Source of the DNA: a virus
Reading direction: 5' to 3' (one strand)
IMG/VR virus record: IMGVR_UViG_3300025133_000038
Location: 32,001-96,000 of that record
DNA length: 64,000 nt
This document shows positions 1 through 64,000 of the stretch, one piece after another (positions within the stretch are counted from its first letter, which is position 1; the number at the start of each line of letters is the position of its first letter). The position numbers were made by a program, and so were the translations under genes. The notes beneath the pieces were generated by a model that did not search any database, was not told the DNA's origin, and was given only the letters and a program-made list of their open reading frames with translations.

Positions 1-240
1 AATGCTACTCACTACAAGCTAGCTAATCCAGCGTTTATCGCTCAGGCTGGTGATGGTGGTTTGGGACTTGAGGCATGGCCCATGTTCTCGACTGAAGACC
101 TTGAGGAAGTTGTTGTTAAGACACAAGATGTGATTTGTATTGTGGAAGCACACTCATCACTAAGTAAAGGCTATAAGGCTTTTGCAGATGAAGAGACGGT
201 TATCACTCCTAAGAAACCTGGATTGATATTACCTAAGTAG
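1..240 (+). CDS. 5'-truncated small phage protein, Sm-like fold suspected
   Basis: Frame 1 open from window start to TAG at 238-240 (NATHYKLANPAFIAQ...GLEAWPMFS...TPKKPGLILPK); resembles small conserved myovirus proteins. Confidence 0.6.
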   Translation, partial: NATHYKLANPAFIAQAGDGGLGLEAWPMFSTEDLEEVVVKTQDVICIVEAHSSLSKGYKAFADEETVITPKKPGLILPK

Positions 241-256
241 GCTAACGCCTACGTTT

Positions 257-328
257 GGCCCATTCGTCTACTGGAAGGACTGTTAGTTTTTCAAGCTAGC
301 AACGAGAGTTCGAATCTCTCATGGGCTA
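257..328 (+). tRNA. tRNA-Glu(TTC)
   Basis: Acceptor GGCCCAT/ATGGGCT, anticodon loop TT-TTC-AA, T-loop TTCGAAT; no encoded CCA. Confidence 0.9.
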
Positions 329-332
329 CTAT

Positions 333-409
333 GGCGGTGTTGAGGTTGTTGGCAGCCTTGCCTGGTTTTCACCCAGGAGATAGCGTGGGTTCGATTCCCA
401 TCATCGTCA
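333..409 (+). tRNA. tRNA-Glu(TTC), second divergent copy
   Basis: Acceptor GGCGGTG/CATCGTC, anticodon arm CCTGG-TTTTCAC-CCAGG, T-arm GTGGG-TTCGATT-CCCAT. Confidence 0.85.
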
Positions 410-419
410 CTAAGGAGAT

Positions 420-599
420 ATGATTATGTATGTTGATGAAAGGTATTGCGAACACTGTCAAGAGAATACTATGCAAAAGTGTGTTGACAGTGAACATGAA
501 AGAGATAGTTCAGCAGACTGGGAGAAGTGCCTAACTTGTGGTTGGGAGTATCACGGTATGACTGGAAAAAGAGAATATTATGATTGGTCCTCGCGCTGA
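420..599 (+). CDS. small Zn-ribbon protein (59 aa)
   Basis: AAGGAG RBS; CEHC and CLTC motifs; read manually. Confidence 0.6.
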   Translation: MIMYVDERYCEHCQENTMQKCVDSEHERDSSADWEKCLTCGWEYHGMTGKREYYDWSSR

Positions 600-762
600 G
601 GTTCAGCGAGTATCCCTGATAAGGACACTGGCAGGTTTCAATTACCTGGGGGACTACTTTGATTACGAGGAGTGGTTGAGAGAGGCGACGGCGAACGAAA
701 AGCATACCGAAAGGTGGAGGCCGTGTGTAGTAATCAATAATATTGGATTCAAAGTAAGCTAA
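580..762 (+). CDS. hypothetical protein
   Basis: 60-aa ORF overlapping the end of the upstream ORF. Confidence 0.4.
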   Translation: MIGPRAEVQRVSLIRTLAGFNYLGDYFDYEEWLREATANEKHTERWRPCVVINNIGFKVS

Positions 763-831
763 GTAGTATAACTAAGTAAGAAAGTATGTATCAGTCTAAT
801 TTACTGTTACTTTTCTTACAAGGAGAATGCT

Positions 832-1140
832 ATGAAGGTTTACAATGTTGGTGGTGATTGTTTAGAAGGTGGGTGGGAGTGGGACCATGTTGTTGCTGAA
901 AAGTATGACTGGTTTGTATATTCATACAGTGACAATGGGTATGATGGAGATGGAGAAGCAGTAGGTTACAGGGATGGAATCCTATACTTCTACAATCTAT
1001 GTCATTGTTCTTGTTACGGTCCACTAGACGGTGGTGGGTCTGCTACTTCGGTAGAAGACTGGAAGACCAGCGTTGACATCCATGATGTGGATACTCGTGA
1101 TGGAGACATCCGAGCGAAGCTGATTGAGTTGCTAAGCTAA
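832..1140 (+). CDS. conserved phage hypothetical protein
   Basis: AAGGAG RBS; GYDGDG and HCSCYGP motifs typical of a small phage family. Confidence 0.75.
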   Translation: MKVYNVGGDCLEGGWEWDHVVAEKYDWFVYSYSDNGYDGDGEAVGYRDGILYFYNLCHCSCYGPLDGGGSATSVEDWKTSVDIHDVDTRDGDIRAKLIELLS

Positions 1141-1184
1141 CACTATGAGGCCCCACTGAGCCAGCCTGGCAAATCAGTGAACAT

Positions 1185-1253
1185 GGGGGTACTTCATGGG
1201 TGAGCGCTGACTTTTGCAAAGTCGGACGGCGGGTTCGATTCCCGATACCTCCA
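1185..1253 (+). tRNA. tRNA-Ala(TGC), compact D-arm
   Basis: Acceptor GGGGGTA/TACCTCC with G3:U70, anticodon arm TGACT-TTTGCAA-AGTCG; 69 nt. Confidence 0.85.
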
Positions 1254-1268
1254 CTAAAGGAGATTAAT

Positions 1269-1544
1269 ATGAGCGAAGTACTTATACTTCAGTATATTGA
1301 ATACGTTGACGATGTAGAAGAACGAAATGAAATCATTGGGGTTTACTCTGATTTTGAAAAGGTTCAAGACGCCATTGTCTCAACTGTTGGAGAGGGACAG
1401 TATTCTCTATATAGAATGAGAGCTATGGAGTGGGACGAAGATGGTAATAGGGTGGCAGAGTTTGTTAAGGCAGATAGAAGAGTCTGTAAAGTGTTTTGGG
1501 CATCCGAAATGAAGATAGACCAGAAACCGAGTATAAAAATATGA
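1269..1544 (+). CDS. hypothetical protein
   Basis: AAGGAG RBS before ATG 1269; the longer ORF call overlaps a tRNA. Confidence 0.7.
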   Translation: MSEVLILQYIEYVDDVEERNEIIGVYSDFEKVQDAIVSTVGEGQYSLYRMRAMEWDEDGNRVAEFVKADRRVCKVFWASEMKIDQKPSIKI

Positions 1545-1756
1545 GCGAGCAAGAAGATTGGGAAATTCCCACTGAGGTAGCAGCAGAGTGCTGGGAGGCT
1601 GGAGCATCAATGCAAAAGTCTTTTGAAGCGAGTCCTTTGCTAAATGCTGAGGGTAAAGAGAAGTTGAAGGAAGAGATTCGTAAAACCATTGAGATGTTTG
1701 GGAGCCATGCTCCTGTGAGACTATCTCATTGGATTGACTACTTGAATGGAGTTTAA
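1541..1756 (+). CDS. hypothetical protein
   Basis: ATGA overlap with the upstream stop. Confidence 0.65.
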   Translation: MSEQEDWEIPTEVAAECWEAGASMQKSFEASPLLNAEGKEKLKEEIRKTIEMFGSHAPVRLSHWIDYLNGV

Positions 1757-1761
1757 GATAT

Positions 1762-1831
1762 AGGTCGCTCCTCCTGGGAGAGGCTTTCGGTTCCAACCCG
1801 AAAAGACGGGGTTCGACTCCTCGGCGGCCTG
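1762..1831 (+). tRNA. tRNA-Trp(CCA), compact D-arm
   Basis: Acceptor AGGTCGC/GCGGCCT, anticodon arm TTCGG-TTCCAAC-CCGAA, T-loop TTCGACT. Confidence 0.85.
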
Positions 1832-1850
1832 CTTTGCCTCGCGCGGCAAT

Positions 1851-2012
1851 TGTCCTAAGTAAGACACTAAACTACTAGGTGAAGACCAATACCTGTCGAG
1901 AGTAATTAACTCGACGAAGAGATAACCTATACTATAGTGTAATTGGAAACATACTTGGTGGAGAACCAGGAGATGCCAGTTCGAGTCAGGCTAGTAAAGT
2001 TTCTCAGGTCTT
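1851..2012 (+). ncRNA. putative structured RNA with 5' pseudoknot and embedded tRNA-like domain
   Basis: Nested helices AAGACC/GGTCTT, GTCGAG/CTCGAC and GAGA/TCTC enclose a cloverleaf at 1928-1998. Confidence 0.6.
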
Positions 2013-2014
2013 AT

Positions 2015-2088
2015 GGGTTGCAGGTGTTATTGGTAGCATTCCAGACTCTTAATCTGAGAGGTCGCGGGTTCGAATCCCCGGCAACCCA
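2015..2088 (+). tRNA. tRNA-Lys(CTT)
   Basis: Acceptor GGGTTGC/GCAACCC, loop CT-CTT-AA, T-loop TTCGAAT. Confidence 0.92.
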
Positions 2089-2112
2089 CTTACTTTAATT
2101 AAAGGAAAAATT

Positions 2113-2256
2113 ATGTATTGGTTACTAAATCTATTGATGCCTGTTTGTGGAGAATGTAGGTCTTTGAAGATGGTTGATATTTCGCCTACTTCGGAGTTTA
2201 GGAAGTTCTTCCTTTGTAAGAGTTGTGGCAGTACTAAGAACTATAGGGCAAGATAA
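2113..2256 (+). CDS. small Zn-ribbon protein (47 aa)
   Basis: AAAGGA RBS; CGEC and CKSC motifs. Confidence 0.55.
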   Translation: MYWLLNLLMPVCGECRSLKMVDISPTSEFRKFFLCKSCGSTKNYRAR

Positions 2257-2432
2257 TGAGCGGATGGGATAAATACGATTTTGCTATGGATAAATTCCAT
2301 CTTTGGATGTTAGAAGAATTTTGCGATATTTTGCTTGAAGAGCATATAGATGAAATCGCCCTAAAGGCAGTTAAGATATTTAGAGAAGAATGTGAACTTC
2401 AAAATAAGGAGACTATTGAGCCGAAACGCTAG
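2256..2432 (+). CDS. hypothetical protein (58 aa)
   Basis: TAATG overlap with the upstream ORF. Confidence 0.5.
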   Translation: MSGWDKYDFAMDKFHLWMLEEFCDILLEEHIDEIALKAVKIFREECELQNKETIEPKR

Positions 2433-2482
2433 GTGAATGCCCACCAAGGTCGGAGCGTAATAATATAAAAACTGACAAACAT

Positions 2483-2553
2483 GCGTGTGTCGTATAATGG
2501 TATTACCTAAGGTTTCCAACCTTATGACGGGAGTTCGATTCTCCCCACACGCT
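2483..2553 (+). tRNA. tRNA-Gly(TCC)
   Basis: Acceptor GCGTGTG/CACACGC, anticodon arm TAAGG-TTTCCAA-CCTTA. Confidence 0.95.
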
Positions 2554-2554
2554 C

Positions 2555-2657
2555 TTGAAGTAGTATGGGACCGTAAGGCCATACCTCATCGCCCCTCATC
2601 TAATAGGTGATACATGTGTCGATAAGCCGGATATGGGTATAGCGTAAGATACTTCAA
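2555..2657 (+). ncRNA. putative multi-stem small RNA between two tRNAs
   Basis: Closing stem TTGAAGTA/TACTTCAA with internal hairpins GTATGG/CCATAC and ATCGCC/GGTGAT. Confidence 0.5.
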
Positions 2658-2661
2658 ACCA

Positions 2662-2733
2662 GGGCCATTATTTCAATGGTTAGAATATCTGCTTGACGTG
2701 CAGATGATAAAGGTTCGATTCCTTTATGGCCCA
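2662..2733 (+). tRNA. tRNA-Val(GAC)
   Basis: Acceptor GGGCCAT/ATGGCCC, anticodon arm TCTGC-TTGACGT-GCAGA. Confidence 0.93.
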
Positions 2734-2737
2734 CTAT

Positions 2738-2809
2738 AGCTTCCTAGTGTAATGGATAGCACGCAAGTTTCCTAAACTTTTAGTAGGAGTTCGAATCTCC
2801 TGGGAGCTA
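2738..2809 (+). tRNA. tRNA-Arg(CCT)
   Basis: Acceptor AGCTTCC/GGGAGCT, loop TT-CCT-AA, T-arm AGGAG-TTCGAAT-CTCCT. Confidence 0.92.
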
Positions 2810-2813
2810 CTTG

Positions 2814-2954
2814 ATGGCAACCTATGTATGTAGTAAGTGTGGAGCTTCTTTTGAGTCAAAAGCAAAGAAGCAACCAAAATGTGTTTTATGTAAGGCTTGT
2901 AAGCCTAGATTAGAAAAAGGTAAGAAACCACCTAAAAAACCTGGCGGTGGCTGA
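2814..2954 (+). CDS. small basic Zn-finger protein (46 aa)
   Basis: MATYVCSKCG...LCKACK; read manually. Confidence 0.5.
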   Translation: MATYVCSKCGASFESKAKKQPKCVLCKACKPRLEKGKKPPKKPGGG

Positions 2955-2977
2955 CGTTAACATAAGGAGTCACGGTC

Positions 2978-3232
2978 GTGGCTAAAGCTAAAGTAAAATA
3001 CAGACAGTGTACGTTAGAGTTAACGGTTGACCAAGGAACAGTAGTTAAAGATGTTGCCTGGATACCCTCTAAGTATGCAAAATTGAACGGATTCGTAAAA
3101 ATCCAAAAGAATGGGGTTTGGGTCAATGGATGGAAGGTTACTGGTGTCGGCTCACATGAAATCGACGAAGTTCCCGATATTAACAAGCAAATTCGCGGTC
3201 ATAGAAAAAACACTGGAGATTCGCTACGATGA
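2978..3232 (+). CDS. hypothetical protein
   Basis: AAGGAG RBS, GTG start, 84 aa. Confidence 0.7.
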   Translation: MAKAKVKYRQCTLELTVDQGTVVKDVAWIPSKYAKLNGFVKIQKNGVWVNGWKVTGVGSHEIDEVPDINKQIRGHRKNTGDSLR

Positions 3233-3675
3233 GTAAAGATTCTAAGATTGATTTTATTAGAAAGCTGTCTGAGTCTAAAATAGCAAAAACAAAAGTTGAT
3301 GCAGCGAAAGGGTGGGTTGTTAGAAGGGGCGAATTAGCAAAGAAGTGGTTTATCGACCAAGCTAAGAAGGCGAAAACGGCGTGGACTACTGTGGTGGCGG
3401 TTGCTGCCCTATTAGGGTATAATCTTAGTATTACGCCTATTGAGGAACCAGTGATTGTGGAGCCCGCGAAGCCCTCTGCTGTCATTAATAAAGAGGTTGA
3501 GGAGATAGTTGAGTTGGTTGAGGAGATTAAGGAAGAGGTGAAGCCAGAAGTGCAAGAACCAGAAATTAAGCCTGAAACCAAAGCTGTCCGAATCAAGGAT
3601 GGCGGCACAACGGTCATTATCAACGGAAAAGAGTACCAAAATGGACAAGTCGAAAAAGACGAAGCAGACTACTAA
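3229..3675 (+). CDS. hypothetical membrane-anchored protein
   Basis: One hydrophobic segment followed by a Glu/Pro/Lys-rich linker. Confidence 0.7.
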   Translation: MSKDSKIDFIRKLSESKIAKTKVDAAKGWVVRRGELAKKWFIDQAKKAKTAWTTVVAVAALLGYNLSITPIEEPVIVEPAKPSAVINKEVEEIVELVEEIKEEVKPEVQEPEIKPETKAVRIKDGGTTVIINGKEYQNGQVEKDEADY

Positions 3676-3685
3676 GTAGTCAAAT

Positions 3686-3757
3686 GCGCCTGTCGTATAG
3701 TGGTTATTATGGAACATTGCCAATGTTCAGACAGCAGTTCGATTCTGCTCAGGCGCA
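3686..3757 (+). tRNA. tRNA-Gly(GCC)
   Basis: Acceptor GCGCCTG/CAGGCGC, anticodon arm GAACA-TTGCCAA-TGTTC. Confidence 0.95.
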
Positions 3758-3759
3758 CT

Positions 3760-4455
3760 ATGAAGACAATAGCTATAACACTACACAAGAGAGCTGATTA
3801 CACTAAACAGGTATTAGACGCCCTCTCCTCTTGCGAGGGAATTGAAGACTATCATGTCATTATGTCTATAGACGGATATGACGCAGATGTGACTAATGAG
3901 GCAAATGCCTTTTCTTCCTGCAAGACTAAAGAAGTGTTAAATCACGAGATTTACGGATGTAGCCTAAATACCTACTTTGTGCTAGATAGGGCATTTTCCA
4001 AATCGGACTATGTTATCCATATTGAGGATGACACTGTTCCTTCGGTTGATGCTCTCCGTTACTTTGAGTGGGGCTATCAGCATATGCTGAATAGGGAGAT
4101 ATTCTCCATAGGTGGATATAACAGAGAAGGTACTATTGACAGTTCTGCCTCTGAGCTAAATACAGCAGAGGGTTTTATCTGTTGGGGTTGGGCGACTTGG
4201 AAGAATAGATGGGAGTGGGTAAAGTTTAACCTAAACCACTATCCAGACCTTTCATGGGCTGTTCGAGTTAATCATACTGTAAATACTAAGAGGATGAAAC
4301 ATATTTTCCCTGATGTTTCACGAATACAGAATGTTGGTGCCAGAAACGGCGTTCACATAACTGAAGAAGAACATGCTGATATTCATCACGTTAAACATTG
4401 GATGGGTGATAGAAAGCCATATTTTGGGGACTATTTACTTAAAAGTGGTCACTAA
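3760..4455 (+). CDS. GT-A fold glycosyltransferase (GnT-I-like)
   Basis: IHIEDD (DxD-type), CWGWATW and PDVSRIQNVG motifs; start moved downstream of the tRNA. Confidence 0.8.
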   Translation: MKTIAITLHKRADYTKQVLDALSSCEGIEDYHVIMSIDGYDADVTNEANAFSSCKTKEVLNHEIYGCSLNTYFVLDRAFSKSDYVIHIEDDTVPSVDALRYFEWGYQHMLNREIFSIGGYNREGTIDSSASELNTAEGFICWGWATWKNRWEWVKFNLNHYPDLSWAVRVNHTVNTKRMKHIFPDVSRIQNVGARNGVHITEEEHADIHHVKHWMGDRKPYFGDYLLKSGH

Positions 4456-4552
4456 CTCTGAAATGTCCGAAAAATTTTTGCCCTTTTAGTGATTTTACCT
4501 AAAAGTGGTCGGTAGCTTCTGAAAGTCCCGAAAAAATTTTCACCTCTTAGGG
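4434..4552. repeat. imperfect 60-bp tandem duplication upstream of a promoter
   Basis: TTTAC(T/C)TAAAAGTGGTC...CTGAAA..CCGAAAAATTTT..CC..TTAG occurs at 4434 and 4494. Confidence 0.75.
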
Positions 4553-4580
4553 TTGACAGGACGAGATTTTCCTCTATAAT
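4553..4580 (+). promoter_or_regulatory. sigma70-type promoter
   Basis: TTGACA-N16-TATAAT in intergenic DNA. Confidence 0.85.
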
Positions 4581-4618
4581 GGGGGAATGGGAAACGAGAA
4601 CCTTTAAGGATTTTATTA

Positions 4619-4843
4619 ATGAGACCTGACTTAACGAGAAAAGAAAAGATTAAGTGTGCCATAGGAGCAGTAATGCTTATTTTTGGGGGCGTTGGCTTAC
4701 TAGGAATGGCAGTTCTTTATTCTGAAATAGTAACTCTTATCTTTGCATTTATTGTCCTTGCTTTTGCTCTTATAGCTTTTACTTACGTTGTATATGATTG
4801 TCTTTGTATGCGAATAGAAAACAAAAAGAGGTATAAAAAATGA
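4619..4843 (+). CDS. small membrane protein
   Basis: Two hydrophobic helices; AAGGA RBS. Confidence 0.65.
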   Translation: MRPDLTRKEKIKCAIGAVMLIFGGVGLLGMAVLYSEIVTLIFAFIVLAFALIAFTYVVYDCLCMRIENKKRYKK

Positions 4844-4911
4844 ACACAGTTTTGAAAGGGTACTCTGATGATTAGGAGGTAACTACTAATCTAACTTAAA
4901 GGAGTACTATT

Positions 4912-5523
4912 ATGAAAAACCGCAATGGTGATTTTCATCACCGTAGGCCGAAAACTACAGCGGAACGAAGAGCAAACCAGGATGTTGACCATAAGGCATA
5001 TGTCCGAGGGAAGAGAACACCAAGAATGCTTCCCAACTCTTACGATGACCTTTGTTCTAATCCACCTCGAAAGAGCTGGAAGTGGCAACAAAGACGTAAG
5101 AAACAGTACCATGAGGCACAAGTCACTAAGCACAGAGTAGAGTTCTCTGCTGATGAGTGGGAGGAAACATGGGCTGTAGAAGAATACCTTCGTAAAAATA
5201 ACATTCGTTATCATATCGAAGAGACTAGGGGAGACCCTATTCACCACAGAAGAGAGATACAAGAAAGAGTTGGTGTTGGACACCCTCGCCCAAAGTATCA
5301 CTTCTACTGGGGTAGAGACGAAAATAAATGTCTTATTAGAGTAAGAGGCCATCAAATAGGATGGGAATACTGGGAATATAAATGGGTTGGCACTGGTAAG
5401 TTCAAAGAGTGGACGACCAGAGACACAATCTCAGTTGAAGTATCCTGGTGGTATGATAAAGATATTGGCTTGGACTATATCCTAGCCAAAGTACAGCACT
5501 ATCGCTATCGTCGATGGTACTAG
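4912..5523 (+). CDS. basic phage hypothetical protein
   Basis: AAGGAG RBS; RGKR...LPNSYDD...KSWK..R.KQY motif. Confidence 0.75.
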   Translation: MKNRNGDFHHRRPKTTAERRANQDVDHKAYVRGKRTPRMLPNSYDDLCSNPPRKSWKWQQRRKKQYHEAQVTKHRVEFSADEWEETWAVEEYLRKNNIRYHIEETRGDPIHHRREIQERVGVGHPRPKYHFYWGRDENKCLIRVRGHQIGWEYWEYKWVGTGKFKEWTTRDTISVEVSWWYDKDIGLDYILAKVQHYRYRRWY

Positions 5524-5530
5524 TACGGAT

Positions 5531-5609
5531 GAGGTTAGAGACTAATGCTTCATGGTGGAGTGCCGATTTGCAACGTCGGTGTCAAGCGGTTCGATTCCGT
5601 CTTTCCTCT
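5531..5609 (+). tRNA. atypical tRNA-Cys(GCA)
   Basis: Anticodon arm CCGAT-TTGCAAC-GTCGG and T-loop TTCGATT are clear; acceptor stem irregular. Confidence 0.6.
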
Positions 5610-5610
5610 T

Positions 5611-5673
5611 TATGCGAGAGAGTAGACTGCCTGAAAGGGTGAATGAGGATTCTCACTTAATGTGACTCGCATA
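5611..5673 (+). ncRNA. putative small three-way-junction RNA
   Basis: TATGCGAG/CTCGCATA closes a GAAA-capped hairpin and TGAG/CTCA. Confidence 0.4.
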
Positions 5674-5679
5674 TTTAAT

Positions 5680-5749
5680 GGCTGGTCCAATGGATTGTGG
5701 CTTCGGGTCTACGAAACCTGACTGATTGGTTCGATTCCAATACTGGCTA
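5680..5749 (+). tRNA. tRNA-Arg(ACG), compact D-arm
   Basis: Acceptor GGCTGGT/ACTGGCT, anticodon arm CGGGT-CTACGAA-ACCTG, T-arm ATTGG-TTCGATT-CCAAT. Confidence 0.82.
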
Positions 5750-5781
5750 CTTAACTAGGACAATATTAAAAGGAAATTGTT

Positions 5782-6207
5782 ATGAATTGCGATAAGCAGA
5801 TTAGATTAGCACATGCCGCAGGCGTCTTCGATGTACGTGGAAGCATTCTCCTTCGTAAGAGTTACGTTGGTAAGAATACTCCCAGGGTTTTAGAAGTAAG
5901 GCTCACTGGCATTGAAAAGATTTGGCCTGTTATGGAGTACCTACAGTCAGAGTTTGGCGGCATCATCACTAATGGTGTGAAAGATGGTAGTCGTAAGAAT
6001 TGGGTGTTAGTGGGTCAAAAAGCTCAAGACTTTTTAGGGCAGATAGAGCCCTACTTTAAGAACACTAAGCGTATCGCAAGGGCTTCATTCATTCGCCGCC
6101 GCCTTCGTCTTAGAGATAAGAACTATAAAGGTCTCGGTAAACGAGAGTATGACAGACGAGAGAAGATGGAAGCGGATTGGGATACTCTATTTATTGGAGG
6201 TAGATAG
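5782..6207 (+). CDS. LAGLIDADG homing endonuclease-like protein (degenerate motif)
   Basis: LAHAAGVFDVRGSI; later FGG.I, W and FL..I.PYF..K signatures. Confidence 0.7.
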   Translation: MNCDKQIRLAHAAGVFDVRGSILLRKSYVGKNTPRVLEVRLTGIEKIWPVMEYLQSEFGGIITNGVKDGSRKNWVLVGQKAQDFLGQIEPYFKNTKRIARASFIRRRLRLRDKNYKGLGKREYDRREKMEADWDTLFIGGR

Positions 6208-6218
6208 GATGGTTTATA

Positions 6219-6374
6219 ATGTTATTTTGTAGTGATTGTGCAAACGAAAGAGAGTGGCCTGATGATGCAGTCGTTAGGTCGTTTGGTATATGTGAGCTAT
6301 GTAATACGGTATCACACTGTAATGATGTAGAGGTAGAGTATCTACCTCCTGATGCATTGCTTTTGGAGGAATAA
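6219..6374 (+). CDS. small Cys-rich protein (51 aa)
   Basis: MLFCSDC...GICELC...CND; read manually. Confidence 0.5.
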   Translation: MLFCSDCANEREWPDDAVVRSFGICELCNTVSHCNDVEVEYLPPDALLLEE

Positions 6375-6434
6375 GATGGGTGTTCTATCATGTAGACGAC
6401 ATTTTTGTCCCTCGTAATACTTATGGTTAAGAGA

Positions 6435-6519
6435 GGTGACGTGGTGGAACTGGATATACACATAATGCTTAAACCATTACGCCCATTGAGGATTGAGGGT
6501 TCGAGTCCCTCCGTCACCA
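6435..6519 (+). tRNA. tRNA-Leu(TAA)
   Basis: Acceptor GGTGACG/CGTCACC, loop CT-TAA-AC, long variable arm. Confidence 0.93.
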
Positions 6520-6593
6520 CTTATCGTTTAATATTTTTACCTCTGTAGGTAGAAGTTTGAGTACCGAAATCAGGGGCCTTGGGATGGTATAGT

Positions 6594-7019
6594 ATGGATA
6601 AGACATGTACTAATTGCAAAAAGACGTTAAGTATTACTAGTTTTTCTTTTAAAAATAAGAAGAAGAACATTCGTCATGCTCGTTGTAAACCTTGTGTAAA
6701 TTTTTTTGGTAGTAAACACTACAGGGCTAACTTAGAGGAGTATAAAGCACGTTCTAAGAAGCATAGACCCTTATTAAGAAAACGCAACAAGAAATATTTT
6801 AACGAATACAAAGAGTTAAAAAGGTGTAAGTATTGTTCAGAAAGTACTGCTGTTTGTCTTGACTTTCATCATCGTGATGCTAGTCAGAAAGAGAGTGCTA
6901 TCTCTCGTTTGATTGCATCAAATCATAGTATTGAAACTATATTGAAAGAAGTATCGAAGTGCGATGTTGTTTGTTCTAACTGTCATCGCAAGATACACGC
7001 TGGTATTATTAAAGAGTAA
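6594..7019 (+). CDS. HNH homing endonuclease with N-terminal Zn finger
   Basis: CTNC..CKPC; CKYC...LDFHH...KCDVVCSNCHRKIH; AT-rich. Confidence 0.85.
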   Translation: MDKTCTNCKKTLSITSFSFKNKKKNIRHARCKPCVNFFGSKHYRANLEEYKARSKKHRPLLRKRNKKYFNEYKELKRCKYCSESTAVCLDFHHRDASQKESAISRLIASNHSIETILKEVSKCDVVCSNCHRKIHAGIIKE

Positions 7020-7024
7020 TCGCT

Positions 7025-7109
7025 GGGCGAGTGGCGGAATTGGCAGACGCGCGAGGTTTAGGCCCTCGTTCCCCACAAAGGAGTGCAGGTTCGATTCCTG
7101 TCTCGCCTA
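7025..7109 (+). tRNA. tRNA-Leu(TAG)
   Basis: Acceptor GGGCGAG/CTCGCCT, loop TT-TAG-GC, variable arm. Confidence 0.95.
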
Positions 7110-7230
7110 CTAAATAGGATAAAGCCATGAGAATACTTTGGTGTAAATTGTTCCATCGCAAATGGTGGTTTCTTAATACTAAAATACGAATGCGTTGTGC
7201 ATGGTGTGGAAGATACTGGGAGAATAAGAA

Positions 7231-7386
7231 ATGAGCATTGAAGACTACTTGACTAACCACCTTCGTGAAGAGGAGGGGTTACACTTTGAGTTTGACGATG
7301 ACGAGTCGCACATTGAGAAACTAGCAACGAAAGTTTTCCCGAATAATTTCGACCAGGGCTTGACTTCTTTCGAGGATGGTCTATAA
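7231..7386 (+). CDS. hypothetical protein (51 aa)
   Basis: MSIEDYL...FEDGL; TAATG-coupled to the next ORF. Confidence 0.45.
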   Translation: MSIEDYLTNHLREEEGLHFEFDDDESHIEKLATKVFPNNFDQGLTSFEDGL

Positions 7387-7661
7387 TGGATGAACAAGAA
7401 CCAACGAAGCTCCTTTGTAAGACAGAGTGCCCAGGTTGTAAACAGGTTTGGTCAAGAGAGATTTGGCCTGAGATGCCTTTGGGTGTCATGGCTCTTACCT
7501 TGTGCCCTGACTGTGACGAAGGTGAGAAAGTTACCTTGATTGGTAATTCTAAGGCGTGGGATGATATTAAGTGGCAGCTAGGAGATATGACTGACGGGTA
7601 TCCCTCTAATAGAGGGTTTGATACCATTCATGTTCCAACTTATAGGGTAGACGATAAATGA
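7386..7661 (+). CDS. Zn-ribbon hypothetical protein
   Basis: CPGC and CPDC motifs. Confidence 0.65.
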   Translation: MDEQEPTKLLCKTECPGCKQVWSREIWPEMPLGVMALTLCPDCDEGEKVTLIGNSKAWDDIKWQLGDMTDGYPSNRGFDTIHVPTYRVDDK

Positions 7662-8014
7662 GTACAGAATACTACTTAGTATGTCCAGACCAAAGAAAAG
7701 TGCTGGAACTTTACAAAGAACATCAGTATCTATATACACTTAACAGTATTGATTGTTATGTTGGTGGATACGAGAGCTTTCTAAAGGATTTACATGCAGA
7801 AGATTGGTTTAGTCCTAAATATGATGCTGCTGCTATTCTTACAAAAGTAATTGCTTTTCTTAAGGATTGTGATGGTGAAGAAATACTACACTTGAATGAC
7901 AACGAGTGGATTGATTGGTGGTATGAGAATATTGCCCATCAATACGATGATACGATTGGTATTCCTGGTATGTCTAAGGCGTACCCAGATGATTGGACTG
8001 TTTATTATTGGTAA
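7658..8014 (+). CDS. hypothetical protein
   Basis: ATGA overlap; 118 aa. Confidence 0.7.
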   Translation: MSTEYYLVCPDQRKVLELYKEHQYLYTLNSIDCYVGGYESFLKDLHAEDWFSPKYDAAAILTKVIAFLKDCDGEEILHLNDNEWIDWWYENIAHQYDDTIGIPGMSKAYPDDWTVYYW

Positions 8015-8024
8015 AGGTGATTAA

Positions 8025-8192
8025 GTGGACGTTGGATTGAAGATTGAGGGAAGGGACGACTGTCCTTTCTGTGGTGGTTTAAAAGAGCTACCTGTTTGTG
8101 CTTGGTGTGAAGAAGGTGCTAAGCACTCACACTGTGATGACAGTTGGACAAAACCTTGTGAGTATTGCGAAGATAAGGAAGTGGTACAATGA
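8025..8192 (+). CDS. small Cys-rich protein (55 aa)
   Basis: CPFC, CAWC and CEYC motifs; overlaps the start of cca. Confidence 0.5.
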   Translation: MDVGLKIEGRDDCPFCGGLKELPVCAWCEEGAKHSHCDDSWTKPCEYCEDKEVVQ

Positions 8193-8875
8193 ACAAAGAA
8201 ATTAAATTCTACCAAGTAGGTGGTTGCGTGCGAGACGAAATCCTTGGGCTAAAGTCTAAGGACATCGACTACTCTGTAGTTGCACCCTCCTATGCGGCAA
8301 TGAAGCTAGAGATTCAGAAGCGAGGTGGAGAAATCTTCCTTGAGAACCCTGAGTTCCTAACAATTCGGGCTAAGGTTCCTGGTATGGGAGCTTGTGACTT
8401 CGTTTGTTGCAGGAAGGACGGTGCTTATTCTGATGGGCGTCACCCTGAGAGCGTAGAGATGGGTTCTCTTGAGGACGACCTTGGGCGTCGTGACTTTACA
8501 ATGAATGCGATTGCTAAGGGCGAAGACGGTAAGCTGATTGACCCTTTCGGTGGTCAGCGTGACATTGAGCGTCAGGTGATTGAGTCCGTTGGTATGGCTG
8601 AGGACAGGTTCCGAGAGGATTACCTGCGTATCCTGCGGGCTGTTCGGTTCGCTGTTACAAAGCGTATGGAACTGTCTGAGGAGGTTGAGCGAGCTTGCTC
8701 TAAGCTATACAGGGGAGTGCTTAAGGTTTCTGTTGAGCGTATTCGTGAGGAGCTACACAAGGCTTTCATGTGCGACACAATGGAAACACTTGGTCTACTG
8801 TCTCAGTATGGACTAGACGAGGTAGTGTTCAGTAAGAAGGTTGGCCTTCGACTCAAGCCTACACTGGAGAAGTAA
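8189..8875 (+). CDS. cca: tRNA nucleotidyltransferase (CCA-adding enzyme, class II)
   Basis: VGGCVRD..LG..SKDID, EDDLGRRDFTMNA, EDYLRILRAVRF and ERIREEL motifs. Confidence 0.93.
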   Translation: MNKEIKFYQVGGCVRDEILGLKSKDIDYSVVAPSYAAMKLEIQKRGGEIFLENPEFLTIRAKVPGMGACDFVCCRKDGAYSDGRHPESVEMGSLEDDLGRRDFTMNAIAKGEDGKLIDPFGGQRDIERQVIESVGMAEDRFREDYLRILRAVRFAVTKRMELSEEVERACSKLYRGVLKVSVERIREELHKAFMCDTMETLGLLSQYGLDEVVFSKKVGLRLKPTLEK

Positions 8876-8876
8876 G

Positions 8877-9242
8877 ATGGAAGTACTTGAAAAACTAAGG
8901 TTAAAAGAAGACAAACTCAAAGTTAGTTTAGCTAAAGTAGAAGGGCAGATTAAATATCAACAATCTTTAACTACAGTTACTTGTATTTCTCATTGCAACC
9001 ATGACTATGAGGACACTAATAAGAATGGGTGTGGTAAGACGAGTCAGATTAAAGACTTAGAATACATCCAAACCCACTGGTATGAAGACCCTTATAGTTG
9101 TATGGCTGGTGATAGATGGCATGAGGCTGAGGGGCAGTTCAACTGTCCACATTGTGGTAAATTAAATAGATTGTATAAGCGCGAAGAGATACAAAAGCTC
9201 AAGCATTTATTCAAATCTATAAGAAAGGTGTATAATAAGTAA
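8877..9242 (+). CDS. Zn-binding hypothetical protein
   Basis: Coiled-coil N-terminus, GCG and CPHC motifs. Confidence 0.7.
   Translation: MEVLEKLRLKEDKLKVSLAKVEGQIKYQQSLTTVTCISHCNHDYEDTNKNGCGKTSQIKDLEYIQTHWYEDPYSCMAGDRWHEAEGQFNCPHCGKLNRLYKREEIQKLKHLFKSIRKVYNK
9227..9237 (+). promoter_or_regulatory. GGTGTATAATA motif (class 2 promoter)
   Basis: Recurrent motif just upstream of tRNA-His. Confidence 0.6.
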
Positions 9243-9248
9243 TAGTAT

Positions 9249-9334
9249 GGTAGATGCGTCCGAGTTGGAGAGCGGAGCGAAGTTGTGACCTTCGTGTGCG
9301 TAAGCACTAGCGAGTTCGAGTCTCGTCATTTACC
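9249..9334 (+). tRNA. tRNA-His(GTG) with long variable arm
   Basis: G-1:C73 8-bp acceptor GGTAGATG/CATTTACC, loop TT-GTG-AC, variable stem GTGC-GTAA-GCAC. Confidence 0.85.
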
Positions 9335-9339
9335 CTTAT

Positions 9340-9425
9340 GGAGAAGCGGCACAGTATTGGTGAGGTGCAGCGGTTTGCTAAACCGTGGTCGTAAGGGCCT
9401 GTGGGTTCAATTCCCTCCTTCTCCG
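9340..9425 (+). tRNA. tRNA-Ser(GCT)
   Basis: Acceptor GGAGAAG/CTTCTCC, loop TT-GCT-AA, variable arm, G73. Confidence 0.92.
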
Positions 9426-9454
9426 CTTACATTAATGAAATAAAGGAGTATAAA

Positions 9455-9703
9455 ATGGGTCGATTGAGAAAAAGATTGGACGGACTAGAAGGACATGCTC
9501 ATAGTACTATGTCTAGTGCTGACGCAAAGATAGAGAGAGTCGCCGGTTTGGTAGAGGATTTTATCCTTGACCTTCAAGACGGCATGGGTATCACGCTAGA
9601 AAGAACTGGTGAGGATTCTATTTATGATTTTCTTATTGGTAGGGTTGATAAGCTACCTCTCAAGGTAGTGATTGACATTTCAGAGGATGAACCAGAAGTT
9701 TAA
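9455..9703 (+). CDS. hypothetical protein
   Basis: AAGGAG RBS before ATG 9455. Confidence 0.7.
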   Translation: MGRLRKRLDGLEGHAHSTMSSADAKIERVAGLVEDFILDLQDGMGITLERTGEDSIYDFLIGRVDKLPLKVVIDISEDEPEV

Positions 9704-9727
9704 TCAAATTCCATCTACTAATTTAAT

Positions 9728-9759
9728 AGGGACGCTGTAATGGTGTCCCTTTTCTTTTT
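9728..9759 (+). terminator. intrinsic terminator
   Basis: AGGGACGCT-GTAAT-GGTGTCCCT followed by a T-tract. Confidence 0.75.
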
Positions 9760-9774
9760 GTATAGGTTCAAACG

Positions 9775-10260
9775 ATGAACGAAAAAGAAGATGTTGTAGG
9801 TAAGCGTAGGACTAACCTTCTACGCCACATTGACAACGTAAGAAACAACTGCATTTTATTGTCAGCAAAACTCATTGAGAATGGAGAGATTGAGTTGGGC
9901 CATCAGCTAATAGCTAAGGGCTACGGTCACGACCAATCAAAATTCTATGGTATAGAGTGGACCTATCTTAATGAAGAAGCTAGGGAGAAATACCCCGACT
10001 TGTTTAAGGCAGCGCTCCTACAGCACGTTAGCGGCAACCGCCATCACCCAGAGGCATGGGCTGGTGGTATTAAGCAGATGGACAGGCTACACAGAGCAGA
10101 GATGGTATGTGACTGGGCCGCGCGTTCCTCAGAGTTTGGTAAAGACCTAAGGGAATGGATAAAAAAAGAAGCTACCAAACGCTTCGACTTCTCATTACAA
10201 AGCGGTGCCTACAAAGAGATTAAGGGGTTGGTTGATATGCTCCTAGATAACTCATTCTAA
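9775..10260 (+). CDS. HD-domain protein (DUF5662-like)
   Basis: H...HDQSKF...H...NRHHPE...EMVCDW. Confidence 0.8.
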   Translation: MNEKEDVVGKRRTNLLRHIDNVRNNCILLSAKLIENGEIELGHQLIAKGYGHDQSKFYGIEWTYLNEEAREKYPDLFKAALLQHVSGNRHHPEAWAGGIKQMDRLHRAEMVCDWAARSSEFGKDLREWIKKEATKRFDFSLQSGAYKEIKGLVDMLLDNSF

Positions 10261-10284
10261 ACCCCCTCTGGGGGTCTTTCTTTT
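10260..10284 (+). terminator. intrinsic terminator
   Basis: ACCCCC-TCT-GGGGGT then T-rich tail. Confidence 0.6.
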
Positions 10285-10307
10285 CCTGCAAAAATTTCTT
10301 CTGCCCC

Positions 10308-10335
10308 TTGACAGGGAGCGTCTATCGTCTATAAT
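10308..10335 (+). promoter_or_regulatory. sigma70-type promoter
   Basis: TTGACA-N16-TATAAT. Confidence 0.85.
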
Positions 10336-10356
10336 AGGTCTATCAAGGAGAGCGAT

Positions 10357-10899
10357 ATGAAAATACAACAACTCAAAATCATTCAAGACGAATTAAGAAA
10401 CCCTAAAGACATTATCCCTATGGCTAAGTTTGTAGTTGGGGGTGGTATCTTTTGTTTGGGTCATCTGGCTGAGTATTTAGATGTACTACCAAGCGAGGAC
10501 TTGCTAATAGAACTGGTCCGCTTCCCAGATGGTGAGGTATACGTCCATGATGGACACCACAGGGCTGTGGCTATTTACCTAGCAGGTAGGAAGTTCCTCC
10601 ATGAGGACGAGTACTACCTAGTAGAGAGAAGCTATGAAGACTATCAAGACATAGTCTTTATGAGAAACGGTTACTACTTTGGGTACGTCACCCCCTTTAA
10701 TGTAAAGAGTGAGGCTAGGTTCGGAGACATTAGTGCCTGGAAGCACCGAGTCAAAAACATTTACTTTGAACAAAGCCCACAACATGCTAAGCATTTAATT
10801 GAAACAAGACCAGATTTATATAAGAGGGCAAAGAAGTTCTCTTCCGTTGAGGAACTAGCAAATGAAACTAGACATTACAAAAATCGAACAGGCAATTGA
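10357..10899 (+). CDS. ParB/Sulfiredoxin-like domain protein
   Basis: YVHDGHHRAVA motif. Confidence 0.7.
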   Translation: MKIQQLKIIQDELRNPKDIIPMAKFVVGGGIFCLGHLAEYLDVLPSEDLLIELVRFPDGEVYVHDGHHRAVAIYLAGRKFLHEDEYYLVERSYEDYQDIVFMRNGYYFGYVTPFNVKSEARFGDISAWKHRVKNIYFEQSPQHAKHLIETRPDLYKRAKKFSSVEELANETRHYKNRTGN

Positions 10900-11983
10900 A
10901 GACGGCTGGGTTACAAAGCGTAAGCACCCTACTGCTGACTTGTGGATTCTAAACTACTCTAAGCAGACTCAGTTTGAGTTCTACTGGGAGCCAGGAACTA
11001 CAATGACATGCCGTGGGCTAATTGTTGATGAAAAGTGGTCGGTTGTTTCACGACCTCTCGAAAAATTTTTCACACTAGACCAGCTTACTAGCATGAGAAA
11101 TAAGGTACACCACCTGTATGGTATGAAGTTTAAGAACATGTTCAAGGGTAACTTTCGATGCTTTGACAAGCTAGATGGTTCCTTGGGTGTCTTGTACCCA
11201 TTGGGTGACAAGGTGTGCGTTGCTACTAGGGGTTCGTTCGAGTCAGAAATGGCTGTTCGTGCTACTGAAATGTTAGAGGGGATGGGTCTAGCTGACCACT
11301 CTAAGTGGAAGACTGTTCATGGTGAGAGTTTGCTCGATGAAATGACTGTCATGGTGGAGATTATCTATCCAGACAACCAAATCGTTGTAGACTATAAGGG
11401 TGAAGAAAAGTTAGTCTTACTAGCTGTGGTTGACAAGAGAACAGGTAAGGATGACTGGTCTATGTACCGCATGTTTTCAAAAAAGTTTGAACCAGCTAAA
11501 GAGTTCTTCCACGTTCAAACTCTCGAAGACCTAACAGAAGAAGACTACAATGGACAAGAAGGTTATGTCCTAGTCTTTGACAATGGGTTACGAGTGAAGT
11601 GGAAGTACGAAGAGTACAAGAGGCTCCATCGTATCGTTACTGGACTAAGTGAAAACACAGTCTGGGAATGGTTGCGTGATGGTGTGGATATTAAAGATGT
11701 CCTAAAGGATGTGCCTGATGAGTTCTACAAGTGGGGCAAAGAGGTAGCATCAAGATTAAAGAGCAGGTTTAACGAGATTAACGAAGAAGCACACGATGCC
11801 TTTGTTAAGTACAATACGTTTAATGTTTCTCGTAAAGAACTTGCGGCTTGCATCAACCAATTTAAGTATAAAGGATTAGTTTTCTCTCTTGCAGACGGTA
11901 AGAGCATTAACCTATCCATATGGCAAATTATTAAACAGGAGATGAAGGATGAAAAAAGACATTCGCAACTTAAAGAAGGGTGA
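10862..11983 (+). CDS. RNA ligase, T4 Rnl1 family
   Basis: CRGLI, KFF, motif I KLDGSLG, ATRGSF, EII.P.N.IVV.Y, EGYV, RVKWK. Confidence 0.92.
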   Translation: MKLDITKIEQAIEDGWVTKRKHPTADLWILNYSKQTQFEFYWEPGTTMTCRGLIVDEKWSVVSRPLEKFFTLDQLTSMRNKVHHLYGMKFKNMFKGNFRCFDKLDGSLGVLYPLGDKVCVATRGSFESEMAVRATEMLEGMGLADHSKWKTVHGESLLDEMTVMVEIIYPDNQIVVDYKGEEKLVLLAVVDKRTGKDDWSMYRMFSKKFEPAKEFFHVQTLEDLTEEDYNGQEGYVLVFDNGLRVKWKYEEYKRLHRIVTGLSENTVWEWLRDGVDIKDVLKDVPDEFYKWGKEVASRLKSRFNEINEEAHDAFVKYNTFNVSRKELAACINQFKYKGLVFSLADGKSINLSIWQIIKQEMKDEKRHSQLKEG

Positions 11984-12548
11984 TATTGTCACCTTCAAGG
12001 ATGGAGAAACTATTGCGGATGTTCTAGCTGAAACAGGTAAGGCTGTTCTCGGCCAAGATTTAAGGGTCGAGAACGTCCTTACTATTAATCAGTCTCATGG
12101 TCTTGTTAGGTGGACTCGCGTTCATTTTACAAAGTCTGAGAAGACCCTAATAATTAAAGAGGTTGAAGACCTATGCGACGTAAGGATATGTTCTGCCCCA
12201 GAAAGTTTTGAGTGTGGAGACAGACAAGACCTTGATGATTCAGGTTGGTTAGAATATCTTTTTGACTTTGAGGAAGAGCAGACTTTAACAGAGCGTGACT
12301 TCCTAAGGCTCTTAAGTATGGACTATGATAATGAAGAGGCTGTAGAATTTAAGATTAAGGGCGGTGTCCTTTATGGTGAAGATAAGAAGGGTCGATTCTG
12401 CGGAGTAGCAGAATGGTCTGCCCTCTCTGATACTGACTACCCAGAAGTCATGGCGATTGAAATTGGTGGTGAGGACAGTGAGAGTGGTGGATACATTGAG
12501 TTGTACCAGGGTATTAACATGTTTGAAGAGGAGTATGAAGTATTATGA
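11949..12548 (+). CDS. DUF4178-like protein
   Basis: IRNLKKGDIV N-terminus and E..G....IELYQG C-terminus; adjacent to PspA. Confidence 0.5.
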   Translation: MKKDIRNLKKGDIVTFKDGETIADVLAETGKAVLGQDLRVENVLTINQSHGLVRWTRVHFTKSEKTLIIKEVEDLCDVRICSAPESFECGDRQDLDDSGWLEYLFDFEEEQTLTERDFLRLLSMDYDNEEAVEFKIKGGVLYGEDKKGRFCGVAEWSALSDTDYPEVMAIEIGGEDSESGGYIELYQGINMFEEEYEVL

Positions 12549-13255
12549 GTTTAATTGGAATTGTTATTGCTGTTGTTGCTGTGGGTATCTTTGCTGTATA
12601 CTTGTTCCCTAAGCTAAAGTATCGAGCCCGAGACGTTCAGGATGCTATCAATAATAAGCTATCTGACCCAGTAAAAGACCACGGGCATCAGATTGATGAC
12701 GCTAAAGATGCCGTCGTCAAGGCACAAGAAGAAGTTTTAGCTGCTATCACCTCCAACAAGGGGTTGAAACAAAGAGTTGAAGCATCAAAGAGGGAGATTA
12801 AGAGATACTCAGACCTATCTGTTAAGGCAGCTAGTGATGGAAATACTGAGGCGGTAACGACGTTCGTAAAAGAAAAGCAGCGCGCCGAGGCAAGAGCTAA
12901 GACATTTGCTCGTCAGATTGAGGCGAACGAACATATTATTTCTACTGTTAGGCAGCAGTTGGAAGTTCGTAAGGACCAAATAGAAGATGCTGAAATTAAC
13001 AGGGAGATTCTTGAAGTTCAGTTGGTAGGCTCTAAGATGCGTCAAGACATGGCTAAGTTAGGGTCTGGGTTGGGTGAGACAGACTTGGGTGGACTAGGTT
13101 CACTACAAGAGCATGTAAATGCAGAGACAGCAAGAGCAGAGGCTTTCGAGGAAGTCTATGGTAAGGCTGATGTTGACCTTGAAGCTAAGTATAGTCAAGA
13201 GGGAGACAGTGTTGATGATGAAGTGCAGAAGTTGCTTGCCGCAGCTAAGGAATAA
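12545..13255 (+). CDS. PspA/IM30-family protein with N-terminal TM helix
   Basis: DP..hairpin coiled coil, A..A...G...A, AE.ARAEA, VDDEV.KL. Confidence 0.8.
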   Translation: MSLIGIVIAVVAVGIFAVYLFPKLKYRARDVQDAINNKLSDPVKDHGHQIDDAKDAVVKAQEEVLAAITSNKGLKQRVEASKREIKRYSDLSVKAASDGNTEAVTTFVKEKQRAEARAKTFARQIEANEHIISTVRQQLEVRKDQIEDAEINREILEVQLVGSKMRQDMAKLGSGLGETDLGGLGSLQEHVNAETARAEAFEEVYGKADVDLEAKYSQEGDSVDDEVQKLLAAAKE

Positions 13256-13266
13256 GAAAGGAAATT

Positions 13267-13728
13267 ATGATAGGTAAACATGAGTTTGCGGAGTGGACTA
13301 GAAGAGTTCAGGCAATTATAGACAATATAATTATTCCCTGGGAGATACATCTTCTTGAGGATAAAATCTTTAAAGATACAAACGGTAACGGTAGGCTATA
13401 CCTACAGATTCAGTTTGATGACATTGATAATGTGACTGGAGAGGAAGGCTACAGGGCCTACTGTCGCAAGTTCTACTTGTCTCCACACATGACTACTCAA
13501 GAAGTTGTTCGTACTGCATGGAAGGCTTACGAAGCTGCCGTAATACATGAGGCTTCGGAAAAATTTAAATTCCTAGGTCAAATGATTTACGGCCCACACA
13601 TTAGCGTTGGTGCATTGGCTAGTATTGCTAATGAGAGAGACGTTCGTATTGGTGATGTTGAACCTACTAAACCTAAAATGACACAGGCCGTATTTGCCTG
13701 GGCTGAAGCTGGAGGAACTAATGGCTAA
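13267..13728 (+). CDS. conserved phage hypothetical protein
   Basis: RKFYLSPHMT..EVV.TA..A...HE..E.F...G..IYGPH. Confidence 0.75.
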   Translation: MIGKHEFAEWTRRVQAIIDNIIIPWEIHLLEDKIFKDTNGNGRLYLQIQFDDIDNVTGEEGYRAYCRKFYLSPHMTTQEVVRTAWKAYEAAVIHEASEKFKFLGQMIYGPHISVGALASIANERDVRIGDVEPTKPKMTQAVFAWAEAGGTNG

Positions 13729-14185
13729 GATATGGATTATGAGGGGGCTTCCTGGCTCTGGCAAGAGTACGAAGGCTATTAAAATTTGTAAAAATAATAA
13801 TTGGCCCACCATAGTAAGCTCAGATGACTACTTTATAGCAGGTGATAACTACTACTTTGACCCGATGAAGCTGGGCTCAGCACACCGCTGGTCACAATGG
13901 AAGGTTCGTCAGCTAATCAATGCTGGTCGAGATGTTATCCTAGACAACACTAACCTACAGTGGAAAGAGATGAAGTCCTACATAGTTAATGCTCTTGAGG
14001 CTGGCTACGAGGTAGAGATTGTTGAGCCTGATACGGAGTGGGCCTGGAACATCGACAAGTTAATTGAGAAGGGTAGTCATGGGGTTCCTCGTGACACCTA
14101 CGAGAGTATGATGGCTCGCTACGAACCGCTGGCTGACATACTTGTGAAGCTAGAGAAAGAAAGGGCTAAGTACGATGGATGCTAA
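13721..14185 (+). CDS. polynucleotide kinase-like P-loop protein (AAA_33)
   Basis: MRGLPGSGKST, SSDDYF, ILDNTN, HGVP. Confidence 0.88.
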   Translation: MAKIWIMRGLPGSGKSTKAIKICKNNNWPTIVSSDDYFIAGDNYYFDPMKLGSAHRWSQWKVRQLINAGRDVILDNTNLQWKEMKSYIVNALEAGYEVEIVEPDTEWAWNIDKLIEKGSHGVPRDTYESMMARYEPLADILVKLEKERAKYDGC

Positions 14186-14378
14186 CCTAAACATGTGGGA
14201 CTACTGGAGAGATAAGTACGGCCTTACTGAAGCTATTGAGGAATACTTTCCTGACTTGCTTGGTAAGAACAAGGACGTTCAGTATGGCATGGCTATGGTT
14301 CGTGCTGGAGAAGCCCTAATTGAAAAGACAATGAATAAGCTCGTCGCGGAAGACGATGCATTCTATGAGGATGAATAA
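14175..14378 (+). CDS. hypothetical protein
   Basis: 67-aa ORF within the operon. Confidence 0.6.
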   Translation: MDANLNMWDYWRDKYGLTEAIEEYFPDLLGKNKDVQYGMAMVRAGEALIEKTMNKLVAEDDAFYEDE

Positions 14379-14380
14379 GA

Positions 14381-14962
14381 ATGAAGATTTACATAACATC
14401 AGATACTCACTTTAACCACACTAACATCTGTGGTCCCGCCATCTCCTCATGGGACGGTGGATACAGACACTTTTCTTCCCTGCAAGAAATGAATGATACT
14501 ATCATCGACAACATCAATGCTGTCGTTGGTAAGAATGATGTACTCTATCACCTGGGAGACTTCGCCTTCGGAAATAAGAAGGAAATCCCTACTCTGAGAG
14601 AGCGTATCAACTGTGGTACAATTCACCTCCTGTATGGCAACCATGATGAGGCTATTGAGCATAAGTTTCCTGAATATCAGAAGCTCTTTGCTTCAACAGG
14701 CCACTATGTTGAGAAGCGTGTCAATAAGAAGAAGGTTTGTATGTTTCACTATCCTATTGCTGCGTGGAATGAGAATGGTCGTGGGTCTATCAACCTACAT
14801 GGTCACTCTCATGGTAACTTTAAGGCAGTAGGGCGTCAGCTAGACGTTGGTGTTGACTGTCACGACTTCAAGCCTCTGTTGCTTGAGGATGTGGTTGCTC
14901 AGGTCAGGGAGTTGGATGTTATTACTGTTGACCATCATACTAGGGAGACTAACTATGGATGA
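14381..14962 (+). CDS. calcineurin-like metallophosphoesterase
   Basis: SDTHF.H, HLGD, GNHD, HYP, HGHSH, DVGVD. Confidence 0.92.
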   Translation: MKIYITSDTHFNHTNICGPAISSWDGGYRHFSSLQEMNDTIIDNINAVVGKNDVLYHLGDFAFGNKKEIPTLRERINCGTIHLLYGNHDEAIEHKFPEYQKLFASTGHYVEKRVNKKKVCMFHYPIAAWNENGRGSINLHGHSHGNFKAVGRQLDVGVDCHDFKPLLLEDVVAQVRELDVITVDHHTRETNYG

Positions 14963-15137
14963 TATAGAATATGTTGTTGAATGGGATTTGTCTGCTGAGG
15001 CACTAACAAAAAGGATTAACTTAAGGTTAGGGTCAGGGTGGAAATTTCATGGAAGCCTAGTTTGCTCTCAACATCGTTTATATCAAGCTATGATTAAAAC
15101 TAAGGGGGATGAGGCTGACGAGCCGAATCCTAGGTAG
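14955..15137 (+). CDS. DUF1737-like small protein
   Basis: L...IN..L..GW..HG.......YQAMIK. Confidence 0.6.
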   Translation: MDDIEYVVEWDLSAEALTKRINLRLGSGWKFHGSLVCSQHRLYQAMIKTKGDEADEPNPR

Positions 15138-15247
15138 TGTGTAGGATAGGTGGGAGACTGAGAAGCATAGGCACAAGTCATGTGGAGTCGTTCTTGAAAT
15201 ACCACCCGCTACCTTTCCTTTTTTCTCAGAAAAACCCGTCGTCCCCC

Positions 15248-15275
15248 TTGACAAAACGGTTCCATCCCCTATAAT
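15248..15275 (+). promoter_or_regulatory. sigma70-type promoter
   Basis: TTGACA-N16-TATAAT. Confidence 0.85.
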
Positions 15276-15310
15276 AGCTTTATACGAGACAGGAAACAAC
15301 GGAGGTCACT

Positions 15311-15529
15311 ATGAAGGCTGGAGATATTGTTTATATTAAGTCTGAGCTAAAGCAAGGACATGTTGAAGGTTTCGAGATTACCAGTGAGTATAAAGCCACC
15401 CTTCCTCTCTATGATTGGTGGCTAAGAATTGAAAGATATGGGGAGCCGGATTCGTTCGCCCCCTACAAAGAAAGTGAGTTGACATTAGACCATGAAATAT
15501 ATAGTTCAAGACATGAAACTAAGCGATAG
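15311..15529 (+). CDS. hypothetical protein (SH3-like)
   Basis: GGAGG RBS; KAGDIV...Y.ESEL. Confidence 0.65.
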   Translation: MKAGDIVYIKSELKQGHVEGFEITSEYKATLPLYDWWLRIERYGEPDSFAPYKESELTLDHEIYSSRHETKR

Positions 15530-15674
15530 TCACCCAACTAATCCTGGGGAAAAAGTCTTTCGCCTGTTGAATCTCCACACCAGACTGCTGAGCCTGGGAT
15601 ATTACACCAGCTTTGATGCGTGTGTGAAGATGTGCCAGAAAAAGAATGAGAAAGAATCACCATTACCGTCTTAA
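15492..15674 (+). CDS. hypothetical protein
   Basis: 60-aa ORF. Confidence 0.45.
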   Translation: MKYIVQDMKLSDSHPTNPGEKVFRLLNLHTRLLSLGYYTSFDACVKMCQKKNEKESPLPS

Positions 15675-15714
15675 GTATCCCTTAGGATATTTTAGATACT
15701 TTTTGGGAGAATAA

Positions 15715-15724
15715 GTGTATAATA
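15715..15724 (+). promoter_or_regulatory. GTGTATAATA motif (class 2 promoter)
   Basis: Directly upstream of tRNA-Val. Confidence 0.6.
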
Positions 15725-15735
15725 TGATACGAATG

Positions 15736-15807
15736 GGGCGATTAGTATAATGGTCACTACGGCTGGCTTACATCCAGCAGCAGGGGGTTCGATTCCCTCA
15801 TTGCTCA
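15736..15807 (+). tRNA. tRNA-Val(TAC)
   Basis: Acceptor GGGCGAT/ATTGCTC, anticodon arm GCTGG-CTTACAT-CCAGC. Confidence 0.9.
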
Positions 15808-15938
15808 CTCCCGTCATTGCGGTGGCATGTTGCCGACAGACGTAAGATAAGCGTAACACATGCAGTTACTGGACACGACTATAGAAGTGTCTAGGTAGGA
15901 AAAGGGTTGGCTTGGAAACCGACTACGTCCTACCGAGC
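15808..15938 (+). ncRNA. putative structured RNA between tRNAs
   Basis: Stems GCATG/CATGC, CTGGACAC/GTGTCTAG, GTAGGA/TCCTAC and GTTGG/CCGAC. Confidence 0.5.
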
Positions 15939-15940
15939 TT

Positions 15941-16029
15941 GGAAGGTAGGCAACTATTGGTTCGTTGCGCTGGTTTTGAAAACCAGTTGTCGTAATGGCA
16001 GGGATTGGGTTCGATTCCCCCACCTTCCG
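15941..16029 (+). tRNA. tRNA-Ser(TGA)
   Basis: Acceptor GGAAGGT/ACCTTCC, anticodon arm CTGGT-TTTGAAA-ACCAG, variable arm. Confidence 0.9.
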
Positions 16030-16061
16030 CTTAATAAACAAACTTTAGATAGAGAGATAAC

Positions 16062-16433
16062 ATGGCTGGTACATTTACCCTTACTCTGTATGGTACGTTA
16101 GTCAACGGAGAACACACTGAGACATTTGGTACTTCCTCTAAGTCAAGTATTGTTCAGACTGGTCAGGGAGTTCAGGGTTCAACCGTTGCGGTTGGCACTT
16201 CTGAAGAGGTTATGGTCACTGGTGATATTACTACAGAAGGTATCATATATTTGAAGAATCTTGATTCTGTAAACTACGTTACGTATGGTCCTGAAAATGC
16301 TGGCTCCCTAGTTAATTTTGGTAGGATTGCTGCTGGTGAGGAGGCTTGGCTTAGACTTGAGCCAGGAATCACATTTAGGTGGATTGCTAATACTGCTGAA
16401 GTTAAAGTTTTAATGAAATTGTTTGAGGACTAA
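16062..16433 (+). CDS. beta-rich hypothetical protein, possibly virion-associated
   Basis: G/T/S/V-rich; IYLKNLDS.NYV motif. Confidence 0.7.
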   Translation: MAGTFTLTLYGTLVNGEHTETFGTSSKSSIVQTGQGVQGSTVAVGTSEEVMVTGDITTEGIIYLKNLDSVNYVTYGPENAGSLVNFGRIAAGEEAWLRLEPGITFRWIANTAEVKVLMKLFED

Positions 16434-16444
16434 GGTTCTCTTTT

Positions 16445-16513
16445 GCTTCTGGTTACTGGTGTACGTCGCTGTCTTGTAAACAGCTAACCTCCGTTCGATT
16501 CGGAGTAGAAGCT
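16445..16513 (+). tRNA. tRNA-Thr(TGT), compact D-arm
   Basis: Acceptor GCTTCTG/TAGAAGC, anticodon arm GCTGT-CTTGTAA-ACAGC, T-arm CTCCG-TTCGATT-CGGAG. Confidence 0.85.
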
Positions 16514-16515
16514 CT

Positions 16516-16627
16516 TGCGGGTGGTAGGTCGGTTGAATCACTAAACTAAGAAAATGTCTAGTGGGTTCTTAATCTTGCTAAGCCTCATAAGCTAAGTATA
16601 AGCAGGTTCGACTCCTGTACTCCGCTA
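16516..16627 (+). tRNA. tRNA(CAT)-like gene with ~35-nt D-loop insertion
   Basis: GCGG/CCGC acceptor core, loop CT-CAT-AA, T-arm GCAGG-TTCGACT-CCTGT; 112 nt. Confidence 0.65.
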
Positions 16628-16629
16628 CT

Positions 16630-17204
16630 TGTCCCACTGTCATCGGGACACAAAACTAGTTTACCCTTTCGGAATGACGGGTGATTAGACTGCTTGCAGT
16701 ATAGATGAAAGGTCGTTCTAAACTTCCTCTTCCATGAGGGAGAATAGAGCATGGAGACTAGAGGATAAAACCTGTGGCAGGGTAGAAACCTCTCAGTAGC
16801 TAGACGGTAAGAGTGAGGGTGCCATCCCTTATGTCTGCTGAAAGGAACGATAGTTTTTGGGTGTTTTCCTGATGTACGTCATCGGTTCATAGCAAATGAA
16901 TCTGGGAAATAAAATACCATAGCAGTAGGAGGAAGTGCCTACGGTTGTTGGCGAAAGCTGATGATGCTGCTCGAAAGAGGTAAGCTAGACGGACTTCCCA
17001 GGTCTTGAAGGTTTACGAATGAAGGGTGTGGTGGCTGCAACCACTATGTTTTAAATCCAGAACTTCTACTGCTAATTCAGCGTGCTGTTGCGTGGGTGAG
17101 AACTCAACAACAGGGGTGAAGTTTGCGAAGGCTGTTATAGGTCGTGTAGTACTCCGAGAGGAGGTCACAAACTGAGAACATAAACTGCTAAAGTTCTCTT
17201 TTTT
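16630..17204 (+). ncRNA. large ornate non-coding RNA (~570 nt; GOLLD/ROOL-like context)
   Basis: ORF-free on the plus strand between two tRNAs; many GNRA hairpins, long-range helices, 5' pseudoknot, U-tailed 3' hairpin. Confidence 0.75.
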
Positions 17205-17206
17205 AT

Positions 17207-17277
17207 ACCAGTGTCCCAAGGTCAGGGAGTGTGCTTTCATAAGGCATTACGCTGAGGTTCGAGTCCTCTCACTGGTA
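17207..17277 (+). tRNA. tRNA-Met/Ile2(CAT), shifted D-arm
   Basis: Acceptor ACCAGTG/CACTGGT, anticodon arm GTGCT-TTCATAA-GGCAT, T-loop TTCGAGT. Confidence 0.82.
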
Positions 17278-17284
17278 CTTATAT

Positions 17285-17376
17285 GAGGGGACGGTACAAA
17301 TGGCTGTCAGCAGAAGCTAGACTCAAGCGGGCTGTGGTATGCGTCGTGCAAGGGTCATTCCCCGCAACCCTCTCCA
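17285..17376 (+). ncRNA. aberrant tRNA-like element ending in CCA
   Basis: GAGGG/CTCTC closing stem, 6-bp GACGGT/GCTGTC arm, degenerate T-arm GGG-TCATTC-CCC. Confidence 0.4.
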
Positions 17377-17377
17377 T

Positions 17378-17448
17378 TGGTCATTAGTGTAATGGTAGCA
17401 CTAGAGACTCTGAATCTCTCAGTCTAGGTCCGAATCCTAGATGACCAG
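17378..17448 (+). tRNA. tRNA-Gln(CTG)
   Basis: Acceptor TGGTCAT/ATGACCA, anticodon arm AGAGA-CTCTGAA-TCTCT; T-loop TCCGAAT. Confidence 0.93.
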
Positions 17449-17465
17449 CTTAAAGGACAAAAACT

Positions 17466-18119
17466 ATGGACGAAGTAATACTGATGCACCCCATGAAGAC
17501 CGGGGGGCGCACACTGATAGTTAAACTCAGGAAGCATGGAATGTTATATGCTGATGGACTATTAGCTCACGATACACTTAAAGAAGTTGTGGGAAGAGTT
17601 GGTGGATATGATTCGTTTGTATCCCGCACCTCCCTCATGGTGGCAAGAAACCCCTACTCAAGGTTGGCTTCTTTCCATCGCTTCTGCGCGAGGCTACCTA
17701 AGTCTCATGCTTACGAGTATTGTCTTACTTCATTTGAAGATTTTGTCTTAGAGCATAAAGATATATTAACAACACTATGTACTCCCCAACATAAATACTT
17801 TATGTATGAGGGTAAGTGTATAGTAAATTACATAGCAAAGTTTGAGAAGTATGGACCAGAAGTAACGTGGTTCTTAAGAAGCATTGGGATTAATGACCCA
17901 ATTAAGACAGATAACTTTCGTATGTGGAAGGAGAAGTATACTCCTGAGACACAACGTATTGTTTATGAGGCTTTTGAACAAGATTTTAACCTGCTCGACT
18001 ATGAGTTTGAGATTGATGAGGAAGAGGTTAGGTTTAAGCCTGTAAGGTCTCTACCTAATATTCAGGATGAGTTGAAGTTGCTCTATCCTAAGAAGCATTG
18101 GTTCTTTTGGACAAAGTAA
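17466..18119 (+). CDS. sulfotransferase (family 2)
   Basis: 5'-PSB HPMKTGGRT, 3'-PB RNPYSRLASF, PQ..Y, DF.LL.Y. Confidence 0.85.
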   Translation: MDEVILMHPMKTGGRTLIVKLRKHGMLYADGLLAHDTLKEVVGRVGGYDSFVSRTSLMVARNPYSRLASFHRFCARLPKSHAYEYCLTSFEDFVLEHKDILTTLCTPQHKYFMYEGKCIVNYIAKFEKYGPEVTWFLRSIGINDPIKTDNFRMWKEKYTPETQRIVYEAFEQDFNLLDYEFEIDEEEVRFKPVRSLPNIQDELKLLYPKKHWFFWTK

Positions 18120-18126
18120 TTAATAT

Positions 18127-18200
18127 GGACTATGGCTCCTCTGGTTGGGGAGGCCGCTCTTATAAGGCGGATGTGCGGGGTTCGATTCTCCGATAGTCTA
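18127..18200 (+). tRNA. tRNA-Ile(TAT)
   Basis: Acceptor GGACTAT/ATAGTCT, anticodon arm CCGCT-CTTATAA-GGCGG, T-loop TTCGATT. Confidence 0.85.
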
Positions 18201-18216
18201 CTGAGTTTGATAGTAT

Positions 18217-18397
18217 GGGTTATGTGTCGCATGGCGAATAAACTATACCTACAAGCTCTTGCGTTCGCCCTCTCTGGTAAGGGGCTGAGTCGAGGGTTGC
18301 CATGCAAGCAACTGATACAGACTCCTTGACTGTGACCAGCACAGGACATGACGCTTCTAAACGGTATGGAGATGACTTACGAAGTTTGAGGGTTGGT
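18217..18397 (+). ncRNA. putative structured RNA between tRNA-Ile and tRNA-Gln
   Basis: Rod with GCATGGCGA/TTGCCATGC and flanking helices, then a second domain with CTGTG/CACAG. Confidence 0.55.
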
Positions 18398-18408
18398 GGT
18401 GGGAACAT

Positions 18409-18476
18409 AGCGGTGATACTGGTGTATACGGGAGGCTTTGAACTTCCTAGGCTTAGTCCGATTCTAAGTGCCGCTG
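18409..18476 (+). tRNA. tRNA-Gln(TTG), compact D-arm
   Basis: Acceptor AGCGGTG/TGCCGCT, anticodon arm GGAGG-CTTTGAA-CTTCC; 68 nt. Confidence 0.82.
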
Positions 18477-18501
18477 CTTTTTTGATTCAAGAGTAAAGAT
18501 T

Positions 18502-18729
18502 ATGGATTTATTAACTTACTATGGGGTGGACTGGCTTGCTGAAGCACTGGTCCTTATTGGATATGCTCTTATAGTATACAAATCCCGCAACGGTTGGTTA
18601 GTGTCTGCTACTGGCAGCCTAACCTTCGTTGCATTCGGATTTATGTCTGGTAGCATCGCAGTGATACTATCAAGCCTGGTATTCCTAGCATTAAACATAC
18701 TAGGATACAAGAACGGTAAGCCTGATTAG
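18502..18729 (+). CDS. small 3-TM protein, PnuC-like fragment
   Basis: DW....L.G..L...K.R.GW....N..GY.N pattern. Confidence 0.6.
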   Translation: MDLLTYYGVDWLAEALVLIGYALIVYKSRNGWLVSATGSLTFVAFGFMSGSIAVILSSLVFLALNILGYKNGKPD

Positions 18730-18791
18730 TATAGCGGTTATTATTTAACTTTGGTATAGTTAAGAGGACAGTTCGACTCTGTCATTAGGCT
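18720..18791 (+). tRNA. tRNA-Thr(GGT)
   Basis: Acceptor GCCTGAT/ATTAGGC, anticodon arm TAACT-TTGGTAT-AGTTA. Confidence 0.9.
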
Positions 18792-18793
18792 CT

Positions 18794-19552
18794 ATGATTA
18801 AACAATATATATGCCCTAAATGTTATATCGAGTGGGGCAGACCAACAAAAAAACAACAAACAAATCTTTTGTGCAGGGATAAGTGTAATCCTGTTGACAA
18901 AAGTAATCCTGTTGACAAAAGTAATCCTGTTGGTAAGAAACAACAACCAAAAGTAGTAAAGAAGTTAGAGCCTATAGATGCTTTCTTCTTACATCCTGCT
19001 AAGACAGGTGGTACTGCCATAAAGGCTGCTGTAAAACAAACTAATATGAACTGGGGATGGCCTAAAAAACCAGGGTTTGCTAAGTGTTGTTCTTCGACGC
19101 ATTCCAAAACAGAAGAACTTTTTAATAGAAATATTCTTTCAAAGGATATGTTTATAGTAACCTCAATAAGAGACCCTTGGGAAAGATGTGTTTCTTATTA
19201 TTATTTTTGTCAAAGAACTAAACAGGGTGGAGCTAGAAACATGGGATTTAAACCCTTCTGTTTAAATGTCATACCTGATTATAAAAGATTTAAGCATATG
19301 TTTCCCTGTTGGGAGTATGCTCAGTATGCTGATGCTACAATAGACTTTAATCATATGCAAAGAGATTTTGATTCTGTTTGTAAAAAATTAAATAAAGAGA
19401 GTATTACTATACCAATAGTTCAAAAGATGGTTACTAATTATGAAAAACCTTATCTTGATAATTACGACCAAGAAACATTAGACTTTGTTGAGGAAATGTT
19501 TATGGATGACATTGTTCATCTAGGCTATAGGAAACCAACGCTTGAGGAATAA
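18794..19552 (+). CDS. sulfotransferase (family 2) with N-terminal Zn-binding extension
   Basis: HPAKTGGTAI, RDPWERCVSYY, DDI..LGY. Confidence 0.85.
   Translation: MIKQYICPKCYIEWGRPTKKQQTNLLCRDKCNPVDKSNPVDKSNPVGKKQQPKVVKKLEPIDAFFLHPAKTGGTAIKAAVKQTNMNWGWPKKPGFAKCCSSTHSKTEELFNRNILSKDMFIVTSIRDPWERCVSYYYFCQRTKQGGARNMGFKPFCLNVIPDYKRFKHMFPCWEYAQYADATIDFNHMQRDFDSVCKKLNKESITIPIVQKMVTNYEKPYLDNYDQETLDFVEEMFMDDIVHLGYRKPTLEE
18885..18938 (+). repeat. 18-bp in-frame tandem repeat x3
   Basis: GTAATCCTGTTGACAAAA twice plus one variant copy, encoding NPVDKS. Confidence 0.9.
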
Positions 19553-19726
19553 ATTATGATGTTCAGCCCACCTATTTTGAGTAATCAAATACTAGATAGT
19601 ATTCATCCCCCTATCTTATTAGAAAATGAAAGTAAGACAGAATTTCCTTTGGATTTTTTACTCTCTCATAGTGAACAACTAAAGAAAGAACTGCGGTTGC
19701 TCTTAGAGAAAAACGATACAATACCT

Positions 19727-19810
19727 GGAAGATAAGCGAATGGTTAGCAGACTCCTTGGAAAGGAGTTGCCCTGAAATACGGGTTGCGGGTTCGAGCCCC
19801 GTGTCTTCCG
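19727..19810 (+). tRNA. tRNA-Ser(GGA)
   Basis: Acceptor GGAAGAT/GTCTTCC, anticodon arm ACTCC-TTGGAAA-GGAGT, variable arm. Confidence 0.92.
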
Positions 19811-19837
19811 CTTAGTGGACCTGCAATTTCACTACAC

Positions 19838-19869
19838 AGCTCACGTACATATGTGCGTGGGCTTTTTTT
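19838..19869 (+). terminator. intrinsic terminator closing the tRNA island
   Basis: AGCTCACGTACA-TA-TGTGCGTGGGCT followed by a T-run. Confidence 0.8.
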
Positions 19870-19898
19870 ACACACCTACAGAAACAAAGAGAGATACT

Positions 19899-20384
19899 AT
19901 GCTAGACTTACAATTTAAAAGACTGGACGATGCTGCTACACTACCAACCAAATCAAATCCTAAGGATATGGGCTGGGATATTTATGTTGTTGCCGATGTT
20001 AGTTTTCGTAGTCTTCCAGTAAGTGGGTGCGGCCCTAATTGCACCAGCTACATTAAGACAAAAACCCTTATGCCAGGACAATCACATAAGTTTAAGACAG
20101 GTATCGCCTGTGCTATCCCAGACGGATATGGTATGATGTTCTGGGATAGGAGTGGTCTTGGGTCGAAGGGCGTTCATAGATTAGCTGGGGTTATTGACTG
20201 TACTTATCGGGGTGAATGGCAGATTTGTTTAACCAACCTGGGCGGTAGGGCTATTAAAATTACAGAGGGCGACCGCATCGTACAGGGTGTTCTTCAACAG
20301 ATGGTTGAGGCTGAGGCTCGCTGGGTTGATGAGTTGGATGAGACTGAGCGCGGCGAAGGTGGATTTGGTTCAACAGGAGCATAA
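19899..20384 (+). CDS. dut: trimeric dUTPase
   Basis: GWDI, RSG, GVID..YRGE, GDRI.Q, RGEGGFGSTG. Confidence 0.95.
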   Translation: MLDLQFKRLDDAATLPTKSNPKDMGWDIYVVADVSFRSLPVSGCGPNCTSYIKTKTLMPGQSHKFKTGIACAIPDGYGMMFWDRSGLGSKGVHRLAGVIDCTYRGEWQICLTNLGGRAIKITEGDRIVQGVLQQMVEAEARWVDELDETERGEGGFGSTGA

Positions 20385-20385
20385 G

Positions 20386-21114
20386 ATGAAAAATACAGTG
20401 ATTATTTTGGGAGCCTCTTATAGATGTGGCTCCACCTTTGTCCAGAGACTATTAAATTCGATTCCAGATGTGTTAATCCTAGGTGAGGAAAACATGGTTC
20501 TACCTAGCTCAGGGAAAAGTATATCTTCCTCATTGAGGAACGAAGAGGGGGCTAAGGAGCAGAAAGAAAAGGTCTTGGGTGGTGAGGATTGCTGGCAAGC
20601 TAATCTTGGTATGGAACCAGAGTCAGTAAGCAGAGCAGCAGGGGCATATTACTATCAGTGGTTTATGGATTCCTATAAGAGTATGGGGTATGAAAAATCT
20701 CCAAGCACTATGGGTTTTAAGAGTTTATTTGCAACAAGAGATACTCTTGGCGGGGCAATAAATATCTTTAAAAACCCGTATATTATCTTTTTACACAGAA
20801 ACCTTAGGGATTCTTTTGCTTCATATAGTAAGTGTTCATGGAAAGGGTATAACTTTAGAGAGTTTTGTGGTATGTGGCAAGATTCTATGGCTTTAATGAC
20901 AAGTCCCTACGATGATATTCTTAGTTCGCGAGTCAAATATGAAGACATTAAAGACTTTGGGTGGCTTAAAGATATGGAAGACAAACTTGGCCTAGATATT
21001 GACTGGGATAAAATAGATAAGGTGGCAAGTTCTAAAATTAGAAACGCTAAGCCTGAGCAAGACGTAGAGCTTGACGAGAAAGATAAGATTGTACTGGAGA
21101 ATCTATGCCCTTAA
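20386..21114 (+). CDS. sulfotransferase (P-loop, family 3-like)
   Basis: ILGASYRCGSTFVQRLLNS, GE, GFK, HRNLRD..AS, VKYED. Confidence 0.8.
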   Translation: MKNTVIILGASYRCGSTFVQRLLNSIPDVLILGEENMVLPSSGKSISSSLRNEEGAKEQKEKVLGGEDCWQANLGMEPESVSRAAGAYYYQWFMDSYKSMGYEKSPSTMGFKSLFATRDTLGGAINIFKNPYIIFLHRNLRDSFASYSKCSWKGYNFREFCGMWQDSMALMTSPYDDILSSRVKYEDIKDFGWLKDMEDKLGLDIDWDKIDKVASSKIRNAKPEQDVELDEKDKIVLENLCP

Positions 21115-21373
21115 ATTTAAATTCTTTCTCATGTGGGTGTTGGGAATCTCTTGATGAGAATGATACAGTCGTCGATAAAGGGTGCTGTTTGAGACATGAA
21201 ATAGAGATGCTTTTGGAGGATAATCGTGACAAAATGCACAGTGTGTAAGGTTCCTGTTGCAAAGTACTGCACTCATTGCAGCAAATGCATGGATACTTTA
21301 GAGGTCCAAGACTGGAGAACATACGAAGGGACTCTTCTAAGAAGAGAGATTAAAGAACTATTGGAGACTAACG

Positions 21374-22450
21374 ATGGAAGAAAATGAAAATAAAACAATG
21401 AGCTTCATGGGAGCTAGGCAACCAACGGGTTATGGGATTGCTGGAACGAGTGTAGCCTGTGCCTTTCATAATCTCGGTCACAAAATTACCTTCCATGATA
21501 TAGCTGGACAAGCCGTTTATTATAACAGCCATAAAGAGCAATTAATACTAGAAGAGATAGTCAACCAGGGTGTTATGTTTAATTATGACGCTCCGTGCGT
21601 TAAAATGTGGCACCAGTTCAATATGGATAAGTGGATTGGTAGAGGTAAGAAGATTGGCTGGCCCATCTTTGAGCTAGATAGTTTTAACGAGGTTGAAATG
21701 CATCACCTTGCTTTCCCTGATGAACTAATAGTCTGTTCACAGTGGGCAGCCGACATAATCGAGGCTGAGCTTAAGCGTAAGGCACACGTAGTCCCTCTTG
21801 GTGTAGACCCCTCAGTATTTTATCCTGGAGAAAAAGAGCGAGACGACAGTAAACCATTCACCTTCTTAAATATGGGTAAGTGGGAAGTCCGTAAGGGACA
21901 CGATGTATTAGCCGACATATATAATATGGCCTTCCGCAAGGATGACAATGTTAAGTTGGTGGTACACGCCCCTTTTGCAGCGTCTGAAAAAGAAAGACAA
22001 GACTGGATTTCTTACTACAAGAACACTAAGATGGGGGACTCTATTGAGTTCTTACAAAGAAAACTCCCAACTCATAAAGAGGTGGCTCAGTGTATGAGGG
22101 AGCATGACTGCGGTATCTTCCCTGCCAGAGCCGAAGGTTGGAATATGGAGTTGCTAGAGATGATGGCTGTCGGTAAGCCTGTCATCGCCCTTAATGCTAG
22201 TGCCCAAACTCAGTACTGCACTGAGGATAACTGCCGTCTAGTTGACTTTGAGGAGCTAGAGCCAGCAGTAGACGGTATTTGGTTCCACGGTCAAGGTTCA
22301 TGGCCTAAGATTGATACCAAGCAGATGCAGGATATGGCAGACCATATGCGTGCTGTGTATGAGAACTGGCAGTTTAACGAAGCTGGTGTTCAGACTGGTC
22401 AAGCCTTTTCTTGGGAAAATTCAGCGAAAATACTTGCCGAAATTTTGTAG
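21374..22450 (+). CDS. GT4-family (GT-B) glycosyltransferase
   Basis: TGYG, VPLGVD, GKWE.RKG.D, EGWNMELLEMMA.GKP, FSWEN. Confidence 0.9.
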   Translation: MEENENKTMSFMGARQPTGYGIAGTSVACAFHNLGHKITFHDIAGQAVYYNSHKEQLILEEIVNQGVMFNYDAPCVKMWHQFNMDKWIGRGKKIGWPIFELDSFNEVEMHHLAFPDELIVCSQWAADIIEAELKRKAHVVPLGVDPSVFYPGEKERDDSKPFTFLNMGKWEVRKGHDVLADIYNMAFRKDDNVKLVVHAPFAASEKERQDWISYYKNTKMGDSIEFLQRKLPTHKEVAQCMREHDCGIFPARAEGWNMELLEMMAVGKPVIALNASAQTQYCTEDNCRLVDFEELEPAVDGIWFHGQGSWPKIDTKQMQDMADHMRAVYENWQFNEAGVQTGQAFSWENSAKILAEIL

Positions 22451-22457
22451 GTAGCTC

Positions 22458-22485
22458 TTGACAAATGCCAGCTATCCCCTATAAT
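22458..22485 (+). promoter_or_regulatory. sigma70-type promoter
   Basis: TTGACA-N16-TATAAT. Confidence 0.85.
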
Positions 22486-22520
22486 TTAGGAAACAACCGA
22501 GTTCTTTTGGAGATTGAATA

Positions 22521-23717
22521 ATGAATGGTATTGCGATGGCAAGAAAGTTTTCCCCTCTTTATAAGATTGATAGTAAGGGGAAGGTTAGGGTTTGGGAAAT
22601 TAGTATTTCTGATGGAGTAGGTCTCTATCCTCAGTATATTATTCGTCATGGGGTTCATGGGGGCAAAATGGTGAAGACATCAACCGACATTAAGGTTGGT
22701 AAGAATATTGGTCGTGCTAATGAGACAACAGCAGCAGAGCAATGTTCGATGGAGGCACAATCTTTGTGGAACAAGCAGCTAAACCGTAAGGGTTATAGTC
22801 AGGCTATCCCTTCATCTGGTACGATTCAAAAGTTTAGTCCAATGCTAGCTAAATCATACAACAAACCTGGGACTGACCTAACAGACTTGAAAGACGGTCA
22901 TCATATTGGATACCCTTGTCTCTATCAACCTAAACTAGATGGTATCCGCTGCATAGCTAGTACCGATGTTCATTCTAATGGTGCATATAGTATCTACCTT
23001 AAGTCAAGACAGAATAAGGTATTTTACTCTCTTCCTCATATCTGTGATGAAATTCAAAACATGAAATACTTTCAGGTTACTGGCTCAAAACTCTATCTGG
23101 ATGGAGAACTCTATGTCCACGGCGATGAGTTTCAAGACCTAGTCTCTGCAATTAAGAGAGATAAGCCTAGTGAGGATAGCCCTAAGGTTCAATACCACAT
23201 CTACGATGTCTACGATAGAGATAATCCTGACTGGCCCTGTGATGAGCGAATGAAGTGGCTGGAGCAAAATCTTGTCACCAGCGACACAATCAAACTTGTC
23301 AAAGCAGAGACCCTTAACAATGCTAGTGAGGTTCGCACCCAACTAGACGCTCAGATTAAGCTGGGTTATGAAGGTATTATGCTTCGCAACACAGATGGTG
23401 TCTACAAGGCGAGAGGTCGAAGCAAAGACCTACAGAAGGTCAAGCTGTTCATCGACGAGGAGTTTGAGATTGTAGACGCTAAGGAAAACAAAGGTAAGAT
23501 GGCAGGTCAATGCACCTTCATCTGTAAAACTAAAGACGGACACACCTTCGGGGTTAAACCAGAGGGTACTGATGCAGTAAGAAAACAGTATTGGGTGGAC
23601 TGGCAGGCTGGCACTCTGATGGGCAAAATGCTCACAGTACGCTTCTTTGCCTGGACCACAAGTAAGAAGAGTGTACCAAGATTCCCAGTGGGAATTGCCA
23701 TAAGGGATTATGAGTGA
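22521..23717 (+). CDS. ATP-dependent DNA ligase
   Basis: PMLA, QPKLDGIRC, DGELY, YEGIMLR, RS.DLQKVK, PRFP. Confidence 0.95.
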   Translation: MNGIAMARKFSPLYKIDSKGKVRVWEISISDGVGLYPQYIIRHGVHGGKMVKTSTDIKVGKNIGRANETTAAEQCSMEAQSLWNKQLNRKGYSQAIPSSGTIQKFSPMLAKSYNKPGTDLTDLKDGHHIGYPCLYQPKLDGIRCIASTDVHSNGAYSIYLKSRQNKVFYSLPHICDEIQNMKYFQVTGSKLYLDGELYVHGDEFQDLVSAIKRDKPSEDSPKVQYHIYDVYDRDNPDWPCDERMKWLEQNLVTSDTIKLVKAETLNNASEVRTQLDAQIKLGYEGIMLRNTDGVYKARGRSKDLQKVKLFIDEEFEIVDAKENKGKMAGQCTFICKTKDGHTFGVKPEGTDAVRKQYWVDWQAGTLMGKMLTVRFFAWTTSKKSVPRFPVGIAIRDYE

Positions 23718-24862
23718 TGAAATACCTTAATAAGATTAAGCAGATAGTTGGCTCTAAAAAGAAGGTCGTACTAACCGTCACTGGTGGTGGGACCGGAGTG
23801 TTTGGACACCTACTAAACTATGGTGGTGGGTCGGAGTTCCTAGTAGAGGGTATTATCAACTACTCTATGGAGAGTACTCAAGACCTAATAGGTACACCAG
23901 ACAGTTATGTTAGTAAGGAGGCCGCCCTTAAGTTGGCGGTAGCTGCCTACCAACGGTGTGTCAAGCTGGGTGTTGACCCTAAGGAAGCACACGGAGTATC
24001 AACAACGGCCAAGCTGGTGACTGAGGGTGAGCGAGAGGGTAGGGTCCATGAGATTTACGCGGCCTACCACTCAAACGACAAGTCCTCGTATGTCCACCTG
24101 AGGTTTGAACATGATAGGTCTCGCGTGCAAGAGGAGTATCTCTGTGAGAACTTTATCTTAGATGCCCTAAACCAATGGTTCTGTGGGGTGGACATTGCTG
24201 ATAAAAAGAACGGTCTTTTTACCTGCATGAAAAAGCCAGAGGTTATAGTGGGAGATACGTGTGAGACTAGCCCTGAAATAAAAGAAATAATTCGCGACAA
24301 CCGGAAAGTAATCGTTATTCATAAGTCTGAGGGCACTTGGAGCCAGCGAGATTTGGAGAAGAGTCGTCCCCTTATTTTTCCTGGGTCGTTTAATCCTATT
24401 CATGCTCAACACCTAAGGATGGCTGACGCTGCCTATAAGAAAACAGATAAGCAGGTATGGCTAGAACTATCTATAGGTAATACAGACAAGCCAGCTCTTG
24501 ATTATATTACTTTGAGGGATAGAGTCTTAGATATTATAAATAAGGTTGCCTCTAGGGATAGTGTCGCTGGGGTAGTCATTTCTAATGCACCACTCTTTAT
24601 CCAAAAAGCTGAGGCTATCAACAGTTGTGCTACCTTTCTAATGGGGATGGACACATTCAATAGAATGAATGAAAAGAAGTATTATCCCAAGGAAACTAAA
24701 CATATCCTTGATGGCTATTGGGTAAAGCTAATGGTCTTCAGTAGGAAGGGAGACAAGAGAATTTATCCTTCTGAGTTTGGAGACATAACAACTTTCATTT
24801 CAAAGCAAGAGTATAAAGATACCGGACTATCGTCCACACAGATTCGCAACGCTAAAAATTAA
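23714..24862 (+). CDS. CinA/PncC-like plus cytidylyltransferase (NadD-like) fusion
   Basis: TGGG...GGGS..L.E...Y...VS.E.A..LA; FPGSFNPIHAQH, F..KA, G.DT, SSTQIR. Confidence 0.8.
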   Translation: MMKYLNKIKQIVGSKKKVVLTVTGGGTGVFGHLLNYGGGSEFLVEGIINYSMESTQDLIGTPDSYVSKEAALKLAVAAYQRCVKLGVDPKEAHGVSTTAKLVTEGEREGRVHEIYAAYHSNDKSSYVHLRFEHDRSRVQEEYLCENFILDALNQWFCGVDIADKKNGLFTCMKKPEVIVGDTCETSPEIKEIIRDNRKVIVIHKSEGTWSQRDLEKSRPLIFPGSFNPIHAQHLRMADAAYKKTDKQVWLELSIGNTDKPALDYITLRDRVLDIINKVASRDSVAGVVISNAPLFIQKAEAINSCATFLMGMDTFNRMNEKKYYPKETKHILDGYWVKLMVFSRKGDKRIYPSEFGDITTFISKQEYKDTGLSSTQIRNAKN

Positions 24863-24874
24863 GAGGCACTACAG

Positions 24875-25519
24875 ATGAGTATTGATATAGTAGCAATTGG
24901 AGACCAACTGATTGAATATCCCGAAGCTAAAGAAGAGAACTTCGAGGTATCTTTTGATAAATATCTAACCATAGCAAAGAAAACAATAAGAACTTTTGCT
25001 GCTAGGTTTCGTCCAGGTCTAGTAGAACAAATGATGAAGAGCGATGACGCTATTTCCAATGTAGCAACAGCTATTATGATGGCTGACTGGAGATGGAGTT
25101 CTGAGTATAAGAGCAGTACTGGCAAAGTAAGAACTAAGTATTGCTATCGTAATCAGTGTGCCATCTGGGCTATTCAAGCCTACGTTGGTAGACAAGCTAA
25201 GGCTCCAAGGGTTGATTCCTTAGATAGAACCCTGACTCACGACAGCGAAAAAGAAAATAGTCTTTCACATAAGATTCCTTCAAAAGATTTGGGACCGCAG
25301 GAACAAGCAGAGAGTAATGAGAGTAAGAAGGTTTTAGATAAGATTCTTAATCGTTCAGGTCTAACAAACAAACAAGATAAGTATATTAAGCAGTACCACA
25401 TGGAGGGCTTGACGTATCAGCAGATTGCTGACCAAGTAGGTTCAACGAGAGAAGCTGTTCGTCAAATTGTAGATAGAGCAATGAGTAACATTCGTCAATT
25501 CGGAGACATCCATGAGTAA
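24875..25519 (+). CDS. sigma70-family RNA polymerase sigma factor
   Basis: Region 2-like Y...A.WAI; region 4 LT..Q.....Y..EG.TYQQIA..VG.TREAVRQ. Confidence 0.8.
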   Translation: MSIDIVAIGDQLIEYPEAKEENFEVSFDKYLTIAKKTIRTFAARFRPGLVEQMMKSDDAISNVATAIMMADWRWSSEYKSSTGKVRTKYCYRNQCAIWAIQAYVGRQAKAPRVDSLDRTLTHDSEKENSLSHKIPSKDLGPQEQAESNESKKVLDKILNRSGLTNKQDKYIKQYHMEGLTYQQIADQVGSTREAVRQIVDRAMSNIRQFGDIHE

Positions 25520-26051
25520 TATTCAAAAAGATTTAGCATTTGGTCGGGCAGCAGAAGATAGGGTCGTTAAGCTATACAAGTCCAGCGGCTTCGACTCTAA
25601 CATCCAACCAAACAAAGGTAAATTTTCTGACTGGGATATTGAAAGTAAATGCCCTATAAAAGGAACTTTGCTTTTTCACAACTTTACCACTGAGGTGAAG
25701 CATGATGCGTATGCTGCTCGTAGTGGTAACATTGCAATCGAAATGTTTAACCCTAAGTCTGGCAAACCTAGTGGTTTAATGGCTACAAAAGCAGACTTAT
25801 GGGTACACATCATATCGGACGGTGTTTATGTTGCTAACACAGAGCGGTTGAAAAAGTGGGTAAATGACACGCCCCCTAAGAGAGTTATAACTGCGGGTGG
25901 TGATGGCAATGCGACACTTTATCTGTATAGTATTGATGTTATCTTCGATGAAACAGAGGGCTCATTGTTCACAGAGATAGATGAATTGGACTCAGACAGC
26001 AGAAGAGAGGTAATTTTTGGCTGTTTAAATGAAGATTTACGGATGCTTTAA
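25512..26051 (+). CDS. PD-(D/E)XK nuclease-like protein
   Basis: G..AE, WD, EVKHD...SGNIAIE, SGL..TKAD.W. Confidence 0.7.
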   Translation: MSNIQKDLAFGRAAEDRVVKLYKSSGFDSNIQPNKGKFSDWDIESKCPIKGTLLFHNFTTEVKHDAYAARSGNIAIEMFNPKSGKPSGLMATKADLWVHIISDGVYVANTERLKKWVNDTPPKRVITAGGDGNATLYLYSIDVIFDETEGSLFTEIDELDSDSRREVIFGCLNEDLRML

Positions 26052-26070
26052 TAACTAACCACTTAATTTA

Positions 26071-26080
26071 GGGTATAATA
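26071..26080 (+). promoter_or_regulatory. GGGTATAATA motif (class 2 promoter variant)
   Basis: TATAAT lies 4 nt before a GTG start with no RBS. Confidence 0.5.
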
Positions 26081-26083
26081 CTA

Positions 26084-26431
26084 GTGAACGTACAAATAAA
26101 ACTATTGATATTAAGCCTCGACTATAAAGACAACTCTGTTTTTATCTTGTCTGACGAGGAAAGCGAGGCTAAATTGCCTTCTGTCACCCTTAAAGAGGGT
26201 GACTTAGACAGGCAAATAAAGAGATTATTTAAGGAGTATTGTAATCTTAGTTGGGGTTTTATCTCTTGTGAACTAACAGATGTTAAACAGAAAAAAGATA
26301 TTCTTGAAGTTTATTACGGGATTATCGTTCCTAATGATATCATTATGAACAAAGGCTATAAATACATTGTTGGCCCTGCTGAGGGTGAGGAACTTAGGAC
26401 TTTAGTTAGTGGAGTGGCGAATACATTATGA
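26084..26431 (+). CDS. hypothetical protein (degenerate Nudix-like fold possible)
   Basis: LP...L.E.....RL..EY pattern without a full Nudix box. Confidence 0.6.
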   Translation: MNVQIKLLILSLDYKDNSVFILSDEESEAKLPSVTLKEGDLDRQIKRLFKEYCNLSWGFISCELTDVKQKKDILEVYYGIIVPNDIIMNKGYKYIVGPAEGEELRTLVSGVANTL

Positions 26432-26874
26432 GTAGATTTTTAGATAGGCTTGTTGGACTAGACCTACCAACAGCAGAGCGTTTACTAGAGATACAAGCAC
26501 AAAAACTTCTCCAAGACAGGGCATTAGAGATGGCTTCCCGGTCGCCCGAGTCTATTGAGTTGGGTGGTCTTGCTAGTGATTCTCTTGCCCAGGTTAAGAT
26601 TGTACTGAAGTCAGACAATGACTGTAATGTTATTCTAGAGATAGCGGAAGACCTAAGTACACAAGAGGAGGCTTCAGCTATTGCTCGAATGCTATTCTCT
26701 CTTAATGAGGGTAAGATGAAGGGGACGTTTGCTGGTATCATTCAGCAACAGATGCTAACTGATGTTAGGGACACTAATTTTGGTCAGGCTATTATGGATG
26801 CTTGGGAACAAGAGTATGCTGAGCATGATGATGACTGTGTCCCTCCCTCTCAAGCACTAACGGGAGCACCCTAA
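26428..26874 (+). CDS. hypothetical protein
   Basis: ATGA overlap; 148 aa. Confidence 0.7.
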   Translation: MSRFLDRLVGLDLPTAERLLEIQAQKLLQDRALEMASRSPESIELGGLASDSLAQVKIVLKSDNDCNVILEIAEDLSTQEEASAIARMLFSLNEGKMKGTFAGIIQQQMLTDVRDTNFGQAIMDAWEQEYAEHDDDCVPPSQALTGAP

Positions 26875-27830
26875 TGTTAGCATACTTAGGCATAGTAAAC
26901 TATGTAGTTAGATGTGGCGTCCGTAAGAAGAACAGAACTGGTATCGACACCATCGTTGTTCCTAATATGCACTTCAATCACGATATGAGTGAGGGATTTC
27001 CCGCTCTGACTACTAAGAAGTTGGCCTTCAAGACACTGAGTGTGGAGCTTGAGGGTTTTATTGGTGGTATCACAAGTAAGAAGTGGTATCAGGAACGTGG
27101 TTGTAAGATTTGGGATGAGTGGGCTAATCCTGAGGCCGTTAATGAAGTGGTCAGGGGAGATTGGAACGTCATTAGTAATGGTGTTGACTACCCCTTTCCA
27201 GATAGGAAGAAGATACAGGCGAGACTTAATGACCTTGGACCTATCTATGGTTATCAGTGGAGAAGATTCAACGTCCCTTATGACTCAGACGAATACATCC
27301 TACACTCAGGCCAGCCAGAGTGTCCCGTCAATGAGAAGTTAGAACCTCACGACGAACCCTACGACCAACTAGCAACCATAGTTAAAACACTAAAGGAAAA
27401 CCCTAACGACAGGCGTATGGTCTGCTCAGCATGGAATCCCAATCAACTAAGTCAGATGGCCCTGCCACCATGTCACTTTGTGTGGGAGCTAACCCACGTT
27501 GACGGAACACTAAACTTACACTGGACCCAGCGGTCATGCGACCTGATGCTCGGTGTCCCCTTTAATATTGCAAGCTATGCTCTACTACTAGAGCTACTAG
27601 CTAAAGAAGCTGGCATGAAGCCAGGAAATCTCAGTGGTATGTTGTGTGACTGCCATATATATGAGAACCAAATTGAAGGAGCTAAGCTTCAACTGAAGCG
27701 AGAGCCCCTTAAACTACCTACTTTAAAAATCTCTAACTTTACCAATATTTTTGAATGGACACACGAAGACGTAGAATTGATTGACTATAATAACCTCGGC
27801 AAGATTGACTTTGGTGGAGTAGCGGTATGA
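26874..27830 (+). CDS. thyA: thymidylate synthase
   Basis: RTG, LTTKK, IWDEW, LGPIYGYQWR, LPPCH, QRSCD..LGVPFN, HIYEN. Confidence 0.97.
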   Translation: MLAYLGIVNYVVRCGVRKKNRTGIDTIVVPNMHFNHDMSEGFPALTTKKLAFKTLSVELEGFIGGITSKKWYQERGCKIWDEWANPEAVNEVVRGDWNVISNGVDYPFPDRKKIQARLNDLGPIYGYQWRRFNVPYDSDEYILHSGQPECPVNEKLEPHDEPYDQLATIVKTLKENPNDRRMVCSAWNPNQLSQMALPPCHFVWELTHVDGTLNLHWTQRSCDLMLGVPFNIASYALLLELLAKEAGMKPGNLSGMLCDCHIYENQIEGAKLQLKREPLKLPTLKISNFTNIFEWTHEDVELIDYNNLGKIDFGGVAV

Positions 27831-27838
27831 GGAATAAC

Positions 27839-28441
27839 ATGTCTGAAAAGAAGAAAACGTCACCCCAAGAAATAATCAAGAGAGCGCATAAGTCTGCTTC
27901 TATGGCTATCGGAGATAACTTCGAAGCTATAACTGCTGATGAAGCACACACTAGAACAGATGACAAGCGGTTCATTGCTTGGGAGAAATGGGTTGACCCA
28001 TATGGAGACAACTGGGAAGAGCATGAATGGCCTGGGGCTTTTAGTCCTGGTGGTGCTGAGATGGAATTTGACGAAGATAATATCGAAGAGGTAGGTATGC
28101 CTATCGACCTAGGTAGAAATATCCGAATCTTAAATACTCCGCTTGGTATTATTCCACTAACCGAAGAGAGTAAACCTAGTACTGTATTCAACTTCTGGCT
28201 AGCTGTAACCAACTTTCCAATTACTAGAAAGATGGTCTCTATTCTAGACGATGTAGAAGGAGTAGAAATACTAACTATCTATACCAGGTACAGATTCCGT
28301 ATTAGTATAGGTAAGTTGTTTAAGGACCGTGAAGTAATGGACAGGATTAATAGAAGAATGGCCGCATACCTTGAACACAAAGAGAGTAAAAAATGCCAAT
28401 TAAACTTAACGGGCGAACTCTACAGGAAAAAAGCCAACTAA
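27839..28441 (+). CDS. conserved phage hypothetical protein
   Basis: WEKWVDP, TP.G, FNFW...TNF.I, GVE.L...TRYRFR..IGKLF. Confidence 0.75.
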   Translation: MSEKKKTSPQEIIKRAHKSASMAIGDNFEAITADEAHTRTDDKRFIAWEKWVDPYGDNWEEHEWPGAFSPGGAEMEFDEDNIEEVGMPIDLGRNIRILNTPLGIIPLTEESKPSTVFNFWLAVTNFPITRKMVSILDDVEGVEILTIYTRYRFRISIGKLFKDREVMDRINRRMAAYLEHKESKKCQLNLTGELYRKKAN

Positions 28442-29073
28442 TATCTGATATACACGACCACTCTATAAACTATGAGTCTCGTGAGATATACATGCACTCT
28501 GCCTTTCAAGAAGAGGAGGAGGGTGTTGACTTTAGGATGTGTACTAAGTTAGTAAAGAACCTAAACATCCTATTTCACATGTCTCCCACTGAACCTATCT
28601 TGATTCATCAGCTTACGGTTGGTGGAGACTGGAACTATGGAATGGCAATGTATGATGCTATTAAGTCATGTTCATCTTCTATCACTGTCCTTGCTTATGG
28701 ACATGCAGGCTCAATGAGTAGCCTTATCTTTCAAGCGGCTGACTATCGCGTCCTGATGCCTAACTGTGAGTTTATGATTCACGAAGGGCAGATGGGTGCC
28801 GATGGAACAACCAAAGGTTTCTTATCTGTAGCTGAACAGCTAAAGAAAGACAACAAGACCATGATTGACATCTATCTTGAGAAGACCAAGAAGGGTGAGA
28901 AATGGAAAGGTAAGACAGACAACTGGATTCGCAAACAACTACAAACAAAGATGGACCTCAAACAAGAATGGTACTTAAACTCAAGGAGCGCTGTGGAATA
29001 TGGATTTGCAGATGCTGTTCTTGGAGATGAGAACTATGAGAACATCGAAGTATTATTAAGGCACGAGGAATAA
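28393..29073 (+). CDS. clpP: ClpP-like protease subunit
   Basis: GGD...G.A.YD, G.AGSM, FMIH, A.EYGFAD. Confidence 0.88.
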   Translation: MPIKLNGRTLQEKSQLISDIHDHSINYESREIYMHSAFQEEEEGVDFRMCTKLVKNLNILFHMSPTEPILIHQLTVGGDWNYGMAMYDAIKSCSSSITVLAYGHAGSMSSLIFQAADYRVLMPNCEFMIHEGQMGADGTTKGFLSVAEQLKKDNKTMIDIYLEKTKKGEKWKGKTDNWIRKQLQTKMDLKQEWYLNSRSAVEYGFADAVLGDENYENIEVLLRHEE

Positions 29074-29715
29074 ATGTATGTAGAATTAGCCTGCTTAGAC
29101 AAAACCTCTACAGCAGATGACACAAGAAAACATGTTTTTGCAGCGAGCGAACTAGCCCTAAACGGAGTAGTGGTTCTACCGCCCTATATCACCGAGGCAA
29201 GACAGTATGTTCCAGACATGGTATTAGCGGCGCCTATAGACTATCCTTATGGGACTATGGATACCAAAATACGGGAACATGCTGTGCTTTCAGCACTCAG
29301 AAAAGGAGCCAATACGGTTGATTTGGTTCTGAACCATACGATGGTGGTGAATAAGAGGCTTGAGGCCATGCTCGATGATATTGAGACATGTCAAAAGATA
29401 TGCTATGAGAATAGAGCCGCCCTCAGAATCATGCTAGAATATAGAATATATGATAATTCTAAGCTATTTCTTGACACGCTGGATATGCTAGAGCTAATAG
29501 GGGTTGAATACGTTCTTCCTGCAACAGGGCTTAGGGTAGATAATTTTACCGATAGTCTTATGGCCTCTAGAGGTATGACTCAAAGAAATAACCTTAAAAT
29601 CATAATGAATGGTGGGATTTTTACCAAAGAACAGTATGAAATAGTTAAAAAGGCTGGTATTTATGGAATTAGATTTACGTCCATTCCACTGGTTCAAAAT
29701 ATTTTCGGTGTATAA
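29074..29715 (+). CDS. DeoC-like TIM barrel, probably catalytically inactive
   Basis: IDYPYG, GA..VDLV.N, ..LE, .TG, GGI...G..GIR; Schiff-base Lys absent. Confidence 0.75.
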   Translation: MYVELACLDKTSTADDTRKHVFAASELALNGVVVLPPYITEARQYVPDMVLAAPIDYPYGTMDTKIREHAVLSALRKGANTVDLVLNHTMVVNKRLEAMLDDIETCQKICYENRAALRIMLEYRIYDNSKLFLDTLDMLELIGVEYVLPATGLRVDNFTDSLMASRGMTQRNNLKIIMNGGIFTKEQYEIVKKAGIYGIRFTSIPLVQNIFGV

Positions 29716-29717
29716 TA
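29707..29717 (+). promoter_or_regulatory. GGTGTATAATA motif (class 2 promoter)
   Basis: Upstream of the putative structural gene at 29794. Confidence 0.6.
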
Positions 29718-29793
29718 GAATGAAGAAGAATAAGGATTTGATTATAGGAATTACACAGGATAGGTGTTAGTAGCAATATAAAGGTAAATTCAA

Positions 29794-30687
29794 ATGGCTA
29801 CAAAAAACATCACAGCTTTCAAGATTGTCAACCCAGCAGCAGGTAACGATTATTTCGATACATCCGCTACCGCTACTACGAGTTCGACACAACCTACCCT
29901 TAATGTTGGTAGGGCTACAAACTTAGGTACATCCGCAAGCACTACAAGTGCAGGCATGACCCGTATTGATATGGGTGACGGTGGACGTACTATCTTTGGT
30001 TCACAAGTACTTGTTTCTGCTCGTCAGGGCGTTCAAGGTGCTGACGTATCCGGCTCAACAGCTATCACTAGTGTCGCAGATAGTAGCGGCTTAGCTTTGT
30101 TTACTTTGACCAGTCACGGTCTAAGTGTTGGAGATAGCATCGTTGTTTTAGATGATGGTACTAATAAGGGTGTTACGGGTCCACAAAGAGTTATTGAGGT
30201 TCCTCTCTCTAGTACTTTCCGCACAGACAAGGCATATGCCGCTGCTGTTGGAAGTCTAACCTACGGTACTGTCCAAGGCGACTTCGCCACAATGACAGCG
30301 GGACAATATGTTGCCCGTCGTGTTAGCGGTATGACTCTTCGTGGTACAGCAAGCAACATTCTTAGGAGTGGTGGTTCTGACTATGCGATTCGTCGTTCTA
30401 TTCATAAAGTAGAAACCGCATTCCGTCACGACGGTGTTGCTACTGCTATCCGTGCTGGTTATTGGGATGAGTACAGTGCTACGTTCACTACTGCCCCAAC
30501 AGCTACTAATAGCAGCGTTGGAAATGTCGCTGGCTCTACCGTTACTGATGGTACTGCTGACCATGCAGCCCAACCTACTCGCGCTATTCCAGGTGAACTG
30601 GTTTATCGTCAGAGTGGTGCGCAAACTGCTGGTGTTGCTGCCGCAGACGGTGTCCAACTTGATGACTATGTCGCAAAGACTGGATAA
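29794..30687 (+). CDS. putative virion structural protein
   Basis: A/T/S/G-rich; HGLSVGDSIVV repeat-like motif; PTRAIPGELVY; followed by a terminator. Confidence 0.6.
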   Translation: MATKNITAFKIVNPAAGNDYFDTSATATTSSTQPTLNVGRATNLGTSASTTSAGMTRIDMGDGGRTIFGSQVLVSARQGVQGADVSGSTAITSVADSSGLALFTLTSHGLSVGDSIVVLDDGTNKGVTGPQRVIEVPLSSTFRTDKAYAAAVGSLTYGTVQGDFATMTAGQYVARRVSGMTLRGTASNILRSGGSDYAIRRSIHKVETAFRHDGVATAIRAGYWDEYSATFTTAPTATNSSVGNVAGSTVTDGTADHAAQPTRAIPGELVYRQSGAQTAGVAAADGVQLDDYVAKTG

Positions 30688-30697
30688 TCTAGCTTAA

Positions 30698-30739
30698 GAG
30701 GTCTGCCTAGTGGAAAAACTAGGTAGACCTTCTTTTTTT
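30698..30739 (+). terminator. intrinsic terminator
   Basis: AGGTCTGCCTAGT-GGAAAA-ACTAGGTAGACCT followed by a T-run. Confidence 0.85.
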
Positions 30740-30768
30740 ACCTTATCCATACCTGAGAGAGTGCAACT

Positions 30769-31095
30769 ATGGACAAAAAGTATATAGAGTATATAGCAAC
30801 TGTCATGATTACAATTGTTATAAGTATGACGGGCTTCTGGATGATGATGGGAAGAAACTATGTCACCAGAGCAGAAGTGAATGTCATAGCTGAAGAAAAG
30901 ATGCGTTCGGTAGACGGCAAATTAAACCTATATCTTAAAAGAGAAGATAAGTTAGAGGTTATAATTAACCAGAATACGAATGCTATAAATGAATTTAAAG
31001 TTCAATCTGCAATCTTAAACCAAACTCTTCAACATATGCAAAAGCAAATGGAAAACAGAGACCTTGCGTTTGATAAATTAAGGGATGCTATGTAA
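30769..31095 (+). CDS. membrane-anchored coiled-coil protein
   Basis: N-terminal TM helix then heptad repeats. Confidence 0.65.
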   Translation: MDKKYIEYIATVMITIVISMTGFWMMMGRNYVTRAEVNVIAEEKMRSVDGKLNLYLKREDKLEVIINQNTNAINEFKVQSAILNQTLQHMQKQMENRDLAFDKLRDAM

Positions 31096-31775
31096 TGGAA
31101 AGAATACTAATGCCGTATGAGCAAGGGAAAGTCCTTGTTAATGAGGCTGACGTTCTATTATTTAGGGGAACTGGTTGGGCTAGTTATTTTTTAAGCCGAA
31201 GCGGTAAGAGTACGTACACCCATGTAGCTATGGCCTCATGGATTAATGGGCGTGCTAATACCCCTGATGGTATTCTTGAGTGTGTAGAATTTAGGGAGGG
31301 CAGCCCTGTAGCGGGGCTGTTCAACTCTAATGCTGCTGGTAGTGGGCGTGCCGTTAACTTGAGCCGGGAAGTTGATAAATATCCTGGTTGTATTGACGTA
31401 TATCGCCCTATACCCTATTGCACTAAGTGGGTCTTTGATGAAGAGAACGAAGACCTCAAATTGGAAAGAACATTCCTTGTTCATAAGGATGTTACAGATA
31501 CAATGAGAAGGCTTACAGGTCTTCCCTATGGTTGGAGAAGAATCTGGTGGCTTGCCAAGCAAAGCATGGCTGGCTTCAGATTGTTCACAAACGTAGAAAG
31601 CCTACAGGATGATGAAAGCGGAGACATAATCTATCCAGTATGCAGTACTGCTGTCGCCTATTGCTTTAATAAAAACGGGTTCGACCTTATCAATAACAAG
31701 TCCGACGAGTGGACAGAACCAGGGGACGTTGCTCGTTCAGCGAGACTTTCTTATCTTTTCACGCTCGAACCTTGA
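31095..31775 (+). CDS. permuted papain-like amidase (YaeF/YiiX, C92-like)
   Basis: ADVLLF, YTHVAM (His) precedes VCSTAVAY (Cys), then PGD. Confidence 0.8.
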   Translation: MERILMPYEQGKVLVNEADVLLFRGTGWASYFLSRSGKSTYTHVAMASWINGRANTPDGILECVEFREGSPVAGLFNSNAAGSGRAVNLSREVDKYPGCIDVYRPIPYCTKWVFDEENEDLKLERTFLVHKDVTDTMRRLTGLPYGWRRIWWLAKQSMAGFRLFTNVESLQDDESGDIIYPVCSTAVAYCFNKNGFDLINNKSDEWTEPGDVARSARLSYLFTLEP

Positions 31776-31799
31776 CAAAATCGCTTTATCCTCTATAAT
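31772..31799 (+). promoter_or_regulatory. sigma70-type promoter
   Basis: TTGACA-N16-TATAAT. Confidence 0.85.
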
Positions 31800-31838
31800 A
31801 AGAGTGTTGAAACCAGATTCTCAAAAGGGAGTTAGTCT

Positions 31839-32357
31839 ATGAAGTTTCTTGTTTTTCTTACTGTTTTGTTGAGTTCCACCATTTCCTATGGTTTGGATAC
31901 AATTCATGTAGACAACCTTGTTGTTACGGAAAACGTAGACCTTATAGAAACCAACCACTTCTATGATGATGCTGGTAGGCTTGTTTTCGACCAAGCAATC
32001 TTTTATCAGTGGGAGTCATACCCTGGTAATCGCTATCAAGTAATAGCATGGAGGTTGATAAAGCACAACAATCAGCTTCCGACATATAATTATCAAACAA
32101 ATAGATATGAATGTGTTTGGATGGACGGGCATACTCTGCGAAGAGTAAGAAGCAAGCAGGTTAGAGAGACGTGGACCCAGCATGACCCAGAGATTCTAGA
32201 GCGAGAGCATTTCCCCAAAGAACATAGAAGAAACCTAATCAAACCTAGAATAAAAGAACCTCTTCTTGAGAAAAACCCCTTTGGCTTCCTAAATAAAGCA
32301 GTAGATGGCATAGTTATATTTAAGGGAACATTGGTGGAGTTGAAAAAAACATGGTAG
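31839..32357 (+). CDS. secreted hypothetical protein resembling a planctomycete family
   Basis: Signal peptide; VDLIE.NHFYD..GR.VFDQ.IFY.W...AWRL...ETWTQ.DPE..ER. Confidence 0.7.
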   Translation: MKFLVFLTVLLSSTISYGLDTIHVDNLVVTENVDLIETNHFYDDAGRLVFDQAIFYQWESYPGNRYQVIAWRLIKHNNQLPTYNYQTNRYECVWMDGHTLRRVRSKQVRETWTQHDPEILEREHFPKEHRRNLIKPRIKEPLLEKNPFGFLNKAVDGIVIFKGTLVELKKTW

Positions 32358-32803
32358 ACCACAAATGGAAGAAGAGATTTATAGAACTAGCCAAGCATGT
32401 GTCTGAATGGTCACAAGACCCATCTACCCAAGTTGGTTCAGTAATAGTAAGACCTAATAAAAGCATCGCTTCCTTAGGGTTCAATGGGTTTCCACAAGGC
32501 GTAGAGGACACAAAAGAAAGATACTTAGATAGAGAAATGAAGTTAAAGTTGATGGTTCATGCAGAGCAAAACGCAATTCTTTTTGCTAATGAATCATTGA
32601 TAGGGTACACAATATTTACCTACCCTCTTTTTCCCTGCTCTATATGTGCGGGTTTTATTATACAGAGTGGTATAACCAGGGTTATTTCTCCAAGTTCAAC
32701 CTATGGGAAGTATAGGATGCCTAATACTAGGTGGGATGAGTCTAATAAGCTGGCTAAGTCTATGTTTGACGAGTGCGGCGTGTCCTATGAGGAATTAATT
32801 TAA
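32351..32803 (+). CDS. dCMP deaminase
   Basis: S.DP..QVG, GFNGFP, HAEQNAI, PCSICA. Confidence 0.93.
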   Translation: MVDHKWKKRFIELAKHVSEWSQDPSTQVGSVIVRPNKSIASLGFNGFPQGVEDTKERYLDREMKLKLMVHAEQNAILFANESLIGYTIFTYPLFPCSICAGFIIQSGITRVISPSSTYGKYRMPNTRWDESNKLAKSMFDECGVSYEELI

Positions 32804-32842
32804 AAAAACAAAGTGACCACCACTTTACTTATGTAGTAAGGC

Positions 32843-32853
32843 GGTGTATAATA
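32843..32853 (+). promoter_or_regulatory. GGTGTATAATA motif (class 2 promoter)
   Basis: Heads a structured non-coding segment. Confidence 0.6.
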
Positions 32854-32856
32854 AGA

Positions 32857-33046
32857 TTAGAGTTGGAGCATAAAGAGCAGAGATTCACTTCTCACGTTAA
32901 AGCGACACCACTCCAACCTTACTATGACCGATGAGTGCAACAGACTATTAAAGATGTTTTACTAACCAAGATTGCGCAGCAGGTTATCTCAACAGTGTCG
33001 CTTCAAAATTTACAGACCTGTCACAGTAATGTGGCGGGTCTTTTTT
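32857..33046 (+). ncRNA. putative pseudoknotted sRNA or leader RNA
   Basis: GTTGGAG/CTCCAAC stem; 9-bp crossing pair AAGCGACAC/GTGTCGCTT; ends in a terminator. Confidence 0.6.
33014..33046 (+). terminator. intrinsic terminator
   Basis: AGACCTGTCAC-AGTAAT-GTGGCGGGTCT followed by a T-run. Confidence 0.85.
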
Positions 33047-33066
33047 ACGTCTGGAAAGGAAATATT

Positions 33067-33402
33067 ATGGAACTAAATAACCAGAACGAAGATGAGCTAA
33101 AGAAACTCAATGACAGACCCCCAATCGAACTGTCTTTCTATCCTAAGAACTCCCAAGGAGAAATTATGGGTGAGAGAAAAGTAGTAAGGGGTGATGGATT
33201 TAAGGTGTGGCGAACCTGGACAAATAATAATGGCCCAGGTCGCTCTAACAAGAAACGAAAGCCCAACTTCAAAAAGAAGCAAGGAAATCAACGCTATAAG
33301 GAAGTCTTGCCAAAAGGTAAAGAGGCAGACAATCTAGCAAAGGAAGTGGCTAAATATGCGGAGAAGAAGCAAGAGGCAAGAGATAATAATGACAACTCAT
33401 AA
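33067..33402 (+). CDS. basic hypothetical protein
   Basis: AAGGA RBS before ATG 33067. Confidence 0.7.
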   Translation: MELNNQNEDELKKLNDRPPIELSFYPKNSQGEIMGERKVVRGDGFKVWRTWTNNNGPGRSNKKRKPNFKKKQGNQRYKEVLPKGKEADNLAKEVAKYAEKKQEARDNNDNS

Positions 33403-35839
33403 GTATGAGAATGCTGTAGCCGAATCGGAAAAGTACTTTGGGAATAGTTTGTCGGCCAAGGCTTGTACAGACAAGTACTTATTGAGAAACAATGAAAATA
33501 AACTATTGGAGAAGACCCCTGTAGATATGCATACGCGTATCGCTAAAGAGGTCGCAAGGATTGAGAAGAAGAAATTTAAAAATCCCCTTACCGAACAACA
33601 AATCTTTGATTACCTAGATGGTTTTGGAAAGATTATTCCGCAAGGGAGTCCAATGCATGGTATTGGCAATAAAGAACAATTCGTCAGCCTAAGTAACTGT
33701 TTTGTCCTACATAAACCTTTGGATTCCTATGGTGGAATCATGTTGGTTGACGAACAAATAGTGCAGATTTCCAAACGCCGAGGTGGTGTTGGTATCTCGC
33801 TTGATAACCTACGACCCACAGGTTCCCCAACCCATAACTCTTCTCGTACAAGTACGGGGATGCGGTCATGGATGGAACGCTACTCTAGTTCAATTAGAGA
33901 AGTTGGTCAGGCAGGTAGAAGGGGCGCGTTAATACTTACCTTAAACGTACATCACCCCGACATACTAACCTTTATTACAGCAAAGAATGATGGCACTAGT
34001 GTTACTGGGGCTAATATCAGCGTTCAGTATACTGATGAGTTCTTAGAGGCTGTCTATAATGATGAAGAGTATGAGCAAAGATGGCCCATTGATTCTAAAG
34101 ACCCAGAAGTTTCCGTTAAGGTTAAGGCTAGAGATATATGGGAAGCCGCTGTTCATAATGCGTGGGATAGGGCTGAGCCAGGATTACTGTTCTGGGACAA
34201 TGTCCTAAAGGAGAGTCCCGCAGACTGTTACGAAGACTTCAAGACTATCTGTACTAACCCCTGTGCTGAGATTCCCCTCTCTGTATTAGACTCATGCCGC
34301 CTATTGGTTATGAACCTATTCCAGTATGTTGAGAATCACTTCACAGACAAAGCTAAGTTTGACTTCAAACGATTCCGTGAAGATACTATGGTAGCACAGC
34401 GAATTATGGACGATATTATTGACCTCGAATTAGAGGCTGTTAATCGTATCATTCGTAAGATTAAGGCTGACCCTGAACCTATGTATGCTAAGAAGGCAGA
34501 GCTTGATACGTGGAATGAGATTAAGAAAGCCTGTGTAAATGGGCGACGTACCGGAACTGGTATCACGGCACTTGGTGATACGCTAGCTGCTATGGGTATC
34601 AAGTATGGTACTGAGGAATCTATCAGTATGACTGAGATGATTTATCGTGAACTTAAACTTGCGGTCTATCGTAGCTCAGTTGATATGGCTAAAGAGATTG
34701 GACCTTTCAAGTCTTGGGACCACAATAAAGAGAAGAAGAATCCTTTCTTATTGCGCATCAAGAAGGAAGACCCTGAGCTATGGAAGGATATGAAGAAGTA
34801 CGGCAGGCGTAACATAGCATGTCTTACTACTGCACCAACTGGTACTACCAGCATGATGGCTATGCTACGTGTCTTGGTTGGAGAGGAATGTTTTAAGGAA
34901 CACGGTACTACAACAGGTATTGAACCCTTGTTCCAACTCTCATTCATCCGTCGTAAGAAGGGTAACCCTGGCGACGACGGTTTCCGTAGTGATTTTGTGG
35001 ACGAGTCCGGTGACCACTGGATGGAGTTTGAGGTCTTCCACCCTGGCGTGGAACTATGGAAGAAGGTAACTGGTGAGACTGATGTGACCAAGTCCCCATA
35101 CTATGGAGCTTGTTCACCGGATATTGATTGGACTAACAGAGTAAGATTGCAGGCTGCTGCCCAGCGACACGTAGACCACTCTATCTCTAGCACTGTAAAC
35201 CTCCCTGAGGATGTGTCGGAAGAGACAGTGGGTGAAATCTACTTGGAAGCATGGAAGTCTGGCTGTAAGGGCATGACGGTATACCGTCAAGGTTGTCGAA
35301 CTGGAGTCCTGTTGGAAAAGAAGGTGGGTATTCCTAAAACGAATGCTCCTCCTCGACCAAAAGAGTTAGACTGTGATGTCTATCATATCTCTGTCAAGGG
35401 TCAACCATACTTTGTTATAGTTGGTCTATATGAGGGAGACCCCTACGAAGTTTTCGCAGGAAAGAATGGCGTTATTGGTAAGAAGATTAAGACAGGCAAA
35501 GTTGTTAAGAAGGGGCGTAAGCAATACAAAGCTATCTTTGATGATGATAGTGAGCTATCTCCTCTAAGTGCTTTCTCTTCTGACGAAGAAGAAGTGGTGA
35601 CAAGAATGTGTTCTACTGCCTTACGTCATGGTACTGATATTAGTTTCCTGGTCCATCAACTAGAGAAGTCTAATGGTAGCTTGGACTCATTCTCCAAGAG
35701 TATTGCGAGAGCCCTAAAGAAATATATCGGTGATGGGACCGAGGTAAAAGGCGAAGAGTGTGAACAGTGTTCTGGAAAGCTAATCAGACAAGAAGGCTGT
35801 ATGACTTGCCCCGGCTGTGGCTGGGCAAAATGTACGTAA
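33389..35839 (+). CDS. nrdJ: class II (adenosylcobalamin-dependent) ribonucleotide reductase
   Basis: SNCFV, GGVG, RRGA, TNPCAE, TTAPTGT, SISSTVN, C-terminal EGC..C..CGW.KC; no nrdB in the window. Confidence 0.92.
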   Translation: MTTHKYENAVAESEKYFGNSLSAKACTDKYLLRNNENKLLEKTPVDMHTRIAKEVARIEKKKFKNPLTEQQIFDYLDGFGKIIPQGSPMHGIGNKEQFVSLSNCFVLHKPLDSYGGIMLVDEQIVQISKRRGGVGISLDNLRPTGSPTHNSSRTSTGMRSWMERYSSSIREVGQAGRRGALILTLNVHHPDILTFITAKNDGTSVTGANISVQYTDEFLEAVYNDEEYEQRWPIDSKDPEVSVKVKARDIWEAAVHNAWDRAEPGLLFWDNVLKESPADCYEDFKTICTNPCAEIPLSVLDSCRLLVMNLFQYVENHFTDKAKFDFKRFREDTMVAQRIMDDIIDLELEAVNRIIRKIKADPEPMYAKKAELDTWNEIKKACVNGRRTGTGITALGDTLAAMGIKYGTEESISMTEMIYRELKLAVYRSSVDMAKEIGPFKSWDHNKEKKNPFLLRIKKEDPELWKDMKKYGRRNIACLTTAPTGTTSMMAMLRVLVGEECFKEHGTTTGIEPLFQLSFIRRKKGNPGDDGFRSDFVDESGDHWMEFEVFHPGVELWKKVTGETDVTKSPYYGACSPDIDWTNRVRLQAAAQRHVDHSISSTVNLPEDVSEETVGEIYLEAWKSGCKGMTVYRQGCRTGVLLEKKVGIPKTNAPPRPKELDCDVYHISVKGQPYFVIVGLYEGDPYEVFAGKNGVIGKKIKTGKVVKKGRKQYKAIFDDDSELSPLSAFSSDEEEVVTRMCSTALRHGTDISFLVHQLEKSNGSLDSFSKSIARALKKYIGDGTEVKGEECEQCSGKLIRQEGCMTCPGCGWAKCT

Positions 35840-35856
35840 ATTTTCTTGTTTCGACC

Positions 35857-35884
35857 TTGACAGGGCCGAATCATCCTCTATAAT
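35857..35884 (+). promoter_or_regulatory. sigma70-type promoter
   Basis: TTGACA-N16-TATAAT. Confidence 0.85.
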
Positions 35885-35905
35885 ACTTTCTGAGGCTAGA
35901 ACAAC

Positions 35906-36673
35906 ATGACGAGACGAAGACAAAAGCAACGTAGACCTAAGGATAAACAGGACAATTTGATTAAGCAAACACCTAAGCCTACATTCCGTAAGCAAAAGGT
36001 TGAAGCTAGAACTAAGAACCAGCGAACCTTTATTAAGTCCATCAAAGCTAATAAGCTAACGGTGTGCTTGGGGCCTGCTGGTACAGGTAAGACCTATTTA
36101 CCTACTGCTCTTGCTATGATAGCTTTAAGGAGTGGTGATGTTAAGCGCATCATTATTACTAGGCCCGTAGTAGAAGCTGGAGAGAGATTAGGGTTCTTAC
36201 CTGGGGATATGCAAGCTAAGCTAGACCCCTACTTTAGGTCTATTTACGATGAGATGCTACAATTTGTGGACCAAGCGACACTAGATGCTTGGTTCCTTGA
36301 TAAGACTATTGAGATTTGTCCCTTCGCATTTATGAGGGGACGCAACCTACATGGCTCATTCATTATTGCTGATGAGGCACAGAACGCAACGAGGAAGCAG
36401 CTAATCATGCTTGTTACTCGGTTCGGAAAGTCCTCTAAGATGATAATTAGTGGTGACCATACGCAGGTTGATTTACGACCAGAGAGTCAGAGTGGCCTTG
36501 CATGGCTGGCTGACGAAATTGTGCCCCGTATGCGTGATGACTACGGTAGTGATGCTGATATAGTCACTATGGACAATGCAGACATCGTGCGTGAAGGGCT
36601 TGTTGAGGACTTCATTAACGCAGTTGAGGAATACGATGAAGACAGAGCATCAGAGGACACTAGTTTTAAATAG
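35906..36673 (+). CDS. phoH: PhoH-family ATPase
   Basis: GPAGTGKTYL, TRPVVEAGE.LGFLPG, MRGR, DEAQN. Confidence 0.95.
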   Translation: MTRRRQKQRRPKDKQDNLIKQTPKPTFRKQKVEARTKNQRTFIKSIKANKLTVCLGPAGTGKTYLPTALAMIALRSGDVKRIIITRPVVEAGERLGFLPGDMQAKLDPYFRSIYDEMLQFVDQATLDAWFLDKTIEICPFAFMRGRNLHGSFIIADEAQNATRKQLIMLVTRFGKSSKMIISGDHTQVDLRPESQSGLAWLADEIVPRMRDDYGSDADIVTMDNADIVREGLVEDFINAVEEYDEDRASEDTSFK

Positions 36674-37235
36674 TAATGGTAGCCCTATGGGTATAATCTC
36701 TTGGAAGAGAGCTGTCACCATGTCAGTTCTTAACCAACAGAAACAAGACGAAGGGCTAGTTGTTCTAACATACTTTCAAAATGACTATATCCTGGGAGCT
36801 TCTGGAAAGAAGTATGAAATCCCCGCTGTTGTCATGTGTCCAAGGTATGTCAAACGTAAGGACAAAGGTGTACCATTCTCTCGTAAGAATGTATATCTGC
36901 GTGACCAAATGACTTGTCAGTACTGTGGTAAAACAGACGGTACTGCTCGTAATCTAACTTACGACCATGTCATACCAAGGTCTACTTGGAACAAGAAGGG
37001 GTATAATGGCACTCCTACTAATTGGACAAATATCGTGGCTTGTTGTGAACCATGCAACAAATTAAAGGCTGACCGTACTCCTAAGCAGGCAGGTATGAAG
37101 TTGCTTAAGCAACCGAAACAACCTAACTCTCAGCAGTACATACTAGGACTAAGTCCTTGGTGTAGGATTCCCGAAGAGTGGGAACCATTCATTACACCAT
37201 TGTATAAGCACCTGGAGCCTGGAAACAAGCCGTAG
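36636..37235 (+). CDS. HNH endonuclease
   Basis: LVLN, FSRKNVYLRD..CQYCG, DHVIP, W.N.V.CC..CN..K. Confidence 0.9.
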   Translation: MKTEHQRTLVLNSNGSPMGIISWKRAVTMSVLNQQKQDEGLVVLTYFQNDYILGASGKKYEIPAVVMCPRYVKRKDKGVPFSRKNVYLRDQMTCQYCGKTDGTARNLTYDHVIPRSTWNKKGYNGTPTNWTNIVACCEPCNKLKADRTPKQAGMKLLKQPKQPNSQQYILGLSPWCRIPEEWEPFITPLYKHLEPGNKP

Positions 37236-37242
37236 GGACATG

Positions 37243-37279
37243 GGGAGTGGCTACAAATGTGGTCACTTCCCTATTTTTT
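37243..37279 (+). terminator. intrinsic terminator
   Basis: GGGAGTGGC...GTCACTTCCC followed by a T-run. Confidence 0.7.
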
Positions 37280-37288
37280 AGGAATAAA

Positions 37289-38248
37289 ATGAGATATAAA
37301 CTATCCGCTACAGACAAAAGACTGATTGAAAAGACAACATCAGACTTCAGTACGAAAATCTACGGAAATAAGGCCCTAGCTCTCCGTTCTAGAGCCTCTA
37401 AGAGGCAATCCCCACTGAACCTTAATGGTAATCTATACGCCTATAAAGGCCCTTCTCAGGGGTCTCCTGCTTTCAAAGTAAACTGTTCAGGAGCGCCCAG
37501 CTCTGCCGGAAATGCCTGCTCAGGGGCTCTTCCTCTTTATATGTCTCCTATCTCAACAGGAACGAAGTGGAATGACCGAGACTTCAACGGCTTCGCCACG
37601 GGTAATTCATATCCAGAACCCCTTCCTCTCATAACAACAGAAGAACCCATTGTTGGAGGAACGAAATCTGTTGACGGAGCAAGGTCAAGTATAAACATAT
37701 CATATTTCTATGATGGCCCTTCTACAGAAAGAGGGAAAGTCCTAGTAAAAAAGAAGACTGACGCTACTATGCAAGCAGCAAATGAGGTCTGCTGCCTGCC
37801 AGAAAGAGACGTTAAGCAATCTTATCCTCTGAAGGATGAAATTCCCATAGGGATTCTTCTTACTGATGTTGTCAGCTTAGACCTTACTAAGCAACACACT
37901 ATGGGTGACCAAGTACAAACAGGTAGTAAGGTATCCCTCTTAACAAGAGGCTCCGTAGTTCTTAGGGCAGTAGGAAATCCCCAGTCGTGTGAGACTGCTT
38001 ACTATAATAAGAATGGTAATGTGACCAATCAGAAGGTGTCTAGGCCAATTGGCTATTTCGCATCTGAGATAGACGACGACGGCTATATCAAAGTAGAAGT
38101 TAAAATTCCCGTAGTCTCTACAAATAAGTACCCAGGTCGTGATTACGACTCCCGAAATCGTACAGTAGATGGTATGTCTGAGAAGGAATACCTTGAGACC
38201 AACCTAGCAATACTAGACAATAGACGAATCATTTTAGACTCAATTTAA
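37289..38248 (+). CDS. hypothetical protein with capsid-decoration-like C-terminal domain
   Basis: PIGILL.DVV..DLT.QH...VQ.G.KV.LL..G...IGYF.S..D.DGY.KV. Confidence 0.55.
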   Translation: MRYKLSATDKRLIEKTTSDFSTKIYGNKALALRSRASKRQSPLNLNGNLYAYKGPSQGSPAFKVNCSGAPSSAGNACSGALPLYMSPISTGTKWNDRDFNGFATGNSYPEPLPLITTEEPIVGGTKSVDGARSSINISYFYDGPSTERGKVLVKKKTDATMQAANEVCCLPERDVKQSYPLKDEIPIGILLTDVVSLDLTKQHTMGDQVQTGSKVSLLTRGSVVLRAVGNPQSCETAYYNKNGNVTNQKVSRPIGYFASEIDDDGYIKVEVKIPVVSTNKYPGRDYDSRNRTVDGMSEKEYLETNLAILDNRRIILDSI

Positions 38249-38255
38249 AAGAAAA

Positions 38256-38266
38256 GGTGTATAATA
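38256..38266 (+). promoter_or_regulatory. GGTGTATAATA motif (class 2 promoter)
   Basis: TATAAT lies 4 nt before the ATG at 38270. Confidence 0.6.
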
Positions 38267-38269
38267 CAG

Positions 38270-38599
38270 ATGCCGATTTATACTTTCCTATGTGATGAAG
38301 AAGCCAACGGTTGTAACGAGCGTTTCGAGAAGAGCCTGTCGATGAAAGAGTTCGACGAGAAGGTTCCTACGAAGAAGATAACTTGCCCTAACTGTAAGAA
38401 ACGCAAACCAGTTATAACCCAAATAGACATACCCCTCCATGTAACTATGGCAGGACGTACTGTTGGTGCGGTCGCTGACCGTAACTCAACCCGTCTAAGT
38501 AAAGATGAGCAACATCACTTACACAAAAAACACACAACTTATGACAACCCAGACCTTAAACTGCCTGATGGTATGACCCAAGGCAAGGATATGGTATAG
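38270..38599 (+). CDS. FmdB-family Zn-ribbon protein
   Basis: MPIYTFLC...C...FE...CPNC. Confidence 0.8.
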   Translation: MPIYTFLCDEEANGCNERFEKSLSMKEFDEKVPTKKITCPNCKKRKPVITQIDIPLHVTMAGRTVGAVADRNSTRLSKDEQHHLHKKHTTYDNPDLKLPDGMTQGKDMV

Positions 38600-38927
38600 G
38601 TTGTTACAACCTTTCCTTTCCTAGAAGAGACTTACCTATGACGCAAGAAAACCCTATTGTCCTAGAGGGAGATATACATCAACCTCGCCCAAAACTCTAT
38701 TGTCCAATACACAAGAGAGAAGAACTATGCCCTGTCCCAAGAGGCAAGGCTGTTTCGGGAAGAAATTCTACAAGTATGCGTAGCGGTGGTGGTATTAAAA
38801 CCAGAGACCCTAAAGTATACGATGCCCCAGATGGTTATGTTTGCATGACCACTTCTAGTATTCCTTACAAGGGCACCCCTATCTATATTAAAGAATCAAC
38901 AGCATATCCTAAATCAAAGGAACAAGA

Positions 38928-39170
38928 ATGTCCGAAGAAAAAGAAATCATTCCTCACCAAACTATTATGCAGTTTCAAGGAGAGGTTTTTGCAAGGCGTC
39001 CAGATGGTAAGGTCAATCCCCTTGCTCTGTGTAGGCTTGATAAAATCTTTACCATCTTTGGCGACTCGCTTGAAGAATGTAAGGCTAAAATGGAAGCGTT
39101 CGCGGAGGCAATTAACCGAATCCCAGAAGAAACAATCCAAGAAATAATGAAGGAACAAAATGACAAATAG
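38928..39170 (+). CDS. hypothetical protein
   Basis: AAGGA RBS; coupled to the downstream ORF. Confidence 0.6.
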   Translation: MSEEKEIIPHQTIMQFQGEVFARRPDGKVNPLALCRLDKIFTIFGDSLEECKAKMEAFAEAINRIPEETIQEIMKEQNDK

Positions 39171-39636
39171 ACAACGCCCAGGTAAGGCAACGAACGATGA
39201 TTTGTTTGCCCCTAATGGAGACAAAACCGCAGGCTTAACTGCCTACGAGAAAAAGATGGCAGCAGAAGATACTGAGGCCATATATACAATCTCTGGTAAG
39301 CAACATGACTATGATGATAATGGTCTTCCTGTCCTATATGACGTACAATATGACGACGGGCAAATTGAATATGCTCACGACTCACTTGATGCTCACGTCA
39401 AGGTCACTACTACCAAAGGTAGAGAAGAGTATTATGCTAAGATTGGTGCTGGTGGTCAGCTCCGTAATCCTATCGGATTATATGAGGGTGCTGGTCGGAG
39501 AACAGACGAAGTAAGAATGGGCAGGGCTCAGTTCGTATGGAAGAGGGTGAGTGCAAAGTGTATTAACTTCTACCTTGAATTTCTAAAAACTAAAAACTTA
39601 AGGCATCTTAAAAATGCACAGCGAGAGGTGATTTAA
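39160..39636 (+). CDS. conserved phage hypothetical protein
   Basis: NPIGLY...V...F.FY..FLKTKN...L..A.RE. Confidence 0.75.
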   Translation: MTNRQRPGKATNDDLFAPNGDKTAGLTAYEKKMAAEDTEAIYTISGKQHDYDDNGLPVLYDVQYDDGQIEYAHDSLDAHVKVTTTKGREEYYAKIGAGGQLRNPIGLYEGAGRRTDEVRMGRAQFVWKRVSAKCINFYLEFLKTKNLRHLKNAQREVI

Positions 39637-40358
39637 TGGCTAAGAAGAAAGCTAAAGTAAAAGGGACTCTATCCCAAACAGAGAAGTATGCTATCCAGGG
39701 TATGATTCAGGACGGTAAAGAGGTCTCAGAGATTGAGGACACCCTTGGTCGAACAGGAACTGCCGTTAAGAACTACATCACTAGTGAGCTTCCCAATCTA
39801 ATTGATAACATCATCGAGGCTCGCCTCCAACGTGTTGATGCAGGAGCAAAGGCTGAGGATGTCTTTCCTGAGGAGTTTGAAAGAGAGTTCACTGACGAAG
39901 ACTACTACGATGTAGAAGACGAGGAGGTTGCTCGTTCTGATAGTGGGAATAAAATAGTCTCTAGTAAAGACCTCATTAAGAAGAAGCTCGAACAAGAAAA
40001 CGCTCCTATCCATGTGGATGAAGAGATTGAGAAGGAAACTATCCATAAGCTGAGAGGCGTGGGGCTTGACCAAGAGGAGGCCGAAGACTTACTTAGGAGA
40101 GCAAAGCGCAAGCTGGTAAGAACTCCTGACAATGCAGGGCAGCTTCTTTCTTTCTGCCTGAAACAACTTAATGTTGGTGACCATACAGGGTCAAAAACTA
40201 TGGGTGGTAAGCCTGGAGTTGCTGTGTGGAACGGTACTGCTTCTGCTATTGCAGATGACGGTCGTAAGAGCAGGGCTTTAGACCAGAACCAAGTTAATCG
40301 TAGCACTAGAGGTCGTGGTAACAGTATGTATAACCCTAAGACTGGAGAAACCCGCTAA
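39636..40358 (+). CDS. hypothetical protein with N-terminal HTH-like segment
   Basis: LS..EKYAI....EI...LGR...V..Y. Confidence 0.7.
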   Translation: MAKKKAKVKGTLSQTEKYAIQGMIQDGKEVSEIEDTLGRTGTAVKNYITSELPNLIDNIIEARLQRVDAGAKAEDVFPEEFEREFTDEDYYDVEDEEVARSDSGNKIVSSKDLIKKKLEQENAPIHVDEEIEKETIHKLRGVGLDQEEAEDLLRRAKRKLVRTPDNAGQLLSFCLKQLNVGDHTGSKTMGGKPGVAVWNGTASAIADDGRKSRALDQNQVNRSTRGRGNSMYNPKTGETR

Positions 40359-40822
40359 TGGCAACTGTCTATGAGAAGACAGACAACAGATGTTACCCCT
40401 CTAAGTATTCTCCCGGTAAGTATGTAACAGGCGCACAGTATGTTATTGAACTTATCTGCGAACGCAAGGCGGCACTCAATGGTGAGGTGCTGTCTTTGCG
40501 TTTCTGGAGGAACGAGGAGTGGGCCAAGGAATTTAGTTCACAAACTAGGACAGTAAATTCGTTATTGAAAAAGTATTCAGTTAAAGCACTGGTTCATGTG
40601 CTTCACGACAACCCCAGAATCTACTCGTTGAGGGCGGCTTGGATTAGACCAAAGATTGACGATGCCCAGAGATTAGTTGACAAAGCAGAGAAAAGAAAAG
40701 CCGAAGCAGTTAGTCAACAAAAGCCTGTCAAGAGGGTTACAGTAGATGTAAACAGTAAGCCGCGACAGCGGGTTGTGAGAAAGAATGCTCTTTCTAAACT
40801 ATACGAATTGGACGAGGTATAA
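40358..40822 (+). CDS. conserved phage hypothetical protein
   Basis: YPS.YS...VT.AQY..ELICE...FW...W..IYSLRA. Confidence 0.75.
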   Translation: MATVYEKTDNRCYPSKYSPGKYVTGAQYVIELICERKAALNGEVLSLRFWRNEEWAKEFSSQTRTVNSLLKKYSVKALVHVLHDNPRIYSLRAAWIRPKIDDAQRLVDKAEKRKAEAVSQQKPVKRVTVDVNSKPRQRVVRKNALSKLYELDEV

Positions 40823-40823
40823 G

Positions 40824-41954
40824 ATGGCTAAGAAGAAAAAAGCTAAGAAGAAAATTGAGAAGACCGAGGAAATTCTAATCCCTAACCTGGATGATATTTT
40901 GAAGGGTATGGAGAAGGAATTTGGAGAGGGAATATTTGTCGCTGGTAATGACATTATCTCTCGCAATAGGCAAGTTATCTCCTTCAGTCCTAAGATGGAC
41001 TTAATGCTTGGGGGAGGTATCCCAGAAGGGAACATTTTAATTTGCACAGGACCACCCAAGGTTGGTAAAACAACAGGGTGTCTACACTTCGCTGGTATGG
41101 CTCAGCGCCCAGAATACGACCACCCTAAGCATGGTCCAAGGCACGTATTCTTCCATAATGTTGAGATGAGACTTAAGGACAGAGACCTTGAGGGTATCCA
41201 ACATCTAATCACAGACGGTACGAGATTCACATCTATTGAATCCAAACCAGGAAACATCCTAACTGCTGAAAAACACGCTAGAATCTTTGAGAGATTGGTT
41301 CATCAGGTTCCAGGTGCTATCTTTGTGTTTGATTCCTTTTCTGCTCTGTGTACTGAGACTAGGCTTAATAGTGAGCTTGGAAATAAATTCAGAGATAATC
41401 AAGGAAGTATCCTATCAGATATGTTGATTAGAACTCAGCCTGTCATCTTGATGAATGATGCCATTGTCCTTGGTGTGACACATATTGTGGCTAACACCAG
41501 TGGGTTTGGCAGTAACAAGAGTGAGACTGCGGGTGTTAAGATTCAGTATCACTCTGATATTAAGTTGCGCGCTACACATCGTACTGCTTGGAAAGTGGGC
41601 GGGACTAAGGAGAAAGATGGGACTCAAGTAGGTCAGCATGTTCACTGGAATTGTGACTGGTCTGCCATTGGTCCTCCTGGCACTAAGTGTGAGAGTTTAC
41701 TTCGTTACGGATATGGTATTGATAAAGAGTCAGAGATGATTGAGGTCTGTAGCGACCTTGGCCTTATTAATAAGGCTGGTTCTTGGCTTACATTCCCAGA
41801 CGGAACGAAGGTTCAGGGCTTAGAGAATGCTAGGGAGGTACTAGCAGCAGACCCTGAGTTGTATAGCGACCTTAATAAACAGTTTAGAGAAATGATGGGG
41901 TTCGTAGATGAAAGTGACAGACCTGTTGGGAAAGACAACAAATTGGAGGCTTAA
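40824..41954 (+). CDS. recA: RecA/UvsX-like recombinase
   Basis: LGGGIP.G, Walker A GPPKVGKTT, VFDS..AL, YGYGID, G.I.KAGSW. Confidence 0.9.
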   Translation: MAKKKKAKKKIEKTEEILIPNLDDILKGMEKEFGEGIFVAGNDIISRNRQVISFSPKMDLMLGGGIPEGNILICTGPPKVGKTTGCLHFAGMAQRPEYDHPKHGPRHVFFHNVEMRLKDRDLEGIQHLITDGTRFTSIESKPGNILTAEKHARIFERLVHQVPGAIFVFDSFSALCTETRLNSELGNKFRDNQGSILSDMLIRTQPVILMNDAIVLGVTHIVANTSGFGSNKSETAGVKIQYHSDIKLRATHRTAWKVGGTKEKDGTQVGQHVHWNCDWSAIGPPGTKCESLLRYGYGIDKESEMIEVCSDLGLINKAGSWLTFPDGTKVQGLENAREVLAADPELYSDLNKQFREMMGFVDESDRPVGKDNKLEA

Positions 41955-42330
41955 GGGACATATGGCTGGAGAAGGACACCGTGTTGCTTCAGCCCCCCAT
42001 AAGGCTGCAAGGGCAGTTATTAGAGGTATGTTTCCCACTATCTCATTCAAAGAAGAGGTTCCCATATCAACAGGAAGGGGAACCCTCTACTTAGATTTCT
42101 ACCTGCCTATTTATAAGCTGGCTATTGAGGTACACGGCCAACAACACTACCAATATACACCTCATTTTCACCATACTAGAGCTGGTTTTCTTGCTTCTAA
42201 GCAGAGAGATAGAGATAAAGTACTATGGTGTGAAATAAACGGCCTGACAATAGTTGAACTACCATATAATGAGGAAGAAGATGACTGGAAACAAAGAATT
42301 TACAACGCTCACTACGGACAAGATGAATAA
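41908..42330 (+). CDS. Vsr/DUF559-like endonuclease
   Basis: LDFYLP...AIEVHG.QHY...RD..K..WC..NG. Confidence 0.8.
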   Translation: MKVTDLLGKTTNWRLKGHMAGEGHRVASAPHKAARAVIRGMFPTISFKEEVPISTGRGTLYLDFYLPIYKLAIEVHGQQHYQYTPHFHHTRAGFLASKQRDRDKVLWCEINGLTIVELPYNEEEDDWKQRIYNAHYGQDE

Positions 42331-42787
42331 GGCCATCAAGATACTTGATGATTATGAGAACCAGATAGGATTACCTGCTCACGATGCTCCTGGTAGTGAG
42401 GAAGAGCTTAATGATTACTTTACATGGGATAGAAGTATGATTGAGCAATTACCAGCAGAAACACTGGCTGCTTGTTCCTACAGACTAGCCCAATACTCTG
42501 TATATATTCAGCGCGAGGCCAATAGGGAAACAGCTAGGATGAAATGGGCTAAGCATGAGCTTGATGATGCTGTTGTAGGGCAACTAGATGATTACGATAA
42601 GTTTATGAAGTTTGAAATGAAGGTCGTGGCTATCTGTCGAGACAATTCATATGCCAATGCCCTTAGGAAAATTATGATTAAGGCAGAACAGCGTGTGGAT
42701 AGATTAACCTATCTATCTACTGGCATAAAAAACCTATCAGACAATATGAAGTCTGCTACAATAACAAAGGGTAGAAGAAATGAGTGA
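42281..42787 (+). CDS. helical protein, possible UvsY-like recombination mediator
   Basis: Coiled-coil, located between recA and dnaB; function inferred from position only. Confidence 0.55.
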   Translation: MTGNKEFTTLTTDKMNKAIKILDDYENQIGLPAHDAPGSEEELNDYFTWDRSMIEQLPAETLAACSYRLAQYSVYIQREANRETARMKWAKHELDDAVVGQLDDYDKFMKFEMKVVAICRDNSYANALRKIMIKAEQRVDRLTYLSTGIKNLSDNMKSATITKGRRNE

Positions 42788-43370
42788 TGAATTTAATATT
42801 GGGGACGCAATGGACTCCCTGGACGATGGTGATATGGCTAGAGTCGAAAGGCTTATCGAAAAATTAGCCAAGCAAAAACAGAAAAATTCTCAGGGTCGCC
42901 CACCAAAAAATGGTGGAAATCAGAGGAAAAAGAGAAGGTCAAACCTTGACAATTCTCAATCTGAGCCTAGTATACAAGGGAAGACGCGAGGAAAACGACC
43001 TCCGAGACAACCAAATCCTAACACTAACAATGGAGTTCAGCGTAGGGGTCAAGGTCAACAAAAGAGGAAGACCTTTACTAAGCGTGAGGCTATTGATACG
43101 TCAGGTCAGAGACACAATAAGTTTGAAGACTTTGGTTATGACGACCAGTTCAAGCAAGACTCTGAGCTAGACCAAAAACTAAGCGGAAACAACAGACCAA
43201 CCCCTAGAATGGGAAGCAACAACAACCCCTATGTTGAAGCGACATGTGTGATTTGTAACTGGATATTTGATGTGACCCCTAACGAGGTTTATAACGACCC
43301 AGACAAGGGTCCAATTTACAAATGTAATGATTGTGCATCGCAAGAAGCAAGAGGCGGAAGAAGAGGTTAA
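42780..43370 (+). CDS. hypothetical protein with C-terminal Zn ribbon
   Basis: Low-complexity basic middle; CVIC and CNDC. Confidence 0.7.
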   Translation: MSDEFNIGDAMDSLDDGDMARVERLIEKLAKQKQKNSQGRPPKNGGNQRKKRRSNLDNSQSEPSIQGKTRGKRPPRQPNPNTNNGVQRRGQGQQKRKTFTKREAIDTSGQRHNKFEDFGYDDQFKQDSELDQKLSGNNRPTPRMGSNNNPYVEATCVICNWIFDVTPNEVYNDPDKGPIYKCNDCASQEARGGRRG

Positions 43371-43373
43371 TGA

Positions 43374-44819
43374 ATGGCGATACTATCAAACGCCCCAGCA
43401 GAAAGAGCTATCCTTTCTGGAGTATGTAAGTTTGGTGATGATGCTTGGTTGGACGTAGCGGATATGATTCAGCCAACGACATTTACTATTGATAGCAACA
43501 GGATGATTTGGCGATGCATGGAGCAAATATTTAAGGACCAGTCACACGACTATGTTGACGTTCCTATGATTTTGTCTGCGGCTCAAGACCTAAGCATTGG
43601 AGCCCACTTTGACAGGTCAGAAGAGGCTAAGCACCTATCTGGTATTATGAACATGCCAGTTCAGCTTGACTCAGTGAGAAGGTTTGCTGCTAAGTGTAGA
43701 AAGTTAGAGGTGGCTAGAGTAGTCAGAGGACAGCTAGACCTCGCCAAGGAAGAACTATTAGATGTAACAGGTGACGAGAGTGTGCTTTCCATCATTGGTA
43801 AGGCTGAGATTGATTTCTCATCTATGATGAAGGATAGTGAGAATGGCCCCAAGAGAATTGGTGCCAGTATCATGGACCACCTCAAACATCTGGCTGATAA
43901 CCCCGTTGAACAGATTGGTATTGCTACTGGTTTTCCAGCCTTTGATAATGCTATTGGTGGTGGACTTAGACCTGCAACTATTAATGTTATTGCTGCTCGA
44001 CCTAAGACAGGTAAGACACTACTCTCTGATAATATGGGCTATGCCATAGCAAAGAGTGGGGTTCCTGTTCTTAATCTTGACACTGAAATGACAGAAGAAG
44101 ACCACCAGAACAGATTGGCCGCAATGGTGTCTGGCTGTACCATTAACAGTATTGAAAGCGGGCAGTTTGGACAAGACCCTGAATCTAGAATGCGTGTTAG
44201 AAACGCAGGTGAAGAAATTGCCAAGGTTCCCTATGATTACATGTCTATTGCTGGCAAGCCTTTTGAAGACCAACTATCTATCATTAGGCGATGGTTAAAG
44301 AAAACTGTTGGACTACATCCTGATGGCACAGCCAAACCCTGTGTTATTATTTATGACTATCTAAAGCTAATGGACTCGTCAGGTATCTCCCAAGAGATGC
44401 AAGAGTACCAAATGCTTGGGTTTATGATGACTAGCTTGCATAACTTTGCACACCGCTATCAAGTACCATTCTTAACATTCATGCAAACAAACCGTGTTGG
44501 TATGGAGAAGGAAGACACGAGTGCTGCTGCTGGTTCAGACAGAATCATCTGGCTATGCTCTAACTTCACGCTATTCAAGATGAAGACTAATGATGAGATA
44601 CAAGAAGACGGTATTGAAAACGGTAATCGAAAACTAAAACCTATTGTCTGTCGTCATGGTCAGGGAATGGATTTTTTAAACTATATTAACTGTGCTATGA
44701 CTGGTGAGAACGCTAGAATCATAGAAGGTAAAACTAAATTTGAGACTGAACTTGAGCGTAAAGAAGAAAACGAGGGTTATGTAGATGGCGAAGATGGAGA
44801 AGACATCCCATTCGACTAA
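43374..44819 (+). CDS. dnaB: replicative DNA helicase
   Basis: AERAILS, GIATGF..D..GGL, AARPKTGKT, DTEM, IYDYLKL, Q.NR. Confidence 0.93.
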   Translation: MAILSNAPAERAILSGVCKFGDDAWLDVADMIQPTTFTIDSNRMIWRCMEQIFKDQSHDYVDVPMILSAAQDLSIGAHFDRSEEAKHLSGIMNMPVQLDSVRRFAAKCRKLEVARVVRGQLDLAKEELLDVTGDESVLSIIGKAEIDFSSMMKDSENGPKRIGASIMDHLKHLADNPVEQIGIATGFPAFDNAIGGGLRPATINVIAARPKTGKTLLSDNMGYAIAKSGVPVLNLDTEMTEEDHQNRLAAMVSGCTINSIESGQFGQDPESRMRVRNAGEEIAKVPYDYMSIAGKPFEDQLSIIRRWLKKTVGLHPDGTAKPCVIIYDYLKLMDSSGISQEMQEYQMLGFMMTSLHNFAHRYQVPFLTFMQTNRVGMEKEDTSAAAGSDRIIWLCSNFTLFKMKTNDEIQEDGIENGNRKLKPIVCRHGQGMDFLNYINCAMTGENARIIEGKTKFETELERKEENEGYVDGEDGEDIPFD

Positions 44820-45954
44820 TTATAATCATGTCGGGCAGGAGAAAATGGCAGCGATGGGTGAAGAACTCGTCGAGCGAATAGATGAGTTGTTTGATGTATT
44901 GGGCGTTACTCTCAGACGAGAGAAGAGGAAGTATGTAGGGTGTTGTCCAGTTCACGGTGGTGATAGAGACAATGCCCTTAACTTGTTCTATGAGGGTAAT
45001 AGTATGGTGGGCAACTGGAAGTGTCGCTCACACTCCTGTCACGAACGATTTAAGCCTACTATAGTAGGGTTTATACGAGGTGTCCTGTCCAACAGAGAGT
45101 TGAACTGGGAGGCTCCTGGTGACGAAATGTATAGTTTTCACGACACTATCAAGTTCATCACAGGCTTCCTCGGTAGTGACTTAGACAAGTTCTCTGTTGA
45201 CCTGAGCAAGGTTGAAAAGTCCCGCTCAGGTGACCACACTAATAGATTCTACGCTAAGAAACAAAATATTAAAAATAAGATACCCAGGGCTACAGTAAGG
45301 AAGTTTATAGTTGAACCAACGTACTACATCGACCGAAACTATTCAAAGAAAATCCTCGATAAGTATGATGTTTCCTTCTGCAACAATCCTAAGAAGCCAA
45401 TGTATAAGAGGTGTGTAACACCGATTTACGATGACGACCATAAGTTTATGGTTGGCTGCACTGGGCGCAGTATATTTGAGAAGTGTGGTGACTGTGGGGG
45501 TTTCCATGACCCTAACAGGCCATGCCCTCTACCTGATGAGGTTCGCAGGTATTCCAAATGGAAGCACAGTTATCAGTTCGCAGCAGAAGAGTGGTTATAT
45601 AACTACTGGTATGCCAAGAGGCATATCTTAGAGACTAAGTGTGCTGTGCTAGTAGAAAGCCCTGGTAATGTGTGGAGGCTTGAAGAAGCAGGCATCCACA
45701 ATAGCCTGGGGTTGTTTGGAATAGCCTTGAATGATGGTCAGCTAGATTCTCTGAACAGATGTGGGGCGATGAATATCTTGTTAGCCCTTGACAATGATGA
45801 CGCTGGTTCTTTAGGTGCTGAACCTATTATAGAAGAGCTGTCTAACTTATATAATGTAGAAGTACTAGATATTTCCGGTGCGGACATCGGAGATATGACA
45901 CCAGAACAGGTCAAGAAAGACTTATTACCACAGATTGAGAGATTTTACGTATGA
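44785..45954 (+). CDS. dnaG: DNA primase
   Basis: Zn finger CPVH...W.C..C, VG.TGR, TOPRIM LVE, DNDDAG, DIGD. Confidence 0.9.
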   Translation: MAKMEKTSHSTNYNHVGQEKMAAMGEELVERIDELFDVLGVTLRREKRKYVGCCPVHGGDRDNALNLFYEGNSMVGNWKCRSHSCHERFKPTIVGFIRGVLSNRELNWEAPGDEMYSFHDTIKFITGFLGSDLDKFSVDLSKVEKSRSGDHTNRFYAKKQNIKNKIPRATVRKFIVEPTYYIDRNYSKKILDKYDVSFCNNPKKPMYKRCVTPIYDDDHKFMVGCTGRSIFEKCGDCGGFHDPNRPCPLPDEVRRYSKWKHSYQFAAEEWLYNYWYAKRHILETKCAVLVESPGNVWRLEEAGIHNSLGLFGIALNDGQLDSLNRCGAMNILLALDNDDAGSLGAEPIIEELSNLYNVEVLDISGADIGDMTPEQVKKDLLPQIERFYV

Positions 45955-46289
45955 ATATCCTATTCCTAGACGATGATAAAAAGAGACAGAGAGATTTTAG
46001 AAGTAAGGTGCCGTCTGCAAAGATAGTGTCAACTGCTGAGGTCTGTATTAACAATATTCAAAAAGAAGATGTCTGGAATATCTTATTCTTAGAGGGTGAG
46101 TCGTGTGGTGGTACAGAAATAGTACAGTGGATAGTTGAGAACGAACCTCAGGTTCGCAATATCATTGTCCACGCACAAAATCCAGATACTGGGATGGAGA
46201 TGGTACAGGCTCTTAAGAGCGCACAGTATCAGGCTTCTTACATGCCCTTTAATACAATGCTTAAAAATATGGAGAAGGTAAATGGCTAA
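45951..46289 (+). CDS. receiver-like domain (cyclic-phosphate-processing receiver-like)
   Basis: ILFLDDD..R, G...W, IIVH..N...G..M...L. Confidence 0.65.
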   Translation: MNILFLDDDKKRQRDFRSKVPSAKIVSTAEVCINNIQKEDVWNILFLEGESCGGTEIVQWIVENEPQVRNIIVHAQNPDTGMEMVQALKSAQYQASYMPFNTMLKNMEKVNG

Positions 46290-47121
46290 TATAGTAGCGT
46301 TTTCTGGTAAGAAACAGAGTGGAAAGAACACCTCTGGGAACTTCTTACTGGGTATGAAAATGATAGACCTTGGTTTGACTCATGGTATTGAGATGACCAA
46401 GAAGGGGCAGTTGCTTATCCGAGATTTGTACGGTGACGCTCAATGGGAGGGTGTTTTCGCCTATGAAAGCACAGTGCAGACAGTCAGGGACTTTATTGAT
46501 ACGGAGATTCATCCCTGGTATAAGATATACAGCTTTGCTGACCTCCTTAAGGAGTCTCTGTGTATTGAGCTGCTTGGCTTGACCCATGAACAGTGCTATG
46601 GTACTGATGAACAGAAGAATACTCCTACTCACTTGAAGTGGGAGGATATGCCTGGAGTCGCCACAACAGACGTGTGGGGTACAATTGACGGAAAGAAAAC
46701 TCTAGATAGTCTAGGGATGGCCTATCATACCCCTGGATTTATGACAGCCCGTGAGGTTATGCAGTTTGTCGGAACAGACATTATGCGTAAGATGTATGGT
46801 GATGTATGGTCCAAAGGAACAGTAAATAGGATTCTCAAAGAGAACTCTGAGATGGCAGCAATATGTGACTGTCGTTTTCCTAATGAGGTAGAGGCAGTAC
46901 AAGAGGCTGGCGGGAAAGTAATTAGATTGACACGATTTACAACAGATGTAGACCCACATCCTAGTGAGACAGCATTGGACGGCTACAAAGGGTTTGACGC
47001 CGTAATTGATAATCAAAATATGAGCCTGGGTGAACAAAACGGAGCTATCTATGACCAACTTACGAAGTGGGGTTTCCCACTACCAAAGCTTGACGGGTTA
47101 GAGACTAACATTAAAGAGTAA
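46282..47121 (+). CDS. deoxynucleoside monophosphate kinase
   Basis: SGKKQSGKNT, SFAD.LK, RE.MQ.VGTD, DCRFPNE, H.SE. Confidence 0.9.
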   Translation: MANIVAFSGKKQSGKNTSGNFLLGMKMIDLGLTHGIEMTKKGQLLIRDLYGDAQWEGVFAYESTVQTVRDFIDTEIHPWYKIYSFADLLKESLCIELLGLTHEQCYGTDEQKNTPTHLKWEDMPGVATTDVWGTIDGKKTLDSLGMAYHTPGFMTAREVMQFVGTDIMRKMYGDVWSKGTVNRILKENSEMAAICDCRFPNEVEAVQEAGGKVIRLTRFTTDVDPHPSETALDGYKGFDAVIDNQNMSLGEQNGAIYDQLTKWGFPLPKLDGLETNIKE

Positions 47122-47127
47122 ATTTAT

Positions 47128-48225
47128 ATGGGAATGCCTATAACGTATTTTAGAAGCAGTAGTTACAATGGCTGGGACATGTGTCCTATGCAGTACATGA
47201 TTGAATATGTCTTAGGGCATAGAGGTAAGTCAGGTCTTGCAGCAGACAAGGGAACTATTGTCCACAAGGTACTTGAAATAATAGCTAATGCTAAGATTGC
47301 CCATCAGGGTGGACTAACATCAATTACGGAGACTGACATTGGTACTCATACCTGGACTGTTCACGAGGATACCATCCTTGACGAAGAACAGGTTGATGAG
47401 ATTACCAACGTGGTCTTTGAATACTATAAGACGAGGACTCCACACAAGTGGGCTCCTAAGGACTACCGTGACGTTCACAAGTGGGTACAAAAAGCACTCG
47501 CTCTGAATGATGGTGAGTTTGACCCTCGTAACAAAGATATTGTTGAGGCTGAGGCCCGCTTTGACTTTGAGATTGAGGAGCCTTGGGCTTACTATAAGTT
47601 GGATGAGGTAGAGGGCTTCCTTGCTTTGAAGGGAACTATTGACCAAGTTAATAGGGTGGACGATACTACGTTAGAAATCCTTGATTGGAAGACAGGGCGT
47701 AGGCTTAACTGGGCGACTGGCAAAGAGAAGGATTATGCTGCTCTGTGTAAAGACCCTCAGCTACGTATCTATCACTATGCTGCGCATAAGATGTGGCCTG
47801 AGATTGAGCAGATACTAGTGACCATCTACTTCATTAATGATGGTGGGCCTTTCACGGTGTGCTTCGGACCTGAGGAATTAAAAGAAACAGAGAAGATGCT
47901 ACAGAAGAGATTTGAGGAGATTAAGACCAATGAGATGCCTCAAAAGAAAGTCTCTTGGAAGTGTAGTAAGTTCTGTGGTCAAGGTAAGAGTACGTTTGAG
48001 GGGACTACCAACAAGGAGGGTGGTGACATCAAACCTCTTATTCAAAGGCAGGATGGTCACGTTACAAAGGCTGGACAGGTGATGTCTAAGTGTGAACAGA
48101 CCGACTATGCACTAAGACACAAGGGTATGGAATCAGTAATTAAAAATATGACCGCCGATGGACACGAGGTTGCCTTTTATAAGGCTCCAGGCGAGGTCGA
48201 GGAGGAGAAAAAAGATGAAGCGTAG
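47128..48225 (+). CDS. PD-(D/E)XK exonuclease (Cas4/RecB-like)
   Basis: CP, GTIVH..LE, E, GTID, DWKTG, QL..Y, C..C. Confidence 0.88.
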   Translation: MGMPITYFRSSSYNGWDMCPMQYMIEYVLGHRGKSGLAADKGTIVHKVLEIIANAKIAHQGGLTSITETDIGTHTWTVHEDTILDEEQVDEITNVVFEYYKTRTPHKWAPKDYRDVHKWVQKALALNDGEFDPRNKDIVEAEARFDFEIEEPWAYYKLDEVEGFLALKGTIDQVNRVDDTTLEILDWKTGRRLNWATGKEKDYAALCKDPQLRIYHYAAHKMWPEIEQILVTIYFINDGGPFTVCFGPEELKETEKMLQKRFEEIKTNEMPQKKVSWKCSKFCGQGKSTFEGTTNKEGGDIKPLIQRQDGHVTKAGQVMSKCEQTDYALRHKGMESVIKNMTADGHEVAFYKAPGEVEEEKKDEA

Positions 48226-48826
48226 AACATTTATGAAGGCAGTAGCAGCGACTACTAGCCTTGTAGTCTTGCCTTTTAAGGCATTAGCTAAGAAACAACC
48301 TATGAGTTGGGAATATCCTGCGATAGGTAAGATTGAGAGTATCTATTGCTCTAATGATATTTCTTCTTCTGTTATGTTTAATGGTGGTCCAAGTTATGAG
48401 CTTCCTCGTAAGAATGGTCCCTATATTAGATGGATAAACTTTCCTATCGAGACTATGCTGGAGATAAACTTCGAGAACGAGGCTTGTATTGTCTACAAGG
48501 GGTTTAACTTCAAGCGAGAGCAGATAGAAGGTAAGACACTAGATGAGATGATTCACCATGTTAAAATATCAAAGATGGGTATCTCAGAACTATACTTAGA
48601 TAAAAAGAATTGCTTTAAGATGAGCAGCGTAACCTTTCCAAACCCAACAAAGGAAACGATTGTAGTAAACCTAGAAGACTTAGGTTTGGGAGACATGAGG
48701 AGGGTTCCTAATGATAATGCTCCACGCATCACCTATGAGACATTGTTTGATGGAAAGCCTGCTAGTGAGGTGGATTTATCTCGTTACCGAGAATCGGAAG
48801 CCGAAATACTAAAGAGGTATATTTGA
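48215..48826 (+). CDS. hypothetical protein with twin-arginine-like N-terminus
   Basis: MKRRTFMKAVAA...KALA. Confidence 0.65.
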   Translation: MKRRTFMKAVAATTSLVVLPFKALAKKQPMSWEYPAIGKIESIYCSNDISSSVMFNGGPSYELPRKNGPYIRWINFPIETMLEINFENEACIVYKGFNFKREQIEGKTLDEMIHHVKISKMGISELYLDKKNCFKMSSVTFPNPTKETIVVNLEDLGLGDMRRVPNDNAPRITYETLFDGKPASEVDLSRYRESEAEILKRYI

Positions 48827-49278
48827 TGCACCCTGGATGGCCTGCATATTGGGCTGATTACAAGAGGTGCCTGAGGGCACAAGGAATTGAAGTAAAGGAA
48901 CCAAAGATGGACCTGACATTTAAGAAGTTGGCAGAAGGGCTAAAGGAAAGCAACAAGAACTACTTTCCTCATGCTCGTAAGTGGACTGGGTCGGACTGGA
49001 TGACAGCCCTATGTGGTGAGGTGGGTGAAGCCGCCAACATAATCAAGAAGATTAACCGTGGTGATTTTAAAACAGAGGAAAAACTAGCTATCGCCCATAA
49101 GGAACTAAGCAAGGAGTTTGCTGATATTCTCATGTACTTAGAGCATATCTCTCGTCACTATGGTATAGACCTAGAGAAGGCAGTTCTTGACAAGTTTGAG
49201 GAAGTTATGACTCGCGTTGACAGCGACCTTTCTCTCAGAGAAAAAGATGACAAAAAATCGGTTTACCCACAATATTAG
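48826..49278 (+). CDS. MazG-like nucleotide pyrophosphohydrolase
   Basis: GEVGE.AN..KK...E.AD...Y...YGIDLE.A...KF. Confidence 0.85.
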   Translation: MHPGWPAYWADYKRCLRAQGIEVKEPKMDLTFKKLAEGLKESNKNYFPHARKWTGSDWMTALCGEVGEAANIIKKINRGDFKTEEKLAIAHKELSKEFADILMYLEHISRHYGIDLEKAVLDKFEEVMTRVDSDLSLREKDDKKSVYPQY

Positions 49279-49296
49279 AATTTTCCGCGAGCGACC

Positions 49297-49324
49297 TTGA
49301 CAAAATCGCCTTTCGCCCTATAAT
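49297..49324 (+). promoter_or_regulatory. sigma70-type promoter
   Basis: TTGACA-N16-TATAAT. Confidence 0.85.
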
Positions 49325-49365
49325 ACCCAAAGACAACTTGAGACTTTTCACAAAACGAGATTGAT

Positions 49366-51246
49366 ATGAAAACTTATACACCACTACATTGTCATACTCA
49401 TTACAGTCTACTTGATGGCCTATCAAAGCCAGAGAAGGTAGCTGAGAGACTTGACGAGATAGGTGTTGAGGCGTGTGCTATCACAGACCACGGTAATATC
49501 AGTGGTAGTGTGGCCTTCTCTAATGCCCTAAGGGGCCATGAACGCCCTAAGAAATCTATTCTTGGGTGCGAACTATATGTTTGTAGTGAACATGCTACTA
49601 TTCAAGTTCCAGAGAACCAAAAGCTACTACATCTTCCAGTCCTAGCTAAGAACAAGGCTGGTTGGAACAAGTTAATTCACCTAACTAGTAGTTCTAATTC
49701 CTCGGAACACTTCTATCATAAGCCCCGGCTGTCCCTAGACCAGATAACGGAGTATTCTGGTAACCTTATTGGCTTCAGTGGTCACCTGGGTTCCCATATT
49801 GCCTCCTCTATCCTGGTTGATGGTAAGCCCCATGATAACTGGCGTAAGCAAACAGCTAAGCTAGCCGAATGGATGCGAGACTGTTTCGGTAAGGACAATT
49901 TCTACCTAGAAATCCAACTAATGGACCACGTAAGCAATCCCCTACAGAAGGTGGTAGCAGACTGCGTGCGAACAATTAGTAAGGACACAGGTATCCCCTG
50001 CATTGCTACTCCTGACGCCCACTATGCTAGGTCAGAAGACGCAATCGACCAGAGGATTCTTCTCTGCACCAACTTGAGAAAGACTCTAACTGAGTGTTAT
50101 AACGATAAGAATCAAACTATGGGTTGTTTCTTCAAGTCTGAGAATTATCACATCCCTTCATACGAAGAGATGCTTTCATATGGGCATACTGAGGAAGAGT
50201 TAGATAACACAATGGCTCTGACTAGTACTGTTGATGACTATCAGATTGTTGGCCCTCCTATTTTCCCTCAGTTTGAATGTCCTGGTGGCATTAGTGCTGA
50301 TGACCACCTAAGGCAGATGTGTAGGGATGGTTTTAGGCAAAAGGTACTAGAGAAGGGATTAGATACAGCCCAATATGGGGCTCAGGCAGACAAAGAACTT
50401 AAGGTATTTGTAGATGCTCAACTATCTGCGTACTTCCTGATTGTTCAGGATGTTCTACAGTTTTGTACTGATAAAGGGTGGATGTTAGGACCGGGGCGTG
50501 GCTCAGCAGCAGGCTGTCTAGTCTCATACCTGATTGACATTACTCAGATTGACCCTCTTCCACATGAGTTGTGGTTTGAGCGATTTTATAACGCTGGCCG
50601 TAATAGTGCTGACCATGTATCTATTCCTGATATTGATATGGACGTGCCTATCACCAAGCGGGCGGCTGTTATTGACTATTTAAAAGAGAAGTACGGGCAA
50701 GACAAAGTCTCTCAGATGATTACCTATCAGACAATGAAGGGTAGTGGGGCGTTGAAGGCTGTACTAAGGGCTCACGGTGGTGTTCCGTTCGAGATGATGA
50801 ACGAGATGACCAAGAACATGCCTGAGGAGGCTAAGATTTCCAGTGAGCTTCAGGCGATGAAGGATGCTACTGGTAGTGCCTCTATTATTCAGTGGGCGCT
50901 GGAGAACAGAGCGAAGGATTTTGCTGACTGGGTGACGATGGATGACGAGGGTAACCTTGAGGGTCCATTCGCACAGCGGTTTGAACAGGCTATGAGACTA
51001 GAGGGTACTAAGGTAGCTCAGTCTAAGCACGCTGCTGGTGTAGTTATTGCACCGGAGGCCCTAAGTAACATCTGTCCGATGGTACTGGATACAAAGAGCA
51101 AGGAACGCAACATGATTGCGGGACTTGAAATGAATGACCTTGAGGCGTTAGGCTTAATCAAATTTGATGTACTTGGCATTGCTTACTTGGATAAGATTAT
51201 GGGTATTCAGGACATTCTTGGGACAGGGGAGATTCAGTGTGCGTAA
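49366..51246 (+). CDS. dnaE: DNA polymerase III alpha, N-terminal half (PHP plus palm)
   Basis: HCHTHYSLLDG, TDHG, DAHY, GRGSAAG, FERF, PDIDMD, HAAGVV, KFDVLG. Confidence 0.93.
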   Translation: MKTYTPLHCHTHYSLLDGLSKPEKVAERLDEIGVEACAITDHGNISGSVAFSNALRGHERPKKSILGCELYVCSEHATIQVPENQKLLHLPVLAKNKAGWNKLIHLTSSSNSSEHFYHKPRLSLDQITEYSGNLIGFSGHLGSHIASSILVDGKPHDNWRKQTAKLAEWMRDCFGKDNFYLEIQLMDHVSNPLQKVVADCVRTISKDTGIPCIATPDAHYARSEDAIDQRILLCTNLRKTLTECYNDKNQTMGCFFKSENYHIPSYEEMLSYGHTEEELDNTMALTSTVDDYQIVGPPIFPQFECPGGISADDHLRQMCRDGFRQKVLEKGLDTAQYGAQADKELKVFVDAQLSAYFLIVQDVLQFCTDKGWMLGPGRGSAAGCLVSYLIDITQIDPLPHELWFERFYNAGRNSADHVSIPDIDMDVPITKRAAVIDYLKEKYGQDKVSQMITYQTMKGSGALKAVLRAHGGVPFEMMNEMTKNMPEEAKISSELQAMKDATGSASIIQWALENRAKDFADWVTMDDEGNLEGPFAQRFEQAMRLEGTKVAQSKHAAGVVIAPEALSNICPMVLDTKSKERNMIAGLEMNDLEALGLIKFDVLGIAYLDKIMGIQDILGTGEIQCA

Positions 51247-52192
51247 ATCAAGACACAAAGATATGTCTCGTCAAAAATTTCATATGTTTACTCTTATAAA
51301 GAGGGTGGAGAATACTAAGCATGGAGAAGTAAAATATTTATGTGAATGTGATTGTGGAACAATAAAAGAGGTTGTTTTATCACACCTAAGAAGAAATAGT
51401 GTGAAATCTTGCGGCTGTAAGAGAAGAAGTAGTCTAGAGGGTAAAAAATTTGGAAGATTATTGGTTAAAAAATATTCCCACACAGATAAGCATCGTTGTA
51501 TGAGATGGGAATGTTTATGTAAATGTGGAAATATCTGCTATCCAACTTCTGCCCATTTAACTACTGGCACTGTAAAGTCTTGCGGGTGTTTAGTCGCAAA
51601 GAGCAATCAAATTAAATTGGATAATATAAAACAGGATAGGGTTTTAAATAATAATTTAGCAAAACTACATCCTAACCTTTGTTTAATATGGGATTATAAA
51701 AAAAACAACAAAACGCCAGAAGAATTTACTAGCGGCAGTGGAGAAAAAGTGTGGTGGACTTGTGATAAACACGAGTCTTATCTACAAACTATATATGCTA
51801 AGTCTAAAAGGAATCATACTTGTCCAAAATGTAAGGTTTCCCATGGAGAAAGACGGATAATATCTATCCTAGATAAGTTAAAGATAGAATATTTATTTGA
51901 CCAGAAAGAAAATAAGTATAAAGAGATAGAAGATTGTAAAATAGATTTTTACCTACCAAGGTTTGACCTGTATGTAGAATATCATGGGCGACAACACTAT
52001 AAAGCTATTGATATTGGAGTATGGGGAATAAAATCCAAAGAAGAAGGTGAAGCTAGATTGAAGAAACAACAGATAAGGGACCAATTGGTCCGAGACACAC
52101 TAGGTAACAAACTACTAGAAATTCCATACTGGGATTTCGATAATATTGAAACTTTAATTTTGGAGAAATTAGAATGGTTAAAAGAGAACTGA
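51239..52192 (+). mobile_element. free-standing homing endonuclease (Zn-ribbon repeats plus Vsr-like nuclease)
   Basis: Two CxC..SCGC repeats, KVWW.C..H..CPKC, S.GE, DFYLP...VEYHG.QHY; markedly AT-rich. Confidence 0.8.
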
Positions 52193-52554
52193 AGTTTAAA
52201 GACCTAAGCGAAGGAGAAATCTTTAAGCATAACGGTAGATGGCTAAAGAAAGTTCGTCCTCATGGATTGCTCTGGGCTCCAAAGAAGAACGCTACTGAAG
52301 TTAACACAGGAGATGAAGATTTCTTTGTAGATGATTCAACCCTAGTTAGCGTCGATAGCGAACTACCACAAGTAGACGAAGCCCCAGAGATGGAGCAGGT
52401 ATTTGAACAAGGGCAACTTGAGTGTGAAGACCCACTTGGAGTAGAGAAAACCCCTGAAAAGTCAGACCTAACCTTTGACTATGGTAGTTCTGAAGAGGAT
52501 TCTGAAAAGGGCTGTGATGAAGACTGCGATGAAGGTTGCGGGAGTTGTGACTAA
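52174..52554 (+). CDS. hypothetical protein with acidic/Cys tail
   Basis: FKDL..GE.F N-terminal motif. Confidence 0.65.
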   Translation: MVKRELKFKDLSEGEIFKHNGRWLKKVRPHGLLWAPKKNATEVNTGDEDFFVDDSTLVSVDSELPQVDEAPEMEQVFEQGQLECEDPLGVEKTPEKSDLTFDYGSSEEDSEKGCDEDCDEGCGSCD

Positions 52555-53261
52555 TGAATTTCAAAAACATCGTAGTCTATGACTGGGAGACAGACTCACC
52601 TAAACCTGAGACCTGCAACCCAGTCCAACTCGGTGCTGTAGTTATCAACCCTCGTAAGCTAGAGTTCATTAAAGGTGCTGAGTTTAACTCAGATATGAGA
52701 CCTCTAGACATTGATGATGATGACTATTTCGACCGAAACAAAAGCACCATCGAGTGGCACTCTAGAATTTCTAAGTGTTCAACTGATGAGGTTATTGCAA
52801 GATGGAAGGCAGCTCCTTCACAAGAGTCGGTATGGCGTAGTTTCACTCAGTGGCTATCAAAGTATCACCTAAAGCAATCTCGTCAGTCTAAGTTCACGGC
52901 CCCTATTAGGGCTGGGTATAACATTCTCAAGTTCGATGATGTTATCACTCAGAGAATGGCCGAGAAGTATGGTGACGTTGAAAAGGATGGGACAATCAAG
53001 ATTTGGTCACCTAGAGACCACATTGACTTGCTCCCTATGATGTTCTGGTGGTTTGAGAACCAAGAAAATCCTCAGAAGTATACTATGGATGTAATGAGAC
53101 CCTACTTTGGCGTTAGCGCTGAGAAGGCTCACGATGCCCTTAAGGATGTATATGACGAAGGCCAGATACTAATTAAGTGTCTACAGACACAACGATGGCT
53201 GACTGACAAACTACTTACCCAAGGAAAGTTAGGTCCGAAAAGTGGAAAAGTTCAAGTTTAA
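52554..53261 (+). CDS. DEDDh 3'-5' exonuclease (DnaQ/epsilon-like)
   Basis: DWET, GYN...FD, AHDALKD. Confidence 0.9.
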   Translation: MNFKNIVVYDWETDSPKPETCNPVQLGAVVINPRKLEFIKGAEFNSDMRPLDIDDDDYFDRNKSTIEWHSRISKCSTDEVIARWKAAPSQESVWRSFTQWLSKYHLKQSRQSKFTAPIRAGYNILKFDDVITQRMAEKYGDVEKDGTIKIWSPRDHIDLLPMMFWWFENQENPQKYTMDVMRPYFGVSAEKAHDALKDVYDEGQILIKCLQTQRWLTDKLLTQGKLGPKSGKVQV

Positions 53262-54903
53262 CTACTGTGATTGTGAATTTCCCTGCACTGGCAGCGGAGA
53301 TGATTTGAAGATTATCTTCAATCCTAGTCTCGAAAGCATCCCTATGTACTGTGAAGCTACATGGGACTTGATTGGGTCTGGGAATACTAAAGGTGTCTTC
53401 CAATTAGAGTCTAGGTTGGGCCAAATGCTGGCTAAGAAGTTAAAACCTAGGAATATTGACCACCTATCGGCCCTTGTCGCCATCATGCGTCCAGGTTGTC
53501 TGGAAGCTATGCGTGATGGTAAGTCGGTTACCCAACACTACATCGACAGAAAGAATGATGAAGAAGCGGTGACGTATTTTCACCCCTCTTTGGAGCCAAG
53601 TCTACGTTCTACCTTTGGTGAAATGATTTACCAAGAACAAGCCATGCAAATAGCGAGAGACCTAGCGGGTTTCTCTCTGCAAGAAGCTGACGTTCTACGT
53701 AAGGCCATCGGTAAAAAGAAGGCTGACATGATGAATAAGGTTGAATATACCTTTATGGAGGGCTGTAAGTTCACTGGTGTTGTTCCTAATGATGTAGCTA
53801 AAGAAATTTTTGAGTGGATTCGTAAATCTCAGAGATATTCATTCAATAAATCTCACTCCGTTAGTTATGCTTACAATGCATACCTATCGGCTTATACCAA
53901 GGCACACTTTCGGCGTGCCTTTTTTACCTCCTATCTTTATTATGCAAAGGAAAAGATTAAACCGCATGATGAGGTTAGAGAGTTAGTTAATAATGCAAGG
54001 ACTATGGATGTAGACGTATATCCTCCTGACTTGCGTAAGCAGAATGCTCACTTCGCCCTATTTGACCGCAAAGTATTCTTTGGTTTGGTTGATATTAAGG
54101 GTGTGGGTGAGTCTGCAATCACACGAATGACGAAGAAAATAGTTCAGGCAGAAGAAGAACTGGGTAGGCCAATCGAGGATTGGTGTTGGTCAGACTTCTT
54201 ACTGTTCCTGTCCCAAAACATTAGCAAGACCGCTGTCGAAGCCATGATTAAGGTCGGGGCTTTACGATGGATGAACGTGTCACGTCAACGAATGTGGTTT
54301 GAGTTCGAGCAATTCTCTGCTGTCTCTGATAGGGAGCAGAAGTGGCTCAAAGAGAAGTATATAGATGATAGTCAGAGTGATATGAGCTGCTCTGAACTAT
54401 TACAAATACTGTTGGACTCCCCTGTTGGGAGAAAAGGTGGTATATCCAATAAGAATAGGCATAAGAAGGTGGTTGGTATCAAGGCAATAGTCGATAAGCC
54501 ACCATCTAGCCTAGAGGATACGCCTGAGTGGATAGCCTCTGTTGAAGAATCACTAATGGGAATTTCCATCACATGCACTGTGGTAGACTCGTGCGAAACG
54601 AGCGCTGCTAACACAACATGTAAAGATTTTAACAGTGGTACTAGTCGCAAAAACGGTATAATGATGGCTGTAAAAGTGGACGAGGTGAAAGAGATTACAA
54701 CTAAGAAAGGGAAGAACCCTGGTCAGAAGATGGCCTTTCTTTCTGTTTCAGATAGTTATGGTGCTTTGGATTCTTGTGTCCTATTTCCTGACGAGTGGAC
54801 TCAAAGTAGGGTGAAGCTGTTCATAGGCAACACTGTTATGCTTGGAGGCGAACGAGGTAAGGAAAAGGATAGTTTTATAGTTAATAAAGTTTGGCAAATT
54901 TAG
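53242..54903 (+). CDS. dnaE: DNA polymerase III alpha, C-terminal half (fingers, HhH, OB)
   Basis: GVFQLES, RPG, YQEQ.M, AD.LRKAIGKKK, YSFNKSHS..Y, IKGVG, MAF...D. Confidence 0.93.
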   Translation: MEKFKFNYCDCEFPCTGSGDDLKIIFNPSLESIPMYCEATWDLIGSGNTKGVFQLESRLGQMLAKKLKPRNIDHLSALVAIMRPGCLEAMRDGKSVTQHYIDRKNDEEAVTYFHPSLEPSLRSTFGEMIYQEQAMQIARDLAGFSLQEADVLRKAIGKKKADMMNKVEYTFMEGCKFTGVVPNDVAKEIFEWIRKSQRYSFNKSHSVSYAYNAYLSAYTKAHFRRAFFTSYLYYAKEKIKPHDEVRELVNNARTMDVDVYPPDLRKQNAHFALFDRKVFFGLVDIKGVGESAITRMTKKIVQAEEELGRPIEDWCWSDFLLFLSQNISKTAVEAMIKVGALRWMNVSRQRMWFEFEQFSAVSDREQKWLKEKYIDDSQSDMSCSELLQILLDSPVGRKGGISNKNRHKKVVGIKAIVDKPPSSLEDTPEWIASVEESLMGISITCTVVDSCETSAANTTCKDFNSGTSRKNGIMMAVKVDEVKEITTKKGKNPGQKMAFLSVSDSYGALDSCVLFPDEWTQSRVKLFIGNTVMLGGERGKEKDSFIVNKVWQI

Positions 54904-54913
54904 TGAAACGACC

Positions 54914-54942
54914 TTGACAAATGGGTCGGTGGTGGCTATAAT
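54914..54942 (+). promoter_or_regulatory. sigma70-type promoter
   Basis: TTGACA-N17-TATAAT. Confidence 0.8.
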
Positions 54943-54996
54943 GCTACTATGAAGTGTGTTTTTTGACAATAACAATTTTTTGGAGGAACAGAACTA

Positions 54997-55437
54997 ATGA
55001 ATATCGTAGTTCTAAAAGGTAATCTCGCAAGAGACCCAGAATCGCGTGAAGTAACAGCAAACGGACGTACAACCACAGTGGTAAACTTTTCGATTGCAGT
55101 CTCTCGGTTCTTTAAAAAGCAGGATGGCACTAAGGATAAGGACGTAACTTTCATCGCATGTGAAGCATGGGATACTGGTGCGGAGACCATCGCTAAGTAT
55201 GTGAAAAAGGGTGACCCCATCCTTGTTCACGGTTCGCTTAAGACCGAATCATGGCCTGATAAGGACAACCCAGAAAAGAAGCATTCTCGAACTAAGGTTC
55301 GCGTAGAACGCTTCGATAAATTGTATCGGGCTCCTAAGAATGAGGATGGCACCTATGTCAACTCCTCAGCAACTTCGGAACCTGTTCCTGCTAACGCTGG
55401 ACCATCCGATACAGAGGGAGACGACATCCCGTTCTAA
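54997..55437 (+). CDS. ssb: single-stranded DNA-binding protein
   Basis: N.V.L.GNL.RDPE, W...AE....KG, acidic DDIPF tail. Confidence 0.95.
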   Translation: MNIVVLKGNLARDPESREVTANGRTTTVVNFSIAVSRFFKKQDGTKDKDVTFIACEAWDTGAETIAKYVKKGDPILVHGSLKTESWPDKDNPEKKHSRTKVRVERFDKLYRAPKNEDGTYVNSSATSEPVPANAGPSDTEGDDIPF

Positions 55438-55946
55438 TGGAATGTCGCTATAGTCCACAACAAGTTGACGACTTGGTCCATGAGAACATGGGCCTTGTCG
55501 TCTCTATTGTTAAATCCCTGAGACCCCCTAACGCAACTGAGTACGAAGAGTATATTCAGTTGGGTAGGATAGGGTTATGGAAAGCAATTCGCAAACATGA
55601 CCCGAAGCTGGCTAAACTATCAACAATCGCATGGGACTACATTAGATGGGAAATTATTCGTTATATCAATAAGAGCGTTAAATATAACACCTTGATGAAT
55701 AACCCAGATGCCCAATATAGACTTCAATGCGTTCATTCTGAACGAACCCAAGAGTTGTTTACAGACAGTGTTGCCGAAGCCATACCAAGTTCCCTTTCAA
55801 AATCTGAATGCATAGTAGTGGATATGCGTCACCAGGGATATACCTTCGAAGAGATAGGTAAAGAGCTTGGAGGTTATACACGAGGTTGGGCAAACAAACT
55901 ATTCAAACTAGCAATAAAGAAGATACAAGATGCCAACGAAAACTAA
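55437..55946 (+). CDS. sigma70-family sigma factor
   Basis: NMGLV, Q.G.IGL.KA...DP, ST.A...IR.EI; region 4 YTFEEIG. Confidence 0.88.
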   Translation: MECRYSPQQVDDLVHENMGLVVSIVKSLRPPNATEYEEYIQLGRIGLWKAIRKHDPKLAKLSTIAWDYIRWEIIRYINKSVKYNTLMNNPDAQYRLQCVHSERTQELFTDSVAEAIPSSLSKSECIVVDMRHQGYTFEEIGKELGGYTRGWANKLFKLAIKKIQDANEN

Positions 55947-57603
55947 GAAGCGTATATTGATGGTTAATGAAGGTGGTCATCTTCATACTGGATATGGCAA
56001 CTACGGATTAGAAGTTCTAACCAGACTGTATAATACTGATAAGTATGAGATAGCTGAGTTTTCTAGTTTTACAACCATAGAACAAGCAAGAGACAACAAG
56101 GCTATTTGTCCTTGGAAAATCTATGCTAATGCTGTTCATAAAGATGACCCTAGATACGAACAAATGAAAGCTAGAGGAGATTGTTCCTTTGGTTCTTGGA
56201 GGTTTGAGAGGGTTGTGCTAGACTTTAAGCCAGATATTGTCTTTGACATACGAGACTACTGGATGCTTGCCTTTGAGAATGACTCCCCTTTGAGGGAGTA
56301 TTTTCATTGGAGCATAATGCCTACTGTAGATTCTTCTCCCCAAAACGAATCATGGCTAGAAACCTTTATTCAAGCAGATAGTGTATTCACCTATTCTGAT
56401 TGGGGAAAGGAAGTTCTAGAGGACGAAGGTGGAGGTAAGATTGAAACATGTGGAGTAGCATCTCCTGGTGTTGACCTCAATGTTTTTACCCCTACTAAAG
56501 ATAAGAATGTCCATAGAGATAGTATGGGGTTGAGTGGAGACCTTAATATAGTAGGTACGGTTATGCGTAACCAAAAACGTAAACTATACCCAGAATTATT
56601 TGAAGCCTTTGCAAACTATATAGAAAAGTGCATCAAAGAAGGTCGTGAAGACTTAGCTAAAAAAAGCTACTTATATGTTCATACTTCATATCCTGATAGC
56701 GGATGGGAAATACCACAGCTATTAGCTAGGTATGGATTAAGCCATAAGGCTCTCTTTACATATCTATGTGGAAACTGCGGGTATTATTTCTCTTCCTTCT
56801 TCCAAGATGCTAGAACAGTATGCAAGAAGTGCAGTCATACCTCAGCTATGCTACCTAACTCAGCCAAGGGCTTAACAAGAAAGCAACTAGCTGATGTCTA
56901 CAACCTATTTGACGCATATGTTCAATACTCTATCTGTGAGGGTTTTGGTATGCCTCAGGTAGAAGCTATTGCTTGTGGAGTTCCTATCTTTACCGTTGGC
57001 TATAGCGCCATGACAGAGATTGGGGTTAAGTCAGGAGGCTTTGTTGTACCCCCTAAGACTAAATTCTTAGAATTAGAGACAGGAGCTTATAGGGTATACC
57101 CTGATAATGACTATCTTGTTGACTCTTTGTTTAACTTCTTTATAAAACCTCTTCCTGCAAGGGCTAAGTTTAATTTCCAAGCAAGGCAAACAGCAGAAAA
57201 ATTCTACGACTGGGATGTTACAGCTAAGATATGGGAAAACCATTTCGACTCTATTGAGCTAACCGGAAACCAAGGCAAGTGGGACACTAAGGTTAGTATC
57301 CACGAACCAGCCGAAAGCATTCCTCCTCAGCATGAAAACTGGAACAACGAAGATTTTGTAGAATGGTTAATCCTAGATGTTTTAGGAAGACCAGACCTAA
57401 TTAATGGACATTATTCTATGGAAGCCTATAGAAGTCTTCATTATGGAATTAGAAAGGTCGGAGAAGAATATGTTAACATTACTAGACAAGACCTATTCAA
57501 TGCAGCTAAGGCTAAGGCTAAGTTAAAAGCCCTAGCTGAAAAAGCTAGGATGGGAATGGTTACCGTTCTAAAGGAAGATTTTATCGAGGCTGCAAATGAG
57601 TAA
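55930..57603 (+). CDS. GT4-family glycosyltransferase with Zn-ribbon insert
   Basis: TGYG, MRNQKRK, EGFGMP..EA.ACG, YDWD. Confidence 0.9.
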   Translation: MPTKTKKRILMVNEGGHLHTGYGNYGLEVLTRLYNTDKYEIAEFSSFTTIEQARDNKAICPWKIYANAVHKDDPRYEQMKARGDCSFGSWRFERVVLDFKPDIVFDIRDYWMLAFENDSPLREYFHWSIMPTVDSSPQNESWLETFIQADSVFTYSDWGKEVLEDEGGGKIETCGVASPGVDLNVFTPTKDKNVHRDSMGLSGDLNIVGTVMRNQKRKLYPELFEAFANYIEKCIKEGREDLAKKSYLYVHTSYPDSGWEIPQLLARYGLSHKALFTYLCGNCGYYFSSFFQDARTVCKKCSHTSAMLPNSAKGLTRKQLADVYNLFDAYVQYSICEGFGMPQVEAIACGVPIFTVGYSAMTEIGVKSGGFVVPPKTKFLELETGAYRVYPDNDYLVDSLFNFFIKPLPARAKFNFQARQTAEKFYDWDVTAKIWENHFDSIELTGNQGKWDTKVSIHEPAESIPPQHENWNNEDFVEWLILDVLGRPDLINGHYSMEAYRSLHYGIRKVGEEYVNITRQDLFNAAKAKAKLKALAEKARMGMVTVLKEDFIEAANE

Positions 57604-58717
57604 GAATATTTTATTTATAGCGCCCTATCGACAGGGTGATGGTTGGGGTAAGGCTTCTCAAGATTTTGCCCTAGCTATGGAAACTACTAAGCATAATATT
57701 GCTATTCGCCCTATATATATGGACAGAGGTTTCTTTAAGCAAGAAGCTATAGACCCAAAACTAATAGAAATGGAAGGTCGTTCTTTTGATAAGTATGATA
57801 TGGTTATCGAAAATGTTCTTCCTAACTACTATGAGAAAACAGAGGTTCCTACTCTGGCGTTTTTGTTCTTAGAGACAAACAATCTTGATAAAACCTTTTG
57901 GTATAGACCTATGTCTATCATGGATGGTATAATAGTTGCCTCTGATGCAGAGAAAACGACTGTTGACAGAGAAATCAATACACCTTGTTGGAACGTAGGT
58001 GGTCCCCTAGACAGCACTGTTGAAGATGAGGGCGACCTTGAGGGAATACCAAAGGACACTTTTAACTTCTACTTTATTGGAGAGAGTATTGATAGAAAGA
58101 ACTTGGAGGCTTTAATTACAGCTTTCCATCTTGAGTTCTACCGTAGCGAACCTGTGAACCTTATCCTTAAACTAAATAAAAGTGGTATGGATTCTCGCAC
58201 TCTAAGCCAGCATATGCAAAAAGAGATACAGGGTATAAAAAACAAACTACGCATCTACGAAGATAAAAATCTTTACAAGTCTGAATATCTTATTACAGAT
58301 AGGCTGACAGAGAAAGAAATGGTACAGCTACATACGTCGTGCAACTGTTTTGTTATGCCTTCTAGAGGAGAGGCTTTCTGTAGACCTGCTGCTAGGGCTA
58401 TGGTGTACGGCAACACTCCTATTGTTACAGACAATACAGGAATGACAGCCTTTATTAATGATGAAACAGGATGGGTTGTTCCATCGAAAGAAGTTCCTCT
58501 TGTTTCTAGGGATTATCCCCTAAAAGGAATATACACAAGTCGTGAAACGTGGTATGATATTGATATACTCGCTCTAGGCAAGGCTATGAGAGAGGCTTAT
58601 ACCTCAGACAGAACAGATAAGATTAAAGCAGGAATGGAAATGGCTAAGGCCCTAACTTATGAATCTGTTGGAAAAAATATAGAAAGGGTCATTGATGAGT
58701 ACGACTCCAGTCAGTAA
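57596..58717 (+). CDS. GT4-family glycosyltransferase
   Basis: RKN...L..AF, PSRGEAF..P...AM..G. Confidence 0.88.
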   Translation: MSKNILFIAPYRQGDGWGKASQDFALAMETTKHNIAIRPIYMDRGFFKQEAIDPKLIEMEGRSFDKYDMVIENVLPNYYEKTEVPTLAFLFLETNNLDKTFWYRPMSIMDGIIVASDAEKTTVDREINTPCWNVGGPLDSTVEDEGDLEGIPKDTFNFYFIGESIDRKNLEALITAFHLEFYRSEPVNLILKLNKSGMDSRTLSQHMQKEIQGIKNKLRIYEDKNLYKSEYLITDRLTEKEMVQLHTSCNCFVMPSRGEAFCRPAARAMVYGNTPIVTDNTGMTAFINDETGWVVPSKEVPLVSRDYPLKGIYTSRETWYDIDILALGKAMREAYTSDRTDKIKAGMEMAKALTYESVGKNIERVIDEYDSSQ

Positions 58718-59621
58718 TATACTACACAGAACATTAAACAAAAGAGATAAGCTCAACATACTATGTTTCTTCTTTGATGGGCGGTTTGAAGACGTTCTAG
58801 TAAAGACAGGTCATAATATCTACGGTGCGGAAAACTCCTTTATCTCTAACTGCGATAGAAATCCAAACCTAAGGTACTTGCCTGACAATATCTCTCAAGT
58901 AGAACAGGATATGTGCTGGGATTTAATTCTATATAACCATGAAGAATCTCAGTTCAATAACGCTAGAAAAATGAGTGCGATATTACACGTACCAGCTCTA
59001 AGAGTTGAGCACTTCCTTTCTGCCACAAACATACCAACCGAGATTACAGAAGACACGGTCTTTTCTCACTCTGTTGTCAAAAATTCTTATAAGGCAGACG
59101 GCGAAATTATTCGTTATGGTATTGAAGATTCAGGCGAATCAGAAGAAGAACGCGATATTGATGTGTTGATTCATGGTAACTTTATTCCTAGTGACTATCA
59201 AGCCGTAAGGTTTATTGAAGGATTAGACTACAATGTTGAGGTTTGGGGAGACAGTCCTGGTTTATCAGAACAGATTTCTAATGAAGACTTAGTAAGTAAG
59301 CTCAAAAAGACCAAGGTTTTTATCAACCTCTCAACTCAGGGCGGTGTTCCTTATAGTGCCTTAGTTGCTATGATGTCTGGGTGTGCTATTATTTCTAATA
59401 AGACTGAAGCTACAGAGGGTGTCTTTACTGATGACTTTGCTATCTTAGTCAAGACACTTGAGGATTTTGATGTGTCGCTAAACCATATTCTGTCCACTGA
59501 TTGGAAAAATATGGGAAAAGCTGCTAGAAAGGTAGCCCTTGAAAACTTTAATATCGAAACTAATGCTAAGTTATGGGACAAAAAACTAAGACAAAAAAGT
59601 GAAGAGGTTTATATAAGATGA
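58695..59621 (+). CDS. GT-B glycosyltransferase-like protein
   Basis: KVFINLS....P...L.AM.SG, MG.AAR. Confidence 0.75.
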   Translation: MSTTPVSNILHRTLNKRDKLNILCFFFDGRFEDVLVKTGHNIYGAENSFISNCDRNPNLRYLPDNISQVEQDMCWDLILYNHEESQFNNARKMSAILHVPALRVEHFLSATNIPTEITEDTVFSHSVVKNSYKADGEIIRYGIEDSGESEEERDIDVLIHGNFIPSDYQAVRFIEGLDYNVEVWGDSPGLSEQISNEDLVSKLKKTKVFINLSTQGGVPYSALVAMMSGCAIISNKTEATEGVFTDDFAILVKTLEDFDVSLNHILSTDWKNMGKAARKVALENFNIETNAKLWDKKLRQKSEEVYIR

Positions 59622-60043
59622 AGATTCAAATAACTAAGGAACAACCTGCTACTAAAGAGCCTGACGTAGTACCTGTTCATCCAGACGAGATAGATATTGT
59701 TGAAGATGGTAGCTGCGAACTAATTAGGTTAAGTCAAACCCTTGACTATTGCCCAACTCCAGTTCGTAATGAACTATTCGAAAAAGTCCTCAAAAAAGTA
59801 AGGTATGAAGGTACTGTTTGCATCTCTGGATTAGACATTATCTCTTTTGGACTAGGTATAGCCAATGGTAAATATGATATTGATGAAATAAACCTTCTTT
59901 TGTTCTCAGGAGGGCAGTCTATCTCAGACTTAGGAACAACTAAGGCTATTTTACTACAAAAAGATTTTGTTATCAAGAAGACTAGGTTCGATGGGGATAT
60001 GTACTTCATTGAAGCTCAGAGACCAGGACCATCAAATGAGTAA
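59618..60043 (+). CDS. truncated class I methyltransferase-like protein
   Basis: DGSC..I....LDY....K.R.EG.V.I...D; no clear SAM-binding GxG. Confidence 0.5.
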   Translation: MKIQITKEQPATKEPDVVPVHPDEIDIVEDGSCELIRLSQTLDYCPTPVRNELFEKVLKKVRYEGTVCISGLDIISFGLGIANGKYDIDEINLLLFSGGQSISDLGTTKAILLQKDFVIKKTRFDGDMYFIEAQRPGPSNE

Positions 60044-60845
60044 AACTAAAGAAACTAAAGACACTGTATGTCAAGGATGCGTCTTTATTAGTGAGTCTAA
60101 TAGGTGTGAGGCTCACATGCTAAGCTCTGCTGAAAACGCAGGTCTTGACGTTGTAGAATGTTGGAATGAAGAGGGTGAGTTTAATGTCATTCCAGGACGA
60201 AAGTGTACTATGAAAAGACCTGCTTCTTGGGCAGCGAAACAAGGTGTTGATATTCGAAATAGTGATGTTGTACAGACCCCTCCAAGCACTAAAGAATTAA
60301 TAGCTTATGCTCAGGCCGAGATGAAAGTAGATTTCTCTGCTATGGTTGTATGTCAAAAAGATACTACTATTGAAGACATCGCCCAAACACTACAAAGCCT
60401 AGTCGCTCAAGAGCATGAACCTGTATTCGTTGGGGTTGTAAGAGAACACGCATGTAAGGTTGACCCTAAAGACATCTTTTTACTTATTAATGCTATGGGA
60501 TTCGATGAATGGAAGATTGAAAACCCTGTAGATGGAAGAAATGGTAGAAAAGCTGTTGAAGGTATCTTAAAGTTTAAATTAACCACCTATTTTGCCACCT
60601 TTAAGGCTGGTCGTAATGTAGATGAAAACTTCTTCTCTGATTTAAACTATAAAATTACTAGAGAATGGTTTACTTTTGCTATTATCAAGAACGACAAAGA
60701 CCCTATTGACGGGGTCGTGGTCCCTAGTCTTATTTACAAATACTTTGGAAACAACTTCGATAAGCTCGAAGAAATAATAGAGGAAGAGGCTCAAACATGT
60801 CAGGGAATACTGAACATACAGCAGATAAACAAGACATTCCAGTAA
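60036..60845 (+). CDS. hypothetical protein (Cys-rich N-terminus, GT-A-like remainder)
   Basis: CQGC.F...C; TLQSL..Q...P. Confidence 0.6.
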   Translation: MSKTKETKDTVCQGCVFISESNRCEAHMLSSAENAGLDVVECWNEEGEFNVIPGRKCTMKRPASWAAKQGVDIRNSDVVQTPPSTKELIAYAQAEMKVDFSAMVVCQKDTTIEDIAQTLQSLVAQEHEPVFVGVVREHACKVDPKDIFLLINAMGFDEWKIENPVDGRNGRKAVEGILKFKLTTYFATFKAGRNVDENFFSDLNYKITREWFTFAIIKNDKDPIDGVVVPSLIYKYFGNNFDKLEEIIEEEAQTCQGILNIQQINKTFQ

Positions 60846-61357
60846 TACTACTGGTCCATAGAGCAAAAGCAGGGTTGATAAAACAAACCTATGAGAACCT
60901 AATGATTATTTCCTCTGGAGAAGGTAGTGCGGCAGAATTTTTCCAAGCAAATATCAAAGAGGATAAGGCAGAAGCTCTCTATGGTTTTCTTTCAGAGCAT
61001 GACTACCTAGCTACAGAAGACGCTATAGAAAAAATAGCAAAACTTCTTATCGAAGACCCATATATAGGAGCAGTATATTGCGACGGAATAATTAGGGCTC
61101 ATAATGATACTCCTCAAATATTCCCTCCTTTTTCAAAGGAATCCTATACTACTTGTATTATTAACACTCCTTTGTTCGCTCAACATAACCTTTTACAAGA
61201 ATGGGACGAGGAGCTAAACTCTACATATTTTTATGACTATTATAAGAAACTTGGTGCTACTACACTAGTAGGACATATTCCAGAACAACTAATTTTAACA
61301 AAGTATAATCCTACATCGTCAGAAGAAATTCAAAAGGTAAGAGAAAAGCATGGGTAA
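60797..61357 (+). CDS. degenerate GT2-like protein
   Basis: FL...D.L, GAVY.D, WDE.L, HIPE.L. Confidence 0.55.
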   Translation: MSGNTEHTADKQDIPVILLVHRAKAGLIKQTYENLMIISSGEGSAAEFFQANIKEDKAEALYGFLSEHDYLATEDAIEKIAKLLIEDPYIGAVYCDGIIRAHNDTPQIFPPFSKESYTTCIINTPLFAQHNLLQEWDEELNSTYFYDYYKKLGATTLVGHIPEQLILTKYNPTSSEEIQKVREKHG

Positions 61358-62072
61358 AGCTAAGAGAAATGTTGCTGCTATCTCATCACCCAGTAAGCAA
61401 AAATATAGTATTATCATACCTGCTGCGGGTCAGGGACAACGAATGAAGTCGTATGGAGCTAAGCCTCTTATAAAACTTGGTGACAAAACGCTTATTCAAC
61501 ACCAACTAGATAGAATTAAGAAAGCTTTTACTCAGTATAAAGTTACTGTTGTAACAGGATTTCAATCTACTAAGGTTGAAAAGAACCTTCCTAAAGGCAT
61601 AGACCATATAGAAAACCCTTACTACGAACATACAAATGTAGCATATAGCATTTCTCTAGGTATGAGTCGTGCAGAAACAGAGAATGTTCTCATCATCTAT
61701 GGAGATTTGGCGTTTAATAGGGCGGCTTTGAAACTGCCTCTTATGGGAGAATCTCTTATCTCTATAGACACCTCTGGGCAGATGAAGAAGGATGAGGTTG
61801 GTTGTGTAGTTCATAACAATCTCGTAACCAATATGATGTATGGCCTTCCTCTTAAATGGGGTCAGATGATGTTCTTAACAGGCAAGGAGCTGAAACTCTG
61901 GAAGGAAATAGTAACAAGTCAAGACTGTTCCAAGTGGTATGGCTTTGAGGTGTTGAATGAGATAATAAACAGAGGTGGAAGCCTTAGGGCATTTACCCCT
62001 AAAAATGCAGTAAGCACAGATATAGACACATCTAAAGATATAGAAAGAGCAAGAAAAATATGCGAACTATAG
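61350..62072 (+). CDS. NTP transferase (LicC-like sugar/choline-phosphate nucleotidyltransferase)
   Basis: IIPAAGQGQRM..G.KPL, N..Y..TN...S, YGD, DIDT..D. Confidence 0.85.
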   Translation: MGKAKRNVAAISSPSKQKYSIIIPAAGQGQRMKSYGAKPLIKLGDKTLIQHQLDRIKKAFTQYKVTVVTGFQSTKVEKNLPKGIDHIENPYYEHTNVAYSISLGMSRAETENVLIIYGDLAFNRAALKLPLMGESLISIDTSGQMKKDEVGCVVHNNLVTNMMYGLPLKWGQMMFLTGKELKLWKEIVTSQDCSKWYGFEVLNEIINRGGSLRAFTPKNAVSTDIDTSKDIERARKICEL

Positions 62073-62935
62073 TAACCATTTATTCAGATTCTCAGCCAGC
62101 AGATGGGATTATGTCTACCCTATCTGCCTTAGACGCTAAGAATGAGAACTTTAGGGTAGTAGACTGGAACCCTAATGTTAAACCAGCCTTTGATATGTTT
62201 GCTGAGCTTAATCCAGACCTTATTATTTCGGACGCAACCAATACCCCTAACCTATCTGGAGCCCTGAAGGAGTATAGTTGTAAGACAGTAGTCTGCGGTA
62301 GTATGCCGCCAGCGAGTTTGGAGCCAGACCTTCTTCTCCTGCCTGAATCTATTCCAGAAATGATAATAAAACATTGTACCCTTCCATATTTACAGGTTAA
62401 AAACGCTGCAAATTATGCTAAGTTTAGAGGGGGCAAACGAGATAGAAAAAAACAAGCAGACATCTTGTATTTTGCTAGTCATAAAGAGGCTCAGAGTCAA
62501 GAAGCAGACATATTAAGCATATTGTCTGGTCTACCTTACAGTTTTCGCGTCGTTGGACACAAAAGACCCTTACTACAGTATGTTGGGGCGACAACACTAC
62601 AAGAAACTGCGGATTTCATGGCTTCTTCTAAAATAGTTATTGATATTGGGGGTTTTCAGCTACATGACATAGCTATGCAAAAGGGATTTTGTCTTTCCAA
62701 TGTTGAAAATGGCCTATATCCATGCTTACACAGTCTTGACCCTGAAAAGATAGAAGAACAGGTCGAAGACCTTCTTTCTCAGGACAAGAAGCGAGATTCA
62801 ATTGCTAAAAAAGCCTATAAAGAGACAGTGTCTAAGGATACTTACTTTCATAGGTTATCAGAGGCATTTATCCTACTAGGGTGGGATGATGAGGCTAAAG
62901 AAGTAACAAAAACACTAAAGGAATTGACTGAATAA
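62060..62935 (+). CDS. CgeB-like glycosyltransferase
   Basis: SSKI.I, R..IAK.AY...DTY.HRL. Confidence 0.65.
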   Translation: MRTIVTIYSDSQPADGIMSTLSALDAKNENFRVVDWNPNVKPAFDMFAELNPDLIISDATNTPNLSGALKEYSCKTVVCGSMPPASLEPDLLLLPESIPEMIIKHCTLPYLQVKNAANYAKFRGGKRDRKKQADILYFASHKEAQSQEADILSILSGLPYSFRVVGHKRPLLQYVGATTLQETADFMASSKIVIDIGGFQLHDIAMQKGFCLSNVENGLYPCLHSLDPEKIEEQVEDLLSQDKKRDSIAKKAYKETVSKDTYFHRLSEAFILLGWDDEAKEVTKTLKELTE

Positions 62936-63414
62936 TGATAAGAGCAGGCTTCTTAATAGATGCACTGGGTGCATCGCAGCAATCTATAGCTTTAACGTCC
63001 CAGATGAACGAACTGATGGCTCAGAAGGCGAATTACAGCATGTGTCTGTTCTACAGAAACTATGACAGGTCGCTAATTTCTCCTCATTTTGCCATGTTTA
63101 GCGAATATGTGGCATGGTCCTTTAGCGGGATAGCTATTGCCACCGATATTAAATCAGCAAAGACGCTTTTGAAGTGTCCTGGCCCCAAAAAGAAGTTCTT
63201 CTATGTGTGGAGTACTGAGTGGGCTTTTAACAACAGGTTGAGTTATTCAGACTTAGCCAAAGTATACCAAGCGGACGATATGCAGTTAATAGTGAGGAGT
63301 GAGTCGCACTACGACATCGTTTCTAAGCTATGGCAGAGGCCCGCAAAGATAATAGAGGAGTTTAACTATGAGCAAGTTGCCGATTTCCTTACAGAAGAAA
63401 GCCAAGGACTATAA
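62935..63414 (+). CDS. conserved hypothetical protein (GT-B N-domain-like)
   Basis: IAT....A..L......K.FYVW..EW...LIVRS..H. Confidence 0.7.
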   Translation: MIRAGFLIDALGASQQSIALTSQMNELMAQKANYSMCLFYRNYDRSLISPHFAMFSEYVAWSFSGIAIATDIKSAKTLLKCPGPKKKFFYVWSTEWAFNNRLSYSDLAKVYQADDMQLIVRSESHYDIVSKLWQRPAKIIEEFNYEQVADFLTEESQGL

Positions 63415-64000
63415 AAACCTTAGTGATGCAGCGAAAGAGAAGCTGTTGAGGGAACTTTACGTAAACAGGGAGATGAGCTACCCACAAATAGCTGAAGTTG
63501 TGGATTCCTACGCTAAGAAGGTTAGTCGGGACGCCAAGAAGTTGGGTATTGAGTCTCGTACACTAGCAGAAGCACAAAGTCTGGCTCTAAAAACTGGACG
63601 TAGGACTCATCCTACTGAAGGTAAGGGGCATAGTGAGGAGTCTAAGTTGAGAATTAGTGAGAAAATGGCCTCTACATGGGACCAATTAACAGAAACAGAG
63701 AAGGAACATCGCTCTCAGATTGGTAAAGACCACTGGAATAGCTTCTCAGAGGAGAAAAAGGCCGAAATGAGACAGGCGGCGGGCGATGCCGTGAGACAAG
63801 CCTCAAAAGATGGGTCTAAATTGGAAAAATTTATCTACGAAACCTTGACAAACGCAGGAATCGTCGTAGAATTTCATAAGGAGAGGATGGTTGTCAATCA
63901 GCGACTACAGGTTGACCTTTTCCTGCCTGAGCTTAATACTGCTATTGAAGTAGATGGCCCATCTCACTTTAAACCCATATGGGGACAAGAGACATTGGAC
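63368..64000 (+). CDS. 3'-truncated endonuclease (HTH plus NUMOD3-like plus Vsr/DUF559-like)
   Basis: Read manually: GKGHSEESKLRIS, SKLE, VDLFLPEL..AIEVDGPSH. Confidence 0.75.
   Translation, partial: MSKLPISLQKKAKDYKNLSDAAKEKLLRELYVNREMSYPQIAEVVDSYAKKVSRDAKKLGIESRTLAEAQSLALKTGRRTHPTEGKGHSEESKLRISEKMASTWDQLTETEKEHRSQIGKDHWNSFSEEKKAEMRQAAGDAVRQASKDGSKLEKFIYETLTNAGIVVEFHKERMVVNQRLQVDLFLPELNTAIEVDGPSHFKPIWGQETLD

What the first reader, a model, noticed from the sequence alone, without database searches (positions are those of the whole stretch)
16630..17204. About 570-nt ornate non-coding RNA
Seen: no plus-strand ORF; a 5' pseudoknot; helix AGCAGTAGGA(16921-30)/TTCTACTGCT(17064-73) enclosing GGAAGT/ACTTCC; GNRA hairpins at 16944-65, 16970-79 and 17152-63; AGTA/GAA loop-E-like pairs; a repeated AGCTAGACGG (16798, 16983); and a 3' hairpin with a U-tract. 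Known: GOLLD and ROOL are large tRNA-adjacent phage RNAs of unknown function. I cannot assign the family by eye, so it may be a divergent member or a new class.
Basis: partly seen in the sequence, partly recalled or inferred. Interest (0 to 1): 0.8.

Follow-up and report, generated by a model that had tools for sequence, protein, structure and literature searches.

The report
Orphan large phage tRNA-island RNA
A 576-base stretch between two transfer-RNA genes of an uncultured marine phage is most likely a gene for a conserved non-coding RNA that matches no catalogued family, but its detailed fold and its job remain unproven.

Summary
The stretch is real and non-coding. It has no ORF under table 11, TAG=Q or table 4, and no Pfam or PHROG remnant. 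It lies on the tRNA strand, between a fast-evolving CAU tRNA-like element and tRNA-Met, in a 119-kb marine phage record with 35 tRNAs and a tmRNA.

A near relative differs at 6 of 576 bases, while third codon positions of neighbouring ORFs differ at 5.8%. A roughly 81-89% identical variant in marine runs stops being alike exactly at 16630 and 17205, next to different flanks. The unit is therefore 16630-17205.

No Rfam family matches at E<=10, including GOLLD, ROOL, RNase P, tmRNA and introns. Nine of 49 distant phage records reached through the neighbouring phosphoesterase gene carry true GOLLD in a similar tRNA-flanked place. Two custom models found no kinship with it.

Support for the fold is thin: z -2.47, and five GNRA hairpins against 1.6 expected. 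One long-range helix (16656-72/16971-88) beats 149 of 150 shuffles, and two small hairpins show compensated changes.

Verdict: probably an orphan large phage RNA of the GOLLD/ROOL kind by setting, released by tRNA processing. Its function is unknown. This scan has noted similar orphans on other DNA.

The parts
16516..16626 (+). Upstream CAU tRNA-like element with a long hairpin in place of the D-arm. It ends 3 nt before the RNA unit and evolves fast.
   Evidence: ARAGORN does not call it. Rfam gives only a weak tRNA-Sec-like match at 16560-16626, 15.5 bits, E 6.1. It differs at 29 of 112 positions from the near relative. The fold of the relative's copy keeps acceptor, anticodon (CAU) and T arms. 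In the two variant contigs, the 30 letters before 16630 also end in a 5-pair, 7-nt-loop T-arm-like hairpin plus about 8 nt (table 7).
16630..17205 (+). The RNA unit, with limits set by homology.
   Evidence: A 32,051-nt contig of run X8 and contigs of run X4 align from exactly 16630 to exactly 17205 and run on unlike the window on both sides (tables 7 and 8). The near relative differs at 6 of 576 positions. There is no ORF and no Rfam match.
16630..16650 (+). 5' hairpin (6 pairs, 9-nt loop). The loop may pair with 16674-80 as a pseudoknot; this is untested.
   Evidence: Pair probability 0.95; sequence read. It lies in the 55-nt 5' piece that differs at 6 positions in the X8 contig and 7 in the X4 contig of the variant.
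16656..16672 (+). 5' strand of the candidate long-range helix.
   Evidence: It pairs with 16971-88 in 16 pairs with one bulge, -21.9 kcal/mol, pair probability 0.64-0.71. Weighted helix score 37 against 28.3 +/- 3.0 in shuffles; 1 of 150 shuffles reaches it. No variant data bear on it.
16685..16794 (+). Variable domain, predicted as two or three hairpins.
   Evidence: In the variant these 110 nt are replaced by 111 unlike letters (table 5). Local hairpins at 16715-50 and 16752-16802 have pair probabilities 0.8-1.0.
16884..16902 (+). Hairpin (7 pairs, 5-nt loop) in which the variant changes only the loop.
   Evidence: Pair probability 0.98. Variant changes at 16891, 16894 and +AT after 16895 all fall in the loop, with none listed in either stem strand.
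16896..17044 (+). Core that is identical between the window and the 81-89% variant.
   Evidence: No difference row lies between 16895 and 17045, table 3. A 151-nt contig of X8 spans 16897-17047 with 0 other letters (table 8). Caveats: 44 rows were hidden, the near relative has 4 of its 6 changes here, and both types co-occur in runs X4 and X8, so recent recombination can explain the identity.
16946..16963 (+). GAAA-capped hairpin. It extends to 9 pairs (16944-52 / 16957-65), many of them G-U.
   Evidence: The near relative changes 16962 T>C, turning G-U into G-C.
16971..16988 (+). 3' strand of the candidate long-range helix. It overlaps the small CUC-GAAA-GAG hairpin and the second AGCTAGAC motif, so these are alternatives.
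17012..17020 (+). Mini-hairpin whose closing position changes on both sides in the near relative.
   Evidence: 17012 T>G and 17020 T>C turn U.U into G-C. The pairing is my reading. The MFE pairs these bases elsewhere, and there both changes break pairs.
17085..17113 (+). GAGA-capped hairpin (6 + 5 pairs).
   Evidence: Pair probability 0.97-0.98; GNRA count. The variant has three 1-nt insertions here (table 4); its letters were not shown.
17152..17163 (+). Hairpin CUCC-GAGA-GGAG, kept with a different stem in the variant.
   Evidence: The loose end of the X4 contig after 17151 reads a 5-pair stem CUUCC/GGAAG around a 7-nt loop (table 7). That is a paired insertion, and the GNRA loop is not kept.
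17174..17204 (+). 3' hairpin (6 pairs, 13-nt loop) and a T run, ending 2 nt before tRNA-Met.
   Evidence: Pair probability 0.90. The terminator scan does not list it, because the loop is too long.
17207..17278 (+). tRNA-Met (CAT) directly downstream.
   Evidence: ARAGORN; Rfam tRNA 31.4 bits.

Best explanation
Window 16630-17205 (+) is a gene for a roughly 576-nt non-coding RNA of an uncultured marine phage.

Inferred maturation: it is transcribed as part of the phage's long tRNA array. RNase P cuts at the 5' end of the next tRNA-Met and so makes its 3' end. The 3'-end processing of the tRNA-like element just upstream makes its 5' end.

Inferred action: the released RNA is a stable, folded molecule that acts in trans during infection. 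It would be an orphan family of the same kind as GOLLD and ROOL, which are large phage RNAs placed in tRNA islands with unknown function.

Shown: it is non-coding, it is under purifying selection, its limits are discrete in several flanking contexts, and it matches no known family.

Not shown: transcription as one precursor, the processing sites, the fold beyond a few hairpins, and any activity.
For: 1. Non-coding. The longest + strand ORF is 49 aa. No frame opens under TAG=Q or table 4. All 14 stop-to-stop frames of at least 28 aa were listed; 10 of them plus 4 start-codon ORFs were scanned in Pfam and PHROGs, with a best E-value of 0.11.

2. Constraint. The near relative differs at 6 of 576 bases (1.0%). 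Third codon positions differ at 61 of 1,055 codons (5.8%) in eight neighbouring ORFs, and at 19.4% and 4.6% in the two nearest.

3. Discrete unit. An 81-89% identical variant in runs X8 and X4 is alike from exactly 16630 to exactly 17205. Both flanks are unlike the window, and the upstream flanks of X8 and X4 differ from each other.

4. Setting. It is on the same strand as, and 1-3 nt from, a tRNA-like element and tRNA-Met, inside a run of 24 tRNAs in the window. The record holds 35 tRNAs and a tmRNA. A 12-of-12 sigma-70 consensus lies upstream at 15248-75.

5. Strand-specific fold signals. The + strand has z -2.47 and the - strand -0.86. There are five GNRA hairpins on + and two on -; 23 of 1000 shuffles reach five. 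A long-range helix is beaten or equalled by only 1 of 150 shuffles.

6. Variant changes that fit hairpins. There is a paired insertion in 17152-63 and loop-only change in 16884-16902. In the near relative, U-A becomes U-G at 16881, G-U becomes G-C at 16962, and U.U becomes G-C at 17012/17020.

7. Kind. Of 49 phage records reached through homologs of the neighbouring phosphoesterase, 9 hold true GOLLD (285-330 bits). In 8 of these it lies 4-17 kb downstream on the same strand. In 2 of the 9 loci a tRNA-Met follows GOLLD within 10-16 nt.

8. One 163-nt contig of a marine RNA-Seq run covers 16982-17144 with 2 differences.
Against: - Only two full-length sequences could be fetched, and they are 99% alike, so no covariation statistics exist.
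- The variant's letters are known only for about 16826-17080, and only through a difference table with 44 hidden rows.
- The thermodynamic signal is modest, and sub-pieces fold no better than shuffles.
Two MFE helices (17020-24/17049-53 and 16980-86/17010-16) are broken by natural changes.
- The other ORF-free spacers of the island are just as conserved, at 0.7-1.5%. The constraint could therefore belong to the precursor as a whole rather than to a trans-acting RNA.
- The 149-nt identical core may reflect recombination between co-occurring phages rather than selection.
- The family is tiny. No further homolog was found in IMG/VR, JGI metagenomes, GTDB genomes or GenBank phages by the searches run.
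Confidence: 0.55

Rival explanations
1. It is a cis-acting structured spacer of the polycistronic tRNA precursor. It would set folding, processing order or stability of the neighbouring tRNAs and have no function once released.
For: All ORF-free spacers of the island are equally conserved: 15809-15940 at 1.5%, 17279-17377 at 1.0% and 18202-18501 at 0.7%. The unit abuts tRNA(-like) genes on both sides. ORF-free gaps of at least 300 nt next to tRNAs are common: 42 were found in the 80 phage loci examined.
Against: At 576 nt it is far longer than needed for spacing. The unit keeps its exact limits while the flanking tRNA(-like) elements differ, so it behaves as a module of its own. The only part of the 1.1-kb stretch seen in the RNA run, apart from a tRNA-Gln-like piece at 17387-17440 that differs at 6 letters, lies inside the unit.
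Confidence: 0.2
2. It is a very divergent member of GOLLD or ROOL that the Rfam models miss.
For: It has the same genomic setting as GOLLD in distant relatives: a tRNA island, sometimes followed by tRNA-Met. Its length is near ROOL's 574 model positions. A weak GOLLD of 98 bits in G043 shows that divergent GOLLDs exist. My core model R1 gave its best foreign hit, 17.2 bits, inside the 5' domain of one GOLLD locus.
Against: There is no GOLLD or ROOL hit at E<=10 on the whole record or in cmscan. nhmmer profiles of nine marine-phage GOLLD 3' domains and 5' domains found nothing in window 16000-17600. The reciprocal covariance model R2 of the GOLLD 5' segment, run with filters off on the whole window, gave 26 noise hits and none in 16630-17205. 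By eye, none of the conserved GOLLD blocks seen is present.
Confidence: 0.07
3. It is the decayed remnant of a gene or mobile element, for example a homing endonuclease of the kind that sits in phage tRNA clusters, or it holds a small protein gene.
For: Such insertions are known in phage tRNA regions (recalled, not checked here). Some indels in the variant sum to three within short spans (17094-17104; 17150-17152; 17159-17160). There is a 49-aa + ORF at 17026-17175 and a 75-aa - ORF at 17013-17240.
Against: No Pfam or PHROG match appeared for the scanned frame fragments (10 of the 14 frames of at least 28 aa, plus 4 ORFs with a start codon); the best E-value was 0.11. Divergence is about six times lower than at synonymous sites, which a pseudogene would not show. 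The 75-aa ORF runs into tRNA-Met and past the homology limit. Six consecutive substitutions at 17047-52 and a 110-nt replaced block do not fit a conserved small ORF.
Confidence: 0.06
4. It has no function of its own: the conservation reflects only recent common descent and recombination among a few co-occurring marine phages.
For: Identity between the window and its relative is mosaic, from 66% to 100% per feature. The 149-nt core is identical to the variant's although the closer relative has 4 changes there. The family is confined to a few near relatives in every collection searched.
Against: A neutral stretch flanked by ORFs with 4.6-19.4% third-position divergence would be expected to differ at about 33 of 576 sites at the 5.8% mean rate. 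It differs at 6. The exact module limits persist across different flanks.
Confidence: 0.12

Closest known systems
GOLLD RNA (Rfam RF02032)
   Same: It is a large phage RNA of unknown function, encoded in or beside tRNA islands. The passages read in bioRxiv 10.1101/2024.12.08.627333 say GOLLD is often near tRNA islands and that the marine env-38 GOLLD lies downstream of a Met-tRNA. Here, 9 of 49 phage records that share the neighbouring phosphoesterase gene hold GOLLD. In 8 of them it lies 4-17 kb downstream on the same strand, and in 2 of the 9 a tRNA-Met follows directly.
   Different: No sequence or structure match was found by the Rfam model, by two nhmmer profiles or by a custom model of the 5' domain. 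The unit is 576 nt, against roughly 960 nt for the marine-phage GOLLDs seen here (about 550-nt 5' domain plus about 410-nt 3' domain). The conserved GOLLD blocks are absent. Multimer formation is untested.
ROOL RNA (Rfam RF03087)
   Same: The length is similar (the ROOL model has 574 positions). It is encoded in phages and prophages, often near tRNA islands, and no protein partner or function is known (passages).
   Different: There is no match at E<=10. None of the 49 related phage records has ROOL. The ROOL name refers to a rumen origin and this phage is marine.
T4 RNA C and RNA D
   Same: They are phage-encoded stable RNAs of still unknown function (passage in PMC9697503). From recall, they lie in the T4 tRNA gene cluster and are matured from the same precursors as the tRNAs. 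That is the maturation route proposed here.
   Different: From recall, they are about 120-140 nt, not 576 nt. No sequence comparison was made. The T4 location and processing come from memory, not from a call.
MALAT1 / mascRNA-type maturation (tRNA-like element as a processing handle)
   Same: This is a working analogy only. A tRNA-like structure next to a long non-coding RNA lets RNase P and RNase Z define the end of the long RNA (recalled). Here a fast-evolving tRNA-like element always precedes the unit.
   Different: That system is eukaryotic and unrelated in sequence. Here the tRNA-like element is upstream, a true tRNA is downstream, and no cleavage has been shown.

Membership tests
GOLLD (RF02032) | Match to the Rfam covariance model (416 positions, gathering score 150 bits) | tested here: not met
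   No match at E<=10 on the whole 119-kb record or in cmscan of 16400-17400 and 16890-17080. The same model scored 285-330 bits in 9 other phage records, so the search works.
GOLLD (RF02032) | Likeness to the less conserved 5' domain of marine-phage GOLLDs | tested here: not met
   An nhmmer profile of nine 5' domains gave no hit. Model R2 (9 sequences, 28 pairs, 17 of them with compensatory changes) gave 26 noise hits in the window and none in 16630-17205. The one-way hit of my model R1 (17.2 bits) was not reciprocated.
GOLLD (RF02032) | Phage or prophage location next to tRNA genes | tested here: met
   This is context only and does not define membership.
GOLLD / ROOL | Assembly into homo-oligomeric cages (cryo-EM; passages) | not testable with these tools
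   It needs in-vitro transcription followed by mass photometry or cryo-EM.
ROOL (RF03087) | Match to the Rfam covariance model (574 positions, gathering score 99.1 bits) | tested here: not met
   No match at E<=10 on the whole record or in cmscan. Caveat: no positive control rang.
tmRNA | tRNA-like domain plus tag reading frame | tested here: not met
   ARAGORN and Rfam find none here. The phage's tmRNA lies elsewhere, at record 23928-24248.
RNase P RNA | Match to an Rfam RNase P model; conserved regions forming P4 | tested here: not met
   No hit at E<=10 in cmscan of all 4227 Rfam families. That these include the RNase P models, and their names, is recalled. Short look-alike words (GGAGGAAGUG, CAGAAC, GGGUGCCA) are in the wrong order to form a P4-like helix. 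That comparison used a consensus recalled from memory, so it is only a lead that I rejected.
Group I / group II introns, self-cleaving ribozymes | Match to the Rfam intron or ribozyme models; interruption of a host gene | tested here: not met
   No hit at E<=10. RF01998, a group II domain model searched by mistake, also gave none. Both flanking tRNA(-like) genes are complete, so nothing is interrupted.
tRNA / decayed tRNA genes | Cloverleaf match inside the unit | tested here: not met
   At E<=10 the only tRNA-type matches in 16400-17400 are at 16560-16626 and 17207-17277, both outside the unit.

The most novel reading that the evidence does not exclude
This is the founding member of a new class of large phage RNA that fills, in one lineage of marine phages, the tRNA-flanked slot that GOLLD fills in others. 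It would then be a functional analogue that arose independently. It would be cut out by the tRNA-processing enzymes and would act, like GOLLD and ROOL, as an RNA-only assembly tied to the phage's own translation toolkit of 35 tRNAs and a tmRNA.
Probability: 0.15. Interest if true: 0.75.

Novelty: new member of a known kind. Interest (0 to 1): 0.45.

Why it matters
Large phage RNAs beside tRNA islands (GOLLD, ROOL) have solved structures but no known job. An unrelated RNA held in a comparable tRNA-flanked place by other marine phages would argue that the place, and so the link to tRNA supply or translation, matters more than the particular fold. It would also give a second, shorter molecule on which to test that function. 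In addition, the locus offers a clean bacterial-virus case in which tRNA-like elements may serve only as cutting signals for a long non-coding RNA. If instead it is only a processing spacer, it is ordinary.

Tried and rejected
Homolog hunting mostly failed.
- blastn 'distant' of 16500-17300 against GenBank phages gave no match.
- Flanking proteins led only to the near relative IMGVR_UViG_3300025122_000042 and to one 41% homolog with no RNA beside it.
- Pattern scans of viral contigs, metagenome contigs and genome contigs returned only the near relative (L013, L105). All other hits were chance, as checked by nhmmer, tRNA and ORF context.
- The DnaE-type polymerase found only a 97% relative in IMG/VR, and at most about 33% identity in cultured phages.
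- The 80 loci around phosphoesterase homologs gave no nhmmer hit at E<=100.
- Whole records behind 49 of them gave only chance matches of at most 27 nt. I gave 50 of the 80 loci, chosen mostly for long contigs; 30 were left out and 1 was not held.
- Model R1 of the core gave only a non-reciprocated 17-bit hit.

Readings I rejected:
- An RNase P reading, prompted by short motif look-alikes, because Rfam is silent and the strand order is wrong.
- A sarcin-ricin-like reading of AGUAC...GAGAGGA at 17148-63, because the variant does not keep the loop or the flanks.
- tmRNA, because it lies elsewhere.
- Alternative genetic codes.

Other steps that led nowhere:
- RNAduplex of the RNA against itself was uninformative, because it pairs the whole molecule.
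- The tRNA-Met after GOLLD in L119 and L122 is not specially like the one here.
- A 15-nt complement to record 30072-30086 (E 0.054) was not pursued.
- Parts of the stretch without cover in runs X10 and X17 say nothing.
- Literature searches found no description of this RNA. These three term searches are all I can claim. Supplements were not consulted.
Full report
WHAT IS THERE

The window is bases 32001-96000 of a 119,350-bp IMG/VR virus record that is linear and estimated 79% complete. Runs that hold the stretch are marine metagenomes. All 24 tRNA genes of the window lie on the + strand between 257 and 19811. The whole record has 35 tRNAs and a tmRNA at record 23928-24248.

The finding lies in a 1,032-bp gap without ORFs of 80 aa or more on the + strand (16434-17465). 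This gap holds, in order:
- tRNA-Thr, 16445-16514;
- an odd CAU tRNA-like element, about 16516-16626;
- the 580 bases in question;
- tRNA-Met, 17207-17278;
- a 99-nt spacer;
- tRNA-Gln.

The phage is far from cultured ones. Its split DnaE-type polymerase reaches about 33% identity at best.

CHECK OF THE OBSERVATION

The stretch is non-coding:
- The longest + strand ORF is 49 aa.
- No long frame appears under TAG=Q or table 4.
- The scanned frame fragments (10 of the 14 frames of at least 28 aa, plus 4 ORFs with a start codon) match no Pfam or PHROG family; the best E-value is 0.11.

Against chance the picture is mixed.
- The + strand folds better than shuffles (z -2.47, 1 of 100). The - strand does not (z -0.86).
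- GNRA-capped hairpins are enriched on the + strand: 5 against 1.62, with 23 of 1000 shuffles and 2.4% of 580-nt genome windows reaching five. The - strand has 2.
It extends to 12 uninterrupted pairs, shuffles average 12.4, and 77 of 100 shuffles reach 12.
It has 16 pairs and one bulge, -21.9 kcal/mol, pair probability 0.64-0.71, and 1 of 150 shuffles scores as high. It competes with the small CUC-GAAA-GAG hairpin and with the proposed 5' pseudoknot, so these cannot all hold at once.

RELATIVES AND WHAT THEY SHOW

Only one close relative could be fetched: IMGVR_UViG_3300025122_000042, which is the same as JGI contig Ga0080013_1000049 of 159,701 nt.

It differs at 6 of 576 bases of the unit. 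Third codon positions of eight neighbouring ORFs differ at 61 of 1,055 codons (5.8%), with 19.4% and 4.6% in the two nearest. The upstream tRNA-like element differs at 29 of 112 positions. The unit is therefore under purifying selection. So are the other ORF-free spacers of the island, at 0.7-1.5%.

Of the six changes:
- 16881 gives U-A to U-G in a predicted hairpin.
- 16962 gives G-U to G-C in a predicted hairpin.
- 17012 and 17020 together turn U.U into G-C in a possible mini-hairpin.
- The MFE structure pairs the last two elsewhere, and there they break pairs.

Laying contigs of four public runs on 16400-17500 gave the most useful result.
- A 32,051-nt contig of run X8, and two contigs of run X4, carry a variant.
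- It aligns to 16630-16684 with 6 differences in the X8 contig and 7 in the X4 contig.
- It aligns to 16795-17205 with 67 differences and 11 inserted letters.
- The 110 nt between are replaced by 111 unlike letters.
- Likeness stops exactly at 16630 and 17205.
- The 30 letters shown before 16630 differ between the window, X8 and X4. In each they end in a 5-pair, 7-nt-loop hairpin of T-arm type plus about 8 nt.

So the unit is a module with fixed limits, preceded in every context by a fast-changing tRNA-like element.

Within the part of the variant whose differences I can read (about 16826-17080):
- The hairpin 16884-16902 changes only in its loop.
- No difference is listed between 16895 and 17045. 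A separate 151-nt contig spans 16897-17047 without change.
- 17045-17080 is heavily changed.
- The loose end after 17151 shows the hairpin 17152-63 rebuilt with a longer stem (CUUCC/GGAAG in place of CUCC/GGAG) and a 7-nt loop in place of GAGA.

Caveats:
- 44 difference rows were hidden. My reading that they lie beyond 17080 is an inference from the order of the rows.
- The identical 149-nt core may be a recombination tract. The closer relative has 4 of its 6 changes there, and both types occur in the same runs.

One 163-nt contig of a marine RNA-Seq run covers 16982-17144 with 2 differences. This is a weak hint of expression.

KNOWN FAMILIES

- cmscan of all 4227 Rfam families finds only tRNAs at gathering score.
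- At E<=10 in the unit it finds nothing but noise: isrN at E 3.3 and snoRNA-like matches at E 3-5.5.
- ROOL and GOLLD models run on the whole record give nothing at E<=10.

A lead appeared when I searched 49 IMG/VR records reached through homologs of the neighbouring phosphoesterase gene (window 14381-14962).
- Nine hold true GOLLD (285-330 bits) and one holds a weak GOLLD (98 bits). None holds ROOL.
- In 8 of the 9, GOLLD lies 4-17 kb downstream of the phosphoesterase homolog on the same strand (coordinates).
- In two loci a tRNA-Met follows GOLLD after 10-16 nt.
- In two loci a tmRNA is about 0.8-0.9 kb away.

Here the unit starts 1.7 kb downstream of the phosphoesterase gene and abuts tRNA-Met. 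I therefore tested kinship directly.
- nhmmer profiles of the nine GOLLD 3' domains and of their roughly 550-nt 5' domains find nothing in window 16000-17600.
- My covariance model R1 of the core (150 positions, structure from the MFE) had its best foreign hit, 17.2 bits, in the 5' domain of one GOLLD locus.
- The reciprocal model R2 was built from nine GOLLD 5' segments with well-supported covarying hairpins. Run on the whole window with filters off, it gave 26 noise hits and none in the unit.

I conclude that the unit is not a detectable GOLLD or ROOL. It resembles them in kind and in setting only.

HOW IT MOST LIKELY WORKS

Shown:
- It is a non-coding, selectively constrained module on the tRNA strand.
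- It is bracketed within 1-3 nt by a tRNA-like element and a tRNA.

Inferred:
- It is transcribed with the tRNA array; a perfect sigma-70 consensus lies at 15248-75.
- RNase P cleavage at the tRNA-Met 5' end makes its 3' end.
- 3' processing of the upstream tRNA-like element makes its 5' end. The rapid divergence of that element suggests it serves mainly as a cutting signal.
- The released RNA is stable and acts in trans.

What it does is unknown. Because GOLLD occupies a comparable place in other phages, and because this phage invests heavily in translation RNAs, my best guess is a role tied to the phage's translation take-over. This is a guess.

The main rival, at about 0.2, is that it is only a structured spacer that serves maturation of the precursor.

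NOVELTY AND VERDICT

I found no description in three literature searches. Papers seen:
- Passages of bioRxiv 10.1101/2024.12.08.627333.
- Passages of PMC9697503.
- PMC5737381 as a search listing only.
- Other literature statements are recalled.

Earlier notes of this scan report several other orphan large RNAs in phage or giant-virus tRNA islands on other DNA. None shares sequence words with this one.

I file it as a new member of a known kind: large tRNA-island RNAs of phages. Confidence is moderate that it is a functional RNA gene and low in any particular fold. The family is so far confined to a few marine phage variants.

Noticed in passing
record G000:C1:23928-24248 (outside the window, about 8 kb before its start): ARAGORN calls a phage-encoded tmRNA with a 25-residue tag ending in ALAA. 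With 35 tRNAs, the record carries an unusually full set of translation RNAs.
   Followed up: partly
window 16516-16626: A CAU tRNA-like element has a long hairpin in place of the D-arm. The insert differs in sequence and length from the near relative's (29 of 112 positions) but still folds as a hairpin. It may be a processing handle rather than a decoding tRNA.
   Followed up: partly
L118-L126 (IMG/VR records G002, G005, G010, G016, G017, G019, G020, G030, G033): Nine of the 49 phage records searched, all of which share the calcineurin-like phosphoesterase gene, carry GOLLD. In 8 it lies 4-17 kb downstream of the phosphoesterase gene on the same strand. Their GOLLD 5' domains are conserved over about 430-560 nt and contain covarying hairpins that the Rfam model does not cover.
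   Followed up: partly
L127 = G043:C1:251967-252447: A 561-kb phage record holds a GOLLD-like RNA that scores only 98 bits, below Rfam's 150-bit cut-off, with several insertions. It looks like a divergent GOLLD subtype.
   Followed up: no
window 16798, 16983, 17315 (and 5 other sites): The 8-mer AGCTAGAC occurs 8 times in the window against 2.35 expected; 0 of 100 shuffles reach 8. Three copies lie within 520 nt in the RNA island, one of them in the next spacer, 17279-17377.
   Followed up: no
window 15809-15940, 17279-17377, 18202-18501: Other ORF-free spacers between tRNAs are as conserved as the tRNAs, at 0.7-1.5% divergence from the relative. They may be further small RNA genes or processing elements.
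   Followed up: no
window 15248-15275: A perfect sigma-70 consensus (TTGACA, 16 nt, TATAAT) lies upstream of the tRNA block that contains the unit.
   Followed up: no
window 49366-51246 and 53242-54903: The DnaE-type DNA polymerase is split into two ORFs about 2 kb apart, with two other ORFs between them.
   Followed up: no
L022-L101 (80 phage loci): There are 42 ORF-free gaps of at least 300 nt that abut a tRNA gene, in the 33 of the 80 loci that have tRNAs.
   Followed up: no
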